From the NCBI GenBank assembly GCA_016840405.1, contig JAEOSK010000001.1:32001-96000 (forward strand): a stretch of DNA of 64,000 nt, given 5' to 3'. This DNA is from Candidatus Hermodarchaeum yapensis (GTDB lineage: Archaea; Asgardarchaeota; Hermodarchaeia; Hermodarchaeales; Hermodarchaeaceae). Numbering within the stretch: position 1 is the first letter of the stretch; each line of letters opens with the position of its first letter. Below, piece by piece: positions 1 through 64,000 of this stretch. The notes under the pieces were generated by a model. That model was not told where the DNA came from. It was given only the letters and a program-made list of their open reading frames with translations, and did no database searches. The translations under genes and the position numbers were made by a program.

Positions 1-805
1 GATAATCAATTATTCGAAAGATGTTGGGATCACGCATCACTGCATTTGGATGGGTCATATCAATTCTGAGGCGACACACTATCTCTCCTTCAGCGTAGTT
101 GCCATCAATAATTTTGTCCCAAATTTCAAGATTATCTTCACTCTTTGTTTGGCGATGTGAACATGCGGTTCCCGTGCGTCGACTTGCCTTAATATCGTCG
201 GCTTCGCATGAGCAGAAGTAGGCTTCGCCCCGATTTAGTAATTCACGGGCTTTTTCATAAAAATAAGGCAGGTCATCGGAAACCTTGAGCTCTTTATCCC
301 ATTCGATGTCCATCCATTGATAGCCATCTTTGAAGGCTTCGTAGTATTCTTCATGCACATTGCGTGGGTTTGTATCCTCAAATCGAAGAATTAACTGACC
401 CTTGTATTTTCGTGCATAATACCAGTTAATGAACCCTGCGTAAGCATGGCCGATATGGGGGTATCCACTGGGTTCTGGAGGGAGTCGAGTGACTACCTTC
501 CCCATCTTTGCTCCGACAAGTGATGGCAGTTTTTTTTCGTGGCTTTCCTTAGCCGATTCCAATAATTCCGGCGCAATTGATTGCAGCTCTTTAATCTGGT
601 CAGTAAGGGGTATTTGGTTTATTTCATCCACAACACGATTCACTAGACTGGTGAGATCCTTTGCCTTTGTTCTAAGCTCTGGACGTTCAGCCAATAACTT
701 ACCAATAACTGCACGGGCATTTGCCTTACCATCAAACTTTATGGCATTGGCTAAACTGAATTTGCGAATTGTCTGCTCGATGTTTGCGGCGTTAGTTTCA
801 ATCAA
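1..805 (-). CDS. gltX: Glutamyl-tRNA synthetase (archaeal type), 5' part; runs off the window start
   Basis: Not in the ORF track. Manual translation from TTG at 805 gives MIETNAANIEQTIRKFSLANAIKFDGKANARAVIGKLLAERPEL...VVTRLPPEPSGYPHIGHAYAG...LRFEDTNP (HIGH motif, archaeal GluRS N-terminus). Confidence 0.95.
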   Translation of the reverse strand, partial: MIETNAANIEQTIRKFSLANAIKFDGKANARAVIGKLLAERPELRTKAKDLTSLVNRVVDEINQIPLTDQIKELQSIAPELLESAKESHEKKLPSLVGAKMGKVVTRLPPEPSGYPHIGHAYAGFINWYYARKYKGQLILRFEDTNPRNVHEEYYEAFKDGYQWMDIEWDKELKVSDDLPYFYEKARELLNRGEAYFCSCEADDIKASRRTGTACSHRQTKSEDNLEIWDKIIDGNYAEGEIVCRLRIDMTHPNAVMRDPNIFRIIDY

Positions 806-863
806 CGAGAGCCCTACCCGGTTTTGGCTTAATGTTCAAGGCGTAGAGGTACACCAATACTTT

Positions 864-1463
864 TTACGATTTTGATGGGAGCGTATTTTCCTCCATTATT
901 TCATGTATTATCCGTGGATCTAATGTGCTAAGCCATGAAATATGCCCAACTGTATATTCATGACTGGTCCCTGCTTGGATAACCTCAATAGCGTCAGCTA
1001 CTTCTTTCAGTGTCGCTTCCGTTGTATCTATCTCAAAAACCTTATCCCGTTTGTGACGCAAGAGCGCTTGCATTGTACATTCACCCAGAATTTCAGCTTG
1101 AACGTTTTCCAGAATCTTACTCTGCGACCATTGACGATTACTGAGTCTCTGGGTAAGGGTGATGGGGTTACATCGAAGCACCACCAAGAATTCAAGTATT
1201 TTTTCGGGTACTTCGTCTGCAAAATGGCCCACGATAACATAGGTTTTCGGGAATTCGCGAATGAGATTAATAAGGTACTGTTGTAGCTTTTCTGTATCCG
1301 CGATGAGAGTCTCACGCTTTAGATCTTCACCAAGTAAGAGCTGTTGTTCCTTGGCAAGGTGACTTAATTCAATAAGTGTGGCATTTAAGCGTTTAACCAA
1401 TAGCTGACCTATACCCGTTTTTCCTGTTCCAGGAGTTCCTGAAATCGCTATTACCGAGGGCAC
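864..1463 (-). CDS. Archaeal adenylate kinase/NMP kinase, AK6/Fap7 family
   Basis: GTPGTGKT P-loop, VGH motif, VVLRC...L..RL..R.W...KI.ENV.AE signature. Confidence 0.9.
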   Translation of the reverse strand: MPSVIAISGTPGTGKTGIGQLLVKRLNATLIELSHLAKEQQLLLGEDLKRETLIADTEKLQQYLINLIREFPKTYVIVGHFADEVPEKILEFLVVLRCNPITLTQRLSNRQWSQSKILENVQAEILGECTMQALLRHKRDKVFEIDTTEATLKEVADAIEVIQAGTSHEYTVGHISWLSTLDPRIIHEIMEENTLPSKS

Positions 1464-1586
1464 AAACGCTCACCAAATGTTCTCATATCTTTGAACTGCT
1501 ATTGTGATACAGTTCAATCTCTAGTAGGCTACTTGATAAGAATAGTGCCTAGATGTGAAAAATCTGCTTTTAGAATTTTTCTAAAA

Positions 1587-1802
1587 CTATGTGAGCACGG
1601 TCAGCTCAAAATATTGTTGCCGCTTCTCTCGTTCATAATCTTCTAAAGCAGCTAATTCCCGTTGGAGACGAATACGATGGGGGCCAGTTGATGCAGCTAT
1701 TGCTTGACGTAGGAGGCGTTTTTCTCGTCGGATATCCCGGTGCGGTGGGTCTTCTCTGGACCCAGAACTACGTCGAATGGGTTCAATACAATCGGTGCTC
1801 AC
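1587..1802 (-). CDS. Small basic hypothetical protein
   Basis: 71-aa ORF filling the gap between co-oriented genes; no motif recognised. Confidence 0.45.
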   Translation of the reverse strand: MSTDCIEPIRRSSGSREDPPHRDIRREKRLLRQAIAASTGPHRIRLQRELAALEDYEREKRQQYFELTVLT

Positions 1803-1878
1803 GTATCTTACACCGACTAAAACCTCGAAAGCTACTATTTAAAGTCAGAGAGGGTTCCAGATAAGTGAAATAGACTTC

Positions 1879-2565
1879 CTAGTCCTCTTCTGTAACTTGA
1901 TATCTGGTTCCACCCACAAAACTCTTTTTTTGCGCCACCATTTTTTTCGCCATCAGCGAGTTCAAGGCTATTGTTACCCGTGCTTGTGACCATTGTGTCG
2001 TGAGCATAATTTGTTCCAAGGTAACCTTGCCTCCTTTCCTCGCTGCAATATCGAGAATCGTTGCGGCATCTTCACTGAGGAACTCATCATGCATCCGAAC
2101 CAATAACGTACCTTGAATTTCGCTAACCTGCACCATTTCGTCTTTTTCAAGTTGTTTGAGGGCTTTTTGAAATTCCTTATTGGAAAGCTGATTGAAACGA
2201 TCAGTTTCGTGTATTCGAGAGTACAGATCAGCAGCCGACATTGTACAATCTTGGATTCCACTCTTCCGTTCTTGGGCGAGTAAATGCACGATTTGTTCAG
2301 GGAGTGTTTGAGGTGTTTGAACTTCGATGTGGAACTCTTCCTTCAATTGCTGGAGACGTGAATCTGCATCAGAAAATAACGGTGTCTTTGAGGGGGCCTG
2401 GTCATTAATAGCTTCAAGTCGAGAACGTAGTTCAGTATCCTTGATCGGTTCACTCTCGGACGTTTTCTTTTTCAGACGCTTTGTATATCGCCGAAAGGCT
2501 TCGTCAAGCTCACTGTTATCATCTTGTTCAGAGGGCATAATTGTAGCATCCCATTGTCGGTTCAT
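1879..2565 (-). CDS. EAP30/Vps22-Vps36-like (ESCRT-II-type) tandem winged-helix protein
   Basis: C-terminal ...ADLYSRI...KALKQLEK...GTLLVRMHDEFLSEDAATILDIAARKGGKVTLEQIMLTTQWSQARVTIALNSL follows the Vps22 two-winged-helix pattern (L..D...L..A...G.VT......W...R....L..L). Confidence 0.7.
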   Translation of the reverse strand: MNRQWDATIMPSEQDDNSELDEAFRRYTKRLKKKTSESEPIKDTELRSRLEAINDQAPSKTPLFSDADSRLQQLKEEFHIEVQTPQTLPEQIVHLLAQERKSGIQDCTMSAADLYSRIHETDRFNQLSNKEFQKALKQLEKDEMVQVSEIQGTLLVRMHDEFLSEDAATILDIAARKGGKVTLEQIMLTTQWSQARVTIALNSLMAKKMVAQKKSFVGGTRYQVTEED

Positions 2566-2624
2566 TTAATCTAAGAAGTGTCGCACTTTTAAAGCCTCGG
2601 AGCTGCTCTTATCTTTAAGATGGG

Positions 2625-3062
2625 GTGGCAGGTTTGATTGAGAAATGCCCAATGCTCCTGTCAACAAATGTGGGTTCACAACATCTACGGAAATCAGACA
2701 AATTCCTGCTTGTCGGTTCATGTGTCCTCAATGAGCATCCCGAACTCTTCAAACGATATGCGCAAAATCGTGTTTGCCTCCAAGTGTGCCTTGAAACCTT
2801 CCACATGAATATGGCTGAAACCAAACTAGCTTGTATGATACACGTTCACAAACCCACTGAATTACTTGTTCTTACTGTAGACGGGTCACCCCATTGTCTT
2901 CAACTTCACATCCTCGCCGAGGACATGAACCGCTACTTCAACCACGAACTAAAAATTGAGCACATAGTAATCGAACAGGGAATACCCCATACTATTGAGA
3001 GTAATGCTGTGAAGACAGCCCGACATCTACACAAAATTCAACGTCTTTTAAATCCAGGTTAG
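2625..3062 (+). CDS. Conserved archaeal Cys-rich, probably Fe-S-binding protein
   Basis: Scattered Cys with GSCV, VCLE and TVDGSPHC motifs. Confidence 0.6.
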   Translation: MAGLIEKCPMLLSTNVGSQHLRKSDKFLLVGSCVLNEHPELFKRYAQNRVCLQVCLETFHMNMAETKLACMIHVHKPTELLVLTVDGSPHCLQLHILAEDMNRYFNHELKIEHIVIEQGIPHTIESNAVKTARHLHKIQRLLNPG

Positions 3063-4442
3063 TCGTCGGATTCTGACAGTTTCTAGTGGCACCTGAAAAG
3101 GTGTTCCAAGTTGGGTCGAATCAGAAGAAACTAATGGGTACTGAACAGAAGTACTTGTTTCTTTCAACTCAAAATATGAATTTTGAAAGACATGGTGCTT
3201 ACTTGGTGTCTTTGGCATATACAGCGAAATCGCAGGCCCTGGACCTGGTGTGGAATTTACTTCAACCCAAACTTGTGGGAAAGAAAAGTAAAGATTCGTA
3301 ACATTAAGCCAAACATCCTCATCGCGGTCTGTGTGAACAGAAATATCCGAAAACGGATAATACAAGGGTTGCGGATCGTTTCGCAATGTTTCGCCTGATT
3401 GTAAGAAATATTCATTCCCAGGCGTAGTAAGATCAAGAAGAATAAATGATGAATTCGTGAAGGCTGTGACATTCAAATCAAAGATGTATCCATAGAAGTT
3501 GTCTTGTGACAACGAGATATCAAAGGGATCTTCGTTAAATTCAATATGGGTCGCATTATCGATGACATTGGGATAGGGGAGGGTTAAGTTAGCAGTTCGG
3601 CTACCAATTCGCTCCACATTAGCCAAGGTAATATTCGCCAATAGGGTGGATTCATTGTAGACCTGTTTAGGGAAGACAAGGCGGACTTTCCCATAATTGT
3701 AAACATTAGTACCGTCGGGGGGATTGTGGAAGGTTATGTTGCAGTGGACTATTGTTGGAGTATTGTAGATGAGCGTGCCGTTTTCTGGTGTGATTGAGAA
3801 GGTAAAATTGAACAGACTAGACATGTCATCTTGGGCGAGGAAGCGGTTCTGGCTACTGTTAAGGAAGTAGTCCCAGAAAACCGCCCAGTGTCCTTTCATT
3901 TCCTCATGTCCTATGGTTCTGGTCCCGTTATCCTCAAGGAGGAAGGTAGGATATATGTCATTCAAAATATATTCATAACTATCCGATTCAACATTTGGCA
4001 CAATATTGTACGCGTTGCCAAAATAATCATAGTAAACACTCAAATCAGGAAAGGTGAAGTTCACCTGAGATTCTCCAAAGTCACGGGTTATGGTGAGATT
4101 TAGAGGCATTTCTCCAAGTTGTGTACCTGCACCATAGCGGCCATGCATATACAGCACATTTACAGAACCGTTTTCACCGATGTAGACGTAAAAGGTGTCC
4201 TCTTGGAGAATATGAACCGTACCTAATTCTGGTTCAGGTGGTTCAGGTGGTACTCGCGGTATGAGAATCCACGCGGCTACGATAATTACAATGAGAAGGC
4301 TGACCACAAGGCCATAAGTCACACTTCTTGGTGTACGGCGAACGCGATATCGTTCTCGGCGTTCCCGCTTCCGCTGGAGTTTTTCTGGAATACGTTCCAG
4401 TCGTTTCTCCTTGCGTTTTTTCTCCTTGCGTCGTCGTGACAC
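3048..4442 (-). CDS. Type II membrane-anchored extracellular (glyco)protein
   Basis: Very basic N-terminus, one TM helix, Pro linker, beta-rich body with more than a dozen N-x-S/T sequons. Confidence 0.75.
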   Translation of the reverse strand: MSRRRKEKKRKEKRLERIPEKLQRKRERRERYRVRRTPRSVTYGLVVSLLIVIIVAAWILIPRVPPEPPEPELGTVHILQEDTFYVYIGENGSVNVLYMHGRYGAGTQLGEMPLNLTITRDFGESQVNFTFPDLSVYYDYFGNAYNIVPNVESDSYEYILNDIYPTFLLEDNGTRTIGHEEMKGHWAVFWDYFLNSSQNRFLAQDDMSSLFNFTFSITPENGTLIYNTPTIVHCNITFHNPPDGTNVYNYGKVRLVFPKQVYNESTLLANITLANVERIGSRTANLTLPYPNVIDNATHIEFNEDPFDISLSQDNFYGYIFDLNVTAFTNSSFILLDLTTPGNEYFLQSGETLRNDPQPLYYPFSDISVHTDRDEDVWLNVTNLYFSFPQVWVEVNSTPGPGPAISLYMPKTPSKHHVFQNSYFELKETSTSVQYPLVSSDSTQLGTPFQVPLETVRIRRLTWI

Positions 4443-4630
4443 CGCGAACTTCCTGCCGCGCTAGGCGCATCGTCGATAATGCTTCCCGTATTTCAACCTT
4501 ACGGCTTGGGAAATCAACAACCTGGTTGTTCGGAAAAATTCTCTTCCCGTTCCTTTCATCAGAAACTTTAAATGATTCATAGTGAACTGAGGTCGCGCCA
4601 TCCAAGATTATGATTAAGCTGTCTTGAGGT

Positions 4631-5023
4631 GTGGTGGTTCAAATGTCAAAGAAAAAAGCTCCCGAAGAAAAGGTTCCTAAAGATGAGGCTCCCGAAGAAG
4701 CTGAACCTCAAGAATCGATAGAAGAAGAACCCGTCGTTGAGGTTCCTGAAGAAGTAGTTACTGACGTTGATGAGGAACCCGAAGAAGAAGAGAAGCCCAA
4801 ACGCAAGACAACAAAGAAGACGCGGGCAAAATTAACAGTGCTTCAAGCCGCAATTTTTGAAACGATTCGGGAACGCCCACAGCGACCTCGAGCCATCCAA
4901 ACAATCATCCGTAGTGCTGGTGGAGTAGATATTCCCCGCAATGAAATAATTCGATCTCTCAATGAACTACGGGATAAAGGGCTTGTTGATAAAGTGACAG
5001 CTAAAGCTTGGCAAGCGAAATAG
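4631..5023 (+). CDS. Acidic/basic disordered N-terminus plus C-terminal winged helix
   Basis: E/P-rich tail, then LTVLQAAIFETIRE...RNEIIRSLNELRDKGLVDKV wHTH pattern. Confidence 0.7.
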   Translation: MVVQMSKKKAPEEKVPKDEAPEEAEPQESIEEEPVVEVPEEVVTDVDEEPEEEEKPKRKTTKKTRAKLTVLQAAIFETIRERPQRPRAIQTIIRSAGGVDIPRNEIIRSLNELRDKGLVDKVTAKAWQAK

Positions 5024-5039
5024 AACACCACGCGTTCCT

Positions 5040-6572
5040 TTATTTTCGCCCTTTTAGTTCGGCAAGCGCGCGTTCAGCAATGTTCATTGCTTTTTGATAT
5101 TTCTTCTCCGTTTTCTCTAATTCGGTCTGCAATTCACGAACCCGAACAGCTAGTTTATTATTTTCTCCTCGAAGTTCTCGGAGTTTTTGTTCAGTTGCTT
5201 GGAGTTCTGAACGTAAGGTATGGACTTGTTGTGGCGCTTGTCCTTCAGAGGCATCGGCTGTTAGGTGTTTGAACCGCTCTACTGCTGCTTTAATGCGTCC
5301 AGCAAAATCAGTTCGCAGGCGAATGCGTCGTTTCTCTAGCTCCTCTAATGTCTGACGTTCTGCAAAATCAAGAGGATTAAAACCGGTAGCGCCATGTGTA
5401 GTCTCACGGATGCGAACATCAAGGAAAAGAGGTACCTCAACAGCATCTCCTGCTACAACTGCTTGTCCAGTATCAAGGCGTTGTATGTCTTCAACCCAGT
5501 CTTTGGAGAGCCCCTCTGTGCTAGAGACTGTAATATCAACATCGCGGACATCAGTGAGTTGGTGAATAATCCACGTTCCCACCTGACTCCGTACAGTCGT
5601 GTCAAGCAATTGCGGTTTTTGTGTGATTACTACTAAATTGGCAGCGAATTTTCTCCCTTCTTGGGCTATTAGTCGCATCATCCCCGTTGTTGCGGCTTTT
5701 CCGCGATTTGGCGCTAAAAGATGGGCTTCATCGACAAAACAATAAAAGGGCGGAATTTCGCGGTTCACAGCTGCTTGATAGAGGTTATTCAAAATTTCTT
5801 GTGATAATGCTTCTTGTATTCCTAAGTCTAATCCTCGGAAGTTGATGATTGTTCCTTGGCCCGACACAATGAGGTCTTTCGGATGTGTTCCGAGGATTGC
5901 TTCGATTGGAAGATCAGCCCCTGGATTAGCATGCAAATCTGCAAACTCTATCACACTCAATTCGAAACTCCGTGGCTTCACACCGAACCTTTCATTGCCT
6001 TCCTCGGCTGGAATTTTTAGACTTGAATATTCTCCATGGCGATCTAAGACTACAATTGGAATACCTTTCTTCAGAAATTCTTCCATGATGACTGCAGTTG
6101 TGTAGCTCTTACCGCTTCCCGTTTTTCCAACAATAAATAAACGTCCTAAACGTTTCACGGGGAGACGAACTGGCACTGTATGGGCAGATAGGTGACCAAC
6201 ATACGCTGATTCTTCCTCTGAAATGTCAATGCCTATTGCCGTGCTCACAATCCGCGGGGTCGCTTTGTAGATCCTCATCTCAGGATTAAACGGTGTTCGT
6301 GGCATTGGACCTACAACGCTACACTGTCCAATCGTTTTTCCCTTCTCTCTCCAAAGTTCTTTACAAAGGAGCAGATATTCTTCGCCCTGATGAGTTATGG
6401 AAAGAAAGTCGTTTCGACCTACATCTCCCTGTTTTGTTACTTGTATCCGAAGTGTGTGAGTAGTTGTTTTTCCAATAATTGCAGCAACTGGTTCTATCTC
6501 TTCAGAATCCGGAGGGACTGCTATTGACTCTTCATCGTTCTCCGATGGTTCATTAGGTGGTTCTGAAGGCAT
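5040..6572 (-). CDS. HerA/FtsK-family (DUF87) ATPase with HAS-barrel and C-terminal coiled coil
   Basis: GKTGSGKS Walker A, LDRHGEY, FVDEAH Walker B, EGRKF, ITQKP; ATG at 6572 preceded by GAGGTA. Confidence 0.9.
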   Translation of the reverse strand: MPSEPPNEPSENDEESIAVPPDSEEIEPVAAIIGKTTTHTLRIQVTKQGDVGRNDFLSITHQGEEYLLLCKELWREKGKTIGQCSVVGPMPRTPFNPEMRIYKATPRIVSTAIGIDISEEESAYVGHLSAHTVPVRLPVKRLGRLFIVGKTGSGKSYTTAVIMEEFLKKGIPIVVLDRHGEYSSLKIPAEEGNERFGVKPRSFELSVIEFADLHANPGADLPIEAILGTHPKDLIVSGQGTIINFRGLDLGIQEALSQEILNNLYQAAVNREIPPFYCFVDEAHLLAPNRGKAATTGMMRLIAQEGRKFAANLVVITQKPQLLDTTVRSQVGTWIIHQLTDVRDVDITVSSTEGLSKDWVEDIQRLDTGQAVVAGDAVEVPLFLDVRIRETTHGATGFNPLDFAERQTLEELEKRRIRLRTDFAGRIKAAVERFKHLTADASEGQAPQQVHTLRSELQATEQKLRELRGENNKLAVRVRELQTELEKTEKKYQKAMNIAERALAELKGRK

Positions 6573-6793
6573 GGCGATTACCTCATGTGTGTAAAGGCTT
6601 TGAAAGCACACCCTTATAGACTTCGTGGGTTCTCATAGCGATTCTCTTTTTTGACGATTTTCTCGCACAAAGACCGAATCAAATTTGAAGAAACCAACTA
6701 GAATAGTACAAACCCTACGTGAATGTGTTCAATCCAATAAAGCAACAGAACACTTTTTTCCTCTTTTACATAGTTTGATAGGAGGGTTTCATC

Positions 6794-7429
6794 GTGTCAA
6801 CAGAGATTCCAATCGGGGAACTATCACCTAGTCTTGCCTTCGGTGCTGCTTATTTTTGCATTTCCTCAATAGGCACAAGGCTCAACCATATCGCTGAAAC
6901 TTACACCGGAGAAGGGTTCTTTGGTACCGCAACGGTTTCCTTTCGGATGCCGAATACGGATCAGCGTCTGGAAGCCACACTTTTGGTTGATTCAAAAGAA
7001 CCTGTGGTTAATCTTGAAATTTCTGGTGCTGACGAAGAAAAACTCCCTGGATACCTCAACGAAATTTCACAACGAATCACTGAGACAATAGAACGGTTTA
7101 GCATTGTCCCGGGCGTCAAACTCTCTCATGCCTCAAAAGCCGTTGTTGTAGAACGTAAAATTGACGAGGCACTTCACCAACTCCTCACTGATCCTGATTA
7201 TCAAAAAGTATACGTCAAAGTTGCTGATGCTCGTGAACGCCTAATTCGGATTGGTGGTGACTTTCAGCCGGCTACTCTGGAAATGGGCGCTATCCTCGAA
7301 CCTCTCGCTGGAAAATCTGGACCCATCCCGTCTGAGGAACATGAAGAGCTGGCACTAAACCTCCTTCGCTGGAAAAAGGAAATAAAGAAAGTCATCAACC
7401 AGCTGACGACTGAAACTGACGAAGAATAA
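6794..7429 (+). CDS. Hypothetical protein (alpha/beta N-domain plus helical C-domain)
   Basis: 211-aa ORF with GGAGG upstream. Confidence 0.75.
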   Translation: MSTEIPIGELSPSLAFGAAYFCISSIGTRLNHIAETYTGEGFFGTATVSFRMPNTDQRLEATLLVDSKEPVVNLEISGADEEKLPGYLNEISQRITETIERFSIVPGVKLSHASKAVVVERKIDEALHQLLTDPDYQKVYVKVADARERLIRIGGDFQPATLEMGAILEPLAGKSGPIPSEEHEELALNLLRWKKEIKKVINQLTTETDEE

Positions 7430-7441
7430 TTTCTCACGCCG

Positions 7442-7666
7442 TCAGGTGCTATACCGCCACTTATCGATTTTCTTATCCTTCTTGGTTTGCTTCTTGAAGA
7501 GTTTATAGTGTTTCTGGCACAAATACGCACGCCGAGATCGTTCATCTTGAAAGACAACACCCTCCGATTGAAGGGCTTCCCTAACCTTAGTTAGGGCAAA
7601 AGAACGCATGGCTTTTTCATTGCATCCATCCACACTACACTCGGATCCTTGCTTCACTTTACCCAT
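7442..7666 (-). CDS. Small conserved archaeal Zn-finger protein
   Basis: CSVDGC...YLCQKHY, basic C-terminus; GGAG upstream. Confidence 0.75.
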   Translation of the reverse strand: MGKVKQGSECSVDGCNEKAMRSFALTKVREALQSEGVVFQDERSRRAYLCQKHYKLFKKQTKKDKKIDKWRYST

Positions 7667-7686
7667 CTAGTCACACTCCACAAAGA

Positions 7687-8805
7687 CTAACTATAATCCA
7701 CCTTCACTGCATCATAACCGCACTTTGCCACACAATCCAGGCACATTATACAGTCGCGGTGATAGAGTTTTCCAGGGGGTTGGGCTATGACATCAATGCC
7801 AACCGGACAGGCCTTAGTGCATCGTTGTTCTTCACAACGACCATGGAGGCATTCAGTGGCACTCCGAGAAACGGTGAGAAAGCTAAATTGACTGACTAGA
7901 CCCATCAAGGTGCCGACAGGACAAATCCAGCGACAATAAGCACGAGTGTAGAAGAGAGCAGCTACAAGGACGATTAAGAGGAAGATGAGACGAATCCACA
8001 TGATGGGAGCCCAACTAAGAGGTGATGGGTTCCATTGAGTGATGATTGGAGAGATGACGCCATTTAGCCAAAGGTAAGGAACGATGACAAAGAATGTACC
8101 CGAAGGACTGATAACTGACCACCAGGCCGTGGCAAAGCCTCCAGCGCTATTCAGTGAGTAGACGAGGCCTGCTTCAATACCGAGAAAGGTCGACAAACCT
8201 ACCCATAAGACGAAGAACAAGGTGGTGAAGAGGAAAATGTATTTAATCCAAGAGAGGAGGCGATTTGTTTGCTTTGAGACTGTGCGAGTACGGATTGGGG
8301 TGAGAGAGCAAAGATCCTGGATGAAGCCAAAAGGGCAAACCCATCCACAAAAACTACGTCCAATCAAAATAGGGATGATTAGTACTGCGCCTAGGGCGAT
8401 GAAGGGAAACATGCCTGCCTGTCCTATTAGTTGGATGATATCAAAGAAACCTGTAGCTGTTCCTTGGGCAATGCCATGTGGCATGTCAAAGACAACCGGA
8501 ATATACCCAAAGATTGGAATAAGGAATGCTAAACCTGCAAATAATCCTGATTCAAGTAAGGGATCGTAACCCAAAACGTAGGTTATTCCTGCGTAGAATA
8601 ACAGGAGGAAAACGATAAGCTGGAAGATGAATCGGATGATTCGGATGGCGAGTATTTCCTCAAAGGCTTTTTTCACCCAGTAATGTAAGGTTTTGTGAGG
8701 ACGAGTTCTTTCTAAAATTGACTGCTTCCAACGGGCAAATCGGCTTCCCAACCGGTCCCTACTCCGTTCCTGCTTCTCTGGTGATTCTGTGTCAGTTTCG
8801 CTCAC
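7687..8805 (-). CDS. Membrane 4Fe-4S binding protein (NapH/MauN-like polyferredoxin)
   Basis: GRSFCGWVCPFG and YCRWICPVG motifs, multiple TMs, C-terminal CIMCLDCVAKC. Confidence 0.9.
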   Translation of the reverse strand: MSETDTESPEKQERSRDRLGSRFARWKQSILERTRPHKTLHYWVKKAFEEILAIRIIRFIFQLIVFLLLFYAGITYVLGYDPLLESGLFAGLAFLIPIFGYIPVVFDMPHGIAQGTATGFFDIIQLIGQAGMFPFIALGAVLIIPILIGRSFCGWVCPFGFIQDLCSLTPIRTRTVSKQTNRLLSWIKYIFLFTTLFFVLWVGLSTFLGIEAGLVYSLNSAGGFATAWWSVISPSGTFFVIVPYLWLNGVISPIITQWNPSPLSWAPIMWIRLIFLLIVLVAALFYTRAYCRWICPVGTLMGLVSQFSFLTVSRSATECLHGRCEEQRCTKACPVGIDVIAQPPGKLYHRDCIMCLDCVAKCGYDAVKVDYS

Positions 8806-8817
8806 TATGCGAACCCC

Positions 8818-8970
8818 TTATGGTATTGGTTGTGGAAAGCCAATGGCATACGCGTCAGAGAAATATTGGAGCCATGAGCGAACCAGCTCATGTTGCCCTA
8901 TTGCAAGTCCAAAGGCAAAGGCAGAAATTCCCAAACAGAGAAGGGCAATGGCAATGACTCGTCGGTTCAT
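8818..8970 (-). CDS. 50-aa single-TM small protein upstream of the polyferredoxin (absent from ORF track)
   Basis: MNRRVIAIALLCLGISAFAFGLAIGQHELVRSWLQYFSDAYAIGFPQPIP*; GGAGG RBS upstream; stop 12 nt before the next start. Confidence 0.75.
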   Translation of the reverse strand: MNRRVIAIALLCLGISAFAFGLAIGQHELVRSWLQYFSDAYAIGFPQPIP

Positions 8971-9065
8971 ACTTACGCTACCTCCAGTGAGACGTTCAGA
9001 ACTGCACTAGCGTTTAAAATGTTTTGTGTTAGGACGAGCTTTGCCTTATCTTAGTGAAAAATGAG

Positions 9066-9821
9066 CTAGAAACCTCGGAGAACTTCTTCAAAGATTTCGA
9101 CTTGTTGACCAAGTATCTTTGAACGTTTCTCCATCTTATCTTTGCGAGATTTGTAGTCTACGTCCTTCACTTCACCAACGGAGTGACGGGCATCTAAGAG
9201 AGATAATTCATTTCGAACGGCTTTATATTGGGCCTTGAGTAAGGAGAGCCACTCACGAGCCAAAATGACCTGCTCTTGATAGAGGGCGTCAGCTTCATCC
9301 AAATTCTTCTCATATTCTTCCTTTAGACGAATATAGACGCTCTCTCGAACCTTTCCACTCTCTTTCAGTTCTTCGAGCTTATCAAGTCGCTCTTTTGACG
9401 CCGACCGTTCCTTCCCTGCCTTCTCAAAGGCATATTCCTTAACCTTTGACTTAAGCTTCTTTTCTCGGGTTTTCAAAGCTTTAATCTGCTTTTGTAAAGG
9501 TTTGATTTCCTTTTCTAATTCTGCAATTGAACGATCGCCCTCTTCAAGCTCTTTCTCAAGTGTTTCTAATTGTTTCAGCAGTTCCGTATCTTCCTCTTCC
9601 AAGCTCATCAGCTGCGAACGGGCTTCCAATTGAGCTAATACCTCTGCAGGAACTTCTGTCACCGGTGCTCGTTCCGGCACCCTTTCTGGCGCAACACGCC
9701 CTGTCGTAACTGGACGGGAAACTGGCGTGGAAACAGATGCACCCATTTTCGTTCCACAATACTTACAAAATTTCGCTGTATCTTTAACGGATTGTCCGCA
9801 GTTCGGGCACACTCGTGGCAT
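9066..9821 (-). CDS. Zinc-ribbon plus CdvA-like coiled-coil protein
   Basis: CPNC...FCKYCG, P/V linker, two helical units RLDKLEELKESGKVRESVYIRLKEEY and LDARHSVGEVKDVDYKSRK. Confidence 0.65.
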   Translation of the reverse strand: MPRVCPNCGQSVKDTAKFCKYCGTKMGASVSTPVSRPVTTGRVAPERVPERAPVTEVPAEVLAQLEARSQLMSLEEEDTELLKQLETLEKELEEGDRSIAELEKEIKPLQKQIKALKTREKKLKSKVKEYAFEKAGKERSASKERLDKLEELKESGKVRESVYIRLKEEYEKNLDEADALYQEQVILAREWLSLLKAQYKAVRNELSLLDARHSVGEVKDVDYKSRKDKMEKRSKILGQQVEIFEEVLRGF

Positions 9822-9965
9822 ACACTCACCTGCCGAATCTCTTATAATTTCAAACCTAAAATACTTCGCTAACTGTCTCTTTCGCTCTATAATTACTTGA
9901 AAATGTCCGTAAAGTATATTCCCCTGAAATAACCACCATTACATGAACAAAGAGGGACAGGCTCT

Positions 9966-10856
9966 ATGCAATTTGATCTGTTCAGTTTCCTCCTAACCTA
10001 TTGGTGGATTGTCGTTATCCTCATCTTCATCATCATTCTACTCCTTATTGTCCCGTTCATCCGCGTCCTTAAAGAATACGAACGCGCAGTCATTTTCCGG
10101 TTGGGTCGTGCTGTTCCCGGGGTTAAAGGTCCCGGCGTCGTCTTCTTGCTACCCATTCTTGATAAAATGGTCAAAGTTGACCTCCGCGAACAGTATTTCG
10201 AAATCGAACACCAACGCTGTATCACCAGCGACAACGCTCCCGTCGACATCGACCTCCTCATTTACCACCGTGTCGTCAATGCTAGAGATAGCGTTCTCCG
10301 TATCCGTGGCTTTAGCGGCGCTGCCCTCGGCATCAGCCAAACCACACTCCGCGCCGTCGTTGGTGATATTACTCTCGACGATGTTCTGGCTAAACGCGAA
10401 TACATCAACAGCGTGCTCCGCGAAAAACTCGACGAGAACACCGAACCATGGGGCGTCAAAGTCACCAAAGTGGAGATTCGTGAAATTCTGCCACCTACAA
10501 AGGTAAACGAGGCTATGATTATGCAGATGGAAGCAGAAAGGCGCCGTCGTGCAATGGTCACAGAAGCCGCTGGTAAACGCGAGTCTACCATTGCGGTTGC
10601 TGAAGGTGATAAACAGTCAGCCATCCTTCGGGCGGAAGGTGAGCGCCAATCTGCTATTCTTCGCGCCGAAGGTGAAGCGTTAGCCTTGCAGAAGATCTTT
10701 GATGTTGCTAAAGGCATCGATGAAAAAACCATGACCATCCAATACTTAGAAACTCTACAAGCACTTGGTGCGAGTCCCAGTACGAAGTATGTGATTCCCA
10801 TCGAGTTTACACAAATTATCACACCAATTCAGAAATTCTTGAAAGGCATCAAATAG
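9966..10856 (+). CDS. SPFH/band 7 stomatin-like protein
   Basis: N-terminal TM, EYERAVIFRLGR, QTTLRAVVG, PWGVKVTKVEI, AEG repeats. Confidence 0.95.
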   Translation: MQFDLFSFLLTYWWIVVILIFIIILLLIVPFIRVLKEYERAVIFRLGRAVPGVKGPGVVFLLPILDKMVKVDLREQYFEIEHQRCITSDNAPVDIDLLIYHRVVNARDSVLRIRGFSGAALGISQTTLRAVVGDITLDDVLAKREYINSVLREKLDENTEPWGVKVTKVEIREILPPTKVNEAMIMQMEAERRRRAMVTEAAGKRESTIAVAEGDKQSAILRAEGERQSAILRAEGEALALQKIFDVAKGIDEKTMTIQYLETLQALGASPSTKYVIPIEFTQIITPIQKFLKGIK

Positions 10857-10992
10857 TTAACTTATCGAGTGGGATGAACCGGGTGGGTTCAGCTACCCGG
10901 ATGCATTCTAATTCGAAATGCTATTTCACTATCTTCAAAAGCATGATTTTCGAAAATTTCGTGCGAATAAAACTACGTCGCGTTTTAGAGAT

Positions 10993-11304
10993 TTACTTAG
11001 CCGCAGCTTGTACTTTTTCCTTTACAGTTTCTCGGGTATCATTATCAAGGACAGTAGTATAGGAGTCATAACCAGGAAGCCCTGTGGTGATTTCTTCAAT
11101 TAACAGCATGAGGGCTTTTTCTGAGTCCATATCTCTCACTTCAAGACTAGCATCATCAAAGATAAAACTAGCCTCCTTCCATTTGCCCTCTCCGACCTGA
11201 TACATCATATAGAGATAATCATCGGTCATCAGAATAGCGGATTTAACCTTCCAGGCATCTTCCAAGATTTCAAGAGCTTTGTTTGCGTTCTCCTCTTTAC
11301 TCAT
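10993..11304 (-). CDS. Hypothetical acidic protein
   Basis: 103-aa ORF co-oriented downstream of endA. Confidence 0.7.
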   Translation of the reverse strand: MSKEENANKALEILEDAWKVKSAILMTDDYLYMMYQVGEGKWKEASFIFDDASLEVRDMDSEKALMLLIEEITTGLPGYDSYTTVLDNDTRETVKEKVQAAAK

Positions 11305-11385
11305 GAGACATCACATCAGTGTAAGTGTACTCTCCATTGCCTCATAAAAATACGGTGGTAGAAAAATGGTAAACCTTCCCAGGTA

Positions 11386-11946
11386 TTAGGGTTTGATCCA
11401 CGAAAATACGAAGTAGCGAACTTTCCTCGATTCTGTTGCAGTTGCCAACACAAACCGTTTTCGTACAGAAGTTGCGAGTCGACCTGCGCGGACGACTTCA
11501 ATGGCTGACACCTCATCGGATTTTGCAATGACTTCAACAATGAAGAGCGAATGGTCAATACCTGGACCTTTACGATACACAGCAAAATCTGCCCCAAATT
11601 TCAAACCTGGACGAACTACGAATCCTCGCTTTCGAAGATCTTCATAGACTTGGTATTTCCGGCTGAATTCTTTATGTTGCTTCTCAGCAATCTCGATTAA
11701 CTTCTTTTCTTTCAGGGGCGTTTTGGCATCTTCAGTGTAGACTTCAATAGTGCCTTTTCGTAGTAGATGAAGCGCCTCAAAAAAGGAAAGCTGTGAGGGG
11801 CGATCAAAATCAGAGGATTTGGGTTTTCGAATGCCAAGGGGCTTACCATAGAAACCCTTGCTGTAAAGAGTCGATCCATCTGCAGGGTTCCATACAACTA
11901 CTTTGTTCTCAACAATTTGTGCAGAAATACGGGAAGTTTTTGGCAT
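11386..11946 (-). CDS. endA: tRNA-intron endonuclease, catalytic subunit
   Basis: VYEDLRKRGFVVRPGLKFGADFAVYRKGPGIDHS...VRK (Tyr/His/Lys triad). Confidence 0.95.
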   Translation of the reverse strand: MPKTSRISAQIVENKVVVWNPADGSTLYSKGFYGKPLGIRKPKSSDFDRPSQLSFFEALHLLRKGTIEVYTEDAKTPLKEKKLIEIAEKQHKEFSRKYQVYEDLRKRGFVVRPGLKFGADFAVYRKGPGIDHSLFIVEVIAKSDEVSAIEVVRAGRLATSVRKRFVLATATESRKVRYFVFSWIKP

Positions 11947-12007
11947 CGCAACTCACAGTGGAATTCTTCTGGGTAATTTGAGATTACGGGATTTAAAAGG
12001 AGTCCGA

Positions 12008-12658
12008 TTAAACTCTGGCAATGGCAATTATTCGTACTGCGTCCGCTGCATCCTCTGCTGCATCTGCTATTTCCTCGAGGTGTTGCCCTAAATCCTTTAG
12101 GCGCAACAGGACTTTGATATCGAGATTGGATGAGTACAAAAATTGGGTGAATCCTCGATGAGCCGCATCTGCGTCACGTTCAGCTGCATCAACCTCAATC
12201 GCTAGCTCAACGGCTTTTTTAGAATTCTGTTCTAAGAACATAATTGATTGGCGCATCTTATACACTGCATCCATAAGAGCGTCGAGTAAGCCTTTGAAGT
12301 GTTCACGAATTTTTGCATCCGGTTGAAACTCTTCCAATCCTTGAAGATCCCACGCAGATGCTTCACAAAGATCAGCGATATCATCAGTACGCATTACTAA
12401 TCGGAAGTAATCGCTACGTCGAAGCATGGTTTCAACCACGGACAGTTCATCCAGAATAGTCCGTTTAACATTGTCAGCTTCTCGTTCAAGCATAGCTAGT
12501 TTGTTAAAGTGATCCTGCTGGCGTTCTTTTCTTCCATCCATCCAGTCTTCTATCATAACACGAAGGGCTTTTGCAGCTCGTAGCACGATACCTGCATGAT
12601 CCTGGGCTATAGCCATAGCTTTGTATTCTGCGCGATTATTAGATCGTTCCAAGGTCAC
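12008..12658 (-). CDS. DUF47/PhoU-like phosphate transport regulator
   Basis: Repeated LEREAD...DDIAD and AERDAD...EEIAD helical motifs. Confidence 0.85.
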   Translation of the reverse strand: MTLERSNNRAEYKAMAIAQDHAGIVLRAAKALRVMIEDWMDGRKERQQDHFNKLAMLEREADNVKRTILDELSVVETMLRRSDYFRLVMRTDDIADLCEASAWDLQGLEEFQPDAKIREHFKGLLDALMDAVYKMRQSIMFLEQNSKKAVELAIEVDAAERDADAAHRGFTQFLYSSNLDIKVLLRLKDLGQHLEEIADAAEDAADAVRIIAIARV

Positions 12659-12722
12659 TTTCGTTCAACCTCTCGGCGTTGGTGGGTCAGGTAACCACCT
12701 ATTAAAGCGTATCGAATCCGCT

Positions 12723-13586
12723 TCAAGACCCCCCAATTAAAATGAGAGGAACTGTGAGCACCACTACAATGATTCCTAATGTTAAACAGAAAATCCACCA
12801 GGGTAGCTTCAGGGCATAATAACGAAATACAGCCAAGGCTCCTAATCCCGCAATAAAGGCCACCACCATCAATACAAGCAATATCGGAATCAAAGGCACA
12901 ATCAGTAAGACATTTCCAAAGATAAGGTCAACGGCTACAACACCAAAAGCTGCGGGCACTCCTAATAGTAAGCTTAACCGGAGTGCTTCATCTCGCCTCA
13001 CACCTCTAATTAAAAGCCATGTTAATGTCATTCCCGATCGGCTTATTCCGGGTAACACAGCTACACCTTGGAGTAGCCCTAATACAAAGGCCTCCCGAAG
13101 TGAGATACCTCCTAGTGTTAGGTCACCCTGTACGCCCGGCTGAAAATACAAGACAATACCAGTCACAATAAGGAGAATTCCAACAAGGAGGGTCACGAAG
13201 CTTCCCAGAAGAACCGTTACCAGGCTTCGTAGTAAGAAATACAAAGGCAAAGCGACTATCACGGTTCCAATAGTACCCGCGACAACAAAGGCAAATAGTG
13301 GACCAAATAATTTCCTTGATTCTTTCTCGGCAGTTGGGATTTCTTCTTTTGGAGGTCGGATTTGTATGACAAGGGGGCAAAAGATGTCATGACGATAAAA
13401 GGCAATCACGGTGAAGGCGGTTCCAAGGTGTAACCAGAAAATCACCGAGAGCGCGAATTCAGGGGTGAAATGATAGATGTTTGCGGCAACAAGCAATATC
13501 TGACCTTCACTGCTCACAGGCAGATATTCTAGCAATCCTTGTAATAGTGCTAAAATCAGTAACGGGATAATCATTAGCGCGTTCAC
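12723..13586 (-). CDS. uppP: Undecaprenyl/polyprenyl-diphosphate phosphatase (BacA family)
   Basis: QGLLEYLPVSSEG, HLGT, PGISRSG motifs. Confidence 0.9.
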   Translation of the reverse strand: MNALMIIPLLILALLQGLLEYLPVSSEGQILLVAANIYHFTPEFALSVIFWLHLGTAFTVIAFYRHDIFCPLVIQIRPPKEEIPTAEKESRKLFGPLFAFVVAGTIGTVIVALPLYFLLRSLVTVLLGSFVTLLVGILLIVTGIVLYFQPGVQGDLTLGGISLREAFVLGLLQGVAVLPGISRSGMTLTWLLIRGVRRDEALRLSLLLGVPAAFGVVAVDLIFGNVLLIVPLIPILLVLMVVAFIAGLGALAVFRYYALKLPWWIFCLTLGIIVVVLTVPLILIGGS

Positions 13587-13761
13587 CGTTATTGTCTCCG
13601 ATGGTATGTCTCTCGCCTATAAGGATTACCTGAGAAAAGGCGCCCATTATCGAGTATCCATAAAAGACTTGAAGTTAGTTTCTAGAATCCCTAATTCGGC
13701 TTTCGCGAGCTGGCGAATCGCTTAAAGCCTCCCGTTGTAAGAAGCCTTTCGAGGACTAGCA

Positions 13762-14124
13762 GTGGATTCAGATCAGGACTTTCCATCCGTTGAAAGCGAG
13801 AAGTTAACGCTCCTCCGACAAATGGTTCAAGATGATACTGTAAAACGAGAGCTCTTACGCTGTCTCAGCGATGGAATATGGCATACTACCTCGGAGTTGG
13901 CACGGTTCGCGCGCGAAGCAAACCCTGTAATTGGTTTAGTGACTGTGGGTACAATTCTAACTCGTATGCAAGAGCAATTGGGTGAACATTTTCTTGAGCA
14001 AATGGTGCAAAAAGCCGAAGAAGGCGTTTCCTCGTGGCGGATTGGTGTGGAATGGTTAGATGTCGTGAATGAAGTGCTAAAACAGAAGGGGAAACCTACT
14101 AAACCCTCAATATTCGATGAATAG
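13762..14124 (+). CDS. Putative winged-helix DNA-binding protein
   Basis: RELLRCLSDGIWHTTSELARF...VGTILTRM wHTH-like pattern. Confidence 0.6.
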   Translation: MDSDQDFPSVESEKLTLLRQMVQDDTVKRELLRCLSDGIWHTTSELARFAREANPVIGLVTVGTILTRMQEQLGEHFLEQMVQKAEEGVSSWRIGVEWLDVVNEVLKQKGKPTKPSIFDE

Positions 14125-14277
14125 CGCCAAACTTTCTGAAATTGACGATGATTTTTCGTTCGATTTGTATAAAAACACGGTCTAAGAGAGCATTCATCAG
14201 GAATAGCCTTTTAATCGGTGGAAAACTTAAGTAGGAGCAGTGAGAACGGTTATTTTAGTAAAATAACGGTGTGACCC

Positions 14278-14517
14278 ATGCCAAGAGAAAAAACGACACG
14301 CATAGTTCCCCTTGCCCCAATTGATCGCCTCATCCGCAAAGCTGGTGCAGAACGAGTCAGTGAACACGCTGCCACGGAACTCGGCGAAGTCCTTGAGGAA
14401 CTCGGAACCGAAATTGCCTCCATCGCCAAAGAACTCTCTGAATTTGCTGGACGGAAAACCGTTACCCGCAAAGATATCCGACTGGCCTACAAGCAATGGA
14501 AAAAAACTCGCCGGTAA
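14278..14517 (+). CDS. Archaeal histone (HMf family)
   Basis: PLAPIDRLIRKAGAERVS...AGRKTVTRKDI histone-fold signature. Confidence 0.95.
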   Translation: MPREKTTRIVPLAPIDRLIRKAGAERVSEHAATELGEVLEELGTEIASIAKELSEFAGRKTVTRKDIRLAYKQWKKTRR

Positions 14518-14609
14518 CATAGCCAGGACAACGAACAATCTCAAGGCTTAAAATAAGTTCCATGACACAATCATATTCTGTACCCTAATTTTTAGTAGGT
14601 GACAACATC

Positions 14610-15821
14610 ATGCCACGTCGTTCACTTCGAAACAACCTAATCACCGAGCGAACAAAGACGATTCGTTATGCCATTCGCGATGTCGTCGTCACGGCCAAAC
14701 ACCTGGAGGCGAAGGGGAAAAAAATTACTTACCTCAACATCGGCGACCCAATCGTCTATGACTTTGAAACACCCCCATTCTTAGTTGAAGCGTTTTGCGA
14801 TGCTGCAAAACAAGGTCATAATGGGTATTCGGCTTCGGCTGGTATTCCAGAATTTCGAGAAGCCGTGGTTGATAAGGAAAAACGCATTAACAAGATTTCA
14901 ATTGGAGCTGCGGATGTTATTGCTACTGCAGGGATTTCTGAAGGCATTCAGATGATGATGGCGGCACTTGTTAGTCCCGGCTCTGAGGTCTTAGTTCCTG
15001 GACCAACCTATCCTCCCTATTTGGCATTTGTCCGCTTCTTTGGTGGAACAGCACAAACCTATCGCTGTATCGAAGAAGAAGGTTGGCGACCAGATCTTGA
15101 TGACATTCGTGCAAAAATCACCGAAAACACCGCTGCGATGGTCCTCATCAATCCAAATAACCCCACAGGCGCTGTATATCCATCTAAGACGGTTCAAGCC
15201 CTAGTTGACATTGCTGGTGAATTTGGCATCCCCTTGATCTCGGATGAAGTCTATGATAGGCTTGTTTATGATTTGGTTCCAACAAGCACTGCAGCTCTCG
15301 CAAAGGATGTTCCCGTAATCGGTTTCAACGGACTTTCAAAGGTGTATCTGGTTCCTGGCTGGCGTATTGGTTACATGTATTTCCACCATCCAAACCAGGA
15401 CCTCGCAGAACTCAAAGAACACATCCTCAAACAAGCCCGCATCCGTATTTGCACCAATGCCCCCGCTCAATACGCTGCCTCTATCGGTCTTCGCGAATCT
15501 GATACCTACCTTAAAGATGTCATATCCCGGTTACAAGACCGTAGAGATCTCGTTTGGAAACGACTTAACGAAATCGATGGAATATCAACATCAAAACCAG
15601 AAGGTTCCTTCTACATTTTTCCCAGCATTGATTTGCAGAACCGCTGGTCAACCGATGAAGAATTTGTAATGGCGCTTCTTAAGGAAACAGGAGTACTTGT
15701 CGTTCACGGATCTGGCTTTGACCCAGTATTTGGTTCAGACCATTTTCGATTAGTCTTCCTTGCTCCCCCACCTATTCTCAATTCTGCCCTTGATGCAATA
15801 CAAAAATTCGTTGAAAGCTAA
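14610..15821 (+). CDS. Class I/II PLP aminotransferase (alanine aminotransferase-like)
   Basis: LNIGDP, INPNNPTG, SDEVY, GLSKVYLVPGWRIG. Confidence 0.93.
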   Translation: MPRRSLRNNLITERTKTIRYAIRDVVVTAKHLEAKGKKITYLNIGDPIVYDFETPPFLVEAFCDAAKQGHNGYSASAGIPEFREAVVDKEKRINKISIGAADVIATAGISEGIQMMMAALVSPGSEVLVPGPTYPPYLAFVRFFGGTAQTYRCIEEEGWRPDLDDIRAKITENTAAMVLINPNNPTGAVYPSKTVQALVDIAGEFGIPLISDEVYDRLVYDLVPTSTAALAKDVPVIGFNGLSKVYLVPGWRIGYMYFHHPNQDLAELKEHILKQARIRICTNAPAQYAASIGLRESDTYLKDVISRLQDRRDLVWKRLNEIDGISTSKPEGSFYIFPSIDLQNRWSTDEEFVMALLKETGVLVVHGSGFDPVFGSDHFRLVFLAPPPILNSALDAIQKFVES

Positions 15822-15850
15822 TACTCAATCTGCACAAAACTAAGTATCGG

Positions 15851-16186
15851 TTAGTCTTCCTCTTCGGGTTCTGGTGGTTCAGTAAATTCAGTTGGTTCTG
15901 TTGCTTCTGCTGGTCTAGCAATATTCATTCGTGCTTCTTGAACCATTCGCCCAATCGTCCCAAACATCCGCTCGGGGGAAAACATCGGCATCGATACGCT
16001 GTTTTGGATAGCATTGAAGATTTCATTATGATTCAAATCGGTCGTCAGGCGAGTAGTACCGATTTCAGTTGGACCACGAAAAATCCGAACGGCCCATTGA
16101 TCTGCCACACGTCCGAGTTCTACTAAATATGACGTCATGGGGAGGAGGTATTTTTGGGTGATGGGTTGATATTCTTGGGACATCAA
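15851..16186 (-). CDS. Hypothetical protein
   Basis: 111-aa ORF with GAGG upstream and acidic Pro tail. Confidence 0.7.
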   Translation of the reverse strand: MMSQEYQPITQKYLLPMTSYLVELGRVADQWAVRIFRGPTEIGTTRLTTDLNHNEIFNAIQNSVSMPMFSPERMFGTIGRMVQEARMNIARPAEATEPTEFTEPPEPEEED

Positions 16187-16268
16187 AAGCCGCCTCTATT
16201 TATCGTATCCATCGACATGAGCTAAAAAGCCTTTGTGCCCGGTTTTTCTAGCACTTCAGAGCTGAATC

Positions 16269-17498
16269 TTAAGCAAGAAGGGCTTGAACTTCGTCAGGGA
16301 ACTCTATTTCGATATCATTGCGAACCAACTTGGAAATTCCAGATTCAAGGCGTTTTTGCAGGGTTTTTAACCGCGCAGTAATCCGGGTGACTTGTTCCTC
16401 TATATGCGCGATTTCAGATTTCACATCCCGATGCTCCCACTCAGCACGTTCCAAGGATTTCTCCAAATCTCGACGCTCATCCGACGACACCGCACTCTCT
16501 AGCTCATCTTTCCGAGACGCAAGGTTGGAAAACCGCAACCGATACTCATCTAAGTCCCCTTTCTCAACTACCCCGGTCTTCCGATCCAACACTTTTCGAT
16601 TCAAACTCGCCTTAAAATTCATCTTACCATTTTGAATAGCCTCCGCCAACGCCATCAATCCTGCTTTCAACCGCTCAAGATCATCTGTATCACGCTGGAA
16701 AGCCGTCCACGGATCCTTCGAATATGCATCGGCCCCCTCGCCCGCTACTGAGGAGATCATTATCGACTGGCCTGCCGCCTGACTTACCTTCTTAAACGGT
16801 TTCTTGAGAAAATTCAACTGGTTCGTCACAATCATTCGAATACTATCAATTTCCTTGCGGATTCCATCGATCTCCGCCAAGCCAGAATCCATCCTGAACT
16901 GTTCAATCCCCTCCTGGTGTTCCTCGACCCTCCCCGCGGTCTGCTCCTTCTGTTCCCTTAACTTCGCCAATTGTTCAGATAATGCCAACACGTGTCGAGA
17001 CCGCTCATCAATCTCCTCTACTTCCTCACCAACCAGTTCCACCTGCTTCGGTAATTTTTCCTTTTCCCAATTTTTCTTAATCTTCTGATATCCCTGTCCA
17101 ATCGACCTAAATTGGTAATCCAACTCTTTGATAATCTTCTTATGCACACGCGGTAACCGCGGAATATACCGCCGCCCAGCATGCGTCGTATCCTGCAAAT
17201 AATCCTCTAAATCATCCAGCAATTCCTCTACCGAAGAATAGGTAATCTCCTCTGGAAACACCATGTCCTTTGCACTACTTTTCAAACGGCTCGCTAACTT
17301 CTGAGCCGAACCGGGCACCGTCAACTCCCCATCAATCACTACCTCTTCCAATAGCTCATCCGACGTCTCTACCGTTTTCACCAACGCCTCATCAATCCGG
17401 TCCAACTGCTTCTGAATATCCAACCGATAATTCGAAAGCAACTCACTGGTCCGCTCAGCAAACCACTCCGGCAACTCATGCACGCCAATCACAGTCAA
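16269..17498 (-). CDS. Long helical/coiled-coil hypothetical protein
   Basis: Heptad-rich, E/K/L-rich, central FLKKPFKK motif; no ATPase motif. Confidence 0.8.
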   Translation of the reverse strand: MTVIGVHELPEWFAERTSELLSNYRLDIQKQLDRIDEALVKTVETSDELLEEVVIDGELTVPGSAQKLASRLKSSAKDMVFPEEITYSSVEELLDDLEDYLQDTTHAGRRYIPRLPRVHKKIIKELDYQFRSIGQGYQKIKKNWEKEKLPKQVELVGEEVEEIDERSRHVLALSEQLAKLREQKEQTAGRVEEHQEGIEQFRMDSGLAEIDGIRKEIDSIRMIVTNQLNFLKKPFKKVSQAAGQSIMISSVAGEGADAYSKDPWTAFQRDTDDLERLKAGLMALAEAIQNGKMNFKASLNRKVLDRKTGVVEKGDLDEYRLRFSNLASRKDELESAVSSDERRDLEKSLERAEWEHRDVKSEIAHIEEQVTRITARLKTLQKRLESGISKLVRNDIEIEFPDEVQALLA

Positions 17499-17660
17499 TC
17501 TTCACAGCCTCGCTTCACAAAACAGAACCACCTACTAAAAAAACTACCTCAAGAGAATCCTAATCACCACCCCGCCCAAGCAGCTTGCACGAAAAGCTTA
17601 TCAACGCTCTTCCATAGTCAAGAATGCAACGCTAAAATCTTATGCTGTGGTGAGCGGGCA

Positions 17661-18551
17661 ATTATCCATAATGCAATTCTTTTCAACATCAGCCCCCGCA
17701 AAGACGAAGTCGGGCTCCAAGCCAACGTCATCTTCCACAAACAATACTGGCGCGTCCCCCTCAGCGACAACATGATCGGCGAATTCTTACGCGCCTACAA
17801 AGAATTCATGAGCCACGTCCAAAGCACCGACCTCCCCGCCCTCCCAATCCACATCCAAGGCACCAAATTCATCTTCACCAACATCGAAGACCTCCTCCTC
17901 GTCTTCATCAGCCACATGCAAGACGACGACAGCCGCGTCAACGAAAAAGTCAAAACCGCCCTCCGCATGCTCGTCGGCAAATACGGCACCGAACACATCA
18001 AAGACATCGCCACCAACAACAACACCCAACCCATCGAAGACCTCATCGACAACTACATCATGAGCAAACTCAAAGTCAGCCTCGTCGGCGAAGGCGGCGT
18101 CGGCAAAACCACCCTCCTCCGCCTCCTCAAAGGCACCGCCCCACCCACCGAATACGTCCCCACCATCGCCCTCAGCATCGAACAAATCGAAGCCACCCGC
18201 TACGGCACCTACCAAATCATCCTTTGGGACTTCGCCGGCCAAGAACGCTTCCGCCGCCTCTGGACCATCTACTTCCGCGGCTCAGATATTGTATTTATTA
18301 TTACGGACTCCACCCTCAACAACGTCATCGCCACCAAAGAAATCCTCGACGTCATCCGCAAAGACGCCCCCGGCGTCCCCGTCTGGGCCATCGCCAACAA
18401 ACAAGACCTCGAAGGCGCCCTCTCCCCCGAACTCGTAGAACGAATTTTAGGTATTCCAGCATTTGGTATGGTCGCCATCGACCAAGCCCGCAAAGAAGAG
18501 ATGCTCCAAATTTTGCTGGATGCAGTCGATCGCTACATCGGGACGGAGTAA
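17661..18551 (+). CDS. Longin-like domain plus Arf/Rab-superfamily small GTPase
   Basis: GEGGVGKT, YVPTI, WDFAGQ, ANKQD; N-terminus IIHNAILFN...FHKQYW aligns with paralog MIHNVFIMN...FHRQYW at 41779; likely start is ATT at 17661 (track start 17478 overlaps the divergent gene). Confidence 0.88.
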   Translation: MIHNAILFNISPRKDEVGLQANVIFHKQYWRVPLSDNMIGEFLRAYKEFMSHVQSTDLPALPIHIQGTKFIFTNIEDLLLVFISHMQDDDSRVNEKVKTALRMLVGKYGTEHIKDIATNNNTQPIEDLIDNYIMSKLKVSLVGEGGVGKTTLLRLLKGTAPPTEYVPTIALSIEQIEATRYGTYQIILWDFAGQERFRRLWTIYFRGSDIVFIITDSTLNNVIATKEILDVIRKDAPGVPVWAIANKQDLEGALSPELVERILGIPAFGMVAIDQARKEEMLQILLDAVDRYIGTE

Positions 18552-18575
18552 AGAGCTACTACTTTTTTAATTATA

Positions 18576-18975
18576 TTACTCAGTTGATCCACGAATTTCA
18601 TCCAAATATTCCGATAAGAATTCAATTCGCATATCTTGATGGTTGCTGATGTCCTCCCAATAACCATTCGTGGACATTACCAAGCCGCTCTGAGTGAGTT
18701 TGGCGATTCTGGATGCAATAAATGTTACCGAAAAAACTGCATCATCAGAGGTGTGTATAAGTGTCAAATTTTTTCTGTTAGATACGGCCAGGTATCATGA
18801 CTTCTGCAGGAATTTTGATTTCTGGGGCGGTCCACATGCGGAGTCGGACGCCGATGATGAATTGTAAAATGATGGAGATGAGGGAAAGTAAGAAAATGAG
18901 GATGACCAGGATGAGGGCAAAGTTGAAGATCATATTAACGATTGCGAGACCGACGAGAAAGGTGCCGCTCTTCAC
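18576..18975 (-). other. Two short ORFs (65 aa hydrophobic, 63 aa), possibly gene remnants
   Basis: Adjacent co-oriented short ORFs; no family recognised. Confidence 0.3.
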
Positions 18976-18997
18976 AGTTTTACTGCTGTTCGTACCG

Positions 18998-19363
18998 CAT
19001 GAATTCTCACTTAGTTATGTTGGAGGATGGATTGCGGTGCAATTCCTCTTTGTGCTCGTTTTGGCTATTCTTGGTGGGTGGCAGATTGCGCTTGGCGCTT
19101 CGGTCCTGCTCCTTTTGAAGTTGTTACTTCCAGTCACACTGTTAGTGTTATTCCTTCCCTTACCGAATCCTTTGACTGTTGTATTCCTCTTTATGTCTGG
19201 TGTCATCGTTGGCATAATTATTCTCAGCAGTCTTAGCTGGAAATTGGCGTACCGCTTCTGCGATTCGCACCTCATTCAAGGTGGCGCGGTCATAGGGATT
19301 ATGGGGGGTACGATTTGGCTAATCGTTCTCGTTATCCTGTGGTTCTACATGAATACGCTCTAG
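18998..19363 (+). CDS. Multi-TM membrane protein, 5' end uncertain or truncated
   Basis: Only the distal ~120 codons of track ORF 18797-19363 look like a membrane protein. Confidence 0.45.
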   Translation, partial: HEFSLSYVGGWIAVQFLFVLVLAILGGWQIALGASVLLLLKLLLPVTLLVLFLPLPNPLTVVFLFMSGVIVGIIILSSLSWKLAYRFCDSHLIQGGAVIGIMGGTIWLIVLVILWFYMNTL

Positions 19364-19372
19364 CCTAGTTAA

Positions 19373-19768
19373 CTATAAGTCGCCTTTAGTCGGTTCTTCA
19401 ACAATGAGACCCGCGATGAGGGCGAGGAGACCAGGGAGAGAACCCAGGAATATGAGTCCGAGGATGCCGATGACGATGAGACCTGTCTTGTGAAGGTCTG
19501 GGGTGTGTCGCCAGCGTAAAGTGTAAATGGCGACGATAAGAGTGGGGATGCTACTGATGAGTGCGATTATGGGAATGAATAGGATAAGCCAATCAAAGAT
19601 GGTGGTCAACATTGCTAGTGTTGCTGGATCAATTAAGGGGGCTAGGCTTGCCAGAAAGGTGGGTAAGAAGTACCATGCCCAGACAGCCACAACAATTTTG
19701 TTAACAAATTCGACAATAAATAAAATGCCAGCAACTAAAGTTAAAGTTCGAGCTGTTTTTGTGCTCAT
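19373..19768 (-). CDS. Small membrane protein
   Basis: About four hydrophobic segments; ends LPGLLALIAG; AGGTGA RBS. Confidence 0.75.
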   Translation of the reverse strand: MSTKTARTLTLVAGILFIVEFVNKIVVAVWAWYFLPTFLASLAPLIDPATLAMLTTIFDWLILFIPIIALISSIPTLIVAIYTLRWRHTPDLHKTGLIVIGILGLIFLGSLPGLLALIAGLIVEEPTKGDL

Positions 19769-19908
19769 TTTGTATGATTCACCTTTTCAGAATCTAGAGG
19801 CTGTAGTGTTGCCTGAGTGAGCTTATCGTTTCGGTGCTAAAAAGTTATACAATTTTTATTCATAAGAATTGATGAAGGTATAATTAAAATTCAACGAGGT
19901 TTTGACAA

Positions 19909-20373
19909 ATGGATCGAAAGTATGTGTCTTATTGTGGAAATTATTATTGTGCCCTATGCGCCTATCATACTGGCAAATTAGTGGATGCGGCCTCGCGTTT
20001 ACTTGAAATTGTGAAGCACTATGAATCGCTCAGGCTTATCGCTGAAAGCGATGAGAGTGTGGATTTTGACGCATTTAATAAGGGTTTGGAGTGGTTAGCG
20101 TCGAAGGATCAAGCCTGTAAAGGTTGTCGGCTGGGGGGTGGTTGGTCCTGGTGGTCAGACTGTCCCGTTCGGACATGTTGTGTGGATAAGGGCGTCGAGT
20201 TCTGCTACCAGTGCACAGAATTTCCCTGTAAAACACTCACAGAGGGTCCACTACAGGGTTATTTACAACGATTCATTGATGCGAATCAACATATTCAACA
20301 AATTGGTTTAGAACAATGGATAAAGAAACGGTATGGCCAGGAGCTGAGTAACTCGACTCGTAGTAAGCTGTAA
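19909..20373 (+). CDS. DUF3795-type Cys-rich protein
   Basis: YCGNYYCALC...CKGCR...CPVRTCC...FCYQCTEFPC. Confidence 0.85.
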   Translation: MDRKYVSYCGNYYCALCAYHTGKLVDAASRLLEIVKHYESLRLIAESDESVDFDAFNKGLEWLASKDQACKGCRLGGGWSWWSDCPVRTCCVDKGVEFCYQCTEFPCKTLTEGPLQGYLQRFIDANQHIQQIGLEQWIKKRYGQELSNSTRSKL

Positions 20374-20409
20374 GGAGTCGAGAATGAATGCACTGCCAAT
20401 ATAGTATTA

Positions 20410-22050
20410 TCATACAGTGTTTAGAATTGGAGTAAAGCGAATTTTTAGTTGCTTCCGCTCTTTTTTCAATATGACAGTTTTCCGCCAATTGGTATCATCA
20501 CTTAATGGGTAATCAAGTCTAAAATGCGATCCTCGACTTTCTCTCCGTGCTAACACTGCTTCGAAAACCAGCTTGGCTAAAATCAGCATTGATCGCATTT
20601 CAAATGCTAGTACTAGTTGAGTGGGGGTTTGAGCTTGTATTTGTGGCAGTATAGTTCCTTTGATTTGGTCTAATCGTTCGAGACCCAGCTGAAGCCCTTG
20701 TTGATTCCGAACAGGTCGACAGAACTTGGAGAGCGTGGCCTGAACCACGGATTTCAAATACGTTGGGGATTGTACTTGACGCTTGGTTTTTTGTAATCCA
20801 TAAATGAAGTCTTTCACATTTTGTGTGCTGGTTTGATCGATTTTGATGAAGGTGTGCTGTTGGGCATAGTGACTTGCTTGTTGCCCTGCCTGTTTACCGA
20901 AGACTATAATCTCGGTGAGTGCGTTTCCACCTAATCGGTTCGCTCCATGAACACCGCCAGTGACTTCGCCTGCAGCAAATAAGCCGTTGATGGAGGTGGC
21001 ACAAGCTGTATCGATTCGTAGCCCACCCATTGTATAATGGGCGGTTGAGGCAATGCGAAGTCGTTTTCTTGTTAGAATATCTATCAATGGATGAAGTGTG
21101 TTCTTCTGGATTTCGTGTTCGTAGATGTCTTCAAAATCGGCTTGTGAGAGGGTTGTTAGGTCAAGAAGAGCGTAATCCACGTTGGACTCTTCTTTGATGA
21201 GTTCCTGTTCCATGGCGACAATTAGATTGTCACGCAGAATGGGGGTCGTCAGTAAACCGTATATGGCTAGAATAGGTTTCCCTTGAGAATTGAGTACTGG
21301 CCCCTCAGAAACGAGATGTTTTGTGGCTTCAATTAGCCAATCCAAGATGAATATGCGAGGGATGCCTGGATCAATAAACATTGGAAGAAACTGTATAAAT
21401 TCTAAATCTTGGACTTCTGCTCCACTCTCATAGGCTAACACAAGGCCATCCCCGGTGATTCGGGGTGGATTATCATTTCGGGAAAACAGGTGTGAATAGC
21501 CTCCTGTGGCCAAAATGGTTGCTTTAGCTGAGATAATAAGAAGTTCTCCTGTTACCATATCAAGGGCAATAATTCCAAGGCACCGGTTGTCTTGAACAAT
21601 TAATTCAAGTGCCATGGTACGCTCAAGAAGCTTTACTCCGGCATCCACCGCAAAGTTGGCCAAGGCTTGTGTTAGGTAAATGCCTGCAGGTGGCTTTTTG
21701 GCAACTGTTGTTCTACTTTGTCCGAATAATAGGGGCACTTTGAAGGATTGCAGTTCTTGAAGCGCGGAATGCGATTCTGAAACCAATAGATGAACCAGTT
21801 GGGAGTTGTTAAGAAATTGCCCTGATTCCAATGTAGCTTGGAAATGTTGGCGTTTTGTATCAGCATCATGTGCTGTACGGAAGGTTCCCACTGCCATGGC
21901 AGTACAGTTTGCTCGACCAACCAAGCTTTTAGTAATAAGCAGAATCGTGGCATTTTGTCTACGTGCTTCAATTGCGGCGCGTAATCCTGCTCCACCAGAA
22001 CCAATAATCAAGACATCCGCGGAATACTCCTTCACACTACCCTCTTCCAA
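20410..22050 (-). CDS. FAD-dependent oxidoreductase, SdhA/FrdA/NadB flavoprotein family
   Basis: IIGSGGAGLRAA, LATGG, HYTMGG, GVHGANRLGGNAL, RRESRGSHFRLDYP. Confidence 0.9.
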   Translation of the reverse strand: MEEGSVKEYSADVLIIGSGGAGLRAAIEARRQNATILLITKSLVGRANCTAMAVGTFRTAHDADTKRQHFQATLESGQFLNNSQLVHLLVSESHSALQELQSFKVPLLFGQSRTTVAKKPPAGIYLTQALANFAVDAGVKLLERTMALELIVQDNRCLGIIALDMVTGELLIISAKATILATGGYSHLFSRNDNPPRITGDGLVLAYESGAEVQDLEFIQFLPMFIDPGIPRIFILDWLIEATKHLVSEGPVLNSQGKPILAIYGLLTTPILRDNLIVAMEQELIKEESNVDYALLDLTTLSQADFEDIYEHEIQKNTLHPLIDILTRKRLRIASTAHYTMGGLRIDTACATSINGLFAAGEVTGGVHGANRLGGNALTEIIVFGKQAGQQASHYAQQHTFIKIDQTSTQNVKDFIYGLQKTKRQVQSPTYLKSVVQATLSKFCRPVRNQQGLQLGLERLDQIKGTILPQIQAQTPTQLVLAFEMRSMLILAKLVFEAVLARRESRGSHFRLDYPLSDDTNWRKTVILKKERKQLKIRFTPILNTV

Positions 22051-22146
22051 GCGACCGATTATGTTAATCTCAGTATTAAAGCTCTAAAGCTTTCAGAATC
22101 TCTTCTGTTCCTTTTCTTTCCATAAATAATCCATTGGGGTGAAAAT

Positions 22147-22767
22147 TCACTTTTTTAATTTAACTTGATTTTTTAACGTTTCAAGGTCAGTGGCAGATGT
22201 ATAAATAATTGGTTTAAAACCAAGATGTTGCCAGAAGGCTTCAGCTTCTTTGTTCCCGAGAACATACCGTAGGCTGATATGACTAACATTTTCTACTTCA
22301 AAGTACTTGCAGAGTTTGTGTATCAGCTGAGTGCCTATTCCATGTCGTCTATAGTTTTCCAATACAAAGATCATGCCGATTATCCCCGCTTCATTAGGTT
22401 CGTATTCAATTCGTTTAAGGATCTGTCCATAGGCAAAGCCCACGATGTTATTATCCTGTTCGGCAACCAGAACAAGACTCGTGTCGTTGGTGAGCAAGTG
22501 GCTGACATCGTGGACCAATTTCTGCCGCCCAGCCTTGGTGATTCGCCATATAAGTGGATTAGACTGCTCTACGTGCTGTTGTAATTTTATTCGTAAATTC
22601 AAAATTTTCTCCTGATCAGCAGTTGTCGCTCTTCGAACAAGCATTCCAAATTCTCTCCTTATTTGTCCAAACCCTTGTTGTATACATCGGTTGGTGTGGA
22701 CTCTCATTTCTGTTTCTTTGGGGTGGGATTCTGCCTTTCGCACCTTCAACGTGAATCTTCTTTTCAT
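22147..22767 (-). CDS. GNAT acetyltransferase
   Basis: FVLENYRRHGIGTQL, N..A..FW..LGF; alternative start at ATG 22644. Confidence 0.88.
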   Translation of the reverse strand: MKRRFTLKVRKAESHPKETEMRVHTNRCIQQGFGQIRREFGMLVRRATTADQEKILNLRIKLQQHVEQSNPLIWRITKAGRQKLVHDVSHLLTNDTSLVLVAEQDNNIVGFAYGQILKRIEYEPNEAGIIGMIFVLENYRRHGIGTQLIHKLCKYFEVENVSHISLRYVLGNKEAEAFWQHLGFKPIIYTSATDLETLKNQVKLKK

Positions 22768-24248
22768 ACATCTTCTATCCCCTCAATTCGCGCTAGAGTC
22801 CATCTTCCCTTATCTGTCAGATCATAATATTGTCTTTTGGATTTTCGATAGGTTTGAACGGAGCGTGTTCGTGTGATAAGACCAGTGCGTATCAGCTCGT
22901 TAAGGTGTTGATACACACTTGATACTGAAACCTTGACGCCTGTTTCTGCAATTAGTGTCTTCCAAATAGCATAGCCATATGATTCATTTCTTTGGAGAAT
23001 CTTAAGGATGTGGAGTTTAGTTCCGCCCAATTTTGTTGTATACTTTCGTTTCTCAACGCGACCAAGAAGATGTTCTATATTGGTATGGCCTTTTGCAATG
23101 GTTTGAGCAATTTCTGGGTATTTTAATCCCATCCCAGTAATTACACAGATGATTTTATCTCCTGTGTCAATTGAACCTTCTCGAAGTATTTGATGTAAAG
23201 CTGCAATAGTTGCAGCTGATGCGGGTTCAGCAAAAACACCTTCTAAACTAGCTAATGAACTGACGGCATCCAAAATTGCACTATCTGAAACTGAAACAGT
23301 AAAGCCCTCCGATTCACGAATTGCATCTAAAGCAAGTTTTCCACAAGACGGGTTTTTCATTCCAATATCTATAGCTATCGTCGATGCCTTGGTTGATGGT
23401 TCAACGGATTTACTGCCCTTTTGAAAGGCAGTAACAATGGGGGCACATCCTTTTGCTTGTACGCCGATGAGTTTTGGTGGTTCCTTTTCCATCCATCCGA
23501 GCAATTGTAATTCTTTGATTGCTTTCCAAATCATTGAAAGATGACCACCATTTCCCATGGGCACAAGAATCCAGTCTGGGGGAATCCAATCGAGTTGTTC
23601 ACAAATCTCATAGCCTGTGGTTTTCACACCCTCAAGAAAGTAAGGGCTATGACCAATTATTGTGTGTGCATTCGGGGCTCTTTCTATCGTTCGTGCTTCT
23701 CCCTCCTCGCGGTCTTTCACTATTTCTAATTCTGGTTGATAAGCGATTATTTGGTAGAGTTTGCCAATGTCGACTCTTTGTGGCACAAACACATGACTTT
23801 TCATTCCTGCTCTAGCAGCATAAGCAACTACCGAGGCTGCAAGGTTGCCTGATGAGCCACATGAAACGGCTTTGAAACCAAGTTCTTTTGCTTTTGATAT
23901 TTCAACACTTGTTCCGCGATCAATGAAAGCCCCTGTAGGATTGGTGGTTTCATCCTTTAGGTAGAGCTGTCGTAAACCCAGTTTTTGGGCGAGGCGGTCG
24001 CATTCATGCAGAAATGTTCCTCCCTCTCCTAGAGAAACAATGTTCCGCCGATCCTGTACTGGAAGCAGTTCAAAATACTTCCAAACACCTGGTTCTCTGT
24101 CAGCTAATGATGAAACATCAATCTGATTATGGATTGCTTCAAGATCATAAACAACCTCGAACAAACCACCACATTGAGGGCACCCATGTATTGGAGGCGA
24201 CGGGCGTTCCGTTTCGTAGGCGCATTCTGAACATCGGAGCTTTGACAT
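22764..24248 (-). CDS. Threonine-synthase-like domain lacking the PLP lysine, fused to a C-terminal PadR-type winged helix
   Basis: SLGEGGT, NPTGAFIDRG (canonical NPTGSFKDRG), SSGN, VPMGNGG, EPASAA, ITGMGLK; then ILKILQRNESYGYAIWK...VYQHLNEL...RQYYDLTDKG. Confidence 0.9.
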   Translation of the reverse strand: MSKLRCSECAYETERPSPPIHGCPQCGGLFEVVYDLEAIHNQIDVSSLADREPGVWKYFELLPVQDRRNIVSLGEGGTFLHECDRLAQKLGLRQLYLKDETTNPTGAFIDRGTSVEISKAKELGFKAVSCGSSGNLAASVVAYAARAGMKSHVFVPQRVDIGKLYQIIAYQPELEIVKDREEGEARTIERAPNAHTIIGHSPYFLEGVKTTGYEICEQLDWIPPDWILVPMGNGGHLSMIWKAIKELQLLGWMEKEPPKLIGVQAKGCAPIVTAFQKGSKSVEPSTKASTIAIDIGMKNPSCGKLALDAIRESEGFTVSVSDSAILDAVSSLASLEGVFAEPASAATIAALHQILREGSIDTGDKIICVITGMGLKYPEIAQTIAKGHTNIEHLLGRVEKRKYTTKLGGTKLHILKILQRNESYGYAIWKTLIAETGVKVSVSSVYQHLNELIRTGLITRTRSVQTYRKSKRQYYDLTDKGRWTLARIEGIEDV

Positions 24249-24275
24249 TGCAACTAATATTCTATTTGTTGCCTA

Positions 24276-24297
24276 TATATAAGTAATTACTTATATA
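24276..24297. promoter_or_regulatory. Perfect 22-bp palindrome TATATAAGTAATTACTTATATA in the divergent promoter (candidate operator)
   Basis: Checked base by base; lies between the divergent starts at 24248 and 24337. Confidence 0.75.
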
Positions 24298-24336
24298 ATC
24301 CCTTTTTCTTTCTCAATTTTGAAGAGGTGGTCTTAA

Positions 24337-24969
24337 TTGACTGCGATACATCTCAATTCATTATTCAATAAAAAAATCAAACTTCAACAAACCAGGGTTT
24401 TTTCTTCGACTTCGATTTTTGGTGTTAACAATCCTGTTTTTTCTCGTCCATCCGTGTTTTTAGCACTCACTGCAATTTTCACAGCTCTGACGACGGTTAC
24501 GACGCTTCTGATAGTTATCCCTTTCCCTGCAACCTCTGGGTACTTCAATCTAGGTGATTCAATGGTAATGATTAGTGGACTACTTTTGGGTCCACTGGGA
24601 GGGTTCATTGCAGGTGGAATGGGGTCCGCTCTTGCTGATATGGTTGGATATCCTCATTTTGCTCCAATTACGTTCCTTGTCAAAGGATGTGAAGGATTGG
24701 TTGTGGGCCTCGTTACCCAGCAAAATCAAACTTCGTCTCGAATTTATTTCAGGGATATTCTCGGGTTACTTTTGGGTGCCTTCATCATGTTACTTGGGTA
24801 TTTCATTGCAGAAGCTCTCCTTTTTGGTTTGGAGGCTGCCCTTCTGGAATTAGTCTGGGTCAACTCGATACAAATTACATTTGGAATTATTGTCGCCCTT
24901 CTTATTGGGTCTGTCACACGGAGATATGTGGCTTCAAATCTGATTTCTCAACTGGATAGGGTAAAATAA
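24337..24969 (+). CDS. ECF transporter S component
   Basis: IPFPATSGYFNLGDSM...LLGP.GG.IAGG.GSALAD...APITFLVKG.EG. Confidence 0.9.
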   Translation: MTAIHLNSLFNKKIKLQQTRVFSSTSIFGVNNPVFSRPSVFLALTAIFTALTTVTTLLIVIPFPATSGYFNLGDSMVMISGLLLGPLGGFIAGGMGSALADMVGYPHFAPITFLVKGCEGLVVGLVTQQNQTSSRIYFRDILGLLLGAFIMLLGYFIAEALLFGLEAALLELVWVNSIQITFGIIVALLIGSVTRRYVASNLISQLDRVK

Positions 24970-25988
24970 TGCAGATCACCAGCGTAGATTTTCTAATCAC
25001 TTTTCGATGCAATGCAAGTTGTAAGCATTGTGGTTACAGAGCAGGACCTTCCAATCACGGTTATATGAAAGTCGATGACGCAAAAAAGTGGTTATCTACA
25101 CTAGCTTCAGCTCACCCACTTCAATCAATTACTATTCACGGAGGAGAACCGCTCCTCTTTTTTCCAAATTATTGTTTAGAGAGGATACTTCGATATGCCA
25201 CAGAGTTGAACATTCCTAAACGAGGGATTATTACTAATGGATTTTGGGCAACAGACAAGGAAACTGCCCGGCGAAAGCTTACGAAACTTAAATCCTGTGG
25301 GCTTACGAATATCACATTTAGTGTAGATGGATTTCATCAAGAACACATTCCAATCGAAACTGTTCGAATTTGTATAGAAGAAGCAGTTGCCTTGGGCTTT
25401 ACAAAAGTTGGAATACTAAGCCATTATCTTATTTCCCCCAAGGCGGAGAATATCTATAACAAATTAACAAATCAGGCATTAGCCAAAATTGAAGATATTG
25501 ATGGAATTCAAATTGCACGGTATAAAACTAGCCTATACGGACGAGCTGCAGAGACATTAGCTGAATTTATGGAAAAAGATTCAAAACTGCCTTCAGGGCC
25601 TTGTCGGCTTTCTTATTGGCTTGGTAGTGAAATTCAAAATCCTAAAGCCATCGAAATTGACTTTGATGGGCATGTTACGTTATGTCCGGGTATTTGCATT
25701 GGGAATCTAAAAACTCAACCACTAACCGACGTATTAAGAGACTATGTTCCTCACAAGCATCCGATTCTGAGTATTCTCGCTCGTGATGGACCTATGGGGT
25801 TAGCCAAAGTAGTTGATGATTTAAAAATTTACTATGATCACCGGTTTGTCGATGAATGCCATTTGTGCTATGAAATGCGGCGGCTTCTCCAAAGACACTT
25901 TCCACTACGCCTTGCCCCCTCCTCTTGCTATTTACCCGCAACTTCGAGACAGACTATGCCAATTCCATTTCTTTCAAGATGTTTATGA
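24969..25988 (+). CDS. Radical SAM protein
   Basis: CNASCKHC, HGGEP, TNGFWA, SVDGFHQE, C-terminal DECHLC. Confidence 0.92.
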   Translation: MQITSVDFLITFRCNASCKHCGYRAGPSNHGYMKVDDAKKWLSTLASAHPLQSITIHGGEPLLFFPNYCLERILRYATELNIPKRGIITNGFWATDKETARRKLTKLKSCGLTNITFSVDGFHQEHIPIETVRICIEEAVALGFTKVGILSHYLISPKAENIYNKLTNQALAKIEDIDGIQIARYKTSLYGRAAETLAEFMEKDSKLPSGPCRLSYWLGSEIQNPKAIEIDFDGHVTLCPGICIGNLKTQPLTDVLRDYVPHKHPILSILARDGPMGLAKVVDDLKIYYDHRFVDECHLCYEMRRLLQRHFPLRLAPSSCYLPATSRQTMPIPFLSRCL

Positions 25989-26000
25989 CCAGAGTGGTGT

Positions 26001-26540
26001 ATGTCAGTGAAAGAAAGTCCACAGAGTAAACAGATGACTGCAATAAGAATTCGGAGTGCAAATGAAAACGATATACCTGGGATTCATATGGTAATCAGTA
26101 AAGGGTTTTGGGGTCTTCAAAGGCGAGGATATTCAAAGAAAGCAATTGAAGCAGCAATTCCCTCTCGAAGTGAAATTCAACAACGTTTACTTTTGCCTAA
26201 AACGGTTGTATTTGTAGCTGCAAATGAAGACCAAATTATTGGAACAGTTACTGGAAGTGAGAAATTCGAACACTTTCATGTCCAGTCCTTTGCGGTTGAT
26301 CCTAGGTTTCAAGGGCACCGAGTTGGGTATAGTCTTATGACTGAACTTGAAAAAAGCGCTCGACAATTTAATTGTAAGAAATTATTTGTGCAAACCGCCT
26401 GGGCAATGTTTGAAGCCATTAAACTGTATCTGAAGTTAGATTTTGAACTGGAGGGATATCATCCAAGACATTTTTTTGGAGAAGTATTGCTGTCGTTTGG
26501 CAAAATTCTGAAACCATCAAAAAATGGTAATCGAGTGTGA
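26001..26540 (+). CDS. GNAT acetyltransferase
   Basis: AVDPRFQGHRVG, AIKLYLKLDF. Confidence 0.88.
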   Translation: MSVKESPQSKQMTAIRIRSANENDIPGIHMVISKGFWGLQRRGYSKKAIEAAIPSRSEIQQRLLLPKTVVFVAANEDQIIGTVTGSEKFEHFHVQSFAVDPRFQGHRVGYSLMTELEKSARQFNCKKLFVQTAWAMFEAIKLYLKLDFELEGYHPRHFFGEVLLSFGKILKPSKNGNRV

Positions 26541-26635
26541 TTATGTTCCTGCCAAGGTCCTTCTGTGTTGAATATGGAATTGGGGCATCAGCCAATGGAC
26601 ATTTTTTCACATAGTCACCAAAGGGAGATTTACTA

Positions 26636-27592
26636 TTGATCAACTCATCTATCAAATACTATCTAAGCCTAATAATTGCATCAATTTGCTTTGGGAGCAT
26701 TGCTGTTTTTGCGTTCTATCTGACCCTATTTGGTGTTTCTTCAACACAGCAGACATTCTTTCGAATACTCTTTACGGCATTTTACCTGTTTTGTGGTCTA
26801 GGTGTTTGGCTTCGCTTTCATGATATTTCCATTAGACCCGAGCACGTAACACTTTTTGTCCTCTATGGACTGATAGGGGTGTGTGCACCCCTTTTTACTT
26901 ACATAACTGCTATTGCAATAGGTACGCCAGTTATCGTTGCAGTTTCGCTAGCCTATCTTTATCCTGCTATTACACTTATCCTTGCCAGAATTTTTCTAAA
27001 TGAATTGTTCAATTTGAAACGAATCATCGCTGTAGTTTGTTCTATAACTGGGGCAATCGTTATTTCAACACCAATAATTTCTGAATATTTCCCGATACCT
27101 GTTTTTGGCTTCATTCTATCAGCATTAACTGCTTTGTTTTTAGCCTGTTTCATGGTGGTGGGACGAAAATTAGGTGGATATGAGGATTATAACCCACTTG
27201 TCACTACATTCTGGGGATATTTATTTGGGTCTTTATGGATGGGTGTTATTCTACTCGGTCTGCAGTTTCTAATCATTGATCCTCGTATTGTTGGGTTCCA
27301 ATTGATATTACCAATACCTGTTTGGGTTTTACTTCTCGGGTTTGCCTTAATTGCCACAGCAATTCCCTACACATTAACTAATTATGGAATGAAGCGAATT
27401 GATGCTTCCGTAACCTCAATCATTCTACTACTTGACCCACTAAGTAGTGTTATCTTTGGAATCCTCTTGATGGGTCAAGTAGTGGTATTTTGGCAACTCA
27501 GTGGTGCATCGTTAATTCTTATTGCTACCATACTAACTGGCCTTGAACAAAAATCATCTAAAAAGAACAGTATAAGGCAAAAGGGGAGCTAA
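26636..27592 (+). CDS. DMT/EamA family transporter
   Basis: About 10 TMs in two repeats; YLYPAITLILARIFLNE. Confidence 0.9.
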   Translation: MINSSIKYYLSLIIASICFGSIAVFAFYLTLFGVSSTQQTFFRILFTAFYLFCGLGVWLRFHDISIRPEHVTLFVLYGLIGVCAPLFTYITAIAIGTPVIVAVSLAYLYPAITLILARIFLNELFNLKRIIAVVCSITGAIVISTPIISEYFPIPVFGFILSALTALFLACFMVVGRKLGGYEDYNPLVTTFWGYLFGSLWMGVILLGLQFLIIDPRIVGFQLILPIPVWVLLLGFALIATAIPYTLTNYGMKRIDASVTSIILLLDPLSSVIFGILLMGQVVVFWQLSGASLILIATILTGLEQKSSKKNSIRQKGS

Positions 27593-27606
27593 GAAATCAT
27601 ACCGGG

Positions 27607-27664
27607 CTGGGGTTGATGATGGTGCCGAGTTTTTTGCCGATGAGTATGAGGAAGAGGATGTCAC
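27607..27664. repeat. Degenerate direct copy of the 3' end of the helicase gene (partner at 28779-28837)
   Basis: 34 bp identical, GTTGATGATGGTGCCGAGTTTTTTGCCGATGAGT, at 27612-27645 and 28785-28818, followed after 2 mismatches by GAGGAAGAGG in both. Confidence 0.9.
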
Positions 27665-27747
27665 TTAAAAAAATTAAATATTTATTTTTTCTTTTTAAGG
27701 AACATAATACTTAAACTGTCGGCTCATTCTCTTTTAGACATCGCATA

Positions 27748-28773
27748 TTGGTTGGAAGCTTCGGAGGGTTGTGTATGTTCCAGGTTACGCTTCGTGGTTC
27801 ACATTATGAAATTGGCAGGCAATATGGAATGCTACTTAAAAACAAGGGGATCAAATATCCAAGACCAACGGATGTGGCGATCCGATTTGCAGCAAAGGTT
27901 GAACAAGAAGTTGCTAATTTAGTCCCAGAACTGATTGAAGAAATCCAGGGAATCACAGATGGAAGTGGATTTGATTTTGAGATTATACGAACCTTTGCGC
28001 TCACCGTGGGTAGGAGTCCAGCCTGTACAATACTCGCAATTCCTGGTCAATATACCGTAGATGGACACCCAATCTTTGCCCGAAACTATGATGCCACTCC
28101 TACATTTCAGGACTTCACTCTCTATCGGACTTATCCGAAGAAACACCTCGCCCATATGGGTTGTTGTTTTGATATGCTTGTAGGCCGAGAGGATGGATTA
28201 AATGAAGCGGGTGTTGCTATTGCCGTTGCAGGTGTCCATGGCCTTTACACAGACGCACCTGGTGTGTGGGATCATATCCCCCTCCGGGCGGTCCTGGATC
28301 ATTGTACATCCGTTGACCAAGCTGTTGCACTGCTGAAACAATTTCCCCATTTTTGGACAAAGAATTTTCTTGTTGCAGATACTAAGGGACACATTGCCAT
28401 CATTGAAGCTGCCCAACAACGAATCTCTGTTCATTACCCACAAAACGAGATTGGCGCTATCACCAACCACTTCGTTTCCTCTTCAATGCAGCCTTTTAAT
28501 GATTCCAATAGAACCATGCCTCAAACCCATCATCGCCTCCAAATCCTCAAAGATTGGTTTCAGCAGCAGACAAATGTCATTAAAATTAGTCAGATTAAGC
28601 GTATTCTAAAAAATCCTAAAACCGGCATCTGTTCAAACAATTTAGAAACATCCACGCAAAAGGGATTTCTAACAATCTGGTCTTGGATAGCCAAACTTGG
28701 TAATCGGAGTTTCGAAATGGCAACAGGAACCCCAATCACCCTCTCTTCTAGATACAAAAGCTACTCTTTCTAA
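27748..28773 (+). CDS. C45 family Ntn-hydrolase (acyltransferase/peptidase)
   Basis: GSHYEIGRQYG, autoprocessing ACT, ARNYD, DGLNEAG, TNHF. Confidence 0.9.
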   Translation: MVGSFGGLCMFQVTLRGSHYEIGRQYGMLLKNKGIKYPRPTDVAIRFAAKVEQEVANLVPELIEEIQGITDGSGFDFEIIRTFALTVGRSPACTILAIPGQYTVDGHPIFARNYDATPTFQDFTLYRTYPKKHLAHMGCCFDMLVGREDGLNEAGVAIAVAGVHGLYTDAPGVWDHIPLRAVLDHCTSVDQAVALLKQFPHFWTKNFLVADTKGHIAIIEAAQQRISVHYPQNEIGAITNHFVSSSMQPFNDSNRTMPQTHHRLQILKDWFQQQTNVIKISQIKRILKNPKTGICSNNLETSTQKGFLTIWSWIAKLGNRSFEMATGTPITLSSRYKSYSF

Positions 28774-28778
28774 GAATG

Positions 28779-30524
28779 CTAGGTGTTGATGATGGTGCCG
28801 AGTTTTTTGCCGATGAGTTCGAGGAAGAGGGTATCGCGTTTGAGGGATTTTTCGTCTTCCACAGTTTGATTGTAGCTGATAGTGTAGAGGGTTTTGATGT
28901 GGTGAGTGGTACTGCGGATGCGTCCAAGGCTTTGTTCGTAGCGTTCGAGGGAGAGGGTGGTGCCGTAGTAGATGCCGGTGTCGGCTTCAGGGAGGTCAGT
29001 ACCTTTTTCGATGAGCCGTTCGGAGGCGAAGAGGACTTTGGCATCGCCGGCTTTGAAGGCGCTGATGCGGGCATGTTGCATAGCTCCAGTCATCCCCCCA
29101 TGCACGTTCGTGCTAGGAATGTTGTGATAGTTGGCGACTTGGGTCAAGTATTTCGTGGTGTCAACAAAACGGCAGAGCACTAAGATTTGTTGTCCTTCCT
29201 TGGTTATACGATCTAGCCAGTAGAGGAGGCGTTCCTGTTTTTTATCGGGAGCTTGTTCTGCTTCACGAGCCGCGATTTTTTGCAGAATGGTTTCAAATTC
29301 GGAGTTGGCGGTCAGGATTTTGTTGGTAATGTTATGGATGAAGGTTCGAAATGAGGGGAAGGTGCTTTCGAGGAGTCGTTGACGGGCAACCGTCATGAGG
29401 AGATATGCTCTGGCTGATGCGAGGATGCGATCAAGTTTTTGGTCATCTTCTGCGTATTCGTCTTTGAGTTTCTGTTGGAGTTCTTTTTTCGCAAGGAGGT
29501 CAGTGATGAAGAGCAGAATGCGGTCGTAGGGGATTTTGGGGCGTCCAGTGAGTGTCGAGTAGGCTTGGTTTAGGGGTGTGATGAGCAGGCGTTTGATGGT
29601 TGTGATTTTGCCATCGATTGTGCTGATCCAGTCGTCAAAGACGCGAATTCGTTGGAGGCGATAGGCAGGTTTATGATCTTCGAAGTCATCACCGACTGGG
29701 CGGATTTCGGCGACGCGTTGGTCGCCACCAAAAGTGGTTTTGAGTAGGTCGATTTTTGCATCTTGGGAAAGGGCTGCCGTAAGACCAATGACAATACGAT
29801 CTGAAGCGTGATTGAGCAAGTTCAAGAGGTTGAGGATGGGTTCGAATTTCTTATTCAATCGATAGTTGCGAGCCGAAAATTCGCGAATGACATGGTCTTC
29901 TAAGCGTTTTTTGTCAACTTCATAGTTCAGAGTCTCGGAGGCTTCGAGTTCTTGTTTGAGATCAGAGATGATTTGATTGAATGTACGACCATTACCAAAC
30001 CTGCGTTCGATAAACTGGATAGTTTCGTTTCGAGGGCGTTTTTTACCATAGCTTTGCGCAAAAATGTCAAGAATTTCGTCAATTATTACCACCCGAACTT
30101 TTTCCAGAGTGCTTTTTTTAATTCGCCTGGTTCGTCCGGTTATTGCGTTCAGCAAAAGAATTGGTGTGGCAAAGATGAACTTGGCCATATCTGCATGTTG
30201 CTGAGTCATTTGGGCGGGTAGGGTTTTTTCTTCATCCAATAAGAAGAGGTACCCCTGGTTGGCAAGTCCGTACGATTTTGCCATCGCATAGATTTGATAC
30301 TTGAGTTTGCGATCTTGGACCAGAAAGAGTACTTTTTCATCGGGTTGAAGTAAGTTGCGTTCAATGAGCATCTCAACAATAAGGGTGGAAATGAAGGTTT
30401 TACCCATCCCTGTGGGAAGAAGTAACAAGAATACCTTCTGTTCGTTGTGTTCTAAGTAATTAATGACTTGATCTCGGGCGTTTAGCTGGTACAAACGAGG
30501 TTGGTACTCATTCTTATCTGCCAC
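28779..30524 (-). CDS. SF2 helicase-like protein of Hef/Mph1/FANCM type, no nuclease domain, degenerate motifs
   Basis: PRLYQ, LPTGMGKT, ATP, IIDEIL, GLTAA, EKGTDLP, QSLGRIR. Confidence 0.8.
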   Translation of the reverse strand: MADKNEYQPRLYQLNARDQVINYLEHNEQKVFLLLLPTGMGKTFISTLIVEMLIERNLLQPDEKVLFLVQDRKLKYQIYAMAKSYGLANQGYLFLLDEEKTLPAQMTQQHADMAKFIFATPILLLNAITGRTRRIKKSTLEKVRVVIIDEILDIFAQSYGKKRPRNETIQFIERRFGNGRTFNQIISDLKQELEASETLNYEVDKKRLEDHVIREFSARNYRLNKKFEPILNLLNLLNHASDRIVIGLTAALSQDAKIDLLKTTFGGDQRVAEIRPVGDDFEDHKPAYRLQRIRVFDDWISTIDGKITTIKRLLITPLNQAYSTLTGRPKIPYDRILLFITDLLAKKELQQKLKDEYAEDDQKLDRILASARAYLLMTVARQRLLESTFPSFRTFIHNITNKILTANSEFETILQKIAAREAEQAPDKKQERLLYWLDRITKEGQQILVLCRFVDTTKYLTQVANYHNIPSTNVHGGMTGAMQHARISAFKAGDAKVLFASERLIEKGTDLPEADTGIYYGTTLSLERYEQSLGRIRSTTHHIKTLYTISYNQTVEDEKSLKRDTLFLELIGKKLGTIINT

Positions 30525-30633
30525 AAATAGCCCTCATCAACAATTTTCGAATATCTGCCGATGAAAACAGACTTTATATAAATTTGGAAAATTGCTCTGA
30601 TGGGTATCGACTGAAACTTGCTTTAAAAATGTC

Positions 30634-31464
30634 TTAGATTTGTTCCTCAATACGATTTAGCCATTCATGGACAAGTGTGTTGAATAATTGCTCTTGTTCC
30701 ATTTGTAGGCAATGACCTGCTCGGTCAAGGACAGCAAAGGTGGCACGCGGATAATTTTCCAAGATGTTCCAAGCGTCTTGATAGCCCACCCAATGGTCTT
30801 GACGACCTACGAGAATGAGCGTGGGCTTCTCAAATGCTTTTGGTGGGGTATCTACATTGAAACTGTATTCATTCCCGTGTGTAACTAGTTGGTTTAGGAA
30901 TGAATGGTTTGCTACTTTTACGCCAGGTAGAATTTCTGGTTCGTAGCGTTTCCAGTGCTCTGAAGTTTGAATCACTGCTACTTCAGTGAAACCTTCCTTT
31001 TCTGCAGGATTCATTGTTGATAAGAACGCGTCATCTCGGACCAGTACGTTTTTGGGAGGAAGTGTTCGATCTGCTCTTTCGGAGACCACTCGGGGCACAA
31101 TTAGAAGCAATCCATCTACTGGTTCCATACGCTTGTAAAGCACTCCCCGAGCTAGATAGCCACCATAGGATAAACCGACAAGCAGGAATCGTTGATTCGG
31201 AATAATTGTGTCAATGAACTCTAGGACAACTTGTAGAATGTGGTCTTGATTCTTAATCCACTTAGGGGCTGGGGTTTGACCATGTCCCGGTAAATCGAGA
31301 TAAAATCGCTGCCATCCAGAACGGGTTTTGAATACTGGTTCCATGCACCCCACCATAGAGTGATGATCAAGCGTTGAACCATGTATAATCATCACAGGTT
31401 TCCCTTTACCATGCATCACGTAATGGACAGTGATATCCTTTAGTCTGCATTTCATGGTCTTCAC
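30634..31464 (-). CDS. Alpha/beta hydrolase
   Basis: IIHG, DLPGHG, GLSYGG nucleophile elbow, GRQD, AGH. Confidence 0.93.
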   Translation of the reverse strand: MKTMKCRLKDITVHYVMHGKGKPVMIIHGSTLDHHSMVGCMEPVFKTRSGWQRFYLDLPGHGQTPAPKWIKNQDHILQVVLEFIDTIIPNQRFLLVGLSYGGYLARGVLYKRMEPVDGLLLIVPRVVSERADRTLPPKNVLVRDDAFLSTMNPAEKEGFTEVAVIQTSEHWKRYEPEILPGVKVANHSFLNQLVTHGNEYSFNVDTPPKAFEKPTLILVGRQDHWVGYQDAWNILENYPRATFAVLDRAGHCLQMEQEQLFNTLVHEWLNRIEEQI

Positions 31465-31513
31465 TGGAAACGTCTCGTCTTACCTATCTTAAAAAAGATG
31501 GGTGTAAAGGAAT

Positions 31514-32143
31514 ATGAGGGTGGAAGGTTTGTCCATCGAAAATATTAACGGATTAATTCGTGACTGGCGACAGGGTAGAAAACGCGGGCTTAGAAGGGAG
31601 ACCTTTGCAGCAAATCGGAAGGGCTATCAGCAACTCGTTGCGGCATTGGCTGGTGAGTATCTGCCAAGAATTCGGGAATTTGTGACTACAGAACAGACGC
31701 CACCGAAAAGAGCGTTAAAAGCTTGGAAACAACTGATGACCGACTTTGAAGAAGATATGCGGATGTTGGATGCCTTCGATCCCAGTGGAAAAGCCCTATT
31801 TACCGCAGCAGTCATCATTGCACGGGGTGCTTTTCGTGATAAGAAGGCTCAGAAAGCCTTCGAACAGTCAAAAAATGAACCTGTTGACATCTTTGGTAAT
31901 CCAGAACTCATTAGCTGTATCGCTGCCTCATTAGATAATATCATTGATCAAACATATCATGCCATGCGGGGGATGACAGGCAAGGATTTACGGAGTTCTT
32001 TAGTAAGGCGCGCCTCACAACGGCTTCATAATGCCTTAAACCAAGGTGTGATTAGGGACCTTAATGAAGTCCAAACACTGCTCCTCCACCCATTAGCAGT
32101 AGTTGAAATGGAACGAGAGAAGTTCCTAATTGGAAAATCTTAA
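31514..32143 (+). CDS. Hypothetical helical protein
   Basis: 209-aa ORF; no motif recognised. Confidence 0.7.
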   Translation: MRVEGLSIENINGLIRDWRQGRKRGLRRETFAANRKGYQQLVAALAGEYLPRIREFVTTEQTPPKRALKAWKQLMTDFEEDMRMLDAFDPSGKALFTAAVIIARGAFRDKKAQKAFEQSKNEPVDIFGNPELISCIAASLDNIIDQTYHAMRGMTGKDLRSSLVRRASQRLHNALNQGVIRDLNEVQTLLLHPLAVVEMEREKFLIGKS

Positions 32144-32222
32144 TCCATGTATTGGAATTTTGAACTTCATTGGCAGCTCTGATGTTGAATCGTGTATCTA
32201 GTTTATTGGTATCTGGTTTTTG

Positions 32223-32900
32223 TTAAATGGCGAAGTTTGGTGGGGCTCCAAGGGTAGTAAGAATGAAAAGAATTCCAACGAGCAAAGTGATGGAGAGAGG
32301 AATCTCAAAGTAGCCCAGACTTTTTAGAGGTAGCAGAAACGATGTGTTTTCCTTGTATTTTGTGTAGGTGGCATCAAAGGTTTTGGTAAGGTGGGATTCT
32401 TCGATGAGGGCAAGGGTGATATAGATTGCAAGTTGACCAAACCATAATGCAAGTGTGGCTTCGGGCGTGAGCCAGCCTATGCCAAACGTGTTCTTGAGGA
32501 GATTATAGCTTATTGAAGTTAAGCCTAGGGTTAGAAGAATAAAGCCCGCATATTGGGGGTGGCGAATAAACCGGTACGGACCAGTAGTGACAAGCCCTTC
32601 CTTTCGATGGGTATACAAGTAGATAATCGAATAAATTACAAGGATGAGCCCTGTAACAGCAACAATAGTTTCTAGAGGGTACATATGAATGCTCATTTGG
32701 ATCCCTTCGAGGATTGCATTCGGGATGCTCCAAGGAAATTGTGATGCTAAAACAAGCAGGTAGAGAAATACTGGCATAGTCATTAATACAGGATATACAC
32801 CCAAAGGAGGAATCTGTTGGAGGAGCAGAACGAGGTAGCCACTGACATTCAAGAAACCAGTTTTAATCTTCTTTAGAAATGACATTTTACGTCCCTTCAA
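32223..32900 (-). CDS. ICMT/PEMT-family membrane methyltransferase
   Basis: LVTTGPYRFIRHPQYAG...EESHL...Y..Y. Confidence 0.88.
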   Translation of the reverse strand: MKGRKMSFLKKIKTGFLNVSGYLVLLLQQIPPLGVYPVLMTMPVFLYLLVLASQFPWSIPNAILEGIQMSIHMYPLETIVAVTGLILVIYSIIYLYTHRKEGLVTTGPYRFIRHPQYAGFILLTLGLTSISYNLLKNTFGIGWLTPEATLALWFGQLAIYITLALIEESHLTKTFDATYTKYKENTSFLLPLKSLGYFEIPLSITLLVGILFILTTLGAPPNFAI

Positions 32901-32986
32901 ACAGAAGTTCTCTTACCTACACGAACCTATAATCCTAAAGTTTAGAACACACTGTTCAAGGGTTTAGCACAATTCGGAAAAAAGGA

Positions 32987-33520
32987 TCAAAATCTAAATT
33001 CCATGTGAATATCCTCTGGTTCCAATTCGAACAATTTCGGATCAATTACCTTGGCCAGTTGGAATCCACAACTCAAATAGAACTCGACAGTTTTCTTTGA
33101 TGGCGTTGCAGAAACATAGAGATTTTTTGCTCCCAGTGTTTTCGCGTTCTTTTTAACCAATTCAACTAGGTGTCTGCCAACACCTCGGTCTCGAAATGGT
33201 TGGCTGACCCAGAGAGCAGCGAGATTAAGACGATCCTTATTGCTCCCGAAGAACTCATGGTCAAGGGCAATAATTCCTGCAATTTTCGAACCCTTGAAGG
33301 CACCAATCACAGTGCCACCCCGGTGGTGGATGTCCAGTAATCGTTGGTGGTATTCTTGTTTCTGTTCTGTTGACCATTCAGGGATGTCCCAGTGTTCTTT
33401 TTCGAGTTCTAACTTGCTGTCCCGAAAATAGTAGATGTGTTCGATGACTTCGCGGCGATTGAGCTCTGCTACGCGGTGTAGCTCATCTTTGTGCATTTGT
33501 CGGTATTTCATTTCAGCCAA
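32987..33520 (-). CDS. GNAT acetyltransferase
   Basis: WVSQPFRDRGVGRHL, YVSATPS..TVEFYLSCG, EPEDIHME. Confidence 0.9.
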   Translation of the reverse strand: MAEMKYRQMHKDELHRVAELNRREVIEHIYYFRDSKLELEKEHWDIPEWSTEQKQEYHQRLLDIHHRGGTVIGAFKGSKIAGIIALDHEFFGSNKDRLNLAALWVSQPFRDRGVGRHLVELVKKNAKTLGAKNLYVSATPSKKTVEFYLSCGFQLAKVIDPKLFELEPEDIHMEFRF

Positions 33521-33717
33521 CTCAAAGGCTTCTTACTTCATCTAACTTAAAACCCCGACCATGCGTAGTGTTTTGCTGAAGATTTCTGACTTTGTCGGTT
33601 CGAAAAACCACTCAGTTACGGGTTTTAGCCGCAGTTTTTCTCATTTTCCGGTTTCCATGTAAATAAAAGGGAGATTAAACTAACAAAAGAGTAACTTTCC
33701 CATCGTGGTGATCTGTC

Positions 33718-34677
33718 TTGTCCTGGTGGCTTTCTTGGAGGCGGAAACAACATTCCGCATATGTATGTCTCATTGTTCTGACTTTGTTTTTTGGGTCCCT
33801 AGTTTCTGTGCTACCAAGAACCGTTGTAGCCCAACCACCCACCGATTTGGAGGGTGTTAATGTAGCGGTATATGGCATTGAGGAATATCATAGTAGCATC
33901 GTCAATAATAACCCGAGTTACAATGCAATGTGGAATATGTATTCTTGGATGAACGCTACCGTAGAACTAGTCGAAGGGGCTGATATTATCGCGGGGGCGT
34001 TAGCAAATTATGATCTTCTCGTCTTCCCTGCATGGGGACCAAATCACTACATTTGGGATGTAACCCAGGCTGGGATTATCCAAATACGCCAATATCTTGC
34101 TGCAGGTGGATCGTTGTTCAGTGTTTGTCGTGGCACAGAATTTGTGATACAAAATCTAGCCCTAATCGACGCCGAATTAGACTACATTACAGCCTACATG
34201 CCCCAATGTATGGATACACATACAGGGCCTCAATATCTAATGGAAATGACAGTCAACCGCGCCTCGACCGGTCCTGACCTCTCGGATGAACCCGAATCGT
34301 ATCGCCTCTTCTGTTCAGGTTCAGCTGCCTTCGTAGGCGCTGGTGTAGCCGATGCTATTCCAATCCTATCGTATCCGGATAATGGTGGATCTGGCATGAT
34401 TGTATTTCATTTTGGAGCGGGAACTGTTTGTCTGTGTACGCCTCATCCAGAGTTTGAAGAAGGTAGTGATCGGGATGGGGCTGTGTTCCGTGAAAGGCTG
34501 AATGATACTGATTCCGAGTGGGATTTGGTGCGAAAAGTGTCAAGTTGGCTTGTTGAAGCCTCACCGGATGTTCCTCCAGTAATGGTCCATTTACCAATTA
34601 TTGTGGCTGGAGTAATCGGGTTTGTTGTAGTAATTGGAGGCCTTTTCGTATTTATAAGAGTGAAAAGAGGAAATTAA
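33718..34677 (+). CDS. Secreted, C-terminally anchored BPL-N/class I glutamine amidotransferase-like protein
   Basis: Signal peptide, GGSLFSVCRG nucleophile elbow, PHPE, C-terminal TM followed by basic residues. Confidence 0.8.
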   Translation: MSWWLSWRRKQHSAYVCLIVLTLFFGSLVSVLPRTVVAQPPTDLEGVNVAVYGIEEYHSSIVNNNPSYNAMWNMYSWMNATVELVEGADIIAGALANYDLLVFPAWGPNHYIWDVTQAGIIQIRQYLAAGGSLFSVCRGTEFVIQNLALIDAELDYITAYMPQCMDTHTGPQYLMEMTVNRASTGPDLSDEPESYRLFCSGSAAFVGAGVADAIPILSYPDNGGSGMIVFHFGAGTVCLCTPHPEFEEGSDRDGAVFRERLNDTDSEWDLVRKVSSWLVEASPDVPPVMVHLPIIVAGVIGFVVVIGGLFVFIRVKRGN

Positions 34678-34781
34678 TCGAACTATTCAGTTACCTTCAT
34701 CAGCATTTCTTCCCTCTATAAGGAAGATTAATGAGTCCACAGAACTGGTTGGCGTTTATCCCTTCTCTTTGACAATGCTCT

Positions 34782-35594
34782 TTGTTATGGGTGATATTAG
34801 TGATAGAAAAAGGTCGAACCTTCCTCAAGGCTACAGACCATGAGAAACTCGTGAAATTAGAAGAGAAACATCCTGAACTTCTTCCCGATCAAATGAAAAA
34901 AATCCCTCCTCCTCCGTATCAGAAGAATTATCCCAAGGATGCAGAGCTCATCGACTTGGTGGCACCCAAAGACTTCACCATTGGCCAAATCCCGTTAATT
35001 GATGCCATAAACCGTCGTAAAAGTCATCGAGGGTTCACGAAAGAATCCCTTACAATCGAAGAATTGTCCTTCTTACTATGGGCCACGCAAGGTATTCGGG
35101 AAATCAAAGTAGATCATCGCCATGGTAAAGTTGAGACCACTAAACGCACCGTTCCTTCTGGTGGTTCACGACATCCCTATGAAACCTATCTTCTGGTGAA
35201 TCGTGTCGATGGACTTCAACCCGGAATTTATCGTTATCTGGCTATTGAACACAAACTTTACTGCGTGGCGCCTGGAGAACCTGACTTCTCGGATCGAATG
35301 ACCAAAATCTGTGGGGGTCAAACGTTTGCAGGACGCGGAGCCGTCGTCTTTATTTGGGCTATCATTCCGTATCGAATCGAATGGCGCTATAGCATTGCTG
35401 CACACAAAGGAGCAGCAATTGAAGCTGGGCACATTTGCCAAAATCTCTATTTGACCTGTGAAGCCATTGGAGCTGGAACATGTGCTATCGCGGCCTACAA
35501 TCAAAAATCTGCGGATGCTTTCATCGGCGTTGACGGCAAAGACGAATTTACTGTCTACATTTCGTCCGTGGGGAAAATTCCACAGCAAAAATGA
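34782..35594 (+). CDS. SagB/ThcOx-type nitroreductase-fold dehydrogenase
   Basis: RRKSHR, LLWATQG, RTVPSGGSRHP.E, EAGHICQN; true start probably GTG at about 34800. Confidence 0.9.
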   Translation: MLWVILVIEKGRTFLKATDHEKLVKLEEKHPELLPDQMKKIPPPPYQKNYPKDAELIDLVAPKDFTIGQIPLIDAINRRKSHRGFTKESLTIEELSFLLWATQGIREIKVDHRHGKVETTKRTVPSGGSRHPYETYLLVNRVDGLQPGIYRYLAIEHKLYCVAPGEPDFSDRMTKICGGQTFAGRGAVVFIWAIIPYRIEWRYSIAAHKGAAIEAGHICQNLYLTCEAIGAGTCAIAAYNQKSADAFIGVDGKDEFTVYISSVGKIPQQK

Positions 35595-35655
35595 GTAATT
35601 TACCAAGCGGAACTGGTAGATACAAATTAACAGCTTTAAGAGAGATACCGGATTA

Positions 35656-36045
35656 TTGGTTGATGTGGTTTCTATGCCGCGAGTTATTGATTTTGAAATT
35701 CCTGCAGATGATGTAGAACGAATTACAAAGTTCTACAAGACCGTGTTTGGATGGAAGGTAAAAAAATGGAAGGGCCCGGTTGATCATTGGTTTCTGGTAA
35801 CTGGTGACGACGCTGAGCCTGGAATAAACGGTTCCTTTGCTAAGCGAGAAGACTTTCCTGAAGGAACCACAGTGAATGTTATAGGCGTTGACAATGTGGA
35901 CAAATATGCTTTGCTGGTGAAAACGAATGGAGGGACGCTTGTCGGGGAAAAAATCACGATACCAAAGGTTGGCTATTATCAGTATTTTAAGGATACAGAA
36001 GGAAATCTCATGGGAATGATGCAATACGATACGCCAGTAAATTAA
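35656..36045 (+). CDS. VOC/glyoxalase family protein
   Basis: FEIPADD.ER...FY..VFGW, GING, IPKVG...FKDTEGN. Confidence 0.9.
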   Translation: MVDVVSMPRVIDFEIPADDVERITKFYKTVFGWKVKKWKGPVDHWFLVTGDDAEPGINGSFAKREDFPEGTTVNVIGVDNVDKYALLVKTNGGTLVGEKITIPKVGYYQYFKDTEGNLMGMMQYDTPVN

Positions 36046-36057
36046 TCATCCAAATCG

Positions 36058-36645
36058 GTGGAGCTGATGTCCGGGATAGTATCAGGCCTTCCTGAAAAAC
36101 TGGAGAGTCAACGTCTACTGATACGAAGATACTCGGAAGGAGATGGAATAGCGCTTTTCGCATTCTTGGAACGCAACAATAACCGAGAATTTCTCTTCCC
36201 CAATGTCGAAGAAGTTGCCATAATTAAGACAATAGAAGAAGCGGAAACTAAGGTGCAAAAACATGCAGCAGAGTGGGACTCCCGAAAACGTTTCGTGTTG
36301 GGTATCTGGGACAAAAAGACCAATATTTACATTGGTGAGATCTGGATTGAACCCAAAATATGGGGTGTCCCCTCTTTTGAGCTTGGCTGGTTCTTGGGTC
36401 AGGGATACCTTGGAAAAGGCTTTGCGACGGAAGCCGCACAGCGTTCCTTGGAATTTCTCTTCCATGACTTGGGAGCACATAAAGTAATTGTCATAACCCG
36501 TGATACTAATCATCCGAGTATCAAACTCGCTGAACGACTTGGATTTAAAAAAGAGGGACATTTACGTGAAGCACGAATCGAGCATGGAACTCGTTATGGC
36601 CTTGTTTACTATGGCTTGTTAAAAACAGAATTCACAAGTTCCTAA
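36058..36645 (+). CDS. GNAT acetyltransferase, RimJ/RimL family
   Basis: ELGWFL...GKGFATEA, N..S..LAERLGF.KEG.LRE. Confidence 0.9.
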   Translation: MELMSGIVSGLPEKLESQRLLIRRYSEGDGIALFAFLERNNNREFLFPNVEEVAIIKTIEEAETKVQKHAAEWDSRKRFVLGIWDKKTNIYIGEIWIEPKIWGVPSFELGWFLGQGYLGKGFATEAAQRSLEFLFHDLGAHKVIVITRDTNHPSIKLAERLGFKKEGHLREARIEHGTRYGLVYYGLLKTEFTSS

Positions 36646-36673
36646 TTTCTGAAAATAGTACCCCCTTCTCGTT

Positions 36674-36709
36674 GAAAATCGTACTTACCGGTTCCCGTTC
36701 ATAAAAATA
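36674..36709 (+). promoter_or_regulatory. Conserved 36-bp upstream element, copy 1
   Basis: GAAAATCGTACTTACCGGTTCCCGTTCATAAAAATA; 2 mismatches to copies 2 and 3. Confidence 0.8.
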
Positions 36710-36753
36710 TGAGAAAACATCTTCATTGGTCAATCCTACTGGTGCTACTGAAA

Positions 36754-37920
36754 ATGTTGAGGACTAAACGTTGGATACTGATATTAATTCCAATAATACT
36801 TGCATCAACAATTTCACCTGTGACTAGCACACTTTCTTCGCCAATCCAAAGACGTGATTATTGGCCCAATATGGGGTGGCGATTATTACACCCTGAGGCG
36901 CAAGGTATGAATTCAACTCGATTGAACGAATTTTGGAACTATATGTATACAGAAGCACTTCTGGGAGGATTCTTGCTTATCCGTAACGGGTATCTGATTT
37001 ATGAAGCGTTCTATCCTGGTGTGGGCGCAGATCACCTCTGGAGTGTTGTTTCAGTTGCAAAAAGTGTTACTGCGACAGCTCTTGGTGTTGCCCTAGCAGA
37101 GGGATACGTTACGGGTATCAATGCTTCCGTCTTAGACTTCTTTCCAGACCGAACAATAGCAAATCTGGATCCACGCAAGGATGCTATGACAATTCGGCAT
37201 CTGCTCACTATGTCCGCTGGGTTTGAATCCCAACTTGAGCAAATTGTTCTTCCAAATGACTGGATACAATACCTTCTCGATTTGCCTATGATCCACGAAC
37301 CTGGAGAAGTCTGGAACTTTGACGGTGGTTGTTCACATCTCATCTCGGCAATCATCACACAAACAACAAGTCTACCCATGGCAGAATACGCTCAAATCCG
37401 ACTCTTTGGGCCAATGGGGATTTCCAATTATGAATGGGATGCAGACCCACAAGGGAACACGATGGGATTTGGACATTTAACTATGAATTTACGGGATTTA
37501 GCCAAAATTGGGTTTCTGTACTTGAATAATGGAACTTGGGGTCCTTTCCAACTAGTCCCCTCAGAATGGGTGATTGAATGTACCCAGACACACTTTCTTT
37601 TACCAGATGGTGTTGGTTATGGGTATCAGTGGTGGGTTGATCCCGCCATTTCAGGATATTCTATGCGTGGGACAGGTGGGATTCGCGTTTTTGTACTTCC
37701 CGAACAGGACATAGTCCTCGTATTTGCTGGCGCATCGGTCTTTGGCATTCTTGACTATTATTCTGCCTTTGAGGAATTTCTTTATCCCGCAATCATTGGT
37801 GACCCTGTTAGTTACCCACAATCGGTAACCGAACAAATTTTACCTTTCGTGATTGTACTCCTTGTTGTTGTGATCCCAATTGTAATTGTTAATAAGTCCC
37901 GACGAGGAAAACGGTCTTGA
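36754..37920 (+). CDS. Secreted membrane-anchored serine hydrolase (beta-lactamase class C/PBP-like), paralog 1
   Basis: SVAK, TIRHLLTM, DLAKIG.LYLN.G, YGYQWW; signal peptide and C-terminal TM; start chosen by alignment with paralogs. Confidence 0.9.
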   Translation: MLRTKRWILILIPIILASTISPVTSTLSSPIQRRDYWPNMGWRLLHPEAQGMNSTRLNEFWNYMYTEALLGGFLLIRNGYLIYEAFYPGVGADHLWSVVSVAKSVTATALGVALAEGYVTGINASVLDFFPDRTIANLDPRKDAMTIRHLLTMSAGFESQLEQIVLPNDWIQYLLDLPMIHEPGEVWNFDGGCSHLISAIITQTTSLPMAEYAQIRLFGPMGISNYEWDADPQGNTMGFGHLTMNLRDLAKIGFLYLNNGTWGPFQLVPSEWVIECTQTHFLLPDGVGYGYQWWVDPAISGYSMRGTGGIRVFVLPEQDIVLVFAGASVFGILDYYSAFEEFLYPAIIGDPVSYPQSVTEQILPFVIVLLVVVIPIVIVNKSRRGKRS

Positions 37921-38005
37921 ACCCATATTGATCTTTCCTAAGGTCGAATGCCAAAAAAAGAATTCAAGAGTTACAGTTTTGACGCGATATCTACTCAAGG
38001 TTGTT

Positions 38006-38041
38006 GAAAATCGTACCTGCCGGTTCCCGTTCATAAAAATA
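38006..38041 (+). promoter_or_regulatory. Conserved 36-bp upstream element, copy 2
   Basis: GAAAATCGTACCTGCCGGTTCCCGTTCATAAAAATA. Confidence 0.8.
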
Positions 38042-38085
38042 CCTGGTGAACTCTTTGTGTGATATCCTTGTGGATGTTGCTGAAG

Positions 38086-39252
38086 ATGTCAATTCAGAAG
38101 AATTGGGTTCTCACTTTGATTCCATTAATATTAGTCTCCCTATTCTCACCGGTTGCAGGAACCCAAATTTTTCCTGTGCAGGGTCGTGATTATTGGCCTA
38201 CAACAGGTTGGCGAATGGCACCACCTGAATCTCAAGGAATGAGTTCCGCCCAGTTAGACGAGTTTTGGGACCAAATGAATGAAGGAGCTGATTTGGGAGG
38301 ATTTGTGCTTATTCGAAACGGGTATCTGTTGTATGAAGTCTATTATCCTGGTGTAGGACCAGAGTATCTATGGAGGCTTGCCTCGATAGCCAAGAGTTTT
38401 ACAGCGGGTGTCCTCGGGGTCGCAATGGCTGATGGCTACATTACAAGTATTAACAACTCTGTTTTGGACTATTTTTCTGATCGAACTTTTGCGAATCCGG
38501 ATCCGCGCAAGGATGCTATGACAATTCGGCATCTCCTCACTATGTCCTCCGGATTTGAATCTAATGCCGCAACAATGGGTTTTAGCTCAGACTGGGTGCA
38601 ATATCTTCTCGATTTACCCATGATTCGTGAACCCGGAGAAGTCTGGAGGTATGACGGAGGGTGTCCGCATCTCATTTCAGCAATAATTAGTAAATCAACG
38701 GGAATATCTATGCTCGATTTGGCTCGAGAAAAGCTTTTTACCCCGATGGGAATTTCTAATTTTGAGTGGGATGCAGACCCACAAGGCAATACAATCGGAT
38801 TTGGGAACCTCGCTTTGAGTCTACGGGATTTAGCCAAATTCGGCTATCTGTATTTGAATAATGGTTCTTGGGGGCCTTTTCAGCTACTTCCCGCCGAATG
38901 GGTGACCGAATGTACTAAAGCACATTTTCTGTTTTCTAATGGCTATGGTTATGGCTATCAATGGTGGGTTGATCCGATAATTTCGGGGTACTCTATGCGT
39001 GGGGCTGGTGGTCTGCGAGTATTCATACTGCCGAAACAGGACCTTGTCCTTGCAATTGCTGGCGCAATCAGGTACACTTATTTAGATTTCTACTCGGTCT
39101 TTGAGGAATATCTCTTTCCTGCAATAATTGGTGACACTATTAATTACACACCATCAGTTGGGGAACAAATCTTTCCATTCATAGTAGTTCTTCTACTTAC
39201 TGTGATTCCAGTTATTGTCGGTAACATGTATCAACAAAGAAAACGGCATTAA
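38086..39252 (+). CDS. Secreted serine hydrolase, paralog 2
   Basis: SIAK, WRYDGG, same architecture as paralog 1. Confidence 0.9.
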   Translation: MSIQKNWVLTLIPLILVSLFSPVAGTQIFPVQGRDYWPTTGWRMAPPESQGMSSAQLDEFWDQMNEGADLGGFVLIRNGYLLYEVYYPGVGPEYLWRLASIAKSFTAGVLGVAMADGYITSINNSVLDYFSDRTFANPDPRKDAMTIRHLLTMSSGFESNAATMGFSSDWVQYLLDLPMIREPGEVWRYDGGCPHLISAIISKSTGISMLDLAREKLFTPMGISNFEWDADPQGNTIGFGNLALSLRDLAKFGYLYLNNGSWGPFQLLPAEWVTECTKAHFLFSNGYGYGYQWWVDPIISGYSMRGAGGLRVFILPKQDLVLAIAGAIRYTYLDFYSVFEEYLFPAIIGDTINYTPSVGEQIFPFIVVLLLTVIPVIVGNMYQQRKRH

Positions 39253-39338
39253 ATACCATTTTGTTCTTGCTTTTTATGGGATGCTGAAAACAGAATTTGC
39301 TGGTTACTAAACTGTTAAGAAATTCTCTAACACAAGTC

Positions 39339-39374
39339 GAAAATCGTACCTGCCGGTTCCCGTTCATAAAAATA
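39339..39374 (+). promoter_or_regulatory. Conserved 36-bp upstream element, copy 3
   Basis: Identical to copy 2. Confidence 0.8.
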
Positions 39375-39417
39375 TATGATAAACCTTCTCTGGTTCACCT
39401 AACGGGTGCTGCTATAC

Positions 39418-40581
39418 ATGTCAACACAGAAGAATTGGATTCTCGTTCTAATCCCCCTGGTCTTGGCCTCAGTAATCACACCTGTAACCAGCACCCACTT
39501 TACACCCATTCAAGATCGTGATTATTGGCCCACCGCTGGATGGCGAATACAACCACCTGAATCTCAAGGAATGAATTCTACTCGACTAGACGAATTTTGG
39601 AATCACATACACCCAATAGATGGACTAACAGGTTTTCTGCTAATCCGTAATGGATACCTGTTGTATGAAGCTTACTGGCCAAACTTAGGACCAGACACTC
39701 TTGGGACAGTAGCATCAATTACCAAAAGCATTTCCGCAACAATCCTCGGTGCTGCGATAGCAGATGGTTATGTCACAAGCGTCAATGATTCGGTCTTGGA
39801 CTATTTTACAGACCGAACTATTGCAAACCCGAGTCCACAGAAAGACGCTATGACCATATGGCATTTGCTCACGATGTCCTCGGGATTTGAGTCTAGTGCA
39901 CAAACAATGGGATTGGCGCCAGACTGGATTCAGTATGTCCTCGATTTACCAATGGTCAACGATCCAGGAGCGGTTTGGAACTATGATGCTGGTTGTTCAC
40001 ATCTCATCTCGGCAATCATTTCCCAAACCACAGGTATGTCTATGGCGACGTATGCTCAAGCTCGGGTTTTGGGACCGATGGGAATCTCGGTTTATGAATG
40101 GCCCACAGATCCACAAGGAATAACAACGGGATTTGGAGGGCTAGAATTAAAATTACGAGACTTAGCAAAATTTGGCTACCTATTCTTGAATAATGGTACC
40201 TGGGGTCCTTTTCAAATTATACCCACAGAATGGGTGGCGGCCTGCACTCACTCATACTTTAATTTCACTATTGATGGTTATGGGTACCAGTGGTGGGTTG
40301 ATCCAGAACTCTCTGGATATTCCATGCGTGGGGCTGGTGGAAAGCGAGTTTTTATTCTTCCTGAACAAGACCTTGTACTCGTCTTTGCTGGAGCTACCAC
40401 CTATAGCATTTTAGACTTCTATTCGCTCTTCGAGGAATTTCTTTATCCCGCCATCATCGGAGATACCACTAGTTTACAGCAACCCGTTCAAGAGCAGGTT
40501 TTACCATTCGTGCTCGTACTCCTGATAATCATCATCCCACTTGTCGTAGGAACCAAGTACATACAAAGAAAACGGTCCTAA
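39418..40581 (+). CDS. Secreted serine hydrolase, paralog 3
   Basis: SITK, WNYDAG, same architecture as paralog 1. Confidence 0.9.
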   Translation: MSTQKNWILVLIPLVLASVITPVTSTHFTPIQDRDYWPTAGWRIQPPESQGMNSTRLDEFWNHIHPIDGLTGFLLIRNGYLLYEAYWPNLGPDTLGTVASITKSISATILGAAIADGYVTSVNDSVLDYFTDRTIANPSPQKDAMTIWHLLTMSSGFESSAQTMGLAPDWIQYVLDLPMVNDPGAVWNYDAGCSHLISAIISQTTGMSMATYAQARVLGPMGISVYEWPTDPQGITTGFGGLELKLRDLAKFGYLFLNNGTWGPFQIIPTEWVAACTHSYFNFTIDGYGYQWWVDPELSGYSMRGAGGKRVFILPEQDLVLVFAGATTYSILDFYSLFEEFLYPAIIGDTTSLQQPVQEQVLPFVLVLLIIIIPLVVGTKYIQRKRS

Positions 40582-40737
40582 AACACAATTGATACTGTTC
40601 AGTATATCGGAACGAATACGTCGCCTACTCTAGATGTGTAAAAACCTTTTTCTGCGCCCCCTCCAAACCTTGATTGAAGCCAAGGCGACAGACTCCTTAC
40701 GGTCGACTCAAGTTCCTTTGCTAGAAGGTGTGTTAGT

Positions 40738-41757
40738 ATCCCTCGTGGGCTAGTTCTCAGTCATTGGGACACCAAAGAAGGACTCAAGATACTAGCCAAT
40801 TATCCGGCATCCTTAGAAATTGATGCCGAACAACTTTCGATGATGTTTTTCAACTGCGCTCCCGAAGAATCAGAGCATATTTTCAAAGTCTTTCCTTCAA
40901 AGGATGTAACAGAGCGCGCAGCAGTAGCTTGCACCAGAAGTCTGCGTGATGGCATCGAAGATGATATCTTCATTACTGCACTCCTCACCGCCGAGGAAGA
41001 AGGATCTGTGTACGAAGAAATCCTCACCGCTACACTTCAACGGCTCCTAAAATTGAAAGGCGATCCGGTAAAAAAGCAACGCAGGTATCGTCAAATCCTC
41101 TCTGACAGTTATCGAAAAATCGAACGCCGTGGGGGCTCACGCGACCGCTCTCTCTGTCCTTACATGTATGAACGACCCATAAGAGACGATGAGATTACAT
41201 CCTTCTGTCGTGTTGTCAAAAAACAATGCTATCTCACCATCTATGAAATGCCCGGGTATCCCCAATGTCCGCGATATATTCGCCGTCAACGACAAATCCA
41301 ACTTGCCAACGCCCGTCAACTGGTACGTGCAGGTATCCAGCGTATCCTTGAAGACCACGACCAACAACGTCAAGACGCTAAACACCATAAACCAGGTACC
41401 TGGAGCGAACCCATTCATACAATTCTTGATCGCGTTTTTGCTGTCCTCAGTCTGTCAGAAAAAACCGAAGATCTCTCCCATAATATCGTCGAACACGTCG
41501 GGAAAGAAGGGCTTTTTCAGGGGCATCCTCGCCCCATTGTTGCTGCTTCTATCGCCTATTATGCTGCAAAACAGACTGGCGACTCTCTACCCGAAAATGA
41601 TATAATCGAACTCGTCGGATGTTCTCGTACTTCCCTACGCCGAAACTACCGGGAACTTCGAAGCCTTCTCGGCTCTGATATAAAGAAACTCCCCATGCAA
41701 AAACCACGGCGGCGACGTACAAGCACCCAAGATAAAGCGGTTACTCGCGCTGAATAA
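40738..41757 (+). CDS. Longin/uDENN-like domain + Cys4 Zn-finger + single TFIIB(TFB) cyclin/HTH domain fusion
   Basis: Frame is open 34 codons upstream of the track start (IPRGLVLSHWDTKEGLKILANYP...) and matches the N-terminus of the 42846 protein; C-terminus LSLSEK...GLFQG....VAASIAYYA...IIELVGCSRTSLRRNYREL matches the TFB C-terminal repeat. Confidence 0.75.
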   Translation: MPRGLVLSHWDTKEGLKILANYPASLEIDAEQLSMMFFNCAPEESEHIFKVFPSKDVTERAAVACTRSLRDGIEDDIFITALLTAEEEGSVYEEILTATLQRLLKLKGDPVKKQRRYRQILSDSYRKIERRGGSRDRSLCPYMYERPIRDDEITSFCRVVKKQCYLTIYEMPGYPQCPRYIRRQRQIQLANARQLVRAGIQRILEDHDQQRQDAKHHKPGTWSEPIHTILDRVFAVLSLSEKTEDLSHNIVEHVGKEGLFQGHPRPIVAASIAYYAAKQTGDSLPENDIIELVGCSRTSLRRNYRELRSLLGSDIKKLPMQKPRRRRTSTQDKAVTRAE

Positions 41758-41778
41758 ACAACAAGGAGAACACAACAT

Positions 41779-42648
41779 ATGATTCACAATGTCTTCATCA
41801 TGAACCGTGACGGACGTATCGCCTTCCACCGCCAATACTGGTCAGTTGATATTACCACCGAAATCCGCCAAGAATTCATTGCCACCTACAAACACTTCGA
41901 AAAGGACCTGGGTCCCACCGTCGACCTTCCAATCCACGTTAAAAACAATAAATTCCTCTACACCGATCTGGGCACCCACCTTCTCCTTGTCTTCGCGGTC
42001 GATACCAGCGACGAAGATGAAACCATCCGTGAATACCTCAAAAAAACCCGTGAACTTCTCATCACTAAATACAGCCACGAAATCGACTCATACATCCAAA
42101 ACCCCGTTCCCCTTGGCCAAGCCTTTCAAGAATTCGCCAAAGAACTTGACAGCGTTATCGTCACCATGCTCAAAATCTGCCTCCTCGGACAAGGCGGCGT
42201 CGGCAAATCTACCATGCTCAAACTCCTCACCGCTGACAGCATCCCTGGCGAATACTACCCCACGATTGCGGTCGACATCGAAACCCTCCAAGGCGTCCGA
42301 TTTGGTCCCTATGAATTGGCGGTCTGGGATTTTGCAGGTCAAGACCGCTTCCGTTCACTCTGGAACTATTATCTCCGTAATGCCGATGCCGTATTGTTAG
42401 TAACCGATTCGACGTTGAAGAATGTGCTCGAAACCCGCGACATTCTTGAGGTTGTACGGAAAAACGCGCCTTCCTCAATTGTCTGGTCGATTGCAAACAA
42501 ACAGGATCTCCCCGGAGCACTAGCTCCGAAACTGGTTCAACGTATTCTCGGTGTTCAATCCTACGGGCTAGTAGCAATTGATCCCCGGTATCGCGAAGTG
42601 CTTTATAAGATAATTCTCGGGGCTGTAGCTGAAGCGACTACGGACTAG
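41779..42648 (+). CDS. Longin-like domain plus Arf/Rab-superfamily small GTPase
   Basis: MIHNVFIMNRDG longin-like start; GQGGVGKS, YYPTI, WDFAGQ, ANKQD. Confidence 0.92.
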   Translation: MIHNVFIMNRDGRIAFHRQYWSVDITTEIRQEFIATYKHFEKDLGPTVDLPIHVKNNKFLYTDLGTHLLLVFAVDTSDEDETIREYLKKTRELLITKYSHEIDSYIQNPVPLGQAFQEFAKELDSVIVTMLKICLLGQGGVGKSTMLKLLTADSIPGEYYPTIAVDIETLQGVRFGPYELAVWDFAGQDRFRSLWNYYLRNADAVLLVTDSTLKNVLETRDILEVVRKNAPSSIVWSIANKQDLPGALAPKLVQRILGVQSYGLVAIDPRYREVLYKIILGAVAEATTD

Positions 42649-42845
42649 AACTCACTTATGCCATCGTACAATATGCCTGCTTTGTTGTGAAAAATTGCGG
42701 AAAGCAATACGGTAAACCTTACCTTGTAAGGAGTCGGCAAACAAGTTAAATACGGGAATCTGAATAGTCAAAAAGGAGTGCCAATAGGTCACTTTAAGTA
42801 ATAAAGCTACAGAAACCATTTGAATAAACGGGAGGCTAAGTAAAA

Positions 42846-44444
42846 ATGCCACACGGATTAAGTGTATGTAGATGGGACGATAAAGTAGGTCTCCGCATTG
42901 TGGGAGTGTATCCGCGTAATCTTGGTGTGTCCGAAGATGACATGTTGCGTGTGTTTACGGCGCATGCGATGGGCAAACCGGAAGCGGGTTTTTTGACGAT
43001 GACTCTTGAGGGGACGAATCTGGCGGTGGCCTCGTTTTATACGGGCATTTTGCGGGGTCGGGACCAGTTTTGTATTATGTTGTTTATGGAGCTCGATGAA
43101 GAGCCCCGAAGTTATGAAGAGGGTTTGACATTAGCGTCAAGTGAGATTGTCGAAAATATTGGTGAACCAGAGTTTGTAGAATACATGGGTGAAGTGTTTG
43201 AGAAACTGAAGCGGATGGTGGAACTGTCTGTAGAGCAGCGACTTGCCAAGGTGTTTGTTGATCATGAGACGCGGTTATTGATGCATAAGCTAGCCCGCGG
43301 TGGCATCCCTGCTGAAGAGTTGCGAGAGTGGCTAGAGTTACAGACTGGGAAACACTACCCTGATTTAGGTCTAGTTACCTTACCGTTACTGCGGAGCGGG
43401 TTAGTAGAAGAAGACTGGATTAATGCAGTCTCAGACAACTGTGTTTTCTTGGTGAATGACCTGTTGGGCGCGCGGTTTCCACCCGAGCAAGTGATCAAAC
43501 TGGCCAAGGGTGGCGGATTGAATAAGGAACAGTTACGCGAACTCGAAACCCGAGTGAAGAGCTTCTTTGAAGGGTATCAGTGGACGGAAGAAGACACCAT
43601 CATGATGGGGCAGCTGCTTCTTGACCCAGATATTTACGATGTGACAAAGACGTTGCGTCGGAAAATTACGCATAAATCCGAGTTAGCTGGTGTCGTCGAA
43701 AAAGAAGCCTCCCTTGATAATGTGCTTCGGCGATTAGAACAGGCACAAGTGATTACAAAATTTGGAGCGAATGCCATCGAGGTAGCAGCTAAAGATGATC
43801 CGCTGATTGTATTAATGGCGGATGTACACTTCGAATCTTTCTTCCCAGAGTTCTTGGTTTTACGAATTCAAGAGCGACTCGAGGCAAAGGATATTCATCC
43901 GGATATCGCAAAACGGCATCTTGAGTTACTCAGTGAAACGTACATGCGTATGCGTGAGAAGATGAAGGAACGCAAGAAGCGGAAAGAGGAAGAAGAGAAA
44001 GCCGAGGAAGAACTCCCTGAAATGGAAGGGGAAATGGTACCTCCTCCTGAACCAGCAGAAATTGAAACTCCTGAGGTCCTCGAATCGGCGCCCGCTGACG
44101 AAGAAGAAGCTAAGCGAATTAAAAAAGAAGAAGAGATAGCGCGAAAAGAGGAACAGAAGCGGCTCAAAGAAGAGGAAAAGCGTCTAAAGGCTGAAGAGAA
44201 ACAGAAGAAGAAAGACGAAGAAAAGGCGCAGAAAGAGGAAGAGAAGAAGCGTAAGGAAGAGGAGAAGCAGAAGAAGAAGGAAGAGGAACAGAAGCGTAAG
44301 GAAGAGGAGAAGCGCCTGAAGGAAGAGGAGAAGCAGAAGAAGAAGGAAGAGGAACAGAAGCGTAAGGAAGAGGAAAAGAAACGCAAAGAAGAAGAGAAGC
44401 AAAAGAAGAAGGAAGAGAAGAAAAAAGAGAAGGAATCCTCTTAG
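42846..44444 (+). CDS. Longin/uDENN-like Asgard-type protein with winged-helix-like middle and ER/K charged tail
   Basis: MPHGLSVCRWDDKVGLRIVGVYP N-domain; about 110-aa E/K/R repeat tail. Confidence 0.75.
   Translation: MPHGLSVCRWDDKVGLRIVGVYPRNLGVSEDDMLRVFTAHAMGKPEAGFLTMTLEGTNLAVASFYTGILRGRDQFCIMLFMELDEEPRSYEEGLTLASSEIVENIGEPEFVEYMGEVFEKLKRMVELSVEQRLAKVFVDHETRLLMHKLARGGIPAEELREWLELQTGKHYPDLGLVTLPLLRSGLVEEDWINAVSDNCVFLVNDLLGARFPPEQVIKLAKGGGLNKEQLRELETRVKSFFEGYQWTEEDTIMMGQLLLDPDIYDVTKTLRRKITHKSELAGVVEKEASLDNVLRRLEQAQVITKFGANAIEVAAKDDPLIVLMADVHFESFFPEFLVLRIQERLEAKDIHPDIAKRHLELLSETYMRMREKMKERKKRKEEEEKAEEELPEMEGEMVPPPEPAEIETPEVLESAPADEEEAKRIKKEEEIARKEEQKRLKEEEKRLKAEEKQKKKDEEKAQKEEEKKRKEEEKQKKKEEEQKRKEEEKRLKEEEKQKKKEEEQKRKEEEKKRKEEEKQKKKEEKKKEKESS
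44256..44420 (+). repeat. Coding tandem repeat, 66-nt unit (EEEKQKKKEEEQKRKEEEKxxK)
   Basis: 53 nt identical starting at 44256 and 44322; third partial unit follows. Confidence 0.85.
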
Positions 44445-44463
44445 GCTCTCAATTCATAGCTCT

Positions 44464-45129
44464 TCAATCTTTGAATGTCTGTTGACGGTGTGCAGCACTG
44501 ATACTACGTGCTGTTTCCCACGTTTTTCGTACAATATCAGGAAACGTGTTATGTGTTCTAATCCAATCACGTAGGAATTTTCTGGTTTTGGGATCATTTG
44601 GGTATCCACTACCGAAGTCTCCATAGTTTCGATGAAGTTCGCGAATTCGCATGTCGCGGCGAACTTTGGCTAAAACGGAGGCGGCAGCAACAACTGGGTA
44701 GGCAGAATCGGCTTTGTGTTCACTCACAACTTTGTTCTTTGCTTTTAATTGTGCAGAAATTAGTCGTCCGTAACGTTCTGCATTGACATCGGAGGCATCG
44801 ACATATGCAATATCCCAGTTCAGCTGGTTCAGAACTTGAGCCATCCATTGGGCTTCTAAAATGTTGAGACTGCGCCGTTGTTCCCGTTGGGTATCAATTT
44901 CTTTTGCACTGATTTCAAGGATTTCGACTTGACTTGCTAGTTGTTGAATTCTTTGTTCGAGGGTTTCTCGCCGTCGGGGCGTTAATTGTTTGGAATCTCT
45001 AACTCCCCACTCAATGAGTGCGTCTTCCTGTGAAGGTTCTATTACAATGCCTGCGATGACGAGTGGACCTATGACGGGTCCTCGACCTGCTTCATCAATC
45101 CCTGCAATTCGTTGCGTCAATCCCAACAC
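44464..45129 (-). CDS. rnhB: Ribonuclease HII
   Basis: GIDEAGRGPVIGP, RDSKQL, HKAD, AASVLAKVRRD, GSGYPND. Confidence 0.96.
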   Translation of the reverse strand: MLGLTQRIAGIDEAGRGPVIGPLVIAGIVIEPSQEDALIEWGVRDSKQLTPRRRETLEQRIQQLASQVEILEISAKEIDTQREQRRSLNILEAQWMAQVLNQLNWDIAYVDASDVNAERYGRLISAQLKAKNKVVSEHKADSAYPVVAAASVLAKVRRDMRIRELHRNYGDFGSGYPNDPKTRKFLRDWIRTHNTFPDIVRKTWETARSISAAHRQQTFKD

Positions 45130-45215
45130 CTGCTTGCTTGTTTCAGTTGTTCCGAAACCATTAACAGCGGTTCAGACTTATTAGTTCCTACTTAATTTGC
45201 TTGCGTGGGGCTTCC

Positions 45216-45500
45216 ATGTCTGAATGTAAATATCCTGAAATATGGCTAAGTATCCTCGACGGGAAATTCCGTGTTTCATCACGGCTACCTCCACCCGCCC
45301 AAGTGCCAGAAGATTTCCGTTGTGTCACACCAGAGGGTGAAATTACGCCTATCTGTGTATCTCCTTTGTACACTACGATTCACGATGCTAAGGGTCGTGC
45401 GGCAACGCTCCAAGCAGACCTCCAACAACAGGGCTGCCGAGTGATCTTTTACTTTGAACTTCGTCCGGCAGTTGTTGGCGACCTTCACCACGATCTATAG
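45216..45500 (+). CDS. Hypothetical protein; overlaps the 3' end of the DedA gene
   Basis: MSECKYPEIW...; fills the gap between rnhB and dedA. Confidence 0.4.
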   Translation: MSECKYPEIWLSILDGKFRVSSRLPPPAQVPEDFRCVTPEGEITPICVSPLYTTIHDAKGRAATLQADLQQQGCRVIFYFELRPAVVGDLHHDL

Positions 45501-46233
45501 CTTCTGGATTCGATTCTGCCTTATCTTCTGCTACCGCTGCTTTTGCCCTCCTAGCACGACGGCGGATGATAATGCGGTAAAGAATGAAAACCACTAAGAA
45601 GACGATTAAAAGGACAAGGATTAGGGTTTCGAAAAGATCTATCATCTCTGCTAAATTTTGCCATCCTACCCCAATTACCCATCCTAAAAGACCAAGAATC
45701 AGATATCGAGGAAGCGCACCCAAGAAGGTGAAAAACGCAAACCGTTTTGCATCCGCCCGCAGAGCTCCATAGAGCACTGAGACAACGGAAAGCGGGATAA
45801 TGGGGACAGCTCGGGCCGTGAATAAGTAGATTTCATCACGGGAAGAAGCCTCCATGTTTTTGCGCATATACTCAATTTCTTCAATAGAAGTTCCTAGATA
45901 TTTACCATACCGTTCGATGATTGGATAACCACCGAAGTAGGCAATGCCATAACCGAAAAATGATCCGATGGTTGCCGCAAGAGCCCCAACTAGCATCACA
46001 CTAAACAGGATTACAAAGATGGACTCCAGAGGCGTTAACTCAAAGGTTAGGATGAATCCCGCTGCCATCGGAACAAGTGGCGATGGAATGGGAGCAATGA
46101 ATGTTTCAATCATAACACCAAAGAACACGCCTACTGGGCCCAATGCAGTGACCCATGAAATAAGAATCCAAATGATACTTTCTACCCACACATCAAACGC
46201 ATGTAACCAGGCGATAATTACGTCAATAATCAA
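45388..46233 (-). CDS. DedA/VTT family membrane protein
   Basis: ETFIAPIPS.LV..AAG, ARAVPIIP, F..FTFLGALPR. Confidence 0.9.
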   Translation of the reverse strand: MIIDVIIAWLHAFDVWVESIIWILISWVTALGPVGVFFGVMIETFIAPIPSPLVPMAAGFILTFELTPLESIFVILFSVMLVGALAATIGSFFGYGIAYFGGYPIIERYGKYLGTSIEEIEYMRKNMEASSRDEIYLFTARAVPIIPLSVVSVLYGALRADAKRFAFFTFLGALPRYLILGLLGWVIGVGWQNLAEMIDLFETLILVLLIVFLVVFILYRIIIRRRARRAKAAVAEDKAESNPEAIDRGEGRQQLPDEVQSKRSLGSPVVGGLLGALPHDP

Positions 46234-46276
46234 TCTTAGCTCTCCTTAGATACGAGCGCTGGGTATTGTTTGGTTT

Positions 46277-46633
46277 TTATTCACCAGGATGCTTACTCAT
46301 TATGTCTTCCCGAGACAGAAACTCGGGATCATCGACGATGGCAATACTACCATAGCGTCCCGCGGAAAGTTCCATCTCGCCACGAAACGTTTTGATAAAA
46401 CCATTTTCAACCTCGACGATTACACCTTCATCAACTTTGTCGATGTCATCATTCCACAGGGACAATTTGATTGTACCTGTTTCATCTCCCGCTTGGGCCG
46501 TGGTAACACGTGCCTTTCCATATCGTGTTTGCACATCTCGAACCGGCTCTAATGTCAAGATACGTAAACGAATGTCAACACGACGCGATGCAGACGTTAG
46601 TTCATGAACTTTCATTTTCTGAAAAACCTTCAT
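46277..46633 (-). CDS. Single OB-fold ssDNA-binding protein (SSB/RPA-like)
   Basis: AGDETGTIKLSLWND...VENGFIKTFRGEMELSAGRYG. Confidence 0.9.
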   Translation of the reverse strand: MKVFQKMKVHELTSASRRVDIRLRILTLEPVRDVQTRYGKARVTTAQAGDETGTIKLSLWNDDIDKVDEGVIVEVENGFIKTFRGEMELSAGRYGSIAIVDDPEFLSREDIMSKHPGE

Positions 46634-46718
46634 AACAGGAATTTACCAAGGATGTACTAATGCACACTTTTAAAAATTGTAGGGTAACAGGTTTTTCGTG
46701 AGACGAAGTGAATTTTGC

Positions 46719-48440
46719 ATGCCTTCACCCACGCCGTTTAACAAACTTGCTGAAGTGTCTGAAAAAATCTTGGCGACTACAAAACGCCTGGAAAAAATGG
46801 ATGCTGCAGGTTCCTTCCTCTCAAACGCTCATCCTGATGAGATAGAAGCCGCTTCGCTTCTTCTGATTGGCCGTCCATTTCCACGGACTAGTCAACGGAC
46901 ATTAGACCTTGATTGGTCAGCGCTATACAAGGTTCTTCAAGAGTTACTGCAACCGTCTTCCGAATTAATCAGTGAGTTGTTTGCACAGTCAGGTGACATT
47001 GGTGAGGTGGTTCACCAATTGTTCCTGCGTTCAGGGAAAATTCGACAAACAACACTTTTCACTGTGCCTTTATACGTTCAAGAGGTATATTCCATATTCA
47101 CAGAAATCGCTGATGTTCAGGGTCCAGGGTCACGAAAACGAAAAACAGCACTTCTACGGTCACTATTCACTCGCGCCACACCACTTGAAGCAAAGTATCT
47201 AGCCAAAATTTTGGTGGGTGACCAACGGATTGGGTTTAGTGAAGGGATGCTTGAAAGCACAATTGCGCGAAAGTTAGACCTCTCTCTCGATTTGGTCCGT
47301 CGGGCGAACATGCTGAGAGGTAACATTGGTGAGGTTGCACAAATTGCATTCACCGAGGGTGTTGAAGGTCTTGAAAAGGTCGAATTACGCCCCTTTACTC
47401 CGCTCCTACCCATGCTTGCTTCTCAAGCTGAAAATGCTGAGAATGCCCTTCAAACACATGATGGAACATCTGCGTTTGAAACGAAAATTGATGGGGCTCG
47501 AGTTCAAATTCACATGCAACATCAAAATGACACACACCAGATACGGATTTACAGCAAACGACTCACTGAAGTCACACCCAGCTTCCCTGATCTCGTTGAG
47601 CTTGTTGAACGAGAAGTGAAAACACAAAGCTGTATTCTTGAAGGTGAAGTTCTAGCGATGGATGCACAAGGACGACCTTATCCCTTTCAACACTTAATGC
47701 GACGATTCCGACGTGTACGTAATGTCGAAGAAATGATGGCTGAATTACCTGTAACCCTGTTTCTCTTCGATTTATTGATGATAGATGGTAAAGTGCTCAT
47801 TGATACACTCTACACCAGTCGACGCGAAAAACTAGACAAAGTACGGGGGACAATACCCTTAGTCGATCAATTGGTGTCCTCTAAAGTGGATGAAGTATCG
47901 GCTTTCTTTGACAAGGCCATTGAAGCTGGGCACGAGGGACTCGTAGCGAAAAGGCTCGACAGCACCTATCAGCCCGGTATCCGAGGTAAAGCTTGGCTGA
48001 AAATTAAACGGAGTATGGAAACCTTAGATTTAGTAATTATTGCTGCCGAGTGGGGAACCGGTCGGAGACATAAATGGCTCAGCGATTACCACCTAGCGGC
48101 TCAAGATCCAGAAACAGGCGAATATCATATGTTGGGAAAAACGTTCAAAGGTCTAACTGATGCTGAATTTGCAGAGATCACCCAACGGCTTTTAGAGCTG
48201 AAAATTGAACAAACGCGAGGAACCGTTAGGGTTCAACCACGAATTGTCGTTGAAGTCGAATATGATGAGATTCAACGAAGCCCAACGTATCAATCCGGTA
48301 TGGCCCTTCGGTTCGCACGAATCAAACGCCTTCGCTACGATAAAGGTCCAGAGGACGCAGATACCATACACCGGGTTCAAGCATTATATGACTCCCAGTT
48401 CTCTAGGAAAGCCTCATCAGATCTCGTAGGCCGAAGCTAA
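46719..48440 (+). CDS. lig: ATP-dependent DNA ligase
   Basis: ETKIDGAR (KxDG), EGE, FDLL, EGLVAK, WLKIK, LRFARIKRLR.DK. Confidence 0.97.
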   Translation: MPSPTPFNKLAEVSEKILATTKRLEKMDAAGSFLSNAHPDEIEAASLLLIGRPFPRTSQRTLDLDWSALYKVLQELLQPSSELISELFAQSGDIGEVVHQLFLRSGKIRQTTLFTVPLYVQEVYSIFTEIADVQGPGSRKRKTALLRSLFTRATPLEAKYLAKILVGDQRIGFSEGMLESTIARKLDLSLDLVRRANMLRGNIGEVAQIAFTEGVEGLEKVELRPFTPLLPMLASQAENAENALQTHDGTSAFETKIDGARVQIHMQHQNDTHQIRIYSKRLTEVTPSFPDLVELVEREVKTQSCILEGEVLAMDAQGRPYPFQHLMRRFRRVRNVEEMMAELPVTLFLFDLLMIDGKVLIDTLYTSRREKLDKVRGTIPLVDQLVSSKVDEVSAFFDKAIEAGHEGLVAKRLDSTYQPGIRGKAWLKIKRSMETLDLVIIAAEWGTGRRHKWLSDYHLAAQDPETGEYHMLGKTFKGLTDAEFAEITQRLLELKIEQTRGTVRVQPRIVVEVEYDEIQRSPTYQSGMALRFARIKRLRYDKGPEDADTIHRVQALYDSQFSRKASSDLVGRS

Positions 48441-48456
48441 ATTCCTCGATGATGAT

Positions 48457-51400
48457 TTAGCTCCGAAGACGGATTTCTTGAGAAGCCGAAATCCATCGAG
48501 GTCCAAGCGTTCGGTTAAAGAGTGAAATGTAACTAGCTTGATCACTAACCACGGCAACAATTTCACCCTGGTCCACTGCTGTTGGAGCAATAAGGACTTC
48601 TTCACCATCACGTGATCCTCCATAAAATTTCATTACAGGATTATCCCAAATTCGGATATTCCCTTGTTGGAGGAGTTTCTTCGCGCTTGTCTTATGTTTA
48701 TCACCATCAAGAGTAGTAATTATATGAACACGACTTTGGGGCTTGACCTTACTCAGTTCATCGATTGGCACTTCCTCAAAGGAAGGATACACCAACGTGA
48801 CTGTCTCGTTGACACGTCGAAACATTTCCAACAGATGGTTCTGAACACCCTCACAGGTTACTACTATGCCAGTTCGTTCGACCTCAGCGAGTTGAAGAGT
48901 AGAAAGCGTTTCCCATAAACCAGCTAGGATTTGTTCAGTACCAGTGGCTTGGTTCCGGAGGCGCTCTAGGATGGGCTCTGTTTTCATCGAAAAGAGCTGC
49001 AATGTATTAACTGATGTGGTTTCTGCTGATTTTGCTTTAGATGTAATTTCTTTGGCAAGAGTTTGGTATTCGGTTTTCAGAGTTTGTCGCTCTTTGCTCA
49101 ATGTCCGGCTTATCCTTCTCCCCGTTTGTTGTGTCTGAGCAACCAATCCTTCTTCTGCGGTTTCTGTGATTTGTTGTACCGCCGCTAGAATATTACTACT
49201 CCTTTGATTAATATCGGTCAATGCGGTCTCTTCGAATTGTTGCATCACCTCATTCGTATGACGAATATTATCTTGGGTGGCACGAGCCAACCGGGTCTTA
49301 ATCAAATCGAGGGATTTTGCATGGCTTTGAAGGCTTTGTTCAATATCCTGGCCAAATGCTGTTTTGAGTTTCTCATTGTCTTCATCGATAGCTTGACTTG
49401 TATCAGAAATAATTTTGCTTAGCTCTCTTTGAGAGCCAGAAAGTGTCGATGTGCTCAACTCAATAAGCTGATCTAGGGTTGCATTTACGCTATTACCTAA
49501 AGCGGATAACTTCTCTCGTAGCTGGTCTGACAGAGTGTTGGTGTGTGTAGTCAAACTACTCTGTTGAGCCTGAATTATCTCCGCACCTTTTGATACGGTT
49601 TGATTTTTGGTTTCTTCTAACACCATTTCAATTTGTTCGCTTGTAAGAACAGATCCTTCCTTTCCTTCTTCAGCAATTTGTGTCAGTTGATCGATTAATT
49701 GAGTTTGAATCGTATTAAGCTCTTCAACAAAGGATTGAAACACAGATGAACTCTCTTTACTAAGTGATGCTTGTTGGTCATCAATAGCAGTTAGCAAATT
49801 CACTTTATTCATTTCAAGCAGTTTACTTGATTCTGTGTTAATCGTTTCACTAGTGCTTCCAATTGCCTCAACCAGTTTGGAAGCAACAGTTTGTAATTGT
49901 ACAAGCTCCTGCTGGAGAGTAGACACATAGTCTTCAGTTTCATCCAAAAGTGCAGTAGCAAAGGTTCCTAAGTGTTTATCAATTGCATTTCGTTGCTCAT
50001 CAATTTTCGAAGCACAAGTTTGCCCAATATTCTCAATTATGTCCTGGGTACTAGTAATTTGGTTTTGATCAAAATTCTTTAGTTGGGTTTGAATTTCAGA
50101 AATTGTCGCAGTCACAGTCGCACTTTGTTCACGGATTAGGTCTCGCATGTGATCAACTATGTCTTCTGCGCGTTTGGTTTGTGATTCTGATTCGTTTTGA
50201 ACGCTTTCCACAAATTTGTCAGCTGTTTGACGAATTGCAGAAAGGTTGGAGTCAGTTGCTGTTTCAATCTCGTCTGACATTGTCTCCATTTTTTGCGTCA
50301 AGATGGTTTCTTGAGCGCTAATATCCTCGACTAATCCTTCCAGTAGAGTTTCTGTTTCATTAAGCTGGGCAAGGCAATCTTCTTGCATTTCATTGATTCC
50401 CTGAGTAAGTTGTTCATTGAATCCTGTTTTCTCGCGTTCAAAGGCTTGAGCTGTGGCTGTCAGTAAATTCCCTGCATCATCTCCAAAATTCGCGAGCGTC
50501 GTGGAAACATTCACCGTTGCTTGATCAACAGCCGAACCAATAGCTGTATTAAGGGCATTAAGATTCGCTGCGATATTAGACGAATAGTCATCCATTATCT
50601 TGGTAATGGGCAGCCAATAACGATCAACTCGTGTTTTCACACGCGTATCATACTTTTCAAGAGCCTCACCTAGCTTAGTTTCAAGGGCTTGAATTGTGGA
50701 GCTTACAGGAGGCGCCTGAGTATCTTGATATTCTCGGAGTTTTTCTGACAATTGAGTTCGAAGACGTTTATCTAAGCTATTTTGAAACGCAGTATTTGCT
50801 TGAACTTCCAGATCTGCATAACTGTTTGTGAGGGTTGTTTGATAGTTTTCTACTGCTGTGCTGGAACCTTTCTTCACAAGGTTGGTAAGTGTAATTTTCA
50901 AGTCATTGCTGTAATTAGCATAGAGTAGCTGTTCATGAAGGGATCTGAGTTTGGTTGCGATGTTTTTCGCATAGTCTTTTTGTTGTTTTTCAAGAATAGA
51001 TTGATAATCAACGAAGATTGACTGGGGAGTAATGACCTGGCTGTGAAGATGCTGTTCAGCTAATCCTGGGAGTAGTTCTTGAGGGAGTTGTTGCAGGGTC
51101 GAAAGTGTTTCTTCAAATATTGTTGAAATTTGTGATTCCCGGTCAGTTTGATTGCGGAGTTTCTCTCGAAATTCATCCAAAATGACAGTTAATTCGTTTG
51201 TGAGTTTATCACGAACCATCTTCTTCTCTTTTGGTAAAAGGGTCTTTGGAAGGGCAAGAACTCGGTTCACGGTTTTTTGGAATAGGGTGTCTATTTGTTT
51301 TTCTCGCTTAATCTGCCGTGATACTTTCGTTTTACAATTACGAAGATTGGCAGTTATCTGAGTTGAGAATTCTTCGTTTATTAACTCGATGAGCTTTTGG

Positions 51401-53844
51401 GTTTGCTCATCTTGTATTGTATTGAATTCTTCACGGGTCTTTTTGAAAATTGTATCAGATTGTTTGTTGAAAGCTGCGTATTGTTTTGCAGTAAAGTCTT
51501 GAAATGCTGTCAAGAGTGTATCAAGTTGTGTTTTTATGCTCAAGATGATTTTCTTGTTAATTCTCTTGAGTGCAGCTTTTGTTACTTGCTTTCTTCCAGC
51601 TAATTGGGCGGTTTTGGCTGCTTGCTTTTCCAAGGTTGTTTGTTTGTTTTTCAGTGTGGTCTTGTAACCATCTAAGGCTGCTAGGGCATTTGGAGGTATT
51701 ATTTCTGAAAGAGAGGTAGTTAGACCATTGATTACTTTTAGATCTCTGTTGGTTAACTGAGTTGAATGGGATTGAACGGCCTTAGCAATCGCTGCTTCTC
51801 GTTTATCTTGAATTTCAATAATTGAGGGCTGAAACTCTGCAATTGCGGTTTCAACTTTGGCAATCTGTTCCTGTCTTAAACGGGTTGCAGTGGTTTCAAC
51901 ACCATCAGAGTATTGTTTCACAATATTTTCAAGTTGGGAAAATTCCCTTTGCAACTCTGAGGTTGATGTGTTCGTGATTTTATTCAAGGCTGCTTTAAAT
52001 GTACGCAGCTGTTTATCTACAATTTGTTGAGTCTTGGTGGCTTTAGTGATATTTTCTGCTGCTGCCTGTTTAACTGCCTTCTGGGTTTGTCTAATCCTGT
52101 CTTGAGCATATTGACCGATTTGATCCTTAGTTGTTTTTAGGCTAACAAGCACAACGTTTCTTTCTTGGTTTACCAGTTTTTGGACCCGTTTACTAAGAGT
52201 ACGACTCTGTTCTTCTTGTAATGCAATTTTCGATTGGAAATCGGTGAGAAACGATTCAGTAGTTTTTTGGGCAGTTGTCAACCGTCGTTTTAGCCGTTTT
52301 CCAATCTGGCCTCCCATGGATTTGAAATTCTTTTGCAGAGTGGTTTGTGTTGCAGCAAAATTCTTGATTATTGATTGGAGGAGAGTGCGTACTTCAAGAA
52401 GGTGGGAAAGGTAAGCATCCCTCATTTCGATACCTAAACCTTCACTGGCGGCCTCAAGGATTTGTTCATGTTCTAATTTCACTTGTTCTGTAAGCGCGGC
52501 TAAATCAAATTTGATTTTTGAGAACTGATTAAACGTGAGTGCAGAAGGTGGCCATTGAGCAATAGTTGTGCTCGCTTCTTTATGCAACCCTTGGAATCCC
52601 CGGCTAGTGGTTTCAAATGACTTCTGCAACTCTTGAAAGAGGGAATTAGTGATTTGAACAGAAGTTTTTCGGGAGGTATTTATTGTAGTTTCCATTTCAG
52701 TTGCGGTTTTATTTGCTCTCTGTGTTAAACGGCGGCCATCTTTCTTCAGCGCCTTCTCCATTTGTACTACAGTTTCATTCAATGCCTGGGTTCGTCGCGT
52801 CCAAACATCAAAAACTTGAGTGTTGATATCTTGAATGCTCTTTGAGAGGGTTTTTTCAATGCCTGCTTGAAAAGTTTTGAGGGCTTGTTGTGATTCTTGA
52901 CTATAGGTGTCGATTTTGCTTGTAAGATCAATAGCAGTTTCGTCTGTAATTTCTGATGTACCTTCTTTTTGTGTCGTAATTCCTGCTGATAATGTCTTGA
53001 GGGTGGAATCAACACTTCTCTGGTAAACGGAGTCGGCGTCTTCAAGGTGTGATTTCACTTGTTGGGTACAGGTATCCGCTTGATTGAGTACACGGTCTGC
53101 AATTGTTGTGGTCCATTGTTCTGTTTCCTCTCTGTGAGTTTCCATCGCCTTGTTGGCATCGTCCAAAGCTAGTTTCTGGGTGTCCTCGAATTGCTTTTTT
53201 CCCTCTCCTATTGTTTGTTTAAGAGATTGTTGCAGAGCAATTGTTTGATTTGATAGTTCATCGGTGCTTGAAGCAGAAAGATTGGTCAAAGCTTTTTGAA
53301 GGTTTTCAGAAACATTGCTCAAAACAATATTTGTGGTCATCGCGGCTTCATTCAATGCAATTCCCTGTCGCTCATTCAGATGTTCCAAGGATGAACGGAT
53401 CTGTCTGGTCATGGACTGTAATTCGCTGTGTATCTCGTCTGTGGTTTTGTTTTGAAGTTTTTGTAATTCTTTCCATGACGCCCGAGTTTCCTTAGAAAAT
53501 GCTTGAACTTCATTAGCTAGTTCCTTATAGGGTGCAAAAGCTCGGTAACGAGCAACCACGCCGGGGAGCGGTTTGACCAACTGTTTCTTCACGAGTGCGG
53601 CGATTGTACTCTCGACTTTGACTAGAGGAACGCCTGAATAGAGACTTATTTCTCCGGGTGTTAGTCGGCCCATAATTAGCAAAGCCGTGTATACTCGGCT
53701 CTGTGGCTCAGAAAGTTTAAATTGGACCTGCAATGCTAAAAGCAAGTCCGGAGAAATCTCAATTGGTGCTGGGCACTGTGGAGAACTTGCCTTCTCCCTT
53801 TCTGGGGCTGGAGGGGGGTTAGAATTACCTTCTTGTGGCGTCAT
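48457..53844 (-). CDS. Giant TrmB-family protein: N-terminal wHTH, ~1500-aa helical insert, C-terminal TrmB effector-like domain
   Basis: LSEPQSRVYTALL..G.LTPGEIS..SGVP..KV...I..L.KK.LV; C-terminal GVQNHLLEMF.RVNETVTLVYP...RDGEEVLIAP. Confidence 0.85.
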   Translation of the reverse strand: MTPQEGNSNPPPAPEREKASSPQCPAPIEISPDLLLALQVQFKLSEPQSRVYTALLIMGRLTPGEISLYSGVPLVKVESTIAALVKKQLVKPLPGVVARYRAFAPYKELANEVQAFSKETRASWKELQKLQNKTTDEIHSELQSMTRQIRSSLEHLNERQGIALNEAAMTTNIVLSNVSENLQKALTNLSASSTDELSNQTIALQQSLKQTIGEGKKQFEDTQKLALDDANKAMETHREETEQWTTTIADRVLNQADTCTQQVKSHLEDADSVYQRSVDSTLKTLSAGITTQKEGTSEITDETAIDLTSKIDTYSQESQQALKTFQAGIEKTLSKSIQDINTQVFDVWTRRTQALNETVVQMEKALKKDGRRLTQRANKTATEMETTINTSRKTSVQITNSLFQELQKSFETTSRGFQGLHKEASTTIAQWPPSALTFNQFSKIKFDLAALTEQVKLEHEQILEAASEGLGIEMRDAYLSHLLEVRTLLQSIIKNFAATQTTLQKNFKSMGGQIGKRLKRRLTTAQKTTESFLTDFQSKIALQEEQSRTLSKRVQKLVNQERNVVLVSLKTTKDQIGQYAQDRIRQTQKAVKQAAAENITKATKTQQIVDKQLRTFKAALNKITNTSTSELQREFSQLENIVKQYSDGVETTATRLRQEQIAKVETAIAEFQPSIIEIQDKREAAIAKAVQSHSTQLTNRDLKVINGLTTSLSEIIPPNALAALDGYKTTLKNKQTTLEKQAAKTAQLAGRKQVTKAALKRINKKIILSIKTQLDTLLTAFQDFTAKQYAAFNKQSDTIFKKTREEFNTIQDEQTQKLIELINEEFSTQITANLRNCKTKVSRQIKREKQIDTLFQKTVNRVLALPKTLLPKEKKMVRDKLTNELTVILDEFREKLRNQTDRESQISTIFEETLSTLQQLPQELLPGLAEQHLHSQVITPQSIFVDYQSILEKQQKDYAKNIATKLRSLHEQLLYANYSNDLKITLTNLVKKGSSTAVENYQTTLTNSYADLEVQANTAFQNSLDKRLRTQLSEKLREYQDTQAPPVSSTIQALETKLGEALEKYDTRVKTRVDRYWLPITKIMDDYSSNIAANLNALNTAIGSAVDQATVNVSTTLANFGDDAGNLLTATAQAFEREKTGFNEQLTQGINEMQEDCLAQLNETETLLEGLVEDISAQETILTQKMETMSDEIETATDSNLSAIRQTADKFVESVQNESESQTKRAEDIVDHMRDLIREQSATVTATISEIQTQLKNFDQNQITSTQDIIENIGQTCASKIDEQRNAIDKHLGTFATALLDETEDYVSTLQQELVQLQTVASKLVEAIGSTSETINTESSKLLEMNKVNLLTAIDDQQASLSKESSSVFQSFVEELNTIQTQLIDQLTQIAEEGKEGSVLTSEQIEMVLEETKNQTVSKGAEIIQAQQSSLTTHTNTLSDQLREKLSALGNSVNATLDQLIELSTSTLSGSQRELSKIISDTSQAIDEDNEKLKTAFGQDIEQSLQSHAKSLDLIKTRLARATQDNIRHTNEVMQQFEETALTDINQRSSNILAAVQQITETAEEGLVAQTQQTGRRISRTLSKERQTLKTEYQTLAKEITSKAKSAETTSVNTLQLFSMKTEPILERLRNQATGTEQILAGLWETLSTLQLAEVERTGIVVTCEGVQNHLLEMFRRVNETVTLVYPSFEEVPIDELSKVKPQSRVHIITTLDGDKHKTSAKKLLQQGNIRIWDNPVMKFYGGSRDGEEVLIAPTAVDQGEIVAVVSDQASYISLFNRTLGPRWISASQEIRLRS

Positions 53845-53963
53845 ATCTTATCACCAAATCAATTCCACGGTTGCTTACGTAAGAGGTGGATGGAATCGAC
53901 TGCTGCGATAGTACTTGTTTCTCGTACCCCTCTATAAGGATGCCGCGCCTTTGATGTTAAAAT

Positions 53964-55139
53964 TTAGTAACTTTCTTTGAGCATTTGTTCTTGAGCTGCT
54001 AAAACTCCAGAACCAATGGGTACATCATAGCCAAGACGTTTCAGTACTACCTCAATGATAGCGATTGTTGCTAACACGTCTCGTTCAGTACAGATGTTCA
54101 TGTGGTTAGTTCGCCAAATCTTTCCTTTGACTGGACCTTGACCACCTGCAATGAGAATTCCCAGATTACGAACTTGATTCCGAAATTCCTTGTCAGTAAT
54201 GCCGCCTGGATATCTGACGGCTGTTACAGTGTTAGAATAAAAGGCGGGGTCAGCAAGGAGGTCAAGACCCATCCCAAGGTATCCTGCCCGAGTAATTCTT
54301 CCTAAACGGCGATGACGTTCAATTCGCTGTTCATAGCCTTCCTCAAACATTAAGGTCAGAGACTCGTGGAGTCCGTACATGAGGGTGACTGCCGAGGTGA
54401 AAGGTGAATCGCCAAAACTGTCATAGCGCTTCTTCGCCTTTACCAAATCAAGGTAGTAAGTGGGGTTCGGCTGTTTTCGAGTATCAATCTTTTTCCAGGC
54501 ACGTGAACCCACCCAGATAACTCCAAGGCCCGGTGGCACACCAAGGCATTTCTGGCTTCCTGTAACCAAAATGTCAAAATTCCACTTATCTGGATAAACG
54601 TAATCTCCACCAACAGATGTGATACCATCAACAATGAGGAGGCGGTCATAATCACGCACAATCTGGCCGATTTCTTTGGCTGGATTAAGAACACCTGTTG
54701 ACGTTTCGTTGTGACAAATCGTTACTGCCCTAATTGAAGCATCTGAAGCTAACGCTTCGCGTACAGCCTCGGGGCTAGCTGCTTGACCGTAAGTAACCTC
54801 CTGTAGTTCAGATTTTGCACCAAATGCTGTAGTAATTTCTTGCCAGCGTTCACTAAATTTTCCGTTGATCACGTTTAGAACTTTTTCGCCGGGTTCAATC
54901 GCATTTGCAATAGCCGCTTCCATCGCAGCCGTTCCCGATCCCGCAAACAATAACACGTCTTGTTCTGTCTGAAGTAACCGTTGTAGGAGTCCAACTGTCT
55001 CTTTGTAGGTGGTCTGGTACTCTTTTGTTCGATGACCATATATGACTCGTGACATCGCCCGATAAACACGTGGGTGAATCGGTACAGGTCCAGGAATCAT
55101 CAGGGTGGTAAGCTCTTCATCATACATGTTAATACACAC
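53964..55139 (-). CDS. Class V PLP aminotransferase (serine-pyruvate/alanine-glyoxylate type)
   Basis: LMIPGP, GSGT.AMEA, HNETSTGV, VDGITS, GSQKCLG.PPG. Confidence 0.93.
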   Translation of the reverse strand: MCINMYDEELTTLMIPGPVPIHPRVYRAMSRVIYGHRTKEYQTTYKETVGLLQRLLQTEQDVLLFAGSGTAAMEAAIANAIEPGEKVLNVINGKFSERWQEITTAFGAKSELQEVTYGQAASPEAVREALASDASIRAVTICHNETSTGVLNPAKEIGQIVRDYDRLLIVDGITSVGGDYVYPDKWNFDILVTGSQKCLGVPPGLGVIWVGSRAWKKIDTRKQPNPTYYLDLVKAKKRYDSFGDSPFTSAVTLMYGLHESLTLMFEEGYEQRIERHRRLGRITRAGYLGMGLDLLADPAFYSNTVTAVRYPGGITDKEFRNQVRNLGILIAGGQGPVKGKIWRTNHMNICTERDVLATIAIIEVVLKRLGYDVPIGSGVLAAQEQMLKESY

Positions 55140-55232
55140 CTGTCAACACTCATGCCCCCGCTGAACATTTTCCGTTATAAGCCTTTGTGTTAGGATTGAG
55201 TCTCAATTTTTCCTCTAATTATAAGAACTGAG

Positions 55233-56891
55233 TTATGCAGGAAAGTGACGGTATTTCAGGTAAGTTAATGCTTCGTAGAAGTATTTTCCACCAAACACAC
55301 CACTCGTTTTCAGGCCACCGAGGTGTGGGAAGAACGTGTCGAAGTGAAGATGATCAGAGTTAATGGCTACTCCTGGTGCTTCAATTTCGTCGAAGAAACG
55401 TTGCCAAATTGTTGGATCTTCGCTGTACACCGAAGTTCGAATACCGTATGGTGTATTATTCGCCTGATTCATTGCCTCTTCAAAAGTGCGAATCTTCATG
55501 ATAGGCAACACAGGCCCAAAGGTCTCTTGATACCATATCTGACACTCGAGGGGCACATCACTAAGAATAGTAGGCTTGTAAAAAAGGCCCGCCTCATCAC
55601 GTTCTCCGGAGACGTTAATTCGATAGCCACCTACTTCTAATTTAGCTCCTTTTTTCAAAGCCTCTTGGGTCATATCAATCACTTGATACAATGCCCTACT
55701 CCCAACGATGGGTAAATCGGTTTTAGGATCTGCTGGAATGCCTGGCTGCAATTGTTCACTTTCCTCGACTAGAGCTTTGATGAATTCATCATAGATGGCT
55801 TCGTGGAGAAAGAGCCGTTTGGCAGCAAGACAAATTTGTCCTGAACCAAAGAACCTCGCTTGTGTCACAAAGTTGGCTACTTTATCAATGTCAACATCTT
55901 TCCATACGAGGCTGGCTCCACTTCCAGCAAGTTCAGGTACAAAATGTATTCCTCGCTTAATCGCCTGCCCCATTAACTGTAATCCAATTTGTGAATCACC
56001 ATAGTAGACCATTGCATTCAGTGGTGCTTCGTTCACCATATACTGGGCTATTGGTCTAGCAGGTCCAATAACGGCTTGAAATGCGCTAACTGGAAAGTCT
56101 AGCGTTTTCATGGCATCACGGAGAACATAGGCAAGTTCCATATTCGTCAATGGCATCCGGGCAGGAGTTCGGGTCACATTTGCGTTCCCAGCATAGTAGG
56201 AACTTACAATCGCCGTAAATCCAAGGCCTAATGCTGCGTTGTAAGGTGGGAAAATACCGACTGCACCGAAGGGATACCTTGTTAGAATGGTCCTCTCTCC
56301 CTCGATGGAACAGGGGATTTCTTTTGGGCCTAATCGTTCAGTTATGAACTCTGCTTTTTCTTTGCAAAGCGTTTTGAAGACTTTTGTTGTCTGCCAGTCA
56401 AATAATTTGACAGGTGTCCCCTCAGCAATTCCAATTTTCTTAAACTCTTCATAATGTTTCCACATGAAATCATGTAATGAGAGGATGCTTTCCATTCGGT
56501 CCTGAAGGCTCAATCCTTTCCCGTTTTCTTCGAGTTCACGGTGCATTAATCCACGAATTTGGGCTGCTTCTTCACAAGCCTCAGCTGTTTCTTTCACTCC
56601 CCCAATGGCATACTCAGCAAAAATAATCTCATCAATTTCTTCTTTCTTTGCTTTGGGGTACCCATGGACACGAATGTGATCTTTGAGCAAACGAATTTCA
56701 GGAACTTTTTCTGGTAGCATTCCAGTGAAGTATCGTGCCGCAAATTGATTCAGAGAACTCTGATCCCGTAAAGCCATTGCAAAGAGAATTCGGGGATCAC
56801 CAATCGCCTTATTCATATCAGGAAATTTTCCAATACGTCCCTCATCGGGTTGGGATATTTCACCCTTTATCAGGTGCCCAAAGAATTGCAT
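55233..56891 (-). CDS. NAD(P)-dependent aldehyde dehydrogenase family, atypical N-terminus
   Basis: PYN, PELAG, GQIC, ETFGPVLP, NNTPYG. Confidence 0.88.
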   Translation of the reverse strand: MQFFGHLIKGEISQPDEGRIGKFPDMNKAIGDPRILFAMALRDQSSLNQFAARYFTGMLPEKVPEIRLLKDHIRVHGYPKAKKEEIDEIIFAEYAIGGVKETAEACEEAAQIRGLMHRELEENGKGLSLQDRMESILSLHDFMWKHYEEFKKIGIAEGTPVKLFDWQTTKVFKTLCKEKAEFITERLGPKEIPCSIEGERTILTRYPFGAVGIFPPYNAALGLGFTAIVSSYYAGNANVTRTPARMPLTNMELAYVLRDAMKTLDFPVSAFQAVIGPARPIAQYMVNEAPLNAMVYYGDSQIGLQLMGQAIKRGIHFVPELAGSGASLVWKDVDIDKVANFVTQARFFGSGQICLAAKRLFLHEAIYDEFIKALVEESEQLQPGIPADPKTDLPIVGSRALYQVIDMTQEALKKGAKLEVGGYRINVSGERDEAGLFYKPTILSDVPLECQIWYQETFGPVLPIMKIRTFEEAMNQANNTPYGIRTSVYSEDPTIWQRFFDEIEAPGVAINSDHLHFDTFFPHLGGLKTSGVFGGKYFYEALTYLKYRHFPA

Positions 56892-57072
56892 GATAAAACG
56901 CCTTCTAGTTGTTGGTGGAATGTTGCGAGTTTGATAGAAGCTCGAAAGTACCTGTTCTTATGCATATCACTTACTCAAGAATTCTGCTTTCATCAGAACA
57001 GCTTTAATTGTTGAAAAAGGTAATCCTAACAGTTCCTTGAAAAACCCTAACTTGACAGGTGGAATTCGTGAA

Positions 57073-59103
57073 ATGACGCTCACCAACGATGATGAATTAA
57101 TTTACACGTCTGACGAACTTGAATTTCGTTCACATGTGCGTGAATTTGTAAATCGTGAAATCAAGCCCTTGGTCAAGCAGATTGAAGAAAGGAATTTCGA
57201 TTATCGTGGGTTTTTCAAAAAAATCGCTGACGCTGGGTTTTCAGGGTTGTTACTTCCCGAAAAGTATGGTGGGTCCAACAAGTCCTTGATGTATCAACTT
57301 ATTGCAGGGGAAGAAATCTCAGCTGTATCGCCATCTGCCTTGATGATGTTCGGAGCAAGTTGCATGTTGAGTGCAGTTCCTATACTCCGATTTGGCTCAG
57401 ATGAGCTAAAACAGCGATACCTTGTTCCCTTAGCCAAAGGTGAATCGATTGGGGCTTTAGCAGTAACAGAACCTGCTGTGGGAAGTGATACTGCTGGAAT
57501 GGAGACTCGCGCTGTTTGGAGTGAAAAGGAGAACTGTTGGATTCTCAATGGTGAAAAACGCTATATCACTAATGGGAGCATCGCTGACCAAATCATAGTC
57601 TTCGCAATTACTGATCCCAAAGTTGACAGCAAAAGTGGAATGTCTGCATTCATCATCGAATCAGCATGGAAAGGATTCTCTGTGGAAAGAGATTATTCAC
57701 TGATGGGACGGGGAGGAAGTTACGCATCACATATCCGATTTGAAAACCTGAAAGTGCCCAAAGAAAATCTACTCGGTAAGCTCAACCAAGGCTTTCTCAT
57801 CCTTATGGATGAATTAGATACAGAAAGGATCGGTATTGCCGCTGAAGCACTCGGTTGTATGCGAACTCCCTTCGAAATCGCTGTCACTTATTCACAAGAA
57901 CGTGTTCAATTTGACCGACCCATCTCTCGATTCGAAGGAATATCTTTCAAAGTTGCAGACATGGCCACCAAAATGCGTGCGGCCCGGCTCCTAATCGTGG
58001 CTGCAGCCCGAATGGTTGATCAAGGACTCCCCTGCACTAAAGAAGCCACCATGGCAAAACTCTTTGCTACCGAAGCAGCCGTCGAAGTGTGTGATCTCGC
58101 CATCCAAATCTGTGGTGGCGCAGGGTATGTCAAAGACTACTTCCCCTTGGAGCAGTTCTACCGCGATGCTCGTCTTGGAACCATTGGTGGTGGCACATCC
58201 GAAATCATGCGGTTTCTCATTCAACGAGAAGTGTATATTGAAGACAAACGCAGTAAAGCCCGGGCACAGGTCATGCCAGAGGTAGAAGAACTTGACTTCG
58301 ATACACTCATGACAGCAATTCCGAATGGCTTTCGTTCTGAACGCGCCGAAGGTGTAACCGCTAAAATTCAGTTCCTTTTTCCTGATCAAACCCCTTGGCT
58401 GATATCAATCAAGGATCAAGAGTGCAGTATCAAAAAGAAACAAATCAAAAATCCAACAATGACCGTGAAAACCGATTCTAATACGTGGAGAAGTATCCTT
58501 CTTGGGAAGCTTGATGCCATGCAAGCGATGACGACAAGCAAAATCGTCATTGACACTGATGATATGGATTTATTATTGAAATTTGCCCGCATGTTTCGGT
58601 TCACACCCGAAATCCTTCAAGATATCACTGCTAAATCCATACGCCCTCCGAAAACACCAGATAGAAGCGAATCAGAATTTAAGCTAGGTAAGAGCCTGAA
58701 TGAAATCAAAATCGGCGAGAAGGCACAAGGATCAATGAAGGTTACAGCCGAGCATATTGAATGGTACGCCAAACTATCAGGTGACTATAATCCTCTCCAT
58801 TTCAACGACGATTATGCCGCTACGACTATCTTTGGTCGACGAATCGCACATGGTCCAATTGGAGGCGCCCTAGTCGCTCAAATTCTTGGCATGCAATTAC
58901 CGGGCTTGGGCACACTGGCTTACAATATGAAGGTGAATTTCACTGCTCCTGTTTTTCCGGGGGATGAAATCACTGCCATAGTCGAAGCCACAGAAAAAGT
59001 GCCAAAGAAAAACCTGCTCCGACTTAGCTTCAATGTAGTAAATCAAAATGGACTCGAAGTGATGAACGGCTACGCTAATGTTCTCCCACCACTCAAAGAG
59101 TAG
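57073..59103 (+). CDS. Acyl-CoA dehydrogenase + SCP2 + MaoC (R-hydratase) triple fusion
   Basis: TEPAVGSD, LNGEKRYITNG, ERVQFDRPI, YRDAR..TIGGGTSEI; SCP2-like AEGVTAKIQF...GKLDAMQA; SGDYNPLH...RIAHG. Confidence 0.9.
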   Translation: MTLTNDDELIYTSDELEFRSHVREFVNREIKPLVKQIEERNFDYRGFFKKIADAGFSGLLLPEKYGGSNKSLMYQLIAGEEISAVSPSALMMFGASCMLSAVPILRFGSDELKQRYLVPLAKGESIGALAVTEPAVGSDTAGMETRAVWSEKENCWILNGEKRYITNGSIADQIIVFAITDPKVDSKSGMSAFIIESAWKGFSVERDYSLMGRGGSYASHIRFENLKVPKENLLGKLNQGFLILMDELDTERIGIAAEALGCMRTPFEIAVTYSQERVQFDRPISRFEGISFKVADMATKMRAARLLIVAAARMVDQGLPCTKEATMAKLFATEAAVEVCDLAIQICGGAGYVKDYFPLEQFYRDARLGTIGGGTSEIMRFLIQREVYIEDKRSKARAQVMPEVEELDFDTLMTAIPNGFRSERAEGVTAKIQFLFPDQTPWLISIKDQECSIKKKQIKNPTMTVKTDSNTWRSILLGKLDAMQAMTTSKIVIDTDDMDLLLKFARMFRFTPEILQDITAKSIRPPKTPDRSESEFKLGKSLNEIKIGEKAQGSMKVTAEHIEWYAKLSGDYNPLHFNDDYAATTIFGRRIAHGPIGGALVAQILGMQLPGLGTLAYNMKVNFTAPVFPGDEITAIVEATEKVPKKNLLRLSFNVVNQNGLEVMNGYANVLPPLKE

Positions 59104-59161
59104 AATCGGTTTTTAACGAAATCTACACACAAAAGACATTGGTTCTCTTCTGAAAATTTAG

Positions 59162-61075
59162 CTATGATGGAAGTACTCCTTGGGATTTCAAATCCTTTGC
59201 AATATCCTCGAGTCCTAACGTTTGAAGTGTATTATAAGTAGGAATTCCCGTCTTAACATCCCAATCATAGAGTGTATAGTATTCATCGAGCATAGGCTCC
59301 AAATCAACCGTCTGTCCTTTGCTAGGACCACTGGGAAATGGTTCATGTGTAAAACGACGGGGTAAACGATCATCTTTACGACTAATGCCTTCACGAACGT
59401 TAAAGCATCGTTTCAATGTCACTAGGCGTGCTCCAATATGCATCATTTCCTCGATACTATCAAAGGCAGGTTCACCTGTCACCGCGGCTAGAAGTGGAGC
59501 GAAATCTTCAACCCAAAATATGGGTGGCCATGAACAGGTATACCAACACACAATTAGGCTATCGCGAATGGCGTACACTTTTTCAGTTACTACGGTGGCT
59601 AGGGCTTTGTGGGTTTCGACGTATGGATCACAGATTTCTGGGAGTTTGTCCTCTCCAAAACGTTCTGCTGCGACTTCTTTGTAGGCCAGCTGATCCATCG
59701 TCACAAGGTTTCGTAAATGATCAGCACCTCGAGCTGAAACGGCATGGCCTAACGCCATGGATCGATGGGCTCGTCCATCTTGTCCGGAAATCTCCATACC
59801 CTTGACCGTCATATCATAAGGTTCAGCTGTGGCACCCTTTTTCTTTGCAATTCGATGGCTCCCTTCAGCTGCAAGATCACCCAAACCTTTTCGTTCTGCT
59901 ATTGCCTGAATCAGCTGAACAAGGCCCTCCTTATTGCCCCATTGAATATCCAATTCTCTTCGTTCTTCTTCGGATAGAAGTCCATGTTCTGCCAATTCCA
60001 TAAGAAATGCAGCTGTACAGCCTGCGCTGATAACATCTAATCCATATTCATTGCACAAGTGCTGTGTTTGCAAAATAGTTGGAATATCATCAATTCCCAC
60101 ATTACTCCCCATTGCCATAATACCCTCATATTCCGGTCCCTCAGTAATGAGTCCCTTATAGGGGCCTTCCTCTACTTTGAATGCCTTCTTACAAGCTAAC
60201 CGACACGTAGCACAGGCTCGTGTGGTGTGATAATAGTTGTCGTGAAAGGTTTCGGCGGAAATCCGGTCCCATCCCTCATAGACTCCTTCTCGGTGGTTAT
60301 AGGTTGGTAATTCTCCGATACTTTGTTTGGTTGCTACCAGAATAGGTGTACCATATTTTCGCATTTCCAAGGCTTGGGGATTTTCTTGGACTCGCTGGTG
60401 TCCTTCTTCCCATAGCGCTTTGAATCGTTGGGGATCTGCCACGTCAACACTCCCGGTTCCCCGCACCACGATGGCTTTCAGCTTCTTACTTCCCATCACC
60501 GCTCCCAGTCCTGTACGCCCTGCCGCGCGAGCTCCATCCACCATAATCGCTGAATATTTTACCAGGTTTTCTCCACCCGGACCAATTAGGGCCACATGAC
60601 CATGCTGCTGTTTTAGATCTTTTCGCAGTCCTTTTGAAGCTTTGAGTGTTTTTTGCCCCCAGTAGGGGATTCCAGAATGAAACTCAACCTTTTCATCTAC
60701 AATAGAGAGTACTGTAGGCTTCTCAGCTTGTCCCCCAATAATGATGAAATCATACCCCGCATATTTGATTTCAGGTCCTAGATGGCCCCCGACATGACTT
60801 TCCGCCCAAATACCCGTAAGCGGCGATTTACTCACCACCGCCATGCGACCCGCAGTCGGCCACACCGTGCCAGTAGCTGGACCCGTACAGAAATACAACT
60901 TATTCTCAGGGCCCAACGGATCAACGCCCTTTGGAATCTCATGGTAAAGGAGGTGCCCAGCATAACCCGTTCCTCCAATGAACCGACGTGCGAGATCCTG
61001 AGAGGTAGACTCGGTGGTAACCTTCTGACTAGTCAAATCGATGCGAAGAATCTTACCCGCGTAGCCTTTGTACAT
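59162..61075 (-). CDS. aor: Tungsten-dependent aldehyde:ferredoxin oxidoreductase family
   Basis: KSPLTG, GRTGLGAVMGSKKLKA, CATCRLAC, GPEYE, GLDVIS, EYY....WD. Confidence 0.93.
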   Translation of the reverse strand: MYKGYAGKILRIDLTSQKVTTESTSQDLARRFIGGTGYAGHLLYHEIPKGVDPLGPENKLYFCTGPATGTVWPTAGRMAVVSKSPLTGIWAESHVGGHLGPEIKYAGYDFIIIGGQAEKPTVLSIVDEKVEFHSGIPYWGQKTLKASKGLRKDLKQQHGHVALIGPGGENLVKYSAIMVDGARAAGRTGLGAVMGSKKLKAIVVRGTGSVDVADPQRFKALWEEGHQRVQENPQALEMRKYGTPILVATKQSIGELPTYNHREGVYEGWDRISAETFHDNYYHTTRACATCRLACKKAFKVEEGPYKGLITEGPEYEGIMAMGSNVGIDDIPTILQTQHLCNEYGLDVISAGCTAAFLMELAEHGLLSEEERRELDIQWGNKEGLVQLIQAIAERKGLGDLAAEGSHRIAKKKGATAEPYDMTVKGMEISGQDGRAHRSMALGHAVSARGADHLRNLVTMDQLAYKEVAAERFGEDKLPEICDPYVETHKALATVVTEKVYAIRDSLIVCWYTCSWPPIFWVEDFAPLLAAVTGEPAFDSIEEMMHIGARLVTLKRCFNVREGISRKDDRLPRRFTHEPFPSGPSKGQTVDLEPMLDEYYTLYDWDVKTGIPTYNTLQTLGLEDIAKDLKSQGVLPS

Positions 61076-61076
61076 C

Positions 61077-61607
61077 CTACTTACCTCCCTGCCGATCTAG
61101 CGGCAGCTCCTTTTGTTGAAGAAAGAATTCCAAGGCCTCCATCATCTCCCCTACACCGAATTCGCCTTCAACCAGATTATCAGTGTACACTAGCGCTTCC
61201 GTAGGGCAGAACTTGACACATTGTGGGTCTCCACCACAAAGGTCACATTTCAAGGGAAACTGCGTATCCTCATCCAGGCGAATCGCCAGCTTCTGTTCTG
61301 AAGCCACTGCATCCAGTCCTATGACACAAGCACTCACACATGAGCCACACTGAATGCACAAGTCCTGATCAACTACGACAGCATTTGTCTCCGCATCACG
61401 GGAAATGGCTTCTTCTGGACATGCTTCAAGACATGGGGCATCAGCACACTGCTGACAAACCACGGGCACATCCTGAACCGTCTCATCAAAAGACAGAACG
61501 TGAATGCGTGCCTTACTGGGCTGAAATCGCTCTTCATGTTGCTCACTACATGTCAATTCACAAACACGGCATCCAGAACATCGATTGGGAATCACAGCAA
61601 CCCGCAA
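61077..61607 (-). CDS. 4Fe-4S dicluster ferredoxin partner of AOR
   Basis: CSGCRVCELTC, CQQCADAPC, CIQCGSCVSAC, KCDLC. Confidence 0.92.
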   Translation of the reverse strand: MRVAVIPNRCSGCRVCELTCSEQHEERFQPSKARIHVLSFDETVQDVPVVCQQCADAPCLEACPEEAISRDAETNAVVVDQDLCIQCGSCVSACVIGLDAVASEQKLAIRLDEDTQFPLKCDLCGGDPQCVKFCPTEALVYTDNLVEGEFGVGEMMEALEFFLQQKELPLDRQGGK

Positions 61608-61953
61608 AATCCATCACAAACCAGGTAAAATCCTCACCTAGAGGGCTCTGATGTGTCAAAAAAAGCTTATGAATCAACCTCGCTAATTGGTTTTTACCCC
61701 CGTCTCTTCTTTTTTATACAAGAAAATAGACTTGGTGCATTTCAGTCAAAGCGGAATACCTCAATGAATCTACAAGAAAAAGAGCCGCTAAACCTATCCA
61801 AAACTAAACGGAACCGTCTAAAATTCCAATAAATGATATGACTCGTTAACCACAAATTTTAGGAAATCTCATCTCTGCCACCGAACAGTTTTTTAGAGTC
61901 CGACCGTAAACCCAAGAATAGAACAGAGCAAGTACAGCGGGAAGCGCGCAACC

Positions 61954-62499
61954 GTGGAAGACGAAGGCATCATGCTCAAACTCGTCATCGCAGGCGAAGG
62001 CGGTGTGGGCAAAACCACAATGGTCCGACGATACGTCGAAGGCACATACCACGATTCAATTCTTACCGTAGGCGCTGCTTTTGCGGCAAAGCGATTAATT
62101 GTGAATAATAGTAGGGAGCAGACGGGTGTTAAATTACAGATTTGGGATTTTGGTGGGGAGAAGCGGTTTCGGTTTTTATTGCCGAAGTTTTGCCTTGGGG
62201 CGCGTGGGGCGATGCTTGCCTTTGATTTGAATCGGTTTAGTACGTTTTTGAAGCTTGATCAGTGGCTTGAGCTTATCCGGGATAACACCGAAGAGATTCC
62301 CGTCGTGTTAATCGGGATGAAGGCGGATTTGCAGCGGGCGATTGAACAAAAGGAAGTTGTCAATTTCGCGAAGACCCATAACTTGAAAGCATATTTTGAG
62401 ACGAGTTCAAAGGATGATTTGAATGTCACTCCTGCCTTTGAGTATATTGCAAAAGAAATGCTGGAGTATGTCCAGCAACGCGTCAATAAATCCGCATAG
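61954..62499 (+). CDS. Rab-like small GTPase
   Basis: GEGGVGKT, LTVG, IWDFGGE, GMKAD, ETSSK; no C-terminal Cys. Confidence 0.92.
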   Translation: MEDEGIMLKLVIAGEGGVGKTTMVRRYVEGTYHDSILTVGAAFAAKRLIVNNSREQTGVKLQIWDFGGEKRFRFLLPKFCLGARGAMLAFDLNRFSTFLKLDQWLELIRDNTEEIPVVLIGMKADLQRAIEQKEVVNFAKTHNLKAYFETSSKDDLNVTPAFEYIAKEMLEYVQQRVNKSA

Positions 62500-62511
62500 G
62501 ATAACAATGAT

Positions 62512-63879
62512 GTTGGGAGAAAGCCCTTGACTTCAGTCGTGGAATGAACTCCTCCGCAACCCGTGATATACAACACTTCTCTCCACCCCCCAACGGTTTA
62601 AATCCCCTCACCATGAAATCCCCCTTCACATGACTGAACAGGTGAACCGGGCTCCGTCGCACCAACACAGTAACCCTCACACCCTCCGCCTCCCAACACC
62701 TACACCTCCTGCAGCTGGCCGAAGAGTGCGCCAGACTCTGGAACGAACTCACCTACTGACGCCGCCAAGCATTTTTCCGTGGAAAAATCACCTGGGAGTG
62801 GCAGGACCTCTACGACGCCTACAAAGGTGATGTGGGCTCGGCCACCGCCCAACAGATTGAACGCAAGAACAGTGAGGCCTGGCGTTCATTCTTCGCCCTC
62901 CTCTGATTAAAAACGAAGGGACGACTTCCATCCCATATCAACTGCGTAGGTCCACCGGGCTACTGGAAGTATCGTCGCACCAATACACGGAAGCTCATCA
63001 TTATCTTTCGCTGTGATTCCTATCGATTTGACGAGGGCATATTATATCTCCCCAAAAAATTGACTGTTAAATGGCAGGGGAAGCCCAAATGGGTGGGTTG
63101 GACCAAACAGGGTCAGCTAACCATCCACTATGATAATGTTACTGGCAAGTGGTATGCCCGTCAACCAGTGGAGGTTGAACCTCCCCATCAACCGCTCTCG
63201 CATCGGAGAGCCTTTGTTGGCCTGGGCGTGATTAATTTGCTGACCGTTGCCCTGGATGGTGCGTGGCAAACGTTGGTCTACAGTGGGCGTTCGGTCTTGG
63301 CGGATTGGTGGTATCTCTCTCATCGGATTGATCGGTTGAAGTCTCTAGCAAAGACGATAAACCATCGGAAATCAACGCATCGGATCCGTCGGTTATTTCG
63401 TCGTCGTCTGCGGTTACGCCAGTATGTGAATACGGTGGTTCGTCGGGCGGTAGCTGATTTGTGGGCGCACGGTGTGTCGCAGCTGGTGGTAGGGGATCTC
63501 ACTGGGATTCTGGCGGTAAAAAGTGGTGGGCGGAAGGCTCATGCGATGACACATAATTGCTGGAGTCATCGGTATCTTATGCAACGGATCACGGAGGTGG
63601 CAGAAGAATATGGTATTGTGGTGGAACGGGTGGATGAGCGGGGCACTTCAAGTAAGTGTCCACGCTGTCGGTCGAAGCGAGTAACACGACTAGGTCGCCT
63701 GTTCAAATGCCAGGAGTGTAGATTAGAAGCTCATCGAGATGGTGTGGGCGTAGTCAACATAGGGCTTGCTCAAGGCGCAGCGTTCCCTGGGGAAGTCGTT
63801 AACGGGGCAGTGGCATGCCCTTTGGAGGTCAGTGGATGACATCCAAGAATCTCCCGGCTTTAGCCGTGGAGAGTGTCAA
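62512..63879 (+). mobile_element. IS200/IS605-family (IS1341-like, tnpB-only) element, decayed
   Basis: Left end AAAGCCCTTGACTTCAGTCGTGGAATG after (A)TGAT; right end GAATCTCCCGGCTTTAGCCGTGGAGAGTGTCAA; no tnpA; left boundary approximate. Confidence 0.85.
62652..63839 (+). pseudogene. tnpB: TnpB pseudogene
   Basis: One continuous frame (RRTNT...ARLWNEL...PPGYWK...TSSKCPRC...C.EC...HRD) with TGA at 62757 and 62904, start decayed to CTC, RuvC-I Asp replaced by Gly (FVGLG). Confidence 0.9.
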
Positions 63880-64000
63880 ATTGTGACATCCTTTCCTTCC
63901 TTTTAGAAGGAGTTTCGGACTGTTCCTTGCTGTTACACTCGTCGCCGAGGCCCGTTTAGCCCAAAAATTATCAGGTTCTGATGTTGCTCCGCCCCGCACC

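Follow-up and report, generated by a model that had tools for sequence, protein, structure and literature searches.

The window analyzed in our study, a stretch of 64,000 nucleotides from Candidatus Hermodarchaeum yapensis, carries on its minus strand a gene (P0001, 22764-24248) with a single open frame of 494 amino acids, in which a Cys4 ribbon is followed by a threonine-synthase (ThrC) fold and, at the C-terminus, by a PadR winged helix. The second of two GNAT acetyltransferases at the locus (22147-22767, minus strand; cluster 239) is specific to this genome and probably co-transcribed with the fusion, since its start overlaps the fusion stop by 4 nt. On the plus strand the divergent cluster begins with a PdxU2/HmpT-like ECF-type S component (24337-24969; PF07155, 1.2e-36), a candidate transporter of B6 vitamers. 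It is followed by a radical SAM protein of unknown function (24969-25988), which overlaps the ECF-S gene by 1 nt and belongs to the same operon, by a RimI-like GNAT acetyltransferase that is a recurrent member of the putative regulon (26001-26540; cluster 17), and by an EamA/DMT transporter as the last gene (26636-27592). A perfect 22-bp palindrome of the form TATATARG-N6-CYTATATA (24276-24297) is a candidate operator.

Domains and fold of the fusion protein

The N-terminal zinc ribbon (residues 6-26; 24171-24233, minus strand) is conserved across the family, with C6, C9, C23 and C26 each retained in at least 90% of 117 fusion proteins, and the same Cys4 ribbon occurs in the unfused ThrC of this genome. 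The following fold-type II PLP domain (PALP, residues 71-372; 23133-24038, minus strand; Pfam 1.7e-66) has lost the Schiff-base lysine but kept the PLP-contact motifs. The protein matches the solved ThrC 2zsj in sequence (E 4e-65, 41% identity), and the AF2 model, with a mean pLDDT of 92.3, was recognized by Foldseek as a ThrC fold (TM 0.87 against 2zsj). Moreover, the scores for TIGR00260 (201 bits, cut-off 167) and for PRK08197 of NCBIfam (338 bits, cut-off 303) are both above threshold, and the criterion of a fold-type II PLP fold with sequence similarity at the level of ThrC is fulfilled. The PadR-type winged helix-turn-helix (residues 414-486; 22791-23009, minus strand) is supported by PF03551 (3.5e-14; 53 bits, cut-off 27) and by pLDDT values of 91-98 for residues 411-480, with lower confidence for the linker (residues 371-410) preceding it. 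Hence the original prediction, which described a retained zinc ribbon, intact PLP motifs and a complete PadR-like domain, held in these points. An N-terminal GntR domain joined to a fold-type I aminotransferase-like domain is not found in the protein, as Pfam recognized PALP and PadR only.

The fusion is predicted to form a homodimer through its ThrC domain. The dimer model passed with a score of 0.84 (best control 0.00); among proteins of known structure, the mark was attained by 20 of 30 made up of two copies of one chain and by 1 of 23 made up of a single chain. Between runs at least 73% of the contacts were shared, and partner pLDDT was at least 82. The predicted interface lies wholly inside the ThrC domain and includes residues 162, 165-166 and 168-171. 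However, structures of ThrC dimers are available, and the model may have passed merely through resemblance to them.

Loss of the Schiff-base lysine and the state of the pocket

Fold-type II PLP enzymes require the Schiff-base lysine, also for proton transfers. In the fusion protein this position is Ile109 (codon ATT, 23922-23924, minus strand) in the context NPTGAFIDRG, and it aligns exactly with the lysine of the SFKDRG motif in 2zsj. The codon is two substitutions away from AAA or AAG. Every one of the 115 close homologues that could be scored has I or L here, without a single K, which excludes chance or a sequencing error. Loss of the lysine is a trait of the family, with I, L, V, M, T and others but no Lys in the clade as a whole, and the original prediction that a read error was unlikely was confirmed in the window as well as in homologues. 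In a family survey of 150 representatives drawn from a library of 1.84 billion proteins, the lysine was kept in 70 of 70 unfused ThrC proteins and gone in about 64 of 66 PadR fusions, where I, L, V, M, T, R, N, A, F or S, for the most part aliphatic residues, had taken its place. Retention of the lysine in all orthologs, which the original prediction had named as a refutation, is thus not the case. The prediction needs correction in that more distant fusion clades have Arg at this position or even still the Lys. No gained lysine that could compensate was found among the positions discriminating fusions from enzymes. From these data we infer that the PALP domain is catalytically dead; assay data on catalytic activity do not exist.

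The remainder of the cofactor site is well preserved. G134-N135, G232/G234, E341-P342 and T371-G-x-G-L-K376 are conserved in the 117 fusions, and at the PLP-contact positions N103-P-T-G-S-F reaches 94-100%, G134 97%, N135 89%, G232 95%, G234 100% and T371 97%. As the fusions share only 33-58% identity, the 89-100% conservation of N135, G232-x-G234 and T371 indicates that the pocket is apparently still in use. The positions best separating fused from unfused proteins are 109, 160, 294, 302 and 165, then 179, 239, 204 and 136, and D160, Y165, D294 and M239 are family-specific residues of the fusion. In the alignment with 2zsj, Phe204 falls on the NPxR-motif Arg, which we take to be the substrate-phosphate Arg of solved ThrC. 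This position is F, L, Y or I in fusions and R in 46% of unfused proteins, so the fusion does not meet the NPxR criterion for a substrate-phosphate site. Further substrate-side positions are remodelled in the fusions as well. Sequence conservation would thus suggest a pocket which keeps the phosphate loop, the O3' Asn and the N1 Thr next to a remodelled substrate site.

A separate thrC, intact and with the lysine, is present on another contig of the same genome, as was to be looked for according to the original prediction. That prediction had left undecided whether similar archaeal fusions have been characterized. The architecture of ThrC with a C-terminal winged helix is already contained in NCBIfam as PRK05638 (NF004170), a Thermococcales-type equivalog named as an enzyme. 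Our protein aligns with this model from end to end but scores 303 bits, below the cut-off of 421; P0242, a true member with 799 bits, shows Arg in place of the lysine and falls into a separate Arg/Lys clade. Every source naming ThrC-PadR proteins calls them threonine synthase, including this curated equivalog with its Arg-bearing member. Metabolic models reconstructed for Asgard and other archaea can thus assign threonine synthesis to an enzyme that is dead. In the literature searched, which left out most subscription journals, neither ThrC-PadR fusions nor a regulator of B6 in Archaea were the subject of any paper.

Linkage to known and candidate vitamin B6 genes and the conserved inverted repeat

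The only PDB match of the ECF-S component at E<=1 is 4HZU_S (E 4.5e-18), which is HmpT/PdxU2 and carries pyridoxamine (PMC4860826). PdxU and PdxU2 both belong to PF07155 (PMC9997740), and the protein encoded at 24337-24969 fulfils both membership of this family and similarity to HmpT. Of the six pocket residues listed for HmpT (E41, H84, Q87, Y120, N140 and Q143; PMC4860826), Y120, N140 and Q143 are identical, and E41D, H84K and Q87E differ. PF07155 also contains riboflavin and other S components, a caveat on the B6 assignment.

The gene linkage is conserved. Of 46 loci, 32 have a PF07155 gene next to the fusion, be it divergent, tandem or convergent, four have EcfA-A'-T alongside, and in two other lineages (L073 and L077) the neighbours are pdxS and pdxT. 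The same linkage was found in an Aigarchaeota/Nitrososphaeria locus. Recurrent thr or hom genes were not observed across 47 loci. No B6 genes were found near the Thermococcus PRK05638 locus, and the Odin locus has no B6 neighbour. EamA occurs in only two loci, the second being a Thor locus (L017) where EamA/DMT also adjoins GNAT and the fusion. In 12 loci the ECF-S gene is followed by a cluster-3 protein of 430 aa without a relative in Pfam, NCBIfam or the PDB.

Within the genus the fusion is present only in G000 and G011 and missing from 12 of 14 congeners, and the orthologous ECF-S is likewise restricted to these two carriers. Neither pdxS nor pdxT gave a match above cut-off in the own genome (86% complete, so absence is unproven), nor were they found across the genus, which fits a dependence on B6 uptake. 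In the same 86% complete genome no clear pyridoxal kinase was seen, with no PdxK-type match above cut-off; lacking such a kinase, B6 salvage is incomplete as reconstructed, a point against a B6 reading. Since pdxS was detected in just 25 of 151 sampled Asgard genomes, reliance on B6 uptake may be widespread.

Expected transcript starts and TATA positions were placed according to the general layout of archaeal promoters. Each arm of the palindrome at 24276-24297 coincides with the expected TATA position of one divergent gene, about 27-31 nt before the point at which its transcript should start. In the 2.7-Mb own genome it is the sole match in strict as well as relaxed scans. As these scans revealed no further operator sites, a wider regulon cannot be claimed. 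Among related loci the same inverted repeat was detected at 43 sites in 32 of 47 loci, versus 2 sites in a reversed-sequence control, and the genes preceded by these sites are the fusion, ECF-S, pdxS or GNAT. At convergent loci the repeat moves with the ECF-S promoter, L077 retains it without any divergent gene, and a GNAT of cluster 17 in L062 comes with a separate copy. From Asgard to Aigarchaeota the spacer is fixed at 6 nt and the RG/CY flanks persist. The repeat is missing from 15 of 47 loci, mostly of the Arg clade, and a comparison of the fusion upstream regions with those of unlinked pdxS in this clade (f7, f14, f18) gave no common motif. Because the arms resemble TATA boxes, part of the conservation of the repeat could reflect promoter rather than operator function. 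That the palindrome is the operator of the fusion protein is inferred, without binding data.

A putative B6-responsive regulator and its alternatives

Loss of the lysine and its conservation throughout the family, an intact paralogue, linkage to PdxU-like transporters or pdxST and a conserved repeat are shown by computation. The reading we favour, and consider likely, is that the protein acts as a dimer in response to B6 and regulates both its own gene and the divergent ECF-S/radical-SAM/GNAT/EamA operon, which would make it a functional analogue of PdxR in Bacteria; its ligand, its binding to DNA and the direction in which it exerts control are inferences. As a one-component transcription factor, the protein would derive from a threonine synthase that has lost catalysis, retaining the PLP domain and the ThrC dimer interface and equipped with a PadR winged helix. 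The PLP domain may reversibly bind a phosphorylated B6 vitamer, most likely PLP, and the dimer would set its two winged helices onto TATATARG-N6-CYTATATA at 24276-24297. Because the arms coincide with the TATA positions of both divergent genes, occupancy would shut off both promoters. When B6 is sufficient, the regulator gene with its downstream GNAT and the ECF-S/radical-SAM/GNAT/EamA operon would be repressed, with the ligand presumably acting as corepressor. PadR regulators usually leave the DNA upon ligand binding, which speaks against corepressor logic. The absence of the fusion from 12 of 14 congeners and of the repeat from 15 of 47 loci also weighs against the favoured reading. Of the ligands initially considered, threonine, phosphohomoserine or a B6 vitamer, comparative genomics narrowed the choice to vitamin B6, because the fusion adjoins a PdxU2/HmpT-like transporter or pdxST with a shared operator. 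The repurposing of the enzyme fold as a sensor controlling the winged helix, as originally proposed, is supported, while ligand and DNA binding remain inferred. Control of B6 synthesis or uptake genes rests on linkage and on a putative operator shared with PdxU2-like ECF-S and pdxST, without expression data.

Similar solutions have been described in Bacteria, where PdxR/MocR proteins likewise join a PLP-enzyme-like domain to a winged helix. In addition to pdxST and RimI/RimL-type acetyltransferases, PdxR regulons comprise an ECF S component of the pdxU type, and MocR proteins are reported absent from Archaea (PMC5320631). A further likeness is an autoregulated gene divergent from B6 genes, although autoregulation of the fusion is inferred. 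MocR proteins have an N-terminal GntR winged helix and a fold-type I aminotransferase domain keeping its lysine, and they form head-to-tail dimers. In contrast, the fusion has a C-terminal PadR-type winged helix, a fold-type II ThrC domain without lysine and a putative operator over TATA boxes. We therefore regard the resemblance as analogy and not as homology. With threonine synthase (TIGR00260, PRK08197; PDB 2zsj, 1uim and 6cgq) the protein shares the fold, the motifs of the PLP pocket, the archaeal Cys4 ribbon and a predicted ThrC-like dimer; it differs by the exchange of Lys for Ile and of the NPxR-aligned Arg for Phe, by D160, Y165, D294 and M239 and by the added PadR domain. Likewise, the PF03551 winged helix is common to PadR, LmrR and related proteins, and an inverted-repeat operator and local control of an autoregulated neighbourhood may be too. 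Classical PadR proteins of 110-200 aa, however, dimerise by C-terminal helices and bind ligand at the dimer interface, whereas in the fusion an enzyme-derived domain of roughly 400 aa gives dimerisation and the presumed ligand pocket. Half-sites described for PadR proteins are of the ATGT/ACAT type, from which TATATARG differs.

Among the alternatives, each of which we judge unlikely, sensing of a metabolite of the threonine pathway (O-phosphohomoserine, homoserine or threonine) with control of amino-acid export or acetylation through EamA and GNAT has some support. The domain descends from ThrC, and EamA/DMT exporters and GNATs are found in the operon of the window and in the Thor locus; the threonine/homoserine exporter RhtA of E. 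coli is an EamA-family protein. Against this, the partners conserved over 47 loci are the PdxU2-like S component and pdxST with no recurrent thr or hom genes, the presumed substrate-phosphate Arg is F/L/Y in fusions with remodelled substrate-side positions, and EamA is limited to two loci. It is also improbable that the ThrC domain binds no ligand and merely provides dimerisation to a PadR-type repressor or activator acting constitutively. A dimer interface predicted entirely within this domain would agree with such a role, and loss of the lysine is compatible with a total loss of cofactor binding, but PLP-contact residues without a role in dimerisation (N135, the G232-x-G234 loop and T371) are 89-100% conserved. 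We further doubt that the palindrome is just a pair of back-to-back TATA boxes with the fusion protein acting at other, unidentified sites. TATA-like arms roughly 27-31 nt upstream of each expected transcript start favour this view; however, the spacer of 6 nt and the RG/CY flanks stay constant from Asgard to Aigarchaeota, even a loosely defined twin-TATA pattern has just two matches in 2.7 Mb, and the repeat is present in L077 without a divergent gene and at the ECF-S promoter in convergent loci. Least plausible is a protein that is still an enzyme, be it threonine synthase or a new PLP activity without internal aldimine, with an incidental DNA-binding tail, as the label given by all annotation pipelines and a PRK08197 score exceeding the model cut-off stand against an essential lysine replaced mostly by aliphatic residues and an intact ThrC encoded in the same genome.

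If the B6-regulator reading is true, the fusion would provide Archaea, which reportedly lack MocR/PdxR, with a first candidate for the control of vitamin B6 homeostasis, and it would be a second, independent fusion of a PLP-enzyme fold with a winged helix for B6 regulation. The family offers a predicted operator and regulon open to direct test, it could serve as a natural scaffold for B6 biosensors, and its linkage points to the PF07155 neighbour as a putative archaeal B6 transporter.

A bolder evolutionary reading is possible, though we hold it to be less likely than not. Ancestral fusions with Lys may have functioned as threonine synthases and, through their PLP occupancy in the apo or holo state, informed the winged helix of the B6 status. 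The sensor copy would have lost its Lys after duplication at least two times, once to Arg and once to an aliphatic residue, which made cofactor binding reversible. The operator would be a pair of TATA boxes at which one dimer silences two archaeal promoters, and B6 regulation in Asgard, Bathyarchaeia and Aigarchaeota, possibly also in Thermococcales, would rest mainly on this family. Of five Lys-clade genomes checked, all 99-100% complete, three have no ThrC homologue apart from the fusion, and their PdxU-like gene is preceded by the same repeat.

A PadR-fused threonine synthase without the Schiff-base lysine

The gene at 22764-24248 on the minus strand is one uninterrupted ORF encoding 494 aa (P0001), in which a fold-type II PLP domain (PALP, residues 71-372, Pfam E 1.7e-66) is followed C-terminally by a PadR wHTH (residues 414-486, E 3.5e-14). 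NCBIfam ThrC models matched the protein strongly and threonine synthases were the top structural matches of its AlphaFold2 model (TM 0.87 on target). This model, built with 117 homologues as input, had a mean pLDDT of 92.3, with a confident ThrC body and wHTH and lower confidence for the connecting linker (approximately residues 371-410). The original prediction of a threonine-synthase-like protein fused to a PadR wHTH was thus upheld by ORF, Pfam and structure matches, and the PadR-type domain is genuine. The further claim that the Schiff-base Lys is replaced by Ile, with the codon ATT at 23924-23922, held in every detail, as Ile109 aligns with the Lys of SFKDRG in the solved ThrC 2zsj (E 4e-65). 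The fusion does not qualify as a functional threonine synthase because this defining Lys was tested for and is absent, and it is very likely a pseudoenzyme. The genome also encodes a separate ThrC of 420 aa, which shares the Cys4 ribbon of the fusion and has its Lys intact.

The fusion is real and conserved. All 120 best homologues (49-94% identity) contain PALP plus PadR; they are spread over Hod-, Thor-, Loki-, Odin- and Sif-archaeota, with a single Bathyarchaeia genome besides. At the Lys position, 101 of the 115 that could be scored have Ile and the other 14 Leu; none has Lys. We also searched 1.84 billion cluster representatives exhaustively and classified the top 150 by fusion state and Lys position. 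The Lys was kept in 70/70 unfused ThrC, and about 64 of 66 PadR fusions have I, L, V, M, T, R, N, A, F or S in its place, with two PadR fusions retaining it. Within the fusions the PLP-contact residues of ThrC are 89-100% conserved (NPTGSF, G134-N135, the G232-x-G234 loop, E341-P342 and T371-G-x-G-L-K). Fusions and enzymes are best discriminated by positions 109 (Lys lost), 160 and 294 (both to Asp/Glu), 302 and 165 (to Tyr), followed by 179, 239, 204 (Arg to Phe/Leu/Tyr) and 136. Therefore, the cofactor pocket was kept, and the catalytic residue and the substrate side were remodelled.

Association with known and candidate vitamin B6 genes

ORFs were called and neighbouring proteins clustered in 46 loci, comprising the window, five loci on public contigs and 40 found among 151 sampled genomes of the phylum. 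The dominant neighbour was an ECF-type S component (PF07155; 24337-24969, plus strand, in the window), adjacent to the fusion in 32 of the 46. Its gene is divergent in the window and in Hod, Thor and Loki loci, tandem downstream in fusion family f2 and convergent in family f9. EcfA-EcfA'-EcfT are present too in four of the loci, and in two loci without this neighbour pdxS-pdxT lie beside the fusion, either divergently (L073) or downstream in the same direction (L077). In a Nitrososphaeria/Aigarchaeota fusion Thr stands in place of the Lys, and a PF07155 gene is once more its divergent neighbour. Within the genus, the fusion occurs only in the genome studied here (G000) and in G011, and only these two carry the orthologous S component, 72% identical between them and divergent from the fusion in both.

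The sole solved relative of the window S component at E<=1 was 4HZU chain S (E 4.5e-18), the HmpT/PdxU2 subunit of L. brevis, from which pyridoxamine has been extracted (PMC4860826). PF07155 includes both PdxU and PdxU2 (PMC9997740). Three of six HmpT pocket residues are identical in the window protein and three differ (E41D, H84K, Q87E). EcfT homologues are encoded in the genome. Neither pdxS nor pdxT was found in this genome (86% complete) or in 14 congeners; in the phylum as sampled, few genomes seem able to make B6 de novo, with pdxS in just 25/151 of them and 0/14 of the genus.

Bacterial PdxR of the MocR subfamily is the closest functional parallel. It combines a PLP-enzyme-like domain with a wHTH and regulates its own gene along with pdxST, pdxU and, in many cases, RimI/RimL acetyltransferases (PMC5320631). 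Neither domain of the fusion has homology to the corresponding MocR domain (fold-type II versus fold-type I, PadR versus GntR), the wHTH is C-terminal instead of N-terminal, and the Lys kept in MocR proteins is lost. The MocR/PdxR family is reported absent from Archaea (PMC5320631), and the full-text literature searched held no description of a ThrC-PadR fusion or an archaeal B6 regulator. The fusion most probably represents a new family of transcription factors that derive from an enzyme, respond to B6 and are at present annotated as an enzyme, with both ligand and DNA binding being inferred.

Further genes were noted around the fusions. A paralogue of the S component (G000:C65:5228-5683, 55% identical) also occurs in several congeners without the fusion. 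In Thor/Loki-type loci the PdxU-like gene is always followed, in the same orientation, by the gene of a 430-aa protein without Pfam, NCBIfam or PDB relative (L019:5893-7185 and 11 other loci), which could be a further regulon member. A TfrA/NadB-like FAD flavoprotein is encoded just downstream of the fusion in the window (20410-22050, minus strand) and in a Thor locus (L017:9578-11191), in the latter alongside an Fe-S protein; a tie to the regulator is unclear.

A shared inverted repeat and the proposed mechanism

The fusion and the S-component gene are 88 bp apart, and between them lies a perfect 22-bp palindrome (24276-24297), an element that recurs upstream of fusion genes in other classes in the form TATATARG-N6-CYTATATA. 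Scanning 685 kb of loci yielded 43 sites in 32 of 47 loci versus two in the reversed-sequence control. The genes that have a site within about 110 nt on their upstream side are those of the fusion, the S component, pdxS (L073) and a GNAT (L062). In the window, the fusion-proximal arm is centred about 31 nt before the fusion ATG; for the other arm the distance to the S-component start is about 43 nt, and a GAGGTG precedes that start. Given the usual spacing of archaeal TATA boxes from the transcript start (about 26-27 nt), both arms are placed where such a box is expected. Three facts argue for a role beyond that of a promoter element: in the convergent loci L094-L100 the repeat precedes the S-component gene and not the fusion, in L077 it stands ahead of a fusion-pdxS-pdxT operon without divergent partner, and its consensus is exactly retained in the Aigarchaeota locus. 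No other operator-like site was found in a scan of the own genome; therefore, the protein here looks like a local regulator.

A homodimer model scored 0.84 versus 0.00 for the best control, a mark reached by 20/30 proteins solved as one-chain pairs versus 1/23 solved as single chains. At least 73% of contacts agreed between runs and the partner pLDDT was at least 82. This result may show likeness only, because the interface is ThrC-like and ThrC dimers have already been solved.

In the proposed mechanism the ThrC domain would hold the dimer together and two wHTH domains would be offered to the inverted repeat; binding there is likely, in the absence of binding data. Binding of a phosphorylated B6 vitamer in the Lys-less pocket would be non-covalent and for that reason reversible, and we lean towards such a vitamer as the inferred ligand. 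Occupancy of the repeat would mask both TATA boxes, repressing the gene of the regulator together with the GNAT gene that overlaps it (22147-22767) as well as the ECF-S/radical-SAM/GNAT/EamA operon (24337-27592, plus strand). A corepressor role of the ligand is favoured because of end-product logic, the reverse of most PadR proteins, but this inference could as well prove wrong as right.

Several loci carry a pair of operator copies that overlap with an offset of 16-18 nt and have a common central palindromic element (L073:6927-6966, L076:6927-6966, L094:5095-5134, L099:6300-6337), hinting at two bound dimers at some promoters. A second repeat copy (L062:14498-14519) lies far from the fusion and 54 nt upstream of a GNAT gene from the cluster of window 26001-26540 (cluster 17); this gene is probably a genuine regulon member, its role being unknown.

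Phylogeny and related fusions

FastTree separated three well-supported groups, namely an aliphatic fusion clade to which the window protein belongs (support 97), a clade of Arg/Lys fusions with the Thermococcales PRK05638 type among them (98) and the unfused enzymes (96). The root is unknown and a single origin of the fusion cannot be excluded.

PRK05638 is a curated NCBIfam equivalog for ThrC plus wHTH proteins (442 positions, named "threonine synthase"). It aligned over residues 4 to 486 of the fusion, and therefore the architecture is already in the database under an enzyme name. P0242 (L028:6001-7326, Thermococcus-type genome, CP015193.1), a true member with a score of 799 bits, carries Arg in place of the Schiff-base Lys; thus, PRK05638 probably gives a non-enzyme an enzyme name.

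Ten Lys-bearing proteins of 610-630 aa among the top 150 (P0165, P0174, P0193, P0199, P0223, P0225, P0227, P0232, P0251 and P0259) are a different fusion of ThrC with a LeuA allosteric (dimerisation) domain, conceivably an allosterically regulated threonine synthase. Besides, the Lys is still present in one of the ThrC-PadR fusion clades (L093-L100, family f9; genomes G146, G099 and G049). The fusion is the sole ThrC-level match in three of five genomes of this clade, each 99-100% complete, and the shared inverted repeat stands in front of the convergent PdxU-like gene. These proteins might be bifunctional enzyme-regulators.

Follow-up and report, generated by a model that had tools for sequence, protein, structure and literature searches.

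The window analysed here, a stretch of 64,000 nucleotides of Candidatus Hermodarchaeum yapensis, contains at 40738-41757 one real gene with a conserved non-canonical start codon. In its product, an N-terminal domain modelled as a longin fold is joined to a four-cysteine module, an arginine-rich helix and a single cyclin repeat that resembles those of the transcription factors TFB and TFIIB, and the gene is followed by one for a small GTPase (Table 1). Together, this architecture and this linkage suggest that GTPase signalling may be coupled directly to gene control.

Table 1. Features of the fusion gene, its upstream region and the genes that follow it (positions in the window; residues counted from the ATC codon)
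Feature	Positions	Strand	Evidence
Conserved block 1 (TTCAGTATMTCGGAA...), candidate regulator site about 135 nt 5' of the start	40598..40617	+	Alignment
Conserved A5/T5 block (GTGYAAAAACCTTTTTCTGY), putative BRE/TATA-like promoter element	40636..40655	+	Alignment
Conserved block (TTGATTGAAGCCAAG-GACAGA), where the 5' leader probably begins	40670..40694	+	Alignment
Shine-Dalgarno core AGGTG, 7 nt 5' of the start codon	40726..40730	+	Sequence and spacing invariant
Start codon ATC	40738..40740	+	ATC or ATT in the window, 18 species representatives and L059
Full coding sequence, 339 codons and stop	40738..41757	+	Open frame, conservation, coding periodicity
Longin domain, residues 1-130, with W10-D11-x3-G15 hairpin	40738..41127	+	AF2 model, Foldseek, VIA-align, atlas
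Four-cysteine (Cys4) module C140, C157, C164, C177 (C-x16-C-x6-C-x12-C), presumed metal site	41155..41268	+	Invariance
Long arginine-rich helix, residues 178-213	41269..41376	+	pLDDT 80-95
Single TFIIB/TFB-type cyclin repeat, residues 223-311	41404..41670	+	Pfam, phmmer, NCBIfam, superposition
Helix-turn-helix (HTH) of the repeat, residues 286-307	41593..41658	+	Conservation, alignment with 1ais_B
Disordered basic tail, residues 313-339	41674..41754	+	pLDDT below 50, pI 11.5
Longin-like N-domain fused to an Arf/Rab/Roc-type small GTPase	41779..42648	+	Pfam, synteny
Third gene of the cluster: paralogous longin N-domain, about 250 more residues, K/E-rich tail	42846..44444	+	BLASTP, synteny

The reading frame is open from 40678, behind a TGA at 40675-40677, to the stop codon at 41755-41757, and it holds no ATG, GTG or TTG 5' of the ATG at 40840. 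The first-pass annotation had extended it to ATC 40738, from which the product counts 339 residues, and this extension holds: in each of 20 independent orthologous loci (the window, the 18 species representatives and L059, a distant relative), the codon is ATC or ATT and lies exactly 7 nt 3' of AGGTG, and the motif and its spacing are invariant in the window, L001-L018, L031-L041 and L059. The AGGTG pairs with the genome's own 16S 3' end, GGATCACCTCC, the modal GGTG-to-ATG distance across the source genome is 7 nt, and ATC 40738 is the only AGGTG+7+ATY site of the genome in a long ORF that lacks a canonical start upstream. Moreover, an in-frame stop lies 2 codons 5' of the start codon in 14 of the 18 species representatives. 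RNA-library contigs cover only parts of the locus and do not reveal transcript ends; one contig, from a relative, spans the Shine-Dalgarno sequence and codons 1-26.

Most gene callers begin at or near ATG 40840, giving an annotated product of 305 residues, and they shorten the gene because its start is a conserved AUC/AUU codon. That this shorter product is the real protein, the 34 upstream codons being an untranslated remnant of an older N-terminus, would agree with these calls and with the fact that, to our knowledge, AUC or AUU initiation has not been established in archaea (a literature search on such starts in archaea gave nothing specific), but we regard it as highly improbable. Indeed, the 34 codons, on whose conservation the earlier proposal was made to depend, are clearly conserved: codons 2-34 vary by codon position in the manner of coding sequence (0.30/0.13/0.54), whereas nucleotides -45 to -13 show no periodicity (0.69/0.67/0.63), and the coding periodicity sets in at the ATC/ATT codon. 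The same codons include the most invariant residues of the domain, with 11 of its 31 invariant residues in residues 1-16; in the AF2 model, a start at ATG 40840 would remove beta1, beta2 and half of alpha1 from the longin fold; in L015-L018, four of the orthologues, the codon aligned with 40840 does not encode Met; and the Shine-Dalgarno sequence precedes the ATY codon, not the ATG. Finally, one lineage in which the spacer is 1 nt shorter has an ATG in frame 4 codons upstream, so that gene callers there take in the same N-terminus.

The fusion was recovered from all 18 further genomes of a single Asgard family (labelled Hermodarchaeota), and its full-length form from none of about 380 other Asgard-phylum genomes sampled. 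In the databases, where some homologues carry the NCBI label 'cyclin family protein', the family is listed only as 'cyclin family' or 'hypothetical', because the AUC/AUU start clips the most conserved part of the protein. As the first-pass annotation had remarked, no described protein appears to share the architecture: our full-text literature search found Asgard, longin and TFIIB together in no one paper and the architecture itself nowhere described. Ranked by mean identity, the HTH comes first (residues 284-308, the best-conserved segment of the protein, 91%), followed by the basic helix (residues 179-205, 86% mean pairwise identity), the Cys4 module (76%) and the longin domain (61%). The AF2 model of the whole protein has a pTM of 0.47, which leaves the relative orientation of the domains uncertain.

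Within that model, the N-domain has the longin topology beta-beta-alpha-beta-beta-beta-alpha-alpha (DSSP: E4-11, E15-22, H30-40, E48-52, E61-70, E73-82, H89-104, H110-130) and does not carry the N-terminal helix of roadblock domains. Using VIA-align, it superposes with Z 13.6 both on 9o5d_D, the NPRL2 chain of a GATOR1 complex (rmsd 2.8 A over 130 residues), and on the Lokiarchaeal longin 8yqg_B (133 residues). Foldseek matches are to GATOR1, FLCN-FNIP2 and Loki longin entries (E 2e-4 to 1e-3) and atlas shape matches to NPRL2, SMCR8 and C9orf72, while the Pfam families Folliculin, NPR2 and C9orf72-like gave no match to the fusion protein at E <= 1. As modelled, the N-domain is thus a longin fold of the NPRL2/FLCN/SMCR8/C9orf72 class, which bears out the proposal of a longin-like domain; the proposed alignment with the protein encoded at 42846 was also recovered, between residues 1-130 and residues 1-123 of that protein, from residue 1 onward in both (BLASTP E 2e-8, 25% identity). 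W10, D11 and G15 are invariant and spaced as W33-D34...G38 of C9orf72 (PMC12290439). GAP-type longins have a GP motif at the start of beta2, and C9orf72 a WD motif in addition (PMC12290439); position 16 is Leu in 19 of 19 sequences, giving GL where catalytic GAP longins have GP. Of the arginines that are candidates for the catalytic finger found next to the GP motif in GAP-type longins, R60 occurs in every one of the 19 sequences, R67 in 18 and R70 in 12.

This kinship introduces the main rival to a regulatory role, and a serious one, although we consider it rather unlikely: the protein could act as a scaffold in a GAP or GEF built on a longin platform. Its N-domain would regulate the GTPase by pairing with a longin domain, either that of the 42846 protein or that of the GTPase itself, and its C-terminal half would make protein-protein contacts only, as do the C-terminal domains of NPRL2/3, FLCN or C9orf72. 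In its favour, the nearest structural neighbours of the N-domain are GAP-type longins (GATOR1, FLCN-FNIP2, SMCR8, C9orf72), the domain has the WDxxxG hairpin, the invariant R60 and the near-invariant R67, and one cluster holds three longin-bearing genes; the GP motif of catalytic GAP longins is, in contrast, incomplete in all orthologues. In eukaryotes, NPRL2/3, FLCN and other longin GAP subunits likewise end in helical domains without DNA-binding activity, so the TFB-derived domain could itself serve as a protein scaffold. Cyclin folds are, besides, generic protein-binding modules, and the repeat of the fusion protein is near neutral (pI 6.6) and superposes on CDK cyclins with Z of about 12. 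On the other side, a repeat nearer to the DNA-reading repeat 2 of TFB than to CDK cyclins, an HTH and an arginine-rich helix conserved above the longin domain, and a basic middle region and tail all speak against a purely scaffolding C-terminal half.

The assignment of the repeat comes from several sequence comparisons, and the repeat superposes on Pyrococcus woesei TFB with Z 13.9. Pfam TFIIB (PF00382) matches the fusion protein at E 0.0022 (18.4 bits, below the cut-off of 23.6 bits) and 9 of 27 relatives at E <= 0.01 (best 4.7e-6), and the NCBIfam archaeal TFB profile (PRK00423) is matched at its positions 224-310 of 312, that is, at its C-terminal end (E 5e-5). In an exhaustive phmmer search of 1.8 billion proteins, all matches outside the family itself were confined to about residues 210-330 (E down to 3e-9), and the six of these that were checked all have Pfam TFIIB repeats. 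When a language-model atlas was queried with the full-length protein, the only leads lay below the threshold (0.81) and pointed to short clusters with a single TFIIB repeat. The profile of the domain ranks repeat 2 over repeat 1 in five of five two-repeat TFBs of the same genome, and the HTH aligns with the repeat-2 HTH of 1ais_B; it is on such profiles that the repeat-2 assignment rests and not on structure, by which TFB repeats 1 and 2 tie (Z 13.9 against 13.3). Sequence comparison thus indicates TFB repeat 2 as the origin of the cyclin repeat, whose HTH is almost invariant.

The fusion protein is nevertheless not a TFB, as it lacks the ribbon, the reader and the first repeat. Pfam and the AF2 model reveal a single cyclin repeat, where the canonical TFBs of the same genome have two. 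The TFB zinc ribbon (PF08271) has no Pfam match, and the cysteines are spaced x16/x6/x12 and not CxxC...CxxC. All four cysteines are invariant across 27 sequences. The Cys region is predicted, with modest confidence, to form a beta-hairpin; folded alone, the Cys4 and helix module reaches a pLDDT of 71.5 (56-71 in the Cys region), and no fold was recognisable in it, the best Z of a wide VIA-align comparison being 4.0, driven by the long helix, and the best E in the Foldseek PDB search 2.7. The middle region has a pI of 9.6. In this C-terminal half, then, what the first-pass annotation had listed (four cysteines, one TFB-type repeat nearest to repeat 2, a basic tail, and the loss of the ribbon/reader and first repeat, in a protein that begins with a longin domain) agrees with our results. 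Its premise of a TBP contact by the C-terminal TFB repeat was only partly right, since in TFIIB/TFB-TBP-DNA structures it is chiefly repeat 1, together with the cleft between the repeats, that holds the TBP stirrup.

This matters for the proposal, made in the first-pass annotation, that the protein is a competitor of, or an alternative to, the general factors; in this reading its lone repeat 2 would occupy BRE-like DNA or bind TBP at many promoters and displace canonical TFBs without recruiting polymerase. In its favour are the origin of the repeat in TFB repeat 2, a recognition-helix pattern that still aligns with 1ais_B, and at least six canonical TFB genes in the genome that would be open to modulation; nonetheless we find it improbable, more so than the scaffold. 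With the first repeat, ribbon and reader absent, the known TBP and polymerase contacts are gone, and a lone repeat 2 would be ill equipped to act as a basal factor or as a competitor that depends on TBP. The repeat is only about 20-26% identical to TFB repeat 2, TFBs have nothing that corresponds to the Cys4 and basic-helix module, and the weak start codon argues for a low abundance, ill-suited to a global competitor.

Strict synteny in every locus examined strengthens the link to the neighbouring GTPase gene. The longin-GTPase gene lies about 20-45 nt 3' of the fusion gene wherever the locus DNA extends that far, and the order of fusion gene, longin-GTPase gene and gene for the 532-residue longin protein is kept, as far as the DNA reaches, in 18 of 18 loci; two distant loci have the same order, each with a second longin-GTPase gene upstream. 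The GTPase matches Pfam Roc, Arf and Ras (E 1e-17 to 1e-20) and is near-invariant (88% mean column identity). An RNA-library contig spans 41659-42008, from the fusion gene into the GTPase gene, and the two genes probably form one co-transcribed operon. No sequence similarity was found between the GTPase's own N-terminal domain and the longin domain of the fusion, and a complex prediction for longin residues 1-135 with the full GTPase, each entered as an alignment (score 0.02 against a mark of 0.32), speaks neither for nor against binding.

Upstream of the gene, conservation was read from 11 aligned sequences of the window's group (the window, L003-L005, L007-L009 and L011-L014). The block at 40598..40617 is kept in all 11 and missing from the divergent L015-L018, and its genome-wide matches are no commoner than those of a reversed-pattern control. 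The A5/T5 block is near-identical in the same 11 sequences and effectively unique in the genome, its sole other match having 2 mismatches; from its position we infer a promoter role. With no further copies of these blocks in the genome, there is no sign of a regulon or an operator. The block at 40670..40694 showed no stable or covarying structure, and an Rfam search of 40400-41000 gave no match. RNAalifold proposed a hairpin that would hide both the Shine-Dalgarno sequence and the start codon, but it had no compensatory pairs, and we reject it because single-sequence folds of seven orthologues had z-scores of -0.7 to +1.7.

The reading that we favour, tentatively and just short of calling it probable, is that of a low-abundance putative DNA-binding regulator coupled to the GTPase module. 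The AUC/AUU codon is a deliberately weak start behind an optimally spaced Shine-Dalgarno sequence, so the protein is probably made at a low level. The Cys4 module, basic helix, HTH and basic tail would together form a gene-specific DNA binder and not a basal factor; nucleic-acid binding is suggested by the conservation ranking, by the invariant R301, R302 and N303 of the recognition helix and by the basic middle and tail. The longin domain would dock on the neighbouring GTPase module, by pairing with another longin domain or by touching the G domain, and the nucleotide state of the GTPase might then alter the availability of the regulator or its affinity for DNA; this coupling is suggested by the conserved gene order and by the presence of the fusion in every genome of the family examined. 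The most specific form of this proposal, a one-polypeptide path from small GTPase to transcription in which the longin domain reads or sets the state of the co-transcribed GTPase, the TFB-derived head reads DNA with the help of a novel Cys4 and arginine-helix module, and the dose is held low by AUC/AUU, is more doubtful. Counting against a regulator are the near-neutral repeat, the non-DNA-binding C-terminal domains of eukaryotic longin GAP subunits, the upstream blocks that define no regulon, the loss of the known TBP and polymerase contacts and the uncertain domain orientation.

Asgard archaea have many small GTPases and longin/roadblock proteins, in cells that are mostly devoid of endomembranes. 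A longin domain and a putative DNA-reading module in one protein, beside a near-invariant GTPase, offer a concrete candidate output for these proteins, namely gene regulation. If true, this would mirror, in structural terms, the eukaryotic pathway that runs from longin GAP through Rag GTPase to transcription factor. The AUC/AUU start offers a clean comparison for non-canonical initiation under selection in an archaeon and, if true, an unusual documented example of near-cognate initiation that selection has maintained in Archaea, conserved across genera. The practical lesson is that standard gene callers clip the most conserved part of the protein at such a start.

Compared with known systems, the fusion shares with repeat 2 of TFB/TFIIB (PDB 1AIS, 1D3U; PF00382; PRK00423) a five-helix cyclin repeat followed by a C-terminal HTH, and the recognition-helix pattern G-x-S/T-x-x-S/T-L/V-R-x-x-Y-K/R-E-L aligns (Z 13.3-13.9). 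It differs from TFB/TFIIB in having one repeat and no B-ribbon, B-reader, B-linker or first repeat, and its longin domain, Cys4 module and basic helix occur in no TFB. TFB3 of Sulfolobus is a partial TFB and accessory regulator that has kept the ribbon and lost the DNA-binding core; the fusion is the reverse, with one repeat of that core kept, the ribbon lost and a signalling domain added. In bacterial infC (IF3), a conserved AUU start behind a good Shine-Dalgarno sequence is selected and gives low or regulated output; the near-cognate AUY start is common to both, in another gene and another domain of life, and no feedback is implied here. With GATOR1 (NPRL2/3), FLCN-FNIP, C9orf72-SMCR8 and the Asgard 'FLCN/SMCR8-type' longins (PMC12290439), the fusion has fold and topology in common, and with C9orf72 also the WD...G hairpin between beta1 and beta2, at the same spacing. 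Like the GAP-complex longins it is linked, through its gene, to a small GTPase, but it has Leu for the Pro of the GP motif, only candidate residues for an arginine finger, and a TFB-derived C-terminal partner where theirs is DENN or winged-helix. With the Lokiarchaeal Roadblock-Longin protein (PDB 8YQG) it shares the archaeal longin fold (Z 13.6 over 133 residues). The 42846-type family (about 365-400 aa, MPxG...WDxxxG start), widespread in Asgard archaea with N-domain matches in 181 of 400 genomes across the phylum, has a paralogous N-domain and lies in the same cluster, but it starts with ATG, differs in its C-terminal half and does not have R60 where the two align. Longin and roadblock domains of Asgard archaea are reported to form dimeric platforms and GTPase fusions (Tran et al. 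2024, PMC10933270), and in MK-D1 the GTPase genes generally lie outside operons with longin genes (PMC10933270); here, in contrast, three longin-bearing genes stand in a conserved cluster, one of them with a transcription-factor module.

The reading frame of the annotated ORF is open upstream as far as 40678, and this stretch holds no in-frame ATG, GTG or TTG before ATG 40840. Translation from ATC 40738, the start proposed in the first-pass annotation, gives 339 residues; as that annotation had noticed, residues 1-130 align with the N-terminus of the 42846 protein (product of the third cluster gene), from residue 1 in both (E 2e-8). Orthologous loci were collected from species-representative genomes (18), a phylum-wide search (11, partly from the same genomes as the 18) and metagenome contigs (two distant loci, L057 and L059). 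The codon at the position of 40738 is ATC or ATT in the window, all 18 representatives and L059, and a canonical start in none; AGGTG and exactly 7 nt precede it without exception, and an in-frame stop lies two codons 5' of it in 14 of the 18 representatives. In L057 (3989-4015), where SD and ATC lie 1 nt closer together, an ATG and a GTG come into frame four codons further 5', and this locus may show a natural change to canonical from near-cognate initiation; the database protein for this locus covers the same N-terminus as the ATC-initiated product. Variation by codon position is of the coding type in codons 2-34 (0.30/0.13/0.54), resembling codons 35-67, while the 33 nt further upstream of the start vary evenly (0.69/0.67/0.63). 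The 16S rRNA 3' end of the genome is GGATCACCTCC, the modal GGTG-to-ATG spacing over about 3,000 long ORFs of the genome is 7 nt, and the fusion gene is the sole case in this genome of AGGTG+7+ATY in a long ORF without a canonical start upstream. A wetland RNA library contig from a relative covers the SD sequence and codons 1-26, although such contigs, which show neither strand nor transcript ends, are weak evidence. We conclude that this is a genuine gene of 339 codons, initiating at a selected near-cognate codon; the comparisons fix both its limits and its conserved AUY start. Gene callers give this family ragged, truncated N-termini, cutting off I1, P2, G4, L5, V6, S8, W10, D11, K13, G15 and L16, i.e. 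11 of the 31 invariant positions of the longin domain.

Features of the fusion locus and of its product (folds from the AlphaFold2 model; identity as the mean pairwise value over 19 full-length fusion sequences)
Feature	Position	Strand	Description	Mean identity
Three upstream blocks	40598-40694			
Fusion gene	40738-41757	+	339 codons	
Annotated ORF	ATG 40840 to stop at 41757	+	305 codons	
Metatranscriptome contig	41659-42008		350 nt	
Longin-GTPase gene	41779-42648	+	289 residues	
42846-type gene	42846-44444	+		
Second longin-GTPase gene, L057	3055-3879			
Second longin-GTPase gene, L059	3103-3846			
Longin N-domain	residues 1-130		beta-beta-alpha-beta-beta-beta-alpha-alpha	61%
Cys4 region	residues 140-177		hairpin region with four invariant cysteines	76%
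Basic helix	residues 178-213		single long helix (identity for residues 179-205)	86%
Whole cyclin repeat	residues 223-311		five-helix bundle	76%
HTH				91%
Tail	residues 313-339		disordered, basic	

The fusion protein, modelled with 27 relatives as input (mean pLDDT 79), is composed of three recognisable modules. At E <= 0.001, Foldseek returned six matches, to GATOR1, FLCN-FNIP2, SEA-complex and Lokiarchaeal longin entries, followed by the P. woesei TFB (rmsd 1.2 A over 87 residues, 23% identity). With VIA-align, the N-domain reached Z 13.6 both with chain D of a GATOR1 complex (rmsd 2.8 A, 130 residues) and with the Loki longin 8YQG, and an ESM Atlas shape search retrieved NPRL2, SMCR8, C9orf72, DENND11/Avl9 and uncharacterised Asgard clusters. 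The fold is GAP-longin-like, which bears out the longin assignment made earlier.

The fusion is restricted to one family: across 400 genomes sampled from the phylum, every other member of the window's own family (18 of 18; 14/14 and 4/4 in its two genera) carries the full-length form, and no genome outside the family does. The submitters' label of the source genomes is mostly Hermodarchaeota. Some match to the query exists in 181 of these 400 genomes, and N-domain-only matches, widespread, form a family of about 365-400 residues starting MPxG...WDxxxG to which the 42846 protein belongs. This family (also L042-L046) is uncharacterised, has no Pfam match and is widespread in Asgard archaea; the window's copy carries an extra K/E-rich tail of about 150 residues. 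In archaea it may correspond to the C9orf72/FNIP/NPRL-type subunits.

The longin-GTPase gene lies about 20-45 nt 3' of the fusion gene in 18/18 loci, followed, where the DNA extends far enough, by a 42846-type gene and a convergent RNase HII gene. In L057 and L059, the fusion gene is likewise paired with the GTPase gene and accompanied by the 42846-type gene; directly 5' of it lies a further longin-GTPase gene, a paralogue with about 43% identity to the downstream GTPase, so that here the fusion gene has GTPase genes on either side. The fusion gene is strictly linked to the GTPase gene. Bridging the end of one and the start of the other, a wetland metatranscriptome contig (from a relative, 15 differences) is compatible with co-transcription, though no proof of it. 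The GTPase combines an N-terminal longin-like domain, which shows no sequence similarity to either of the cluster's other longin domains, with an Arf/Rab/Roc-type G domain whose P-loop, DxxGQ and NKxD motifs are intact. Its identity over the family (70-99%, the G domain being almost invariant) is far above that of the neighbour genes, which suggests many constrained interfaces. The fusion protein might simply be a subunit of a GAP or GEF that is built on a longin platform and acts on this GTPase, with its C-terminal half as scaffold, a role played by the C-terminal domains of NPRL2/3, FLCN and C9orf72 in eukaryotes; we consider this, the main rival to the regulator reading given below, rather unlikely, though far from negligible. 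Upstream of the cluster, three locus-specific blocks, TTCAGTATMTCGGAA, a TATA-like A5CCT5 and TTGATTGAAGCCAAG-GACAGA, are nearly identical in the window's sequence group while the intervening DNA varies freely; they may represent promoter, operator and leader for the three genes.

Searched exhaustively with phmmer, a set of 1.8 billion representative proteins yielded only the protein's own small family and proteins whose match is confined to residues 210-330 or so (best E 3e-9); all six of the latter examined contain Pfam TFIIB repeats. The Pfam TFIIB score of the window sequence is 18.4 bits, under the 23.6-bit cut-off, and nine of the 27 relatives reach E <= 0.01. The NCBIfam archaeal TFB model is matched over its positions 224-310 (of 312), the terminal repeat, and the C-domain profile, run against the genome's two-repeat TFBs, scored repeat 2 above repeat 1 in all five; the VIA-align scores with TFB and TFIIB (Z 13.3-13.9) do not separate the two repeats by structure alone. 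Sequence comparison identifies TFB repeat 2 as the ancestor, in agreement with the single C-terminal-type repeat recognised initially. Ordinary TFB genes number at least six in this genome, so the fusion protein is an additional, strongly diverged derivative rather than the basal factor. These canonical two-repeat genes lie on contigs C73 (a tandem pair), C18, C65, C40, C10 and C8, a sizeable basal-factor expansion for a genome of 2.7 Mb, 86% complete. That the protein would be a TFB competitor or alternative basal factor, as first suggested, is improbable because the TBP- and polymerase-contacting parts are missing and low expression would be expected; in the TFIIB/TFB-TBP-DNA structures, the contacts with TBP come mainly from repeat 1 and the cleft between the repeats.

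Of the zinc finger proposed earlier, four invariant cysteines stand, presumably as a metal site; their spacing (x16, x6, x12) differs from the CxxC ribbon, and the module, folded alone, matched no known fold. An Arg-rich helix follows directly, and the phmmer search found no match to the Cys4/helix region outside the own family. The N-domain has a pI of 5.5 and the repeat one of 6.6; the values for the middle region and the tail are 9.6 and 11.5. As to mechanism, we infer, at somewhat less than an even chance, a low-copy DNA-binding regulator that the longin domain would link to the GTPase module. This reading is favoured because conservation is highest in the putative nucleic-acid-binding elements, the flanking segments are strongly basic, the recognition-helix pattern of TFB repeat 2 is retained and a weak start codon fits a regulator.

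We found no description of a longin-TFIIB or longin-cyclin fusion in the literature, consistent with the initial claim of an undescribed architecture; work on Asgard longins and GTPases treats longin-GTPase fusions and FLCN/SMCR8-type longins, not this protein. NCBI's automatic annotation calls it 'cyclin family protein', so recognition has been confined to its C-terminal part. We classify it as a new architecture, joining a longin domain, a TFB repeat and an unclassified Cys4 module, with a conserved non-canonical start as a notable feature. Compared with TFB, the C-domain keeps the recognition-helix pattern of repeat 2, whereas ribbon, reader, linker and first repeat are absent, as largely read at first pass. 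In the longin domain, the invariant W10-D11-x3-G15 of the beta1-beta2 hairpin matches in spacing and position the W33-D34 and G38(-P39) reported as essential in C9orf72 (PMC12290439), with Leu in the fusion protein where C9orf72 has Pro.

Follow-up and report, generated by a model that had tools for sequence, protein, structure and literature searches.

A giant TrmB/TrmBL2-family protein of Candidatus Hermodarchaeum yapensis with a predicted hairpin rod of about 105 nm

We analysed a window of 64,000 nucleotides from the Asgard archaeon Candidatus Hermodarchaeum yapensis (assembly GCA_016840405.1, contig JAEOSK010000001.1, positions 32,001 to 96,000). One gene on its reverse strand, P0001, encodes a chain of 1795 aa in which a winged helix-turn-helix (wHTH) and a C-terminal domain are separated by a Pro-poor, helical linker of ~1,524 aa, hereafter the rod. 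The features of this gene and of its neighbours are as follows, in coordinates of the window.

48457..53844, (-): whole CDS (P0001), 1795 aa plus stop; the ORF is open throughout
53758..53844, (-): N-terminal tail, aa 1-29; Pro-rich and weakly conserved
53509..53757, (-): TrmB/TrmBL2-type wHTH, aa 30-112; PF01978 and TrmBL2 match
51412..53508, (-): predicted N arm of a hendecad coiled coil, aa 113-811; period 3.66-3.68, putatively paired with the C arm
52546..52554, (-): WPP joint, aa 431-433; invariant, with a jump of the hendecad register
51031..51411, (-): apex cap, aa 812-938; predicted four-helix bundle, AF2 pLDDT 84
51232..51306, (-): central repeat, first copy, aa 847-871; REKQID..LF...LP..LLP, in a 55-aa repeat unit
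51067..51141, (-): central repeat, second copy, aa 902-926; from hhalign
48934..51030, (-): predicted C arm of the coiled coil, aa 939-1637; from periodicity and mirror pairing
48460..48933, (-): PLD-like TrmB/TrmBL2-type domain, aa 1638-1795; from the AF2 fold and the family profile
46698..48440, (+): neighbouring ATP-dependent DNA ligase gene, convergent with the rod-protein gene; synteny in L002-L004
46277..46633, (-): neighbouring gene for an Ssb-like OB-fold protein; context, syntenic

An earlier note, made from the sequence of this locus, had allowed for the ORF being a chimera of the assembly. It is not: a chimeric assembly is excluded because 25 full-length or near full-length homologs, of 1788-1814 aa, occur in separate and independent assemblies, and the gene is present as a single copy in its own genome. 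The convergence of the gene on the ssb/ligase genes, to which the note had drawn attention, is real and is kept in relatives. In these relatives the entire ~20-kb block is syntenic, metabolic genes included, and the convergence with lig and ssb therefore tells little about function; when the gene neighbourhood was examined for a functional hint, none was found beyond this whole-block synteny.

The N-terminal domain was assigned by direct sequence matches. The Pfam family TrmB (PF01978) matched aa 38-105 with 36.6 bits when the whole protein was scanned and with 43.4 bits when aa 1-200 were scanned alone, both above the gathering cut-off of 25.6 bits, and the NCBIfam TrmB match extended to aa 188. 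A profile of the orthologs over aa 28-330, searched against the PDB, gave TrmBL2 structures as the best match (E=1.6e-9), with TrmB at E=4.4e-7. The wing is conserved (PGVV.RYRAFAP), and its K/R-Y-R motif is retained in the HMMER alignment to TrmBL2. In the TrmB family the DNA-contact residues of the recognition helix are Tyr50 and Asp51 (PMC4158304); these are not kept in the same alignment, where Tyr50 falls on the variable position 78, a Glu in this protein, and Asp51 on Ser79.

The C-terminal domain is the most conserved part of the protein, with 85-89% column identity, and its assignment is less direct. Single-sequence searches of Pfam and the PDB with aa 1600/1620-1795 gave no meaningful match. 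A profile of 87 C-domains of the family had TrmBL2 as its best PDB match (E=0.009), and PF11495 (Regulator_TrmB) was matched by 34 of the 87. Foldseek returned nothing at E<=0.001 for either of the two AF2 models, that of the C-domain and that of the apex described below; only the subsequent structural alignments were informative. These aligned the C-domain model with PLD-fold proteins (NucT, Z 6.9), with TrmBL2 (Z 5.6-5.8 over aa 146-264) and with TrmB (3qph/2f5t; Z 4.2, aa 130-243 only), at a sequence identity to TrmBL2-type proteins of 10-16%. The domain has no HKD motif, a motif scan having found no HxK..D pattern, and the PLD-like subdomain is the last of the chain, the sugar-binding beta-barrel subdomain being absent. 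We conclude, with moderate confidence, that the C-terminal domain is probably TrmB-type; we call the homology transitive because the protein alone had no Pfam or PDB match and the family profile was needed. The view that the two halves of a TrmB-type protein sit at the ends of a 1795-aa chain is thus upheld, by PF01978 at the N-terminus and by the family profile, PF11495 and the AF2 fold at the C-terminus.

The rod between these domains had been described as Q/T/E/K/L-rich and nearly free of Pro, and its composition bears this out (T 12.1, L 10.6, Q 10.1, E 8.8, K 7.6 and P 0.9%). The absence of TM segments and ATPase motifs also stood: the maximum 19-aa Kyte-Doolittle mean is 1.2, a motif scan found no Walker A/B and no CxxC, and no ATPase family was matched in Pfam or NCBIfam. 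No signal peptide-like segment was found. The earlier note had left the choice between periods of 7 and 11/22 to be settled, and the periodicity analysis gave hendecads (11/3, period 3.67) and not heptads. The global spectral peak lies at 3.66-3.68 residues, power at 3.5 is about ten times below it, and the hendecad register is coherent across hundreds of residues with an a/d/e/h occupancy pattern. The hydrophobic face of the helices is narrow, and the arm segments are net acidic, at -10 to -23 per segment. By contrast with these segments, the neck (aa 1550-1637) is basic and highly conserved, and AF2 gives a single helix for aa 1541-1648.

The length of the insert, which the note had proposed to compare across orthologs, is invariant. 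In 22 orthologs, down to 32% identity, the rod measures 1522-1525 aa, with four 1-residue indels and no others. Where the rod protein has fallen to 32% identity, the neighbouring ligase retains 68%. Conserved breaks of the N arm are the WPP joint and P673, and a PP kink lies at 717-718. The WPP joint opposes an invariant stretch of the other arm (aa 1306-1324), and P1045/1046 and P1079 of the C arm lie roughly opposite P717/718 and P673 of the N arm. Aligned with hhalign, aa 448-842 matched aa 1128-1513 (probability 99.4, E=1.8e-21). We regard an internal duplication as no more than possible, since hhalign scores are inflated by periodic helices of low complexity.

Several lines of evidence suggest that the two arms pair in antiparallel. 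The strongest mirror symmetry of column entropy among 900 centres lies at i+j=1749-1750 (detrended r=0.56-0.60), and i+j=1750 links residue 113 to residue 1637, the exact borders of the domains. Among six independent 120-aa mirror windows, two rank 1 of >1000 and two more are in the top 10. Mutual information (MI), averaged along anti-diagonals in a sample of 22 sequences only (Neff 17), peaks at 1743-1749 with a smoothed z of 3.8-4.2, and this peak stays the global maximum when column entropy is controlled. Residue-level pairing of conserved positions showed no excess, with 36 pairs at c=1757 against a maximum of 35 under a null that preserves conservation density per 100-aa bin; the mirror signal therefore resides at the 15-100-aa scale. 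The mirror correlation of the hydrophobic register gained no information, because the register varies among segments. A two-chain co-fold of aa 28-330 with aa 1420-1795, run without controls, scored 0.31 against a mark of 0.32. We conclude that antiparallel pairing of the N arm (113-811) with the C arm (939-1637), within a predicted fold-back architecture, is well supported by sequence statistics and models.

The centre of the rod coincides with a repeat that the earlier note had pointed out. The repeat is genuine: hhalign aligned aa 821-875 with aa 876-930 (probability 94.7%; repeat cores aa 850-871 and 905-926), and it corresponds to the predicted four-helix cap where the rod would fold back. 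For aa 690-1060 an AF2 model (pLDDT 84.4) has helix breaks at 844-847, 864-874 and 898-903, and P866 and P871 are helix breakers at the midpoint. The hairpin topology of the model was taken indirectly from structural alignments with an rmsd of 9-11 Å: it aligned full-length to two hairpins, the MCP 2ch7_B (297 aa, Z 10.1) and the coiled coil of Rad50 (308 aa, Z 9.9). The cap itself matched the four-helix bundle 4uos (Z 11.1, rmsd 3.8, 127 aa) and FAT domains (Z about 9.5). The cap is conserved and carries a net charge of about +6.

The C-domain family was found in 112 of the 151 Asgard genomes searched, or about three quarters. Its members fall into length classes from about 320 to 2,090 aa, often several per genome, and paralogs hold fixed class lengths across families. 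Comparison between classes was limited by divergence, the other length classes being 13-20% identical and hence too divergent for column statistics; a homolog search with a 1307-aa relative recovered the query alone. Within the 761-aa class (17 genomes), linker indels are confined to the midpoint with the exception of one genome, which has a matched 11-aa insertion in each arm; mirror conservation in this class is ambiguous, with a peak at 703-704 tied with 592-609. Relatives that share an apex motif (RG[SA]A[FW]KALF.GKHK / KKGFFWMGKKKK) have N and C arms whose lengths agree to within a few residues, over a range of arm lengths from 252 to 402 aa (r=0.99). The apex motifs of relatives contain Gly, and an aromatic-basic tip, GFFWMGKKKKYK, is present in some paralog classes. 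In a set of 75-80 family members, Pro/Gly was not generally enriched at the linker midpoint (p=0.66-0.81), and hendecad amplitude did not dip there, its minima being only weakly in excess at relative position 0.5-0.6. The annotation of every member is either hypothetical or 'sugar regulator'. No published description of the family was found in the literature searched, and this large family is apparently undescribed so far. Taken with the mirror conservation and covariation, the AF2 apex model, the symmetric arms and the paired 11-aa insertions agree with the earlier suggestion of an antiparallel fold-back that reunites the terminal domains.

Antiparallel arms might also belong to two different chains. 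In a head-to-tail homodimer, two extended chains would run antiparallel over ~220 nm, with the wHTH of one and the C-domain of the other at each end; DNA-binding heads at both ends would then bridge two DNA sites directly, as an enlarged form of the domain-swapped TrmB dimer. A hairpin and such a dimer would account equally well for the mirror conservation, the anti-diagonal covariation, the matched insertions and the equal arms. The dimer gains from a likeness of the rod to apolipoprotein A-IV (E=8.9e-8), which crystallises as a reciprocating swapped dimer. It gains likewise from P. furiosus TrmB, in which the linker helices pair antiparallel between monomers (Phe81/Ile91', Phe84/Leu88'; PMC4158304). 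The intramolecular hairpin is favoured only by the apex model, in which a monomer is predicted to fold back with a four-helix cap and aligns to intramolecular hairpins, and by the midpoint helix breakers P866 and P871, with which the Gly-containing apex motifs of relatives are in keeping. A rigid rod of 220 nm would approach the size of a small Asgard cell. We regard the dimer as unlikely, though of appreciable weight. A parallel two-stranded coiled coil, with its two wHTH domains together at one end and its two C-domains ~225 nm away at the other, would suit wHTH regulators in general, which commonly dimerise in parallel via the helix after the wHTH. However, it leaves unexplained the conservation mirrored about residue 875, the covariation at i+j≈1745-1750, the matched insertions and the equal half-lengths around a conserved midpoint motif, and the AF2 apex model turns back; we give it the lowest probability of all the readings considered.

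The likeness to apolipoproteins raises a further reading, in which the rod would bind lipid as apolipoproteins or perilipins do, its 11-mer amphipathic helices lying on a membrane or lipid, perhaps after opening of the hairpin, with DNA anchored along the rod. PF01442 (Apolipoprotein) matched four stretches of the 1795-aa protein and, with 93 bits and thus above its cut-off of 90, a 1907-aa relative; the period is exactly 11/3, the match to ApoA-IV structures has the E-value given above, and the aromatic-basic tip of some paralog classes would suit such a role. For the 1795-aa protein itself, however, the PF01442 score (47.3 bits) is below the cut-off of 90, Pro-punctuated 22-mers are absent, the hydrophobic face is narrow, and there is neither a signal peptide nor a TM segment. 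Moreover, lipid-coating repeat proteins tolerate changes of repeat number, whereas the rod is nearly indel-free with arm-to-arm covariation. Lipid binding of this kind seems improbable. Even less probable, in our view, is an ordinary ligand-sensing TrmB transcription factor whose helical region is a lineage-specific, largely dispensable expansion or scaffold. Some orthologs are annotated 'sugar-specific transcriptional regulator TrmB', and the C-domain, the most conserved region, could bind a ligand; but no sugar-binding barrel follows the PLD-like subdomain, as in TrmBL2, and paralogs keep fixed class lengths. The rod is constant at 1522-1525 aa down to 32% identity and is therefore unlike a dispensable spacer.

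Of characterised proteins, TrmBL2 of the Thermococcales (PF0496 / TK0471; PDB 5box, 5bpd, 5bpi, 5bqt) is the closest, being the best PDB sequence match for both ends of the rod protein. It is a major archaeal chromatin protein. The two share the order wHTH, helical linker and PLD-like C-domain, and both lack the sugar-binding barrel; TrmBL2 has 264 aa and a single ~30-aa dimerisation helix, where the rod protein would have a hairpin coiled coil of 1,524 aa. TrmBL2 coats DNA non-specifically (PMC4877046) and acts as a roadblock to SMC (PMC11840125). TrmB and TrmBL1 (PDB 3qph, 2f5t) share the PF01978 wHTH and, within the effector domain, the N-terminal PLD-like subdomain, and TrmB linker helices pair antiparallel, as the arms of the rod are read to do. 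Their sugar-binding barrel is missing from the rod protein, for which sugar sensing is not expected. The short amphipathic dimerisation helix of the TrmB family (about 30-40 aa) is likewise missing, and the giant linker begins at the same point.

The comparison with SMC and Rad50 made in the earlier note applies to architecture only. SMC, Rad50 and MukB have an intramolecular antiparallel coiled coil of about 50-100 nm that rejoins the halves of the head, a specialised apex and a conserved arm length, features that the rod protein would share; the apex model resembles the Rad50 coiled coil, and the MukB elbow was listed by Foldseek, although with no match at E<=0.001. In contrast, their ABC ATPase head (Walker A/B) and their hinge or CxxC zinc hook are absent from the rod protein, which has hendecads instead of heptads and a head of wHTH and PLD-like domain. 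We take the likeness as an analogy and not as a sign of homology. Exchangeable apolipoproteins (ApoA-I / A-IV / E, PF01442; PDB 3s84) share the 11/22-residue amphipathic periodicity, but the rod protein differs from them in being predicted to be cytoplasmic, without signal peptide or Pro-punctuated 22-mers, and in its arm pairing and invariant length; this likeness is probably convergent periodicity.

The reading that we favour, and hold to be somewhat better than even, is that of a structural, ATP-independent cytoplasmic DNA-binding protein of the TrmB/TrmBL2 family, predicted to form a hairpin rod with a head and a cap. In this hairpin reading, a hendecad coiled coil of ~1,524 aa would occupy the position of the ~30-aa dimerisation helix of TrmB/TrmBL2. 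Arms 113-811 and 939-1637 would pair antiparallel at i+j≈1750, and the wHTH and the C-domain would therefore lie adjacent at one end; at the opposite end would stand the four-helix-bundle cap (812-938), made of the two 55-aa repeats. At 0.15 nm per residue, a 699-aa arm would give a rod of ~105 nm, and not the 'tens of nm' first proposed. The near absence of indels would follow from a register lock of the two arms. We infer DNA binding by the head from homology, with the wHTH wing, the basic neck (1576-1605) and the C-domain as its putative components; two heads would probably pair before binding DNA, in the manner of other TrmB proteins and of PLD folds with a single domain. The rod, which is net acidic, would point away from DNA, and the basic, conserved cap would contact a second partner, be it another DNA segment, another cap or an anionic membrane. 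Such a protein may serve as a fixed-length chromatin tether, bridge or spacer of the nucleoid; the roles proposed in the earlier note, bridging of DNA or its tethering to membrane or cytoskeleton, are likewise putative.

More speculatively, and in our judgement doubtful, the family as a whole may be one of ATP-independent 'molecular rulers' in Asgard archaea, with a TrmBL2-type head on chromatin, a rigid hairpin rod of lineage-fixed length (about 105 nm here, roughly 10 to 125 nm in other classes) and a tip bound to a second structure, which might be membrane, cytoskeleton or another DNA segment and from which the rod would keep the DNA at a defined distance. If so, these proteins would physically organise the nucleoid in the archaea most closely related to eukaryotes, as a prokaryotic equivalent of the tethers between chromatin and envelope. 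To our knowledge, no characterised protein joins a DNA-binding head to an ATP-independent rod of 100 nm. Among natural hendecad coiled coils, the rods of the family would be unusually long and regular and, with their natural compensatory one-hendecad insertions, may be useful for the structural biology of coiled coils. On the hairpin reading, Asgard archaea would have converted the TrmBL2 scaffold into giant fixed-length hairpin rods, which would offer a testable handle on nucleoid organisation in the lineage that gave rise to eukaryotes.

The minus-strand ORF at 48457-53844 runs for 1795 codons without interruption and occurs once in its host Asgard genome (2.7 Mb, 86% complete). Because its 25 homologs come from independent assemblies and the full-length ones span 1788-1814 aa, even at 32% identity, we conclude that the ORF is real and not an assembly chimera. 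Orthologs are labelled Promethearchaeota or Hodarchaeota. As the earlier note had observed, the gene converges on the ligase and ssb genes: an ATP-dependent DNA ligase gene faces it, and beyond this come the genes of an Ssb-like OB protein, a VTT-domain protein and RNase HII. Relatives keep the order AFOR...Aldedh-aminotransferase-rod gene-ligase-ssb-VTT-x-rnhB. Since the whole block is syntenic, the neighbourhood gives no argument for a role of the protein in replication or repair. Other features of the window are:

57037-59103 (+): fusion protein of 688 aa that joins acyl-CoA dehydrogenase, SCP2 and a MaoC dehydratase domain; the counterpart at relative locus L002 has 532 aa and no MaoC
42846-44444 (+): 532-aa ORF without a Pfam family; in L002 and L003 a 534-aa gene with no Pfam match on record holds the same syntenic place, flanked by rnhB and a gene for an Arf/Ras-type GTPase
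41779-42648 (+) and 17478-18551 (+): two small GTPases of the Arf/Roc/Ras family, extended at the N terminus by 130-200 aa; they are eukaryote-signature proteins of a kind typical of Asgard archaea
40840-41757: 305-aa ORF without a Pfam family, directly upstream of the first of these GTPase genes
16269-17498 (-): 409-aa ORF without a Pfam family, overlapped by the largest GC-skew excursion in the window (-0.305, 16001-18000)

The two ends of the protein are the two halves of one TrmBL2-type protein, as its terminal domains had suggested in the earlier note. At the N terminus, aa 38-105 match Pfam TrmB (36.6 and 43.4 bits; threshold 25.6), and a profile built from the orthologs (aa 28-330) matches structures of TrmBL2 (E=1.6e-9) and TrmB (E=4.4e-7). 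The C-domain (aa 1638-1795) is the best-conserved region, with 85-89% column identity; the C terminus searched alone gave no match, and its assignment comes from family profiles and AF2 alignments. Among 1.84 billion representatives, a profile recovered 281 proteins with this domain, C-terminal in all. The top PDB match of a profile from 87 C-domains was TrmBL2 (E=0.009), and 34 of the 87 match PF11495 (Regulator_TrmB). The AF2 model of the C-terminal part (pLDDT 70.7) aligns with the PLD-fold proteins NucT (Z 6.9) and PLD3 (Z 6.0), with TrmBL2 (Z 5.6-5.8 over aa 146-264) and with TrmB (Z 4.2 over aa 130-243). The protein lacks both an HKD motif and a sugar-binding barrel, and its architecture is therefore TrmBL2-like rather than TrmB-like. 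The wing R-Y-R of TrmB/TrmBL2 is retained; their DNA contacts Tyr50/Asp51 align with a variable residue and Ser.

TrmBL2, a chromatin protein and SMC roadblock (PMC11840125), is the closest relative and has the same domain order, but its linker is 30 aa (PMC4877046), whereas here aa 113-1637, the rod, separate the domains. T, L, Q, E and K are abundant in the rod and Pro makes up 0.9%, in line with the earlier description, and the protein has no TM segment, Walker motif or CxxC, which bears out the claim that TM and ATPase motifs are absent. The proposed comparison of periods 7 and 11/22 came out as 11/3: rod hydrophobicity peaks at 3.66-3.68 residues, with roughly ten-fold less power at 3.5, and hendecad positions show an a/d/e/h pattern. 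The register is coherent across aa 106-435 and shifts at WPP 431-433, which is invariant. Beyond it, two stretches (aa 436-720 and 1030-1645) are regular again and the one between them (aa 720-1030) is not. Apolipoprotein matches are probably due to the shared 11-mer periodicity. Insert length, compared across 22 orthologs, varies by only four single-residue indels; in one relative the protein is 32% identical and the adjoining ligase 68%. Judged from sequence, the rod is a hendecad coiled coil, locked in length while its sequence drifts. Within the rod of P0001 (the 1795-aa protein), hhalign matches two segments of ~390 aa, 448-842 and 1128-1513 (probability 99.4, E=1.8e-21, shift ~680), which may reflect an old internal duplication of arm material or a periodic-composition artefact.

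The C-domain family is exclusively Asgard among named members (Sigyn-, Ran-, Njord-, Kari-, Hod- and Promethearchaeota), and the closest ESM Atlas clusters are Promethearchaeota TrmB proteins. We found no published description of it in the literature. Of 151 genomes searched in the phylum, 112 have the domain, as do 56 of the 72 high-quality ones; each carries 1-4 copies, encoded by open frames of ~550-2090 aa, and length classes are constant within families. Across the 151 genomes, the ~1795-aa class was found only in the GTDB family to which the window belongs, and full-length frames (1794-1811 aa) only in the window's genus, since those of the sister genus are all contig-truncated. Members combine an N-terminal TrmB-like wHTH with a linker that ranges from 82 to 1680 aa and always has a period of 3.63-3.69. 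A shorter class of 761 aa comprises 17 species at 55-98% identity; in all its genomes but one, indels of the linker are confined to the midpoint. This exception, L007 (G137:C168), is exactly 11 aa longer in its N arm (ref 183-189) and likewise in its C arm (ref 500), through a natural compensatory double insertion of one hendecad per arm. A common midpoint motif, RG[SA]A[FW]KALF.GKHK or KKGFFWMGKKKK, marks family proteins of 757-1050 aa, and the arms around it, 252 to 402 aa long, are equal within a few residues (r=0.99). Together with the paired insertions, this indicates that arms grow in matched pairs while the apex stays fixed. At the predicted hairpin tip, several shorter paralog classes carry a conserved aromatic-basic motif, KKGFFWMGKKKKYKARH or RGSAFKALFLGKHKKYK, located at the linker midpoint of L005-L024 (~761-857 aa class) and of proteins P0145, P0131, P0124, P0146 and P0129. 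This motif, which looks like a membrane- or nucleic-acid-binding loop, is missing from the 1795-aa class.

The antiparallel packing of the insert halves proposed in the earlier note is supported by mirror entropy, mutual information and modelling. Column entropy is mirror-symmetric at i+j=1749-1750 (r=0.56-0.60 with the long-range trend removed, best of 900 centres), and i+j=1750 pairs residue 113 with 1637, the borders of both terminal domains. In six independent 120-aa windows the expected mirror partner ranks 1, 10, 1, 278, 61 and 6. Anti-diagonal-averaged mutual information among 22 sequences is maximal at c=1743-1749 (smoothed z 3.8-4.2), which remains the global maximum after normalisation for column entropy; local contributions are positive or near zero in all windows (0.00 to 0.18). 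Pro sites are approximately opposed across the fold (P673/P1079, PP717-718/PP1045-1046), and WPP431-433 lies opposite the invariant stretch 1306-1324. AF2 models aa 690-1060 as long helices broken at 844-847, 864-874 and 898-903 (pLDDT 84.4, pTM 0.43). Two intramolecular hairpins match the whole length of this model, each with a high rmsd (9-11 Å): chemoreceptor 2ch7_B (Z 10.1, 297 aa) and the coiled coil of Rad50 (Z 9.9, 308 aa). The central repeat noticed earlier is real (hhalign probability 94.7%), and since four-helix bundles match the middle of the model, aa 812-938 (4uos, Z 11.1, rmsd 3.8; FAT domains, Z ~9.5), the repeat is predicted to form a cap.

Sequence and models thus support a two-helix hairpin ~105 nm long (699 aa x 0.15 nm), in which the wHTH and the PLD-like domain make up a head at one end and a four-helix cap occupies the opposite end. 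The main rival is an extended head-to-tail dimer, for which the antiparallel pairing of linker helices between TrmB monomers is a precedent (PMC4158304). All of the sequence-statistical evidence is equally compatible with both arrangements; the hairpin is preferred to the dimer solely on account of the AF2 apex and of the helix breakers at the midpoint. Three further readings agree poorly with the data: a parallel dimer, an amphipathic helix that coats lipid, and a sugar regulator of the usual kind.

The hairpin architecture works like the arms of SMC, Rad50 and MukB, but without their ATPase, hinge or hook, and heptads. By homology and charge, the head and a basic neck (1576-1605) would bind DNA, the net-acidic arms would extend away from it, and the basic cap (net charge +6) may engage a second partner. 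So arranged, the protein would be a tether or bridge of fixed length.
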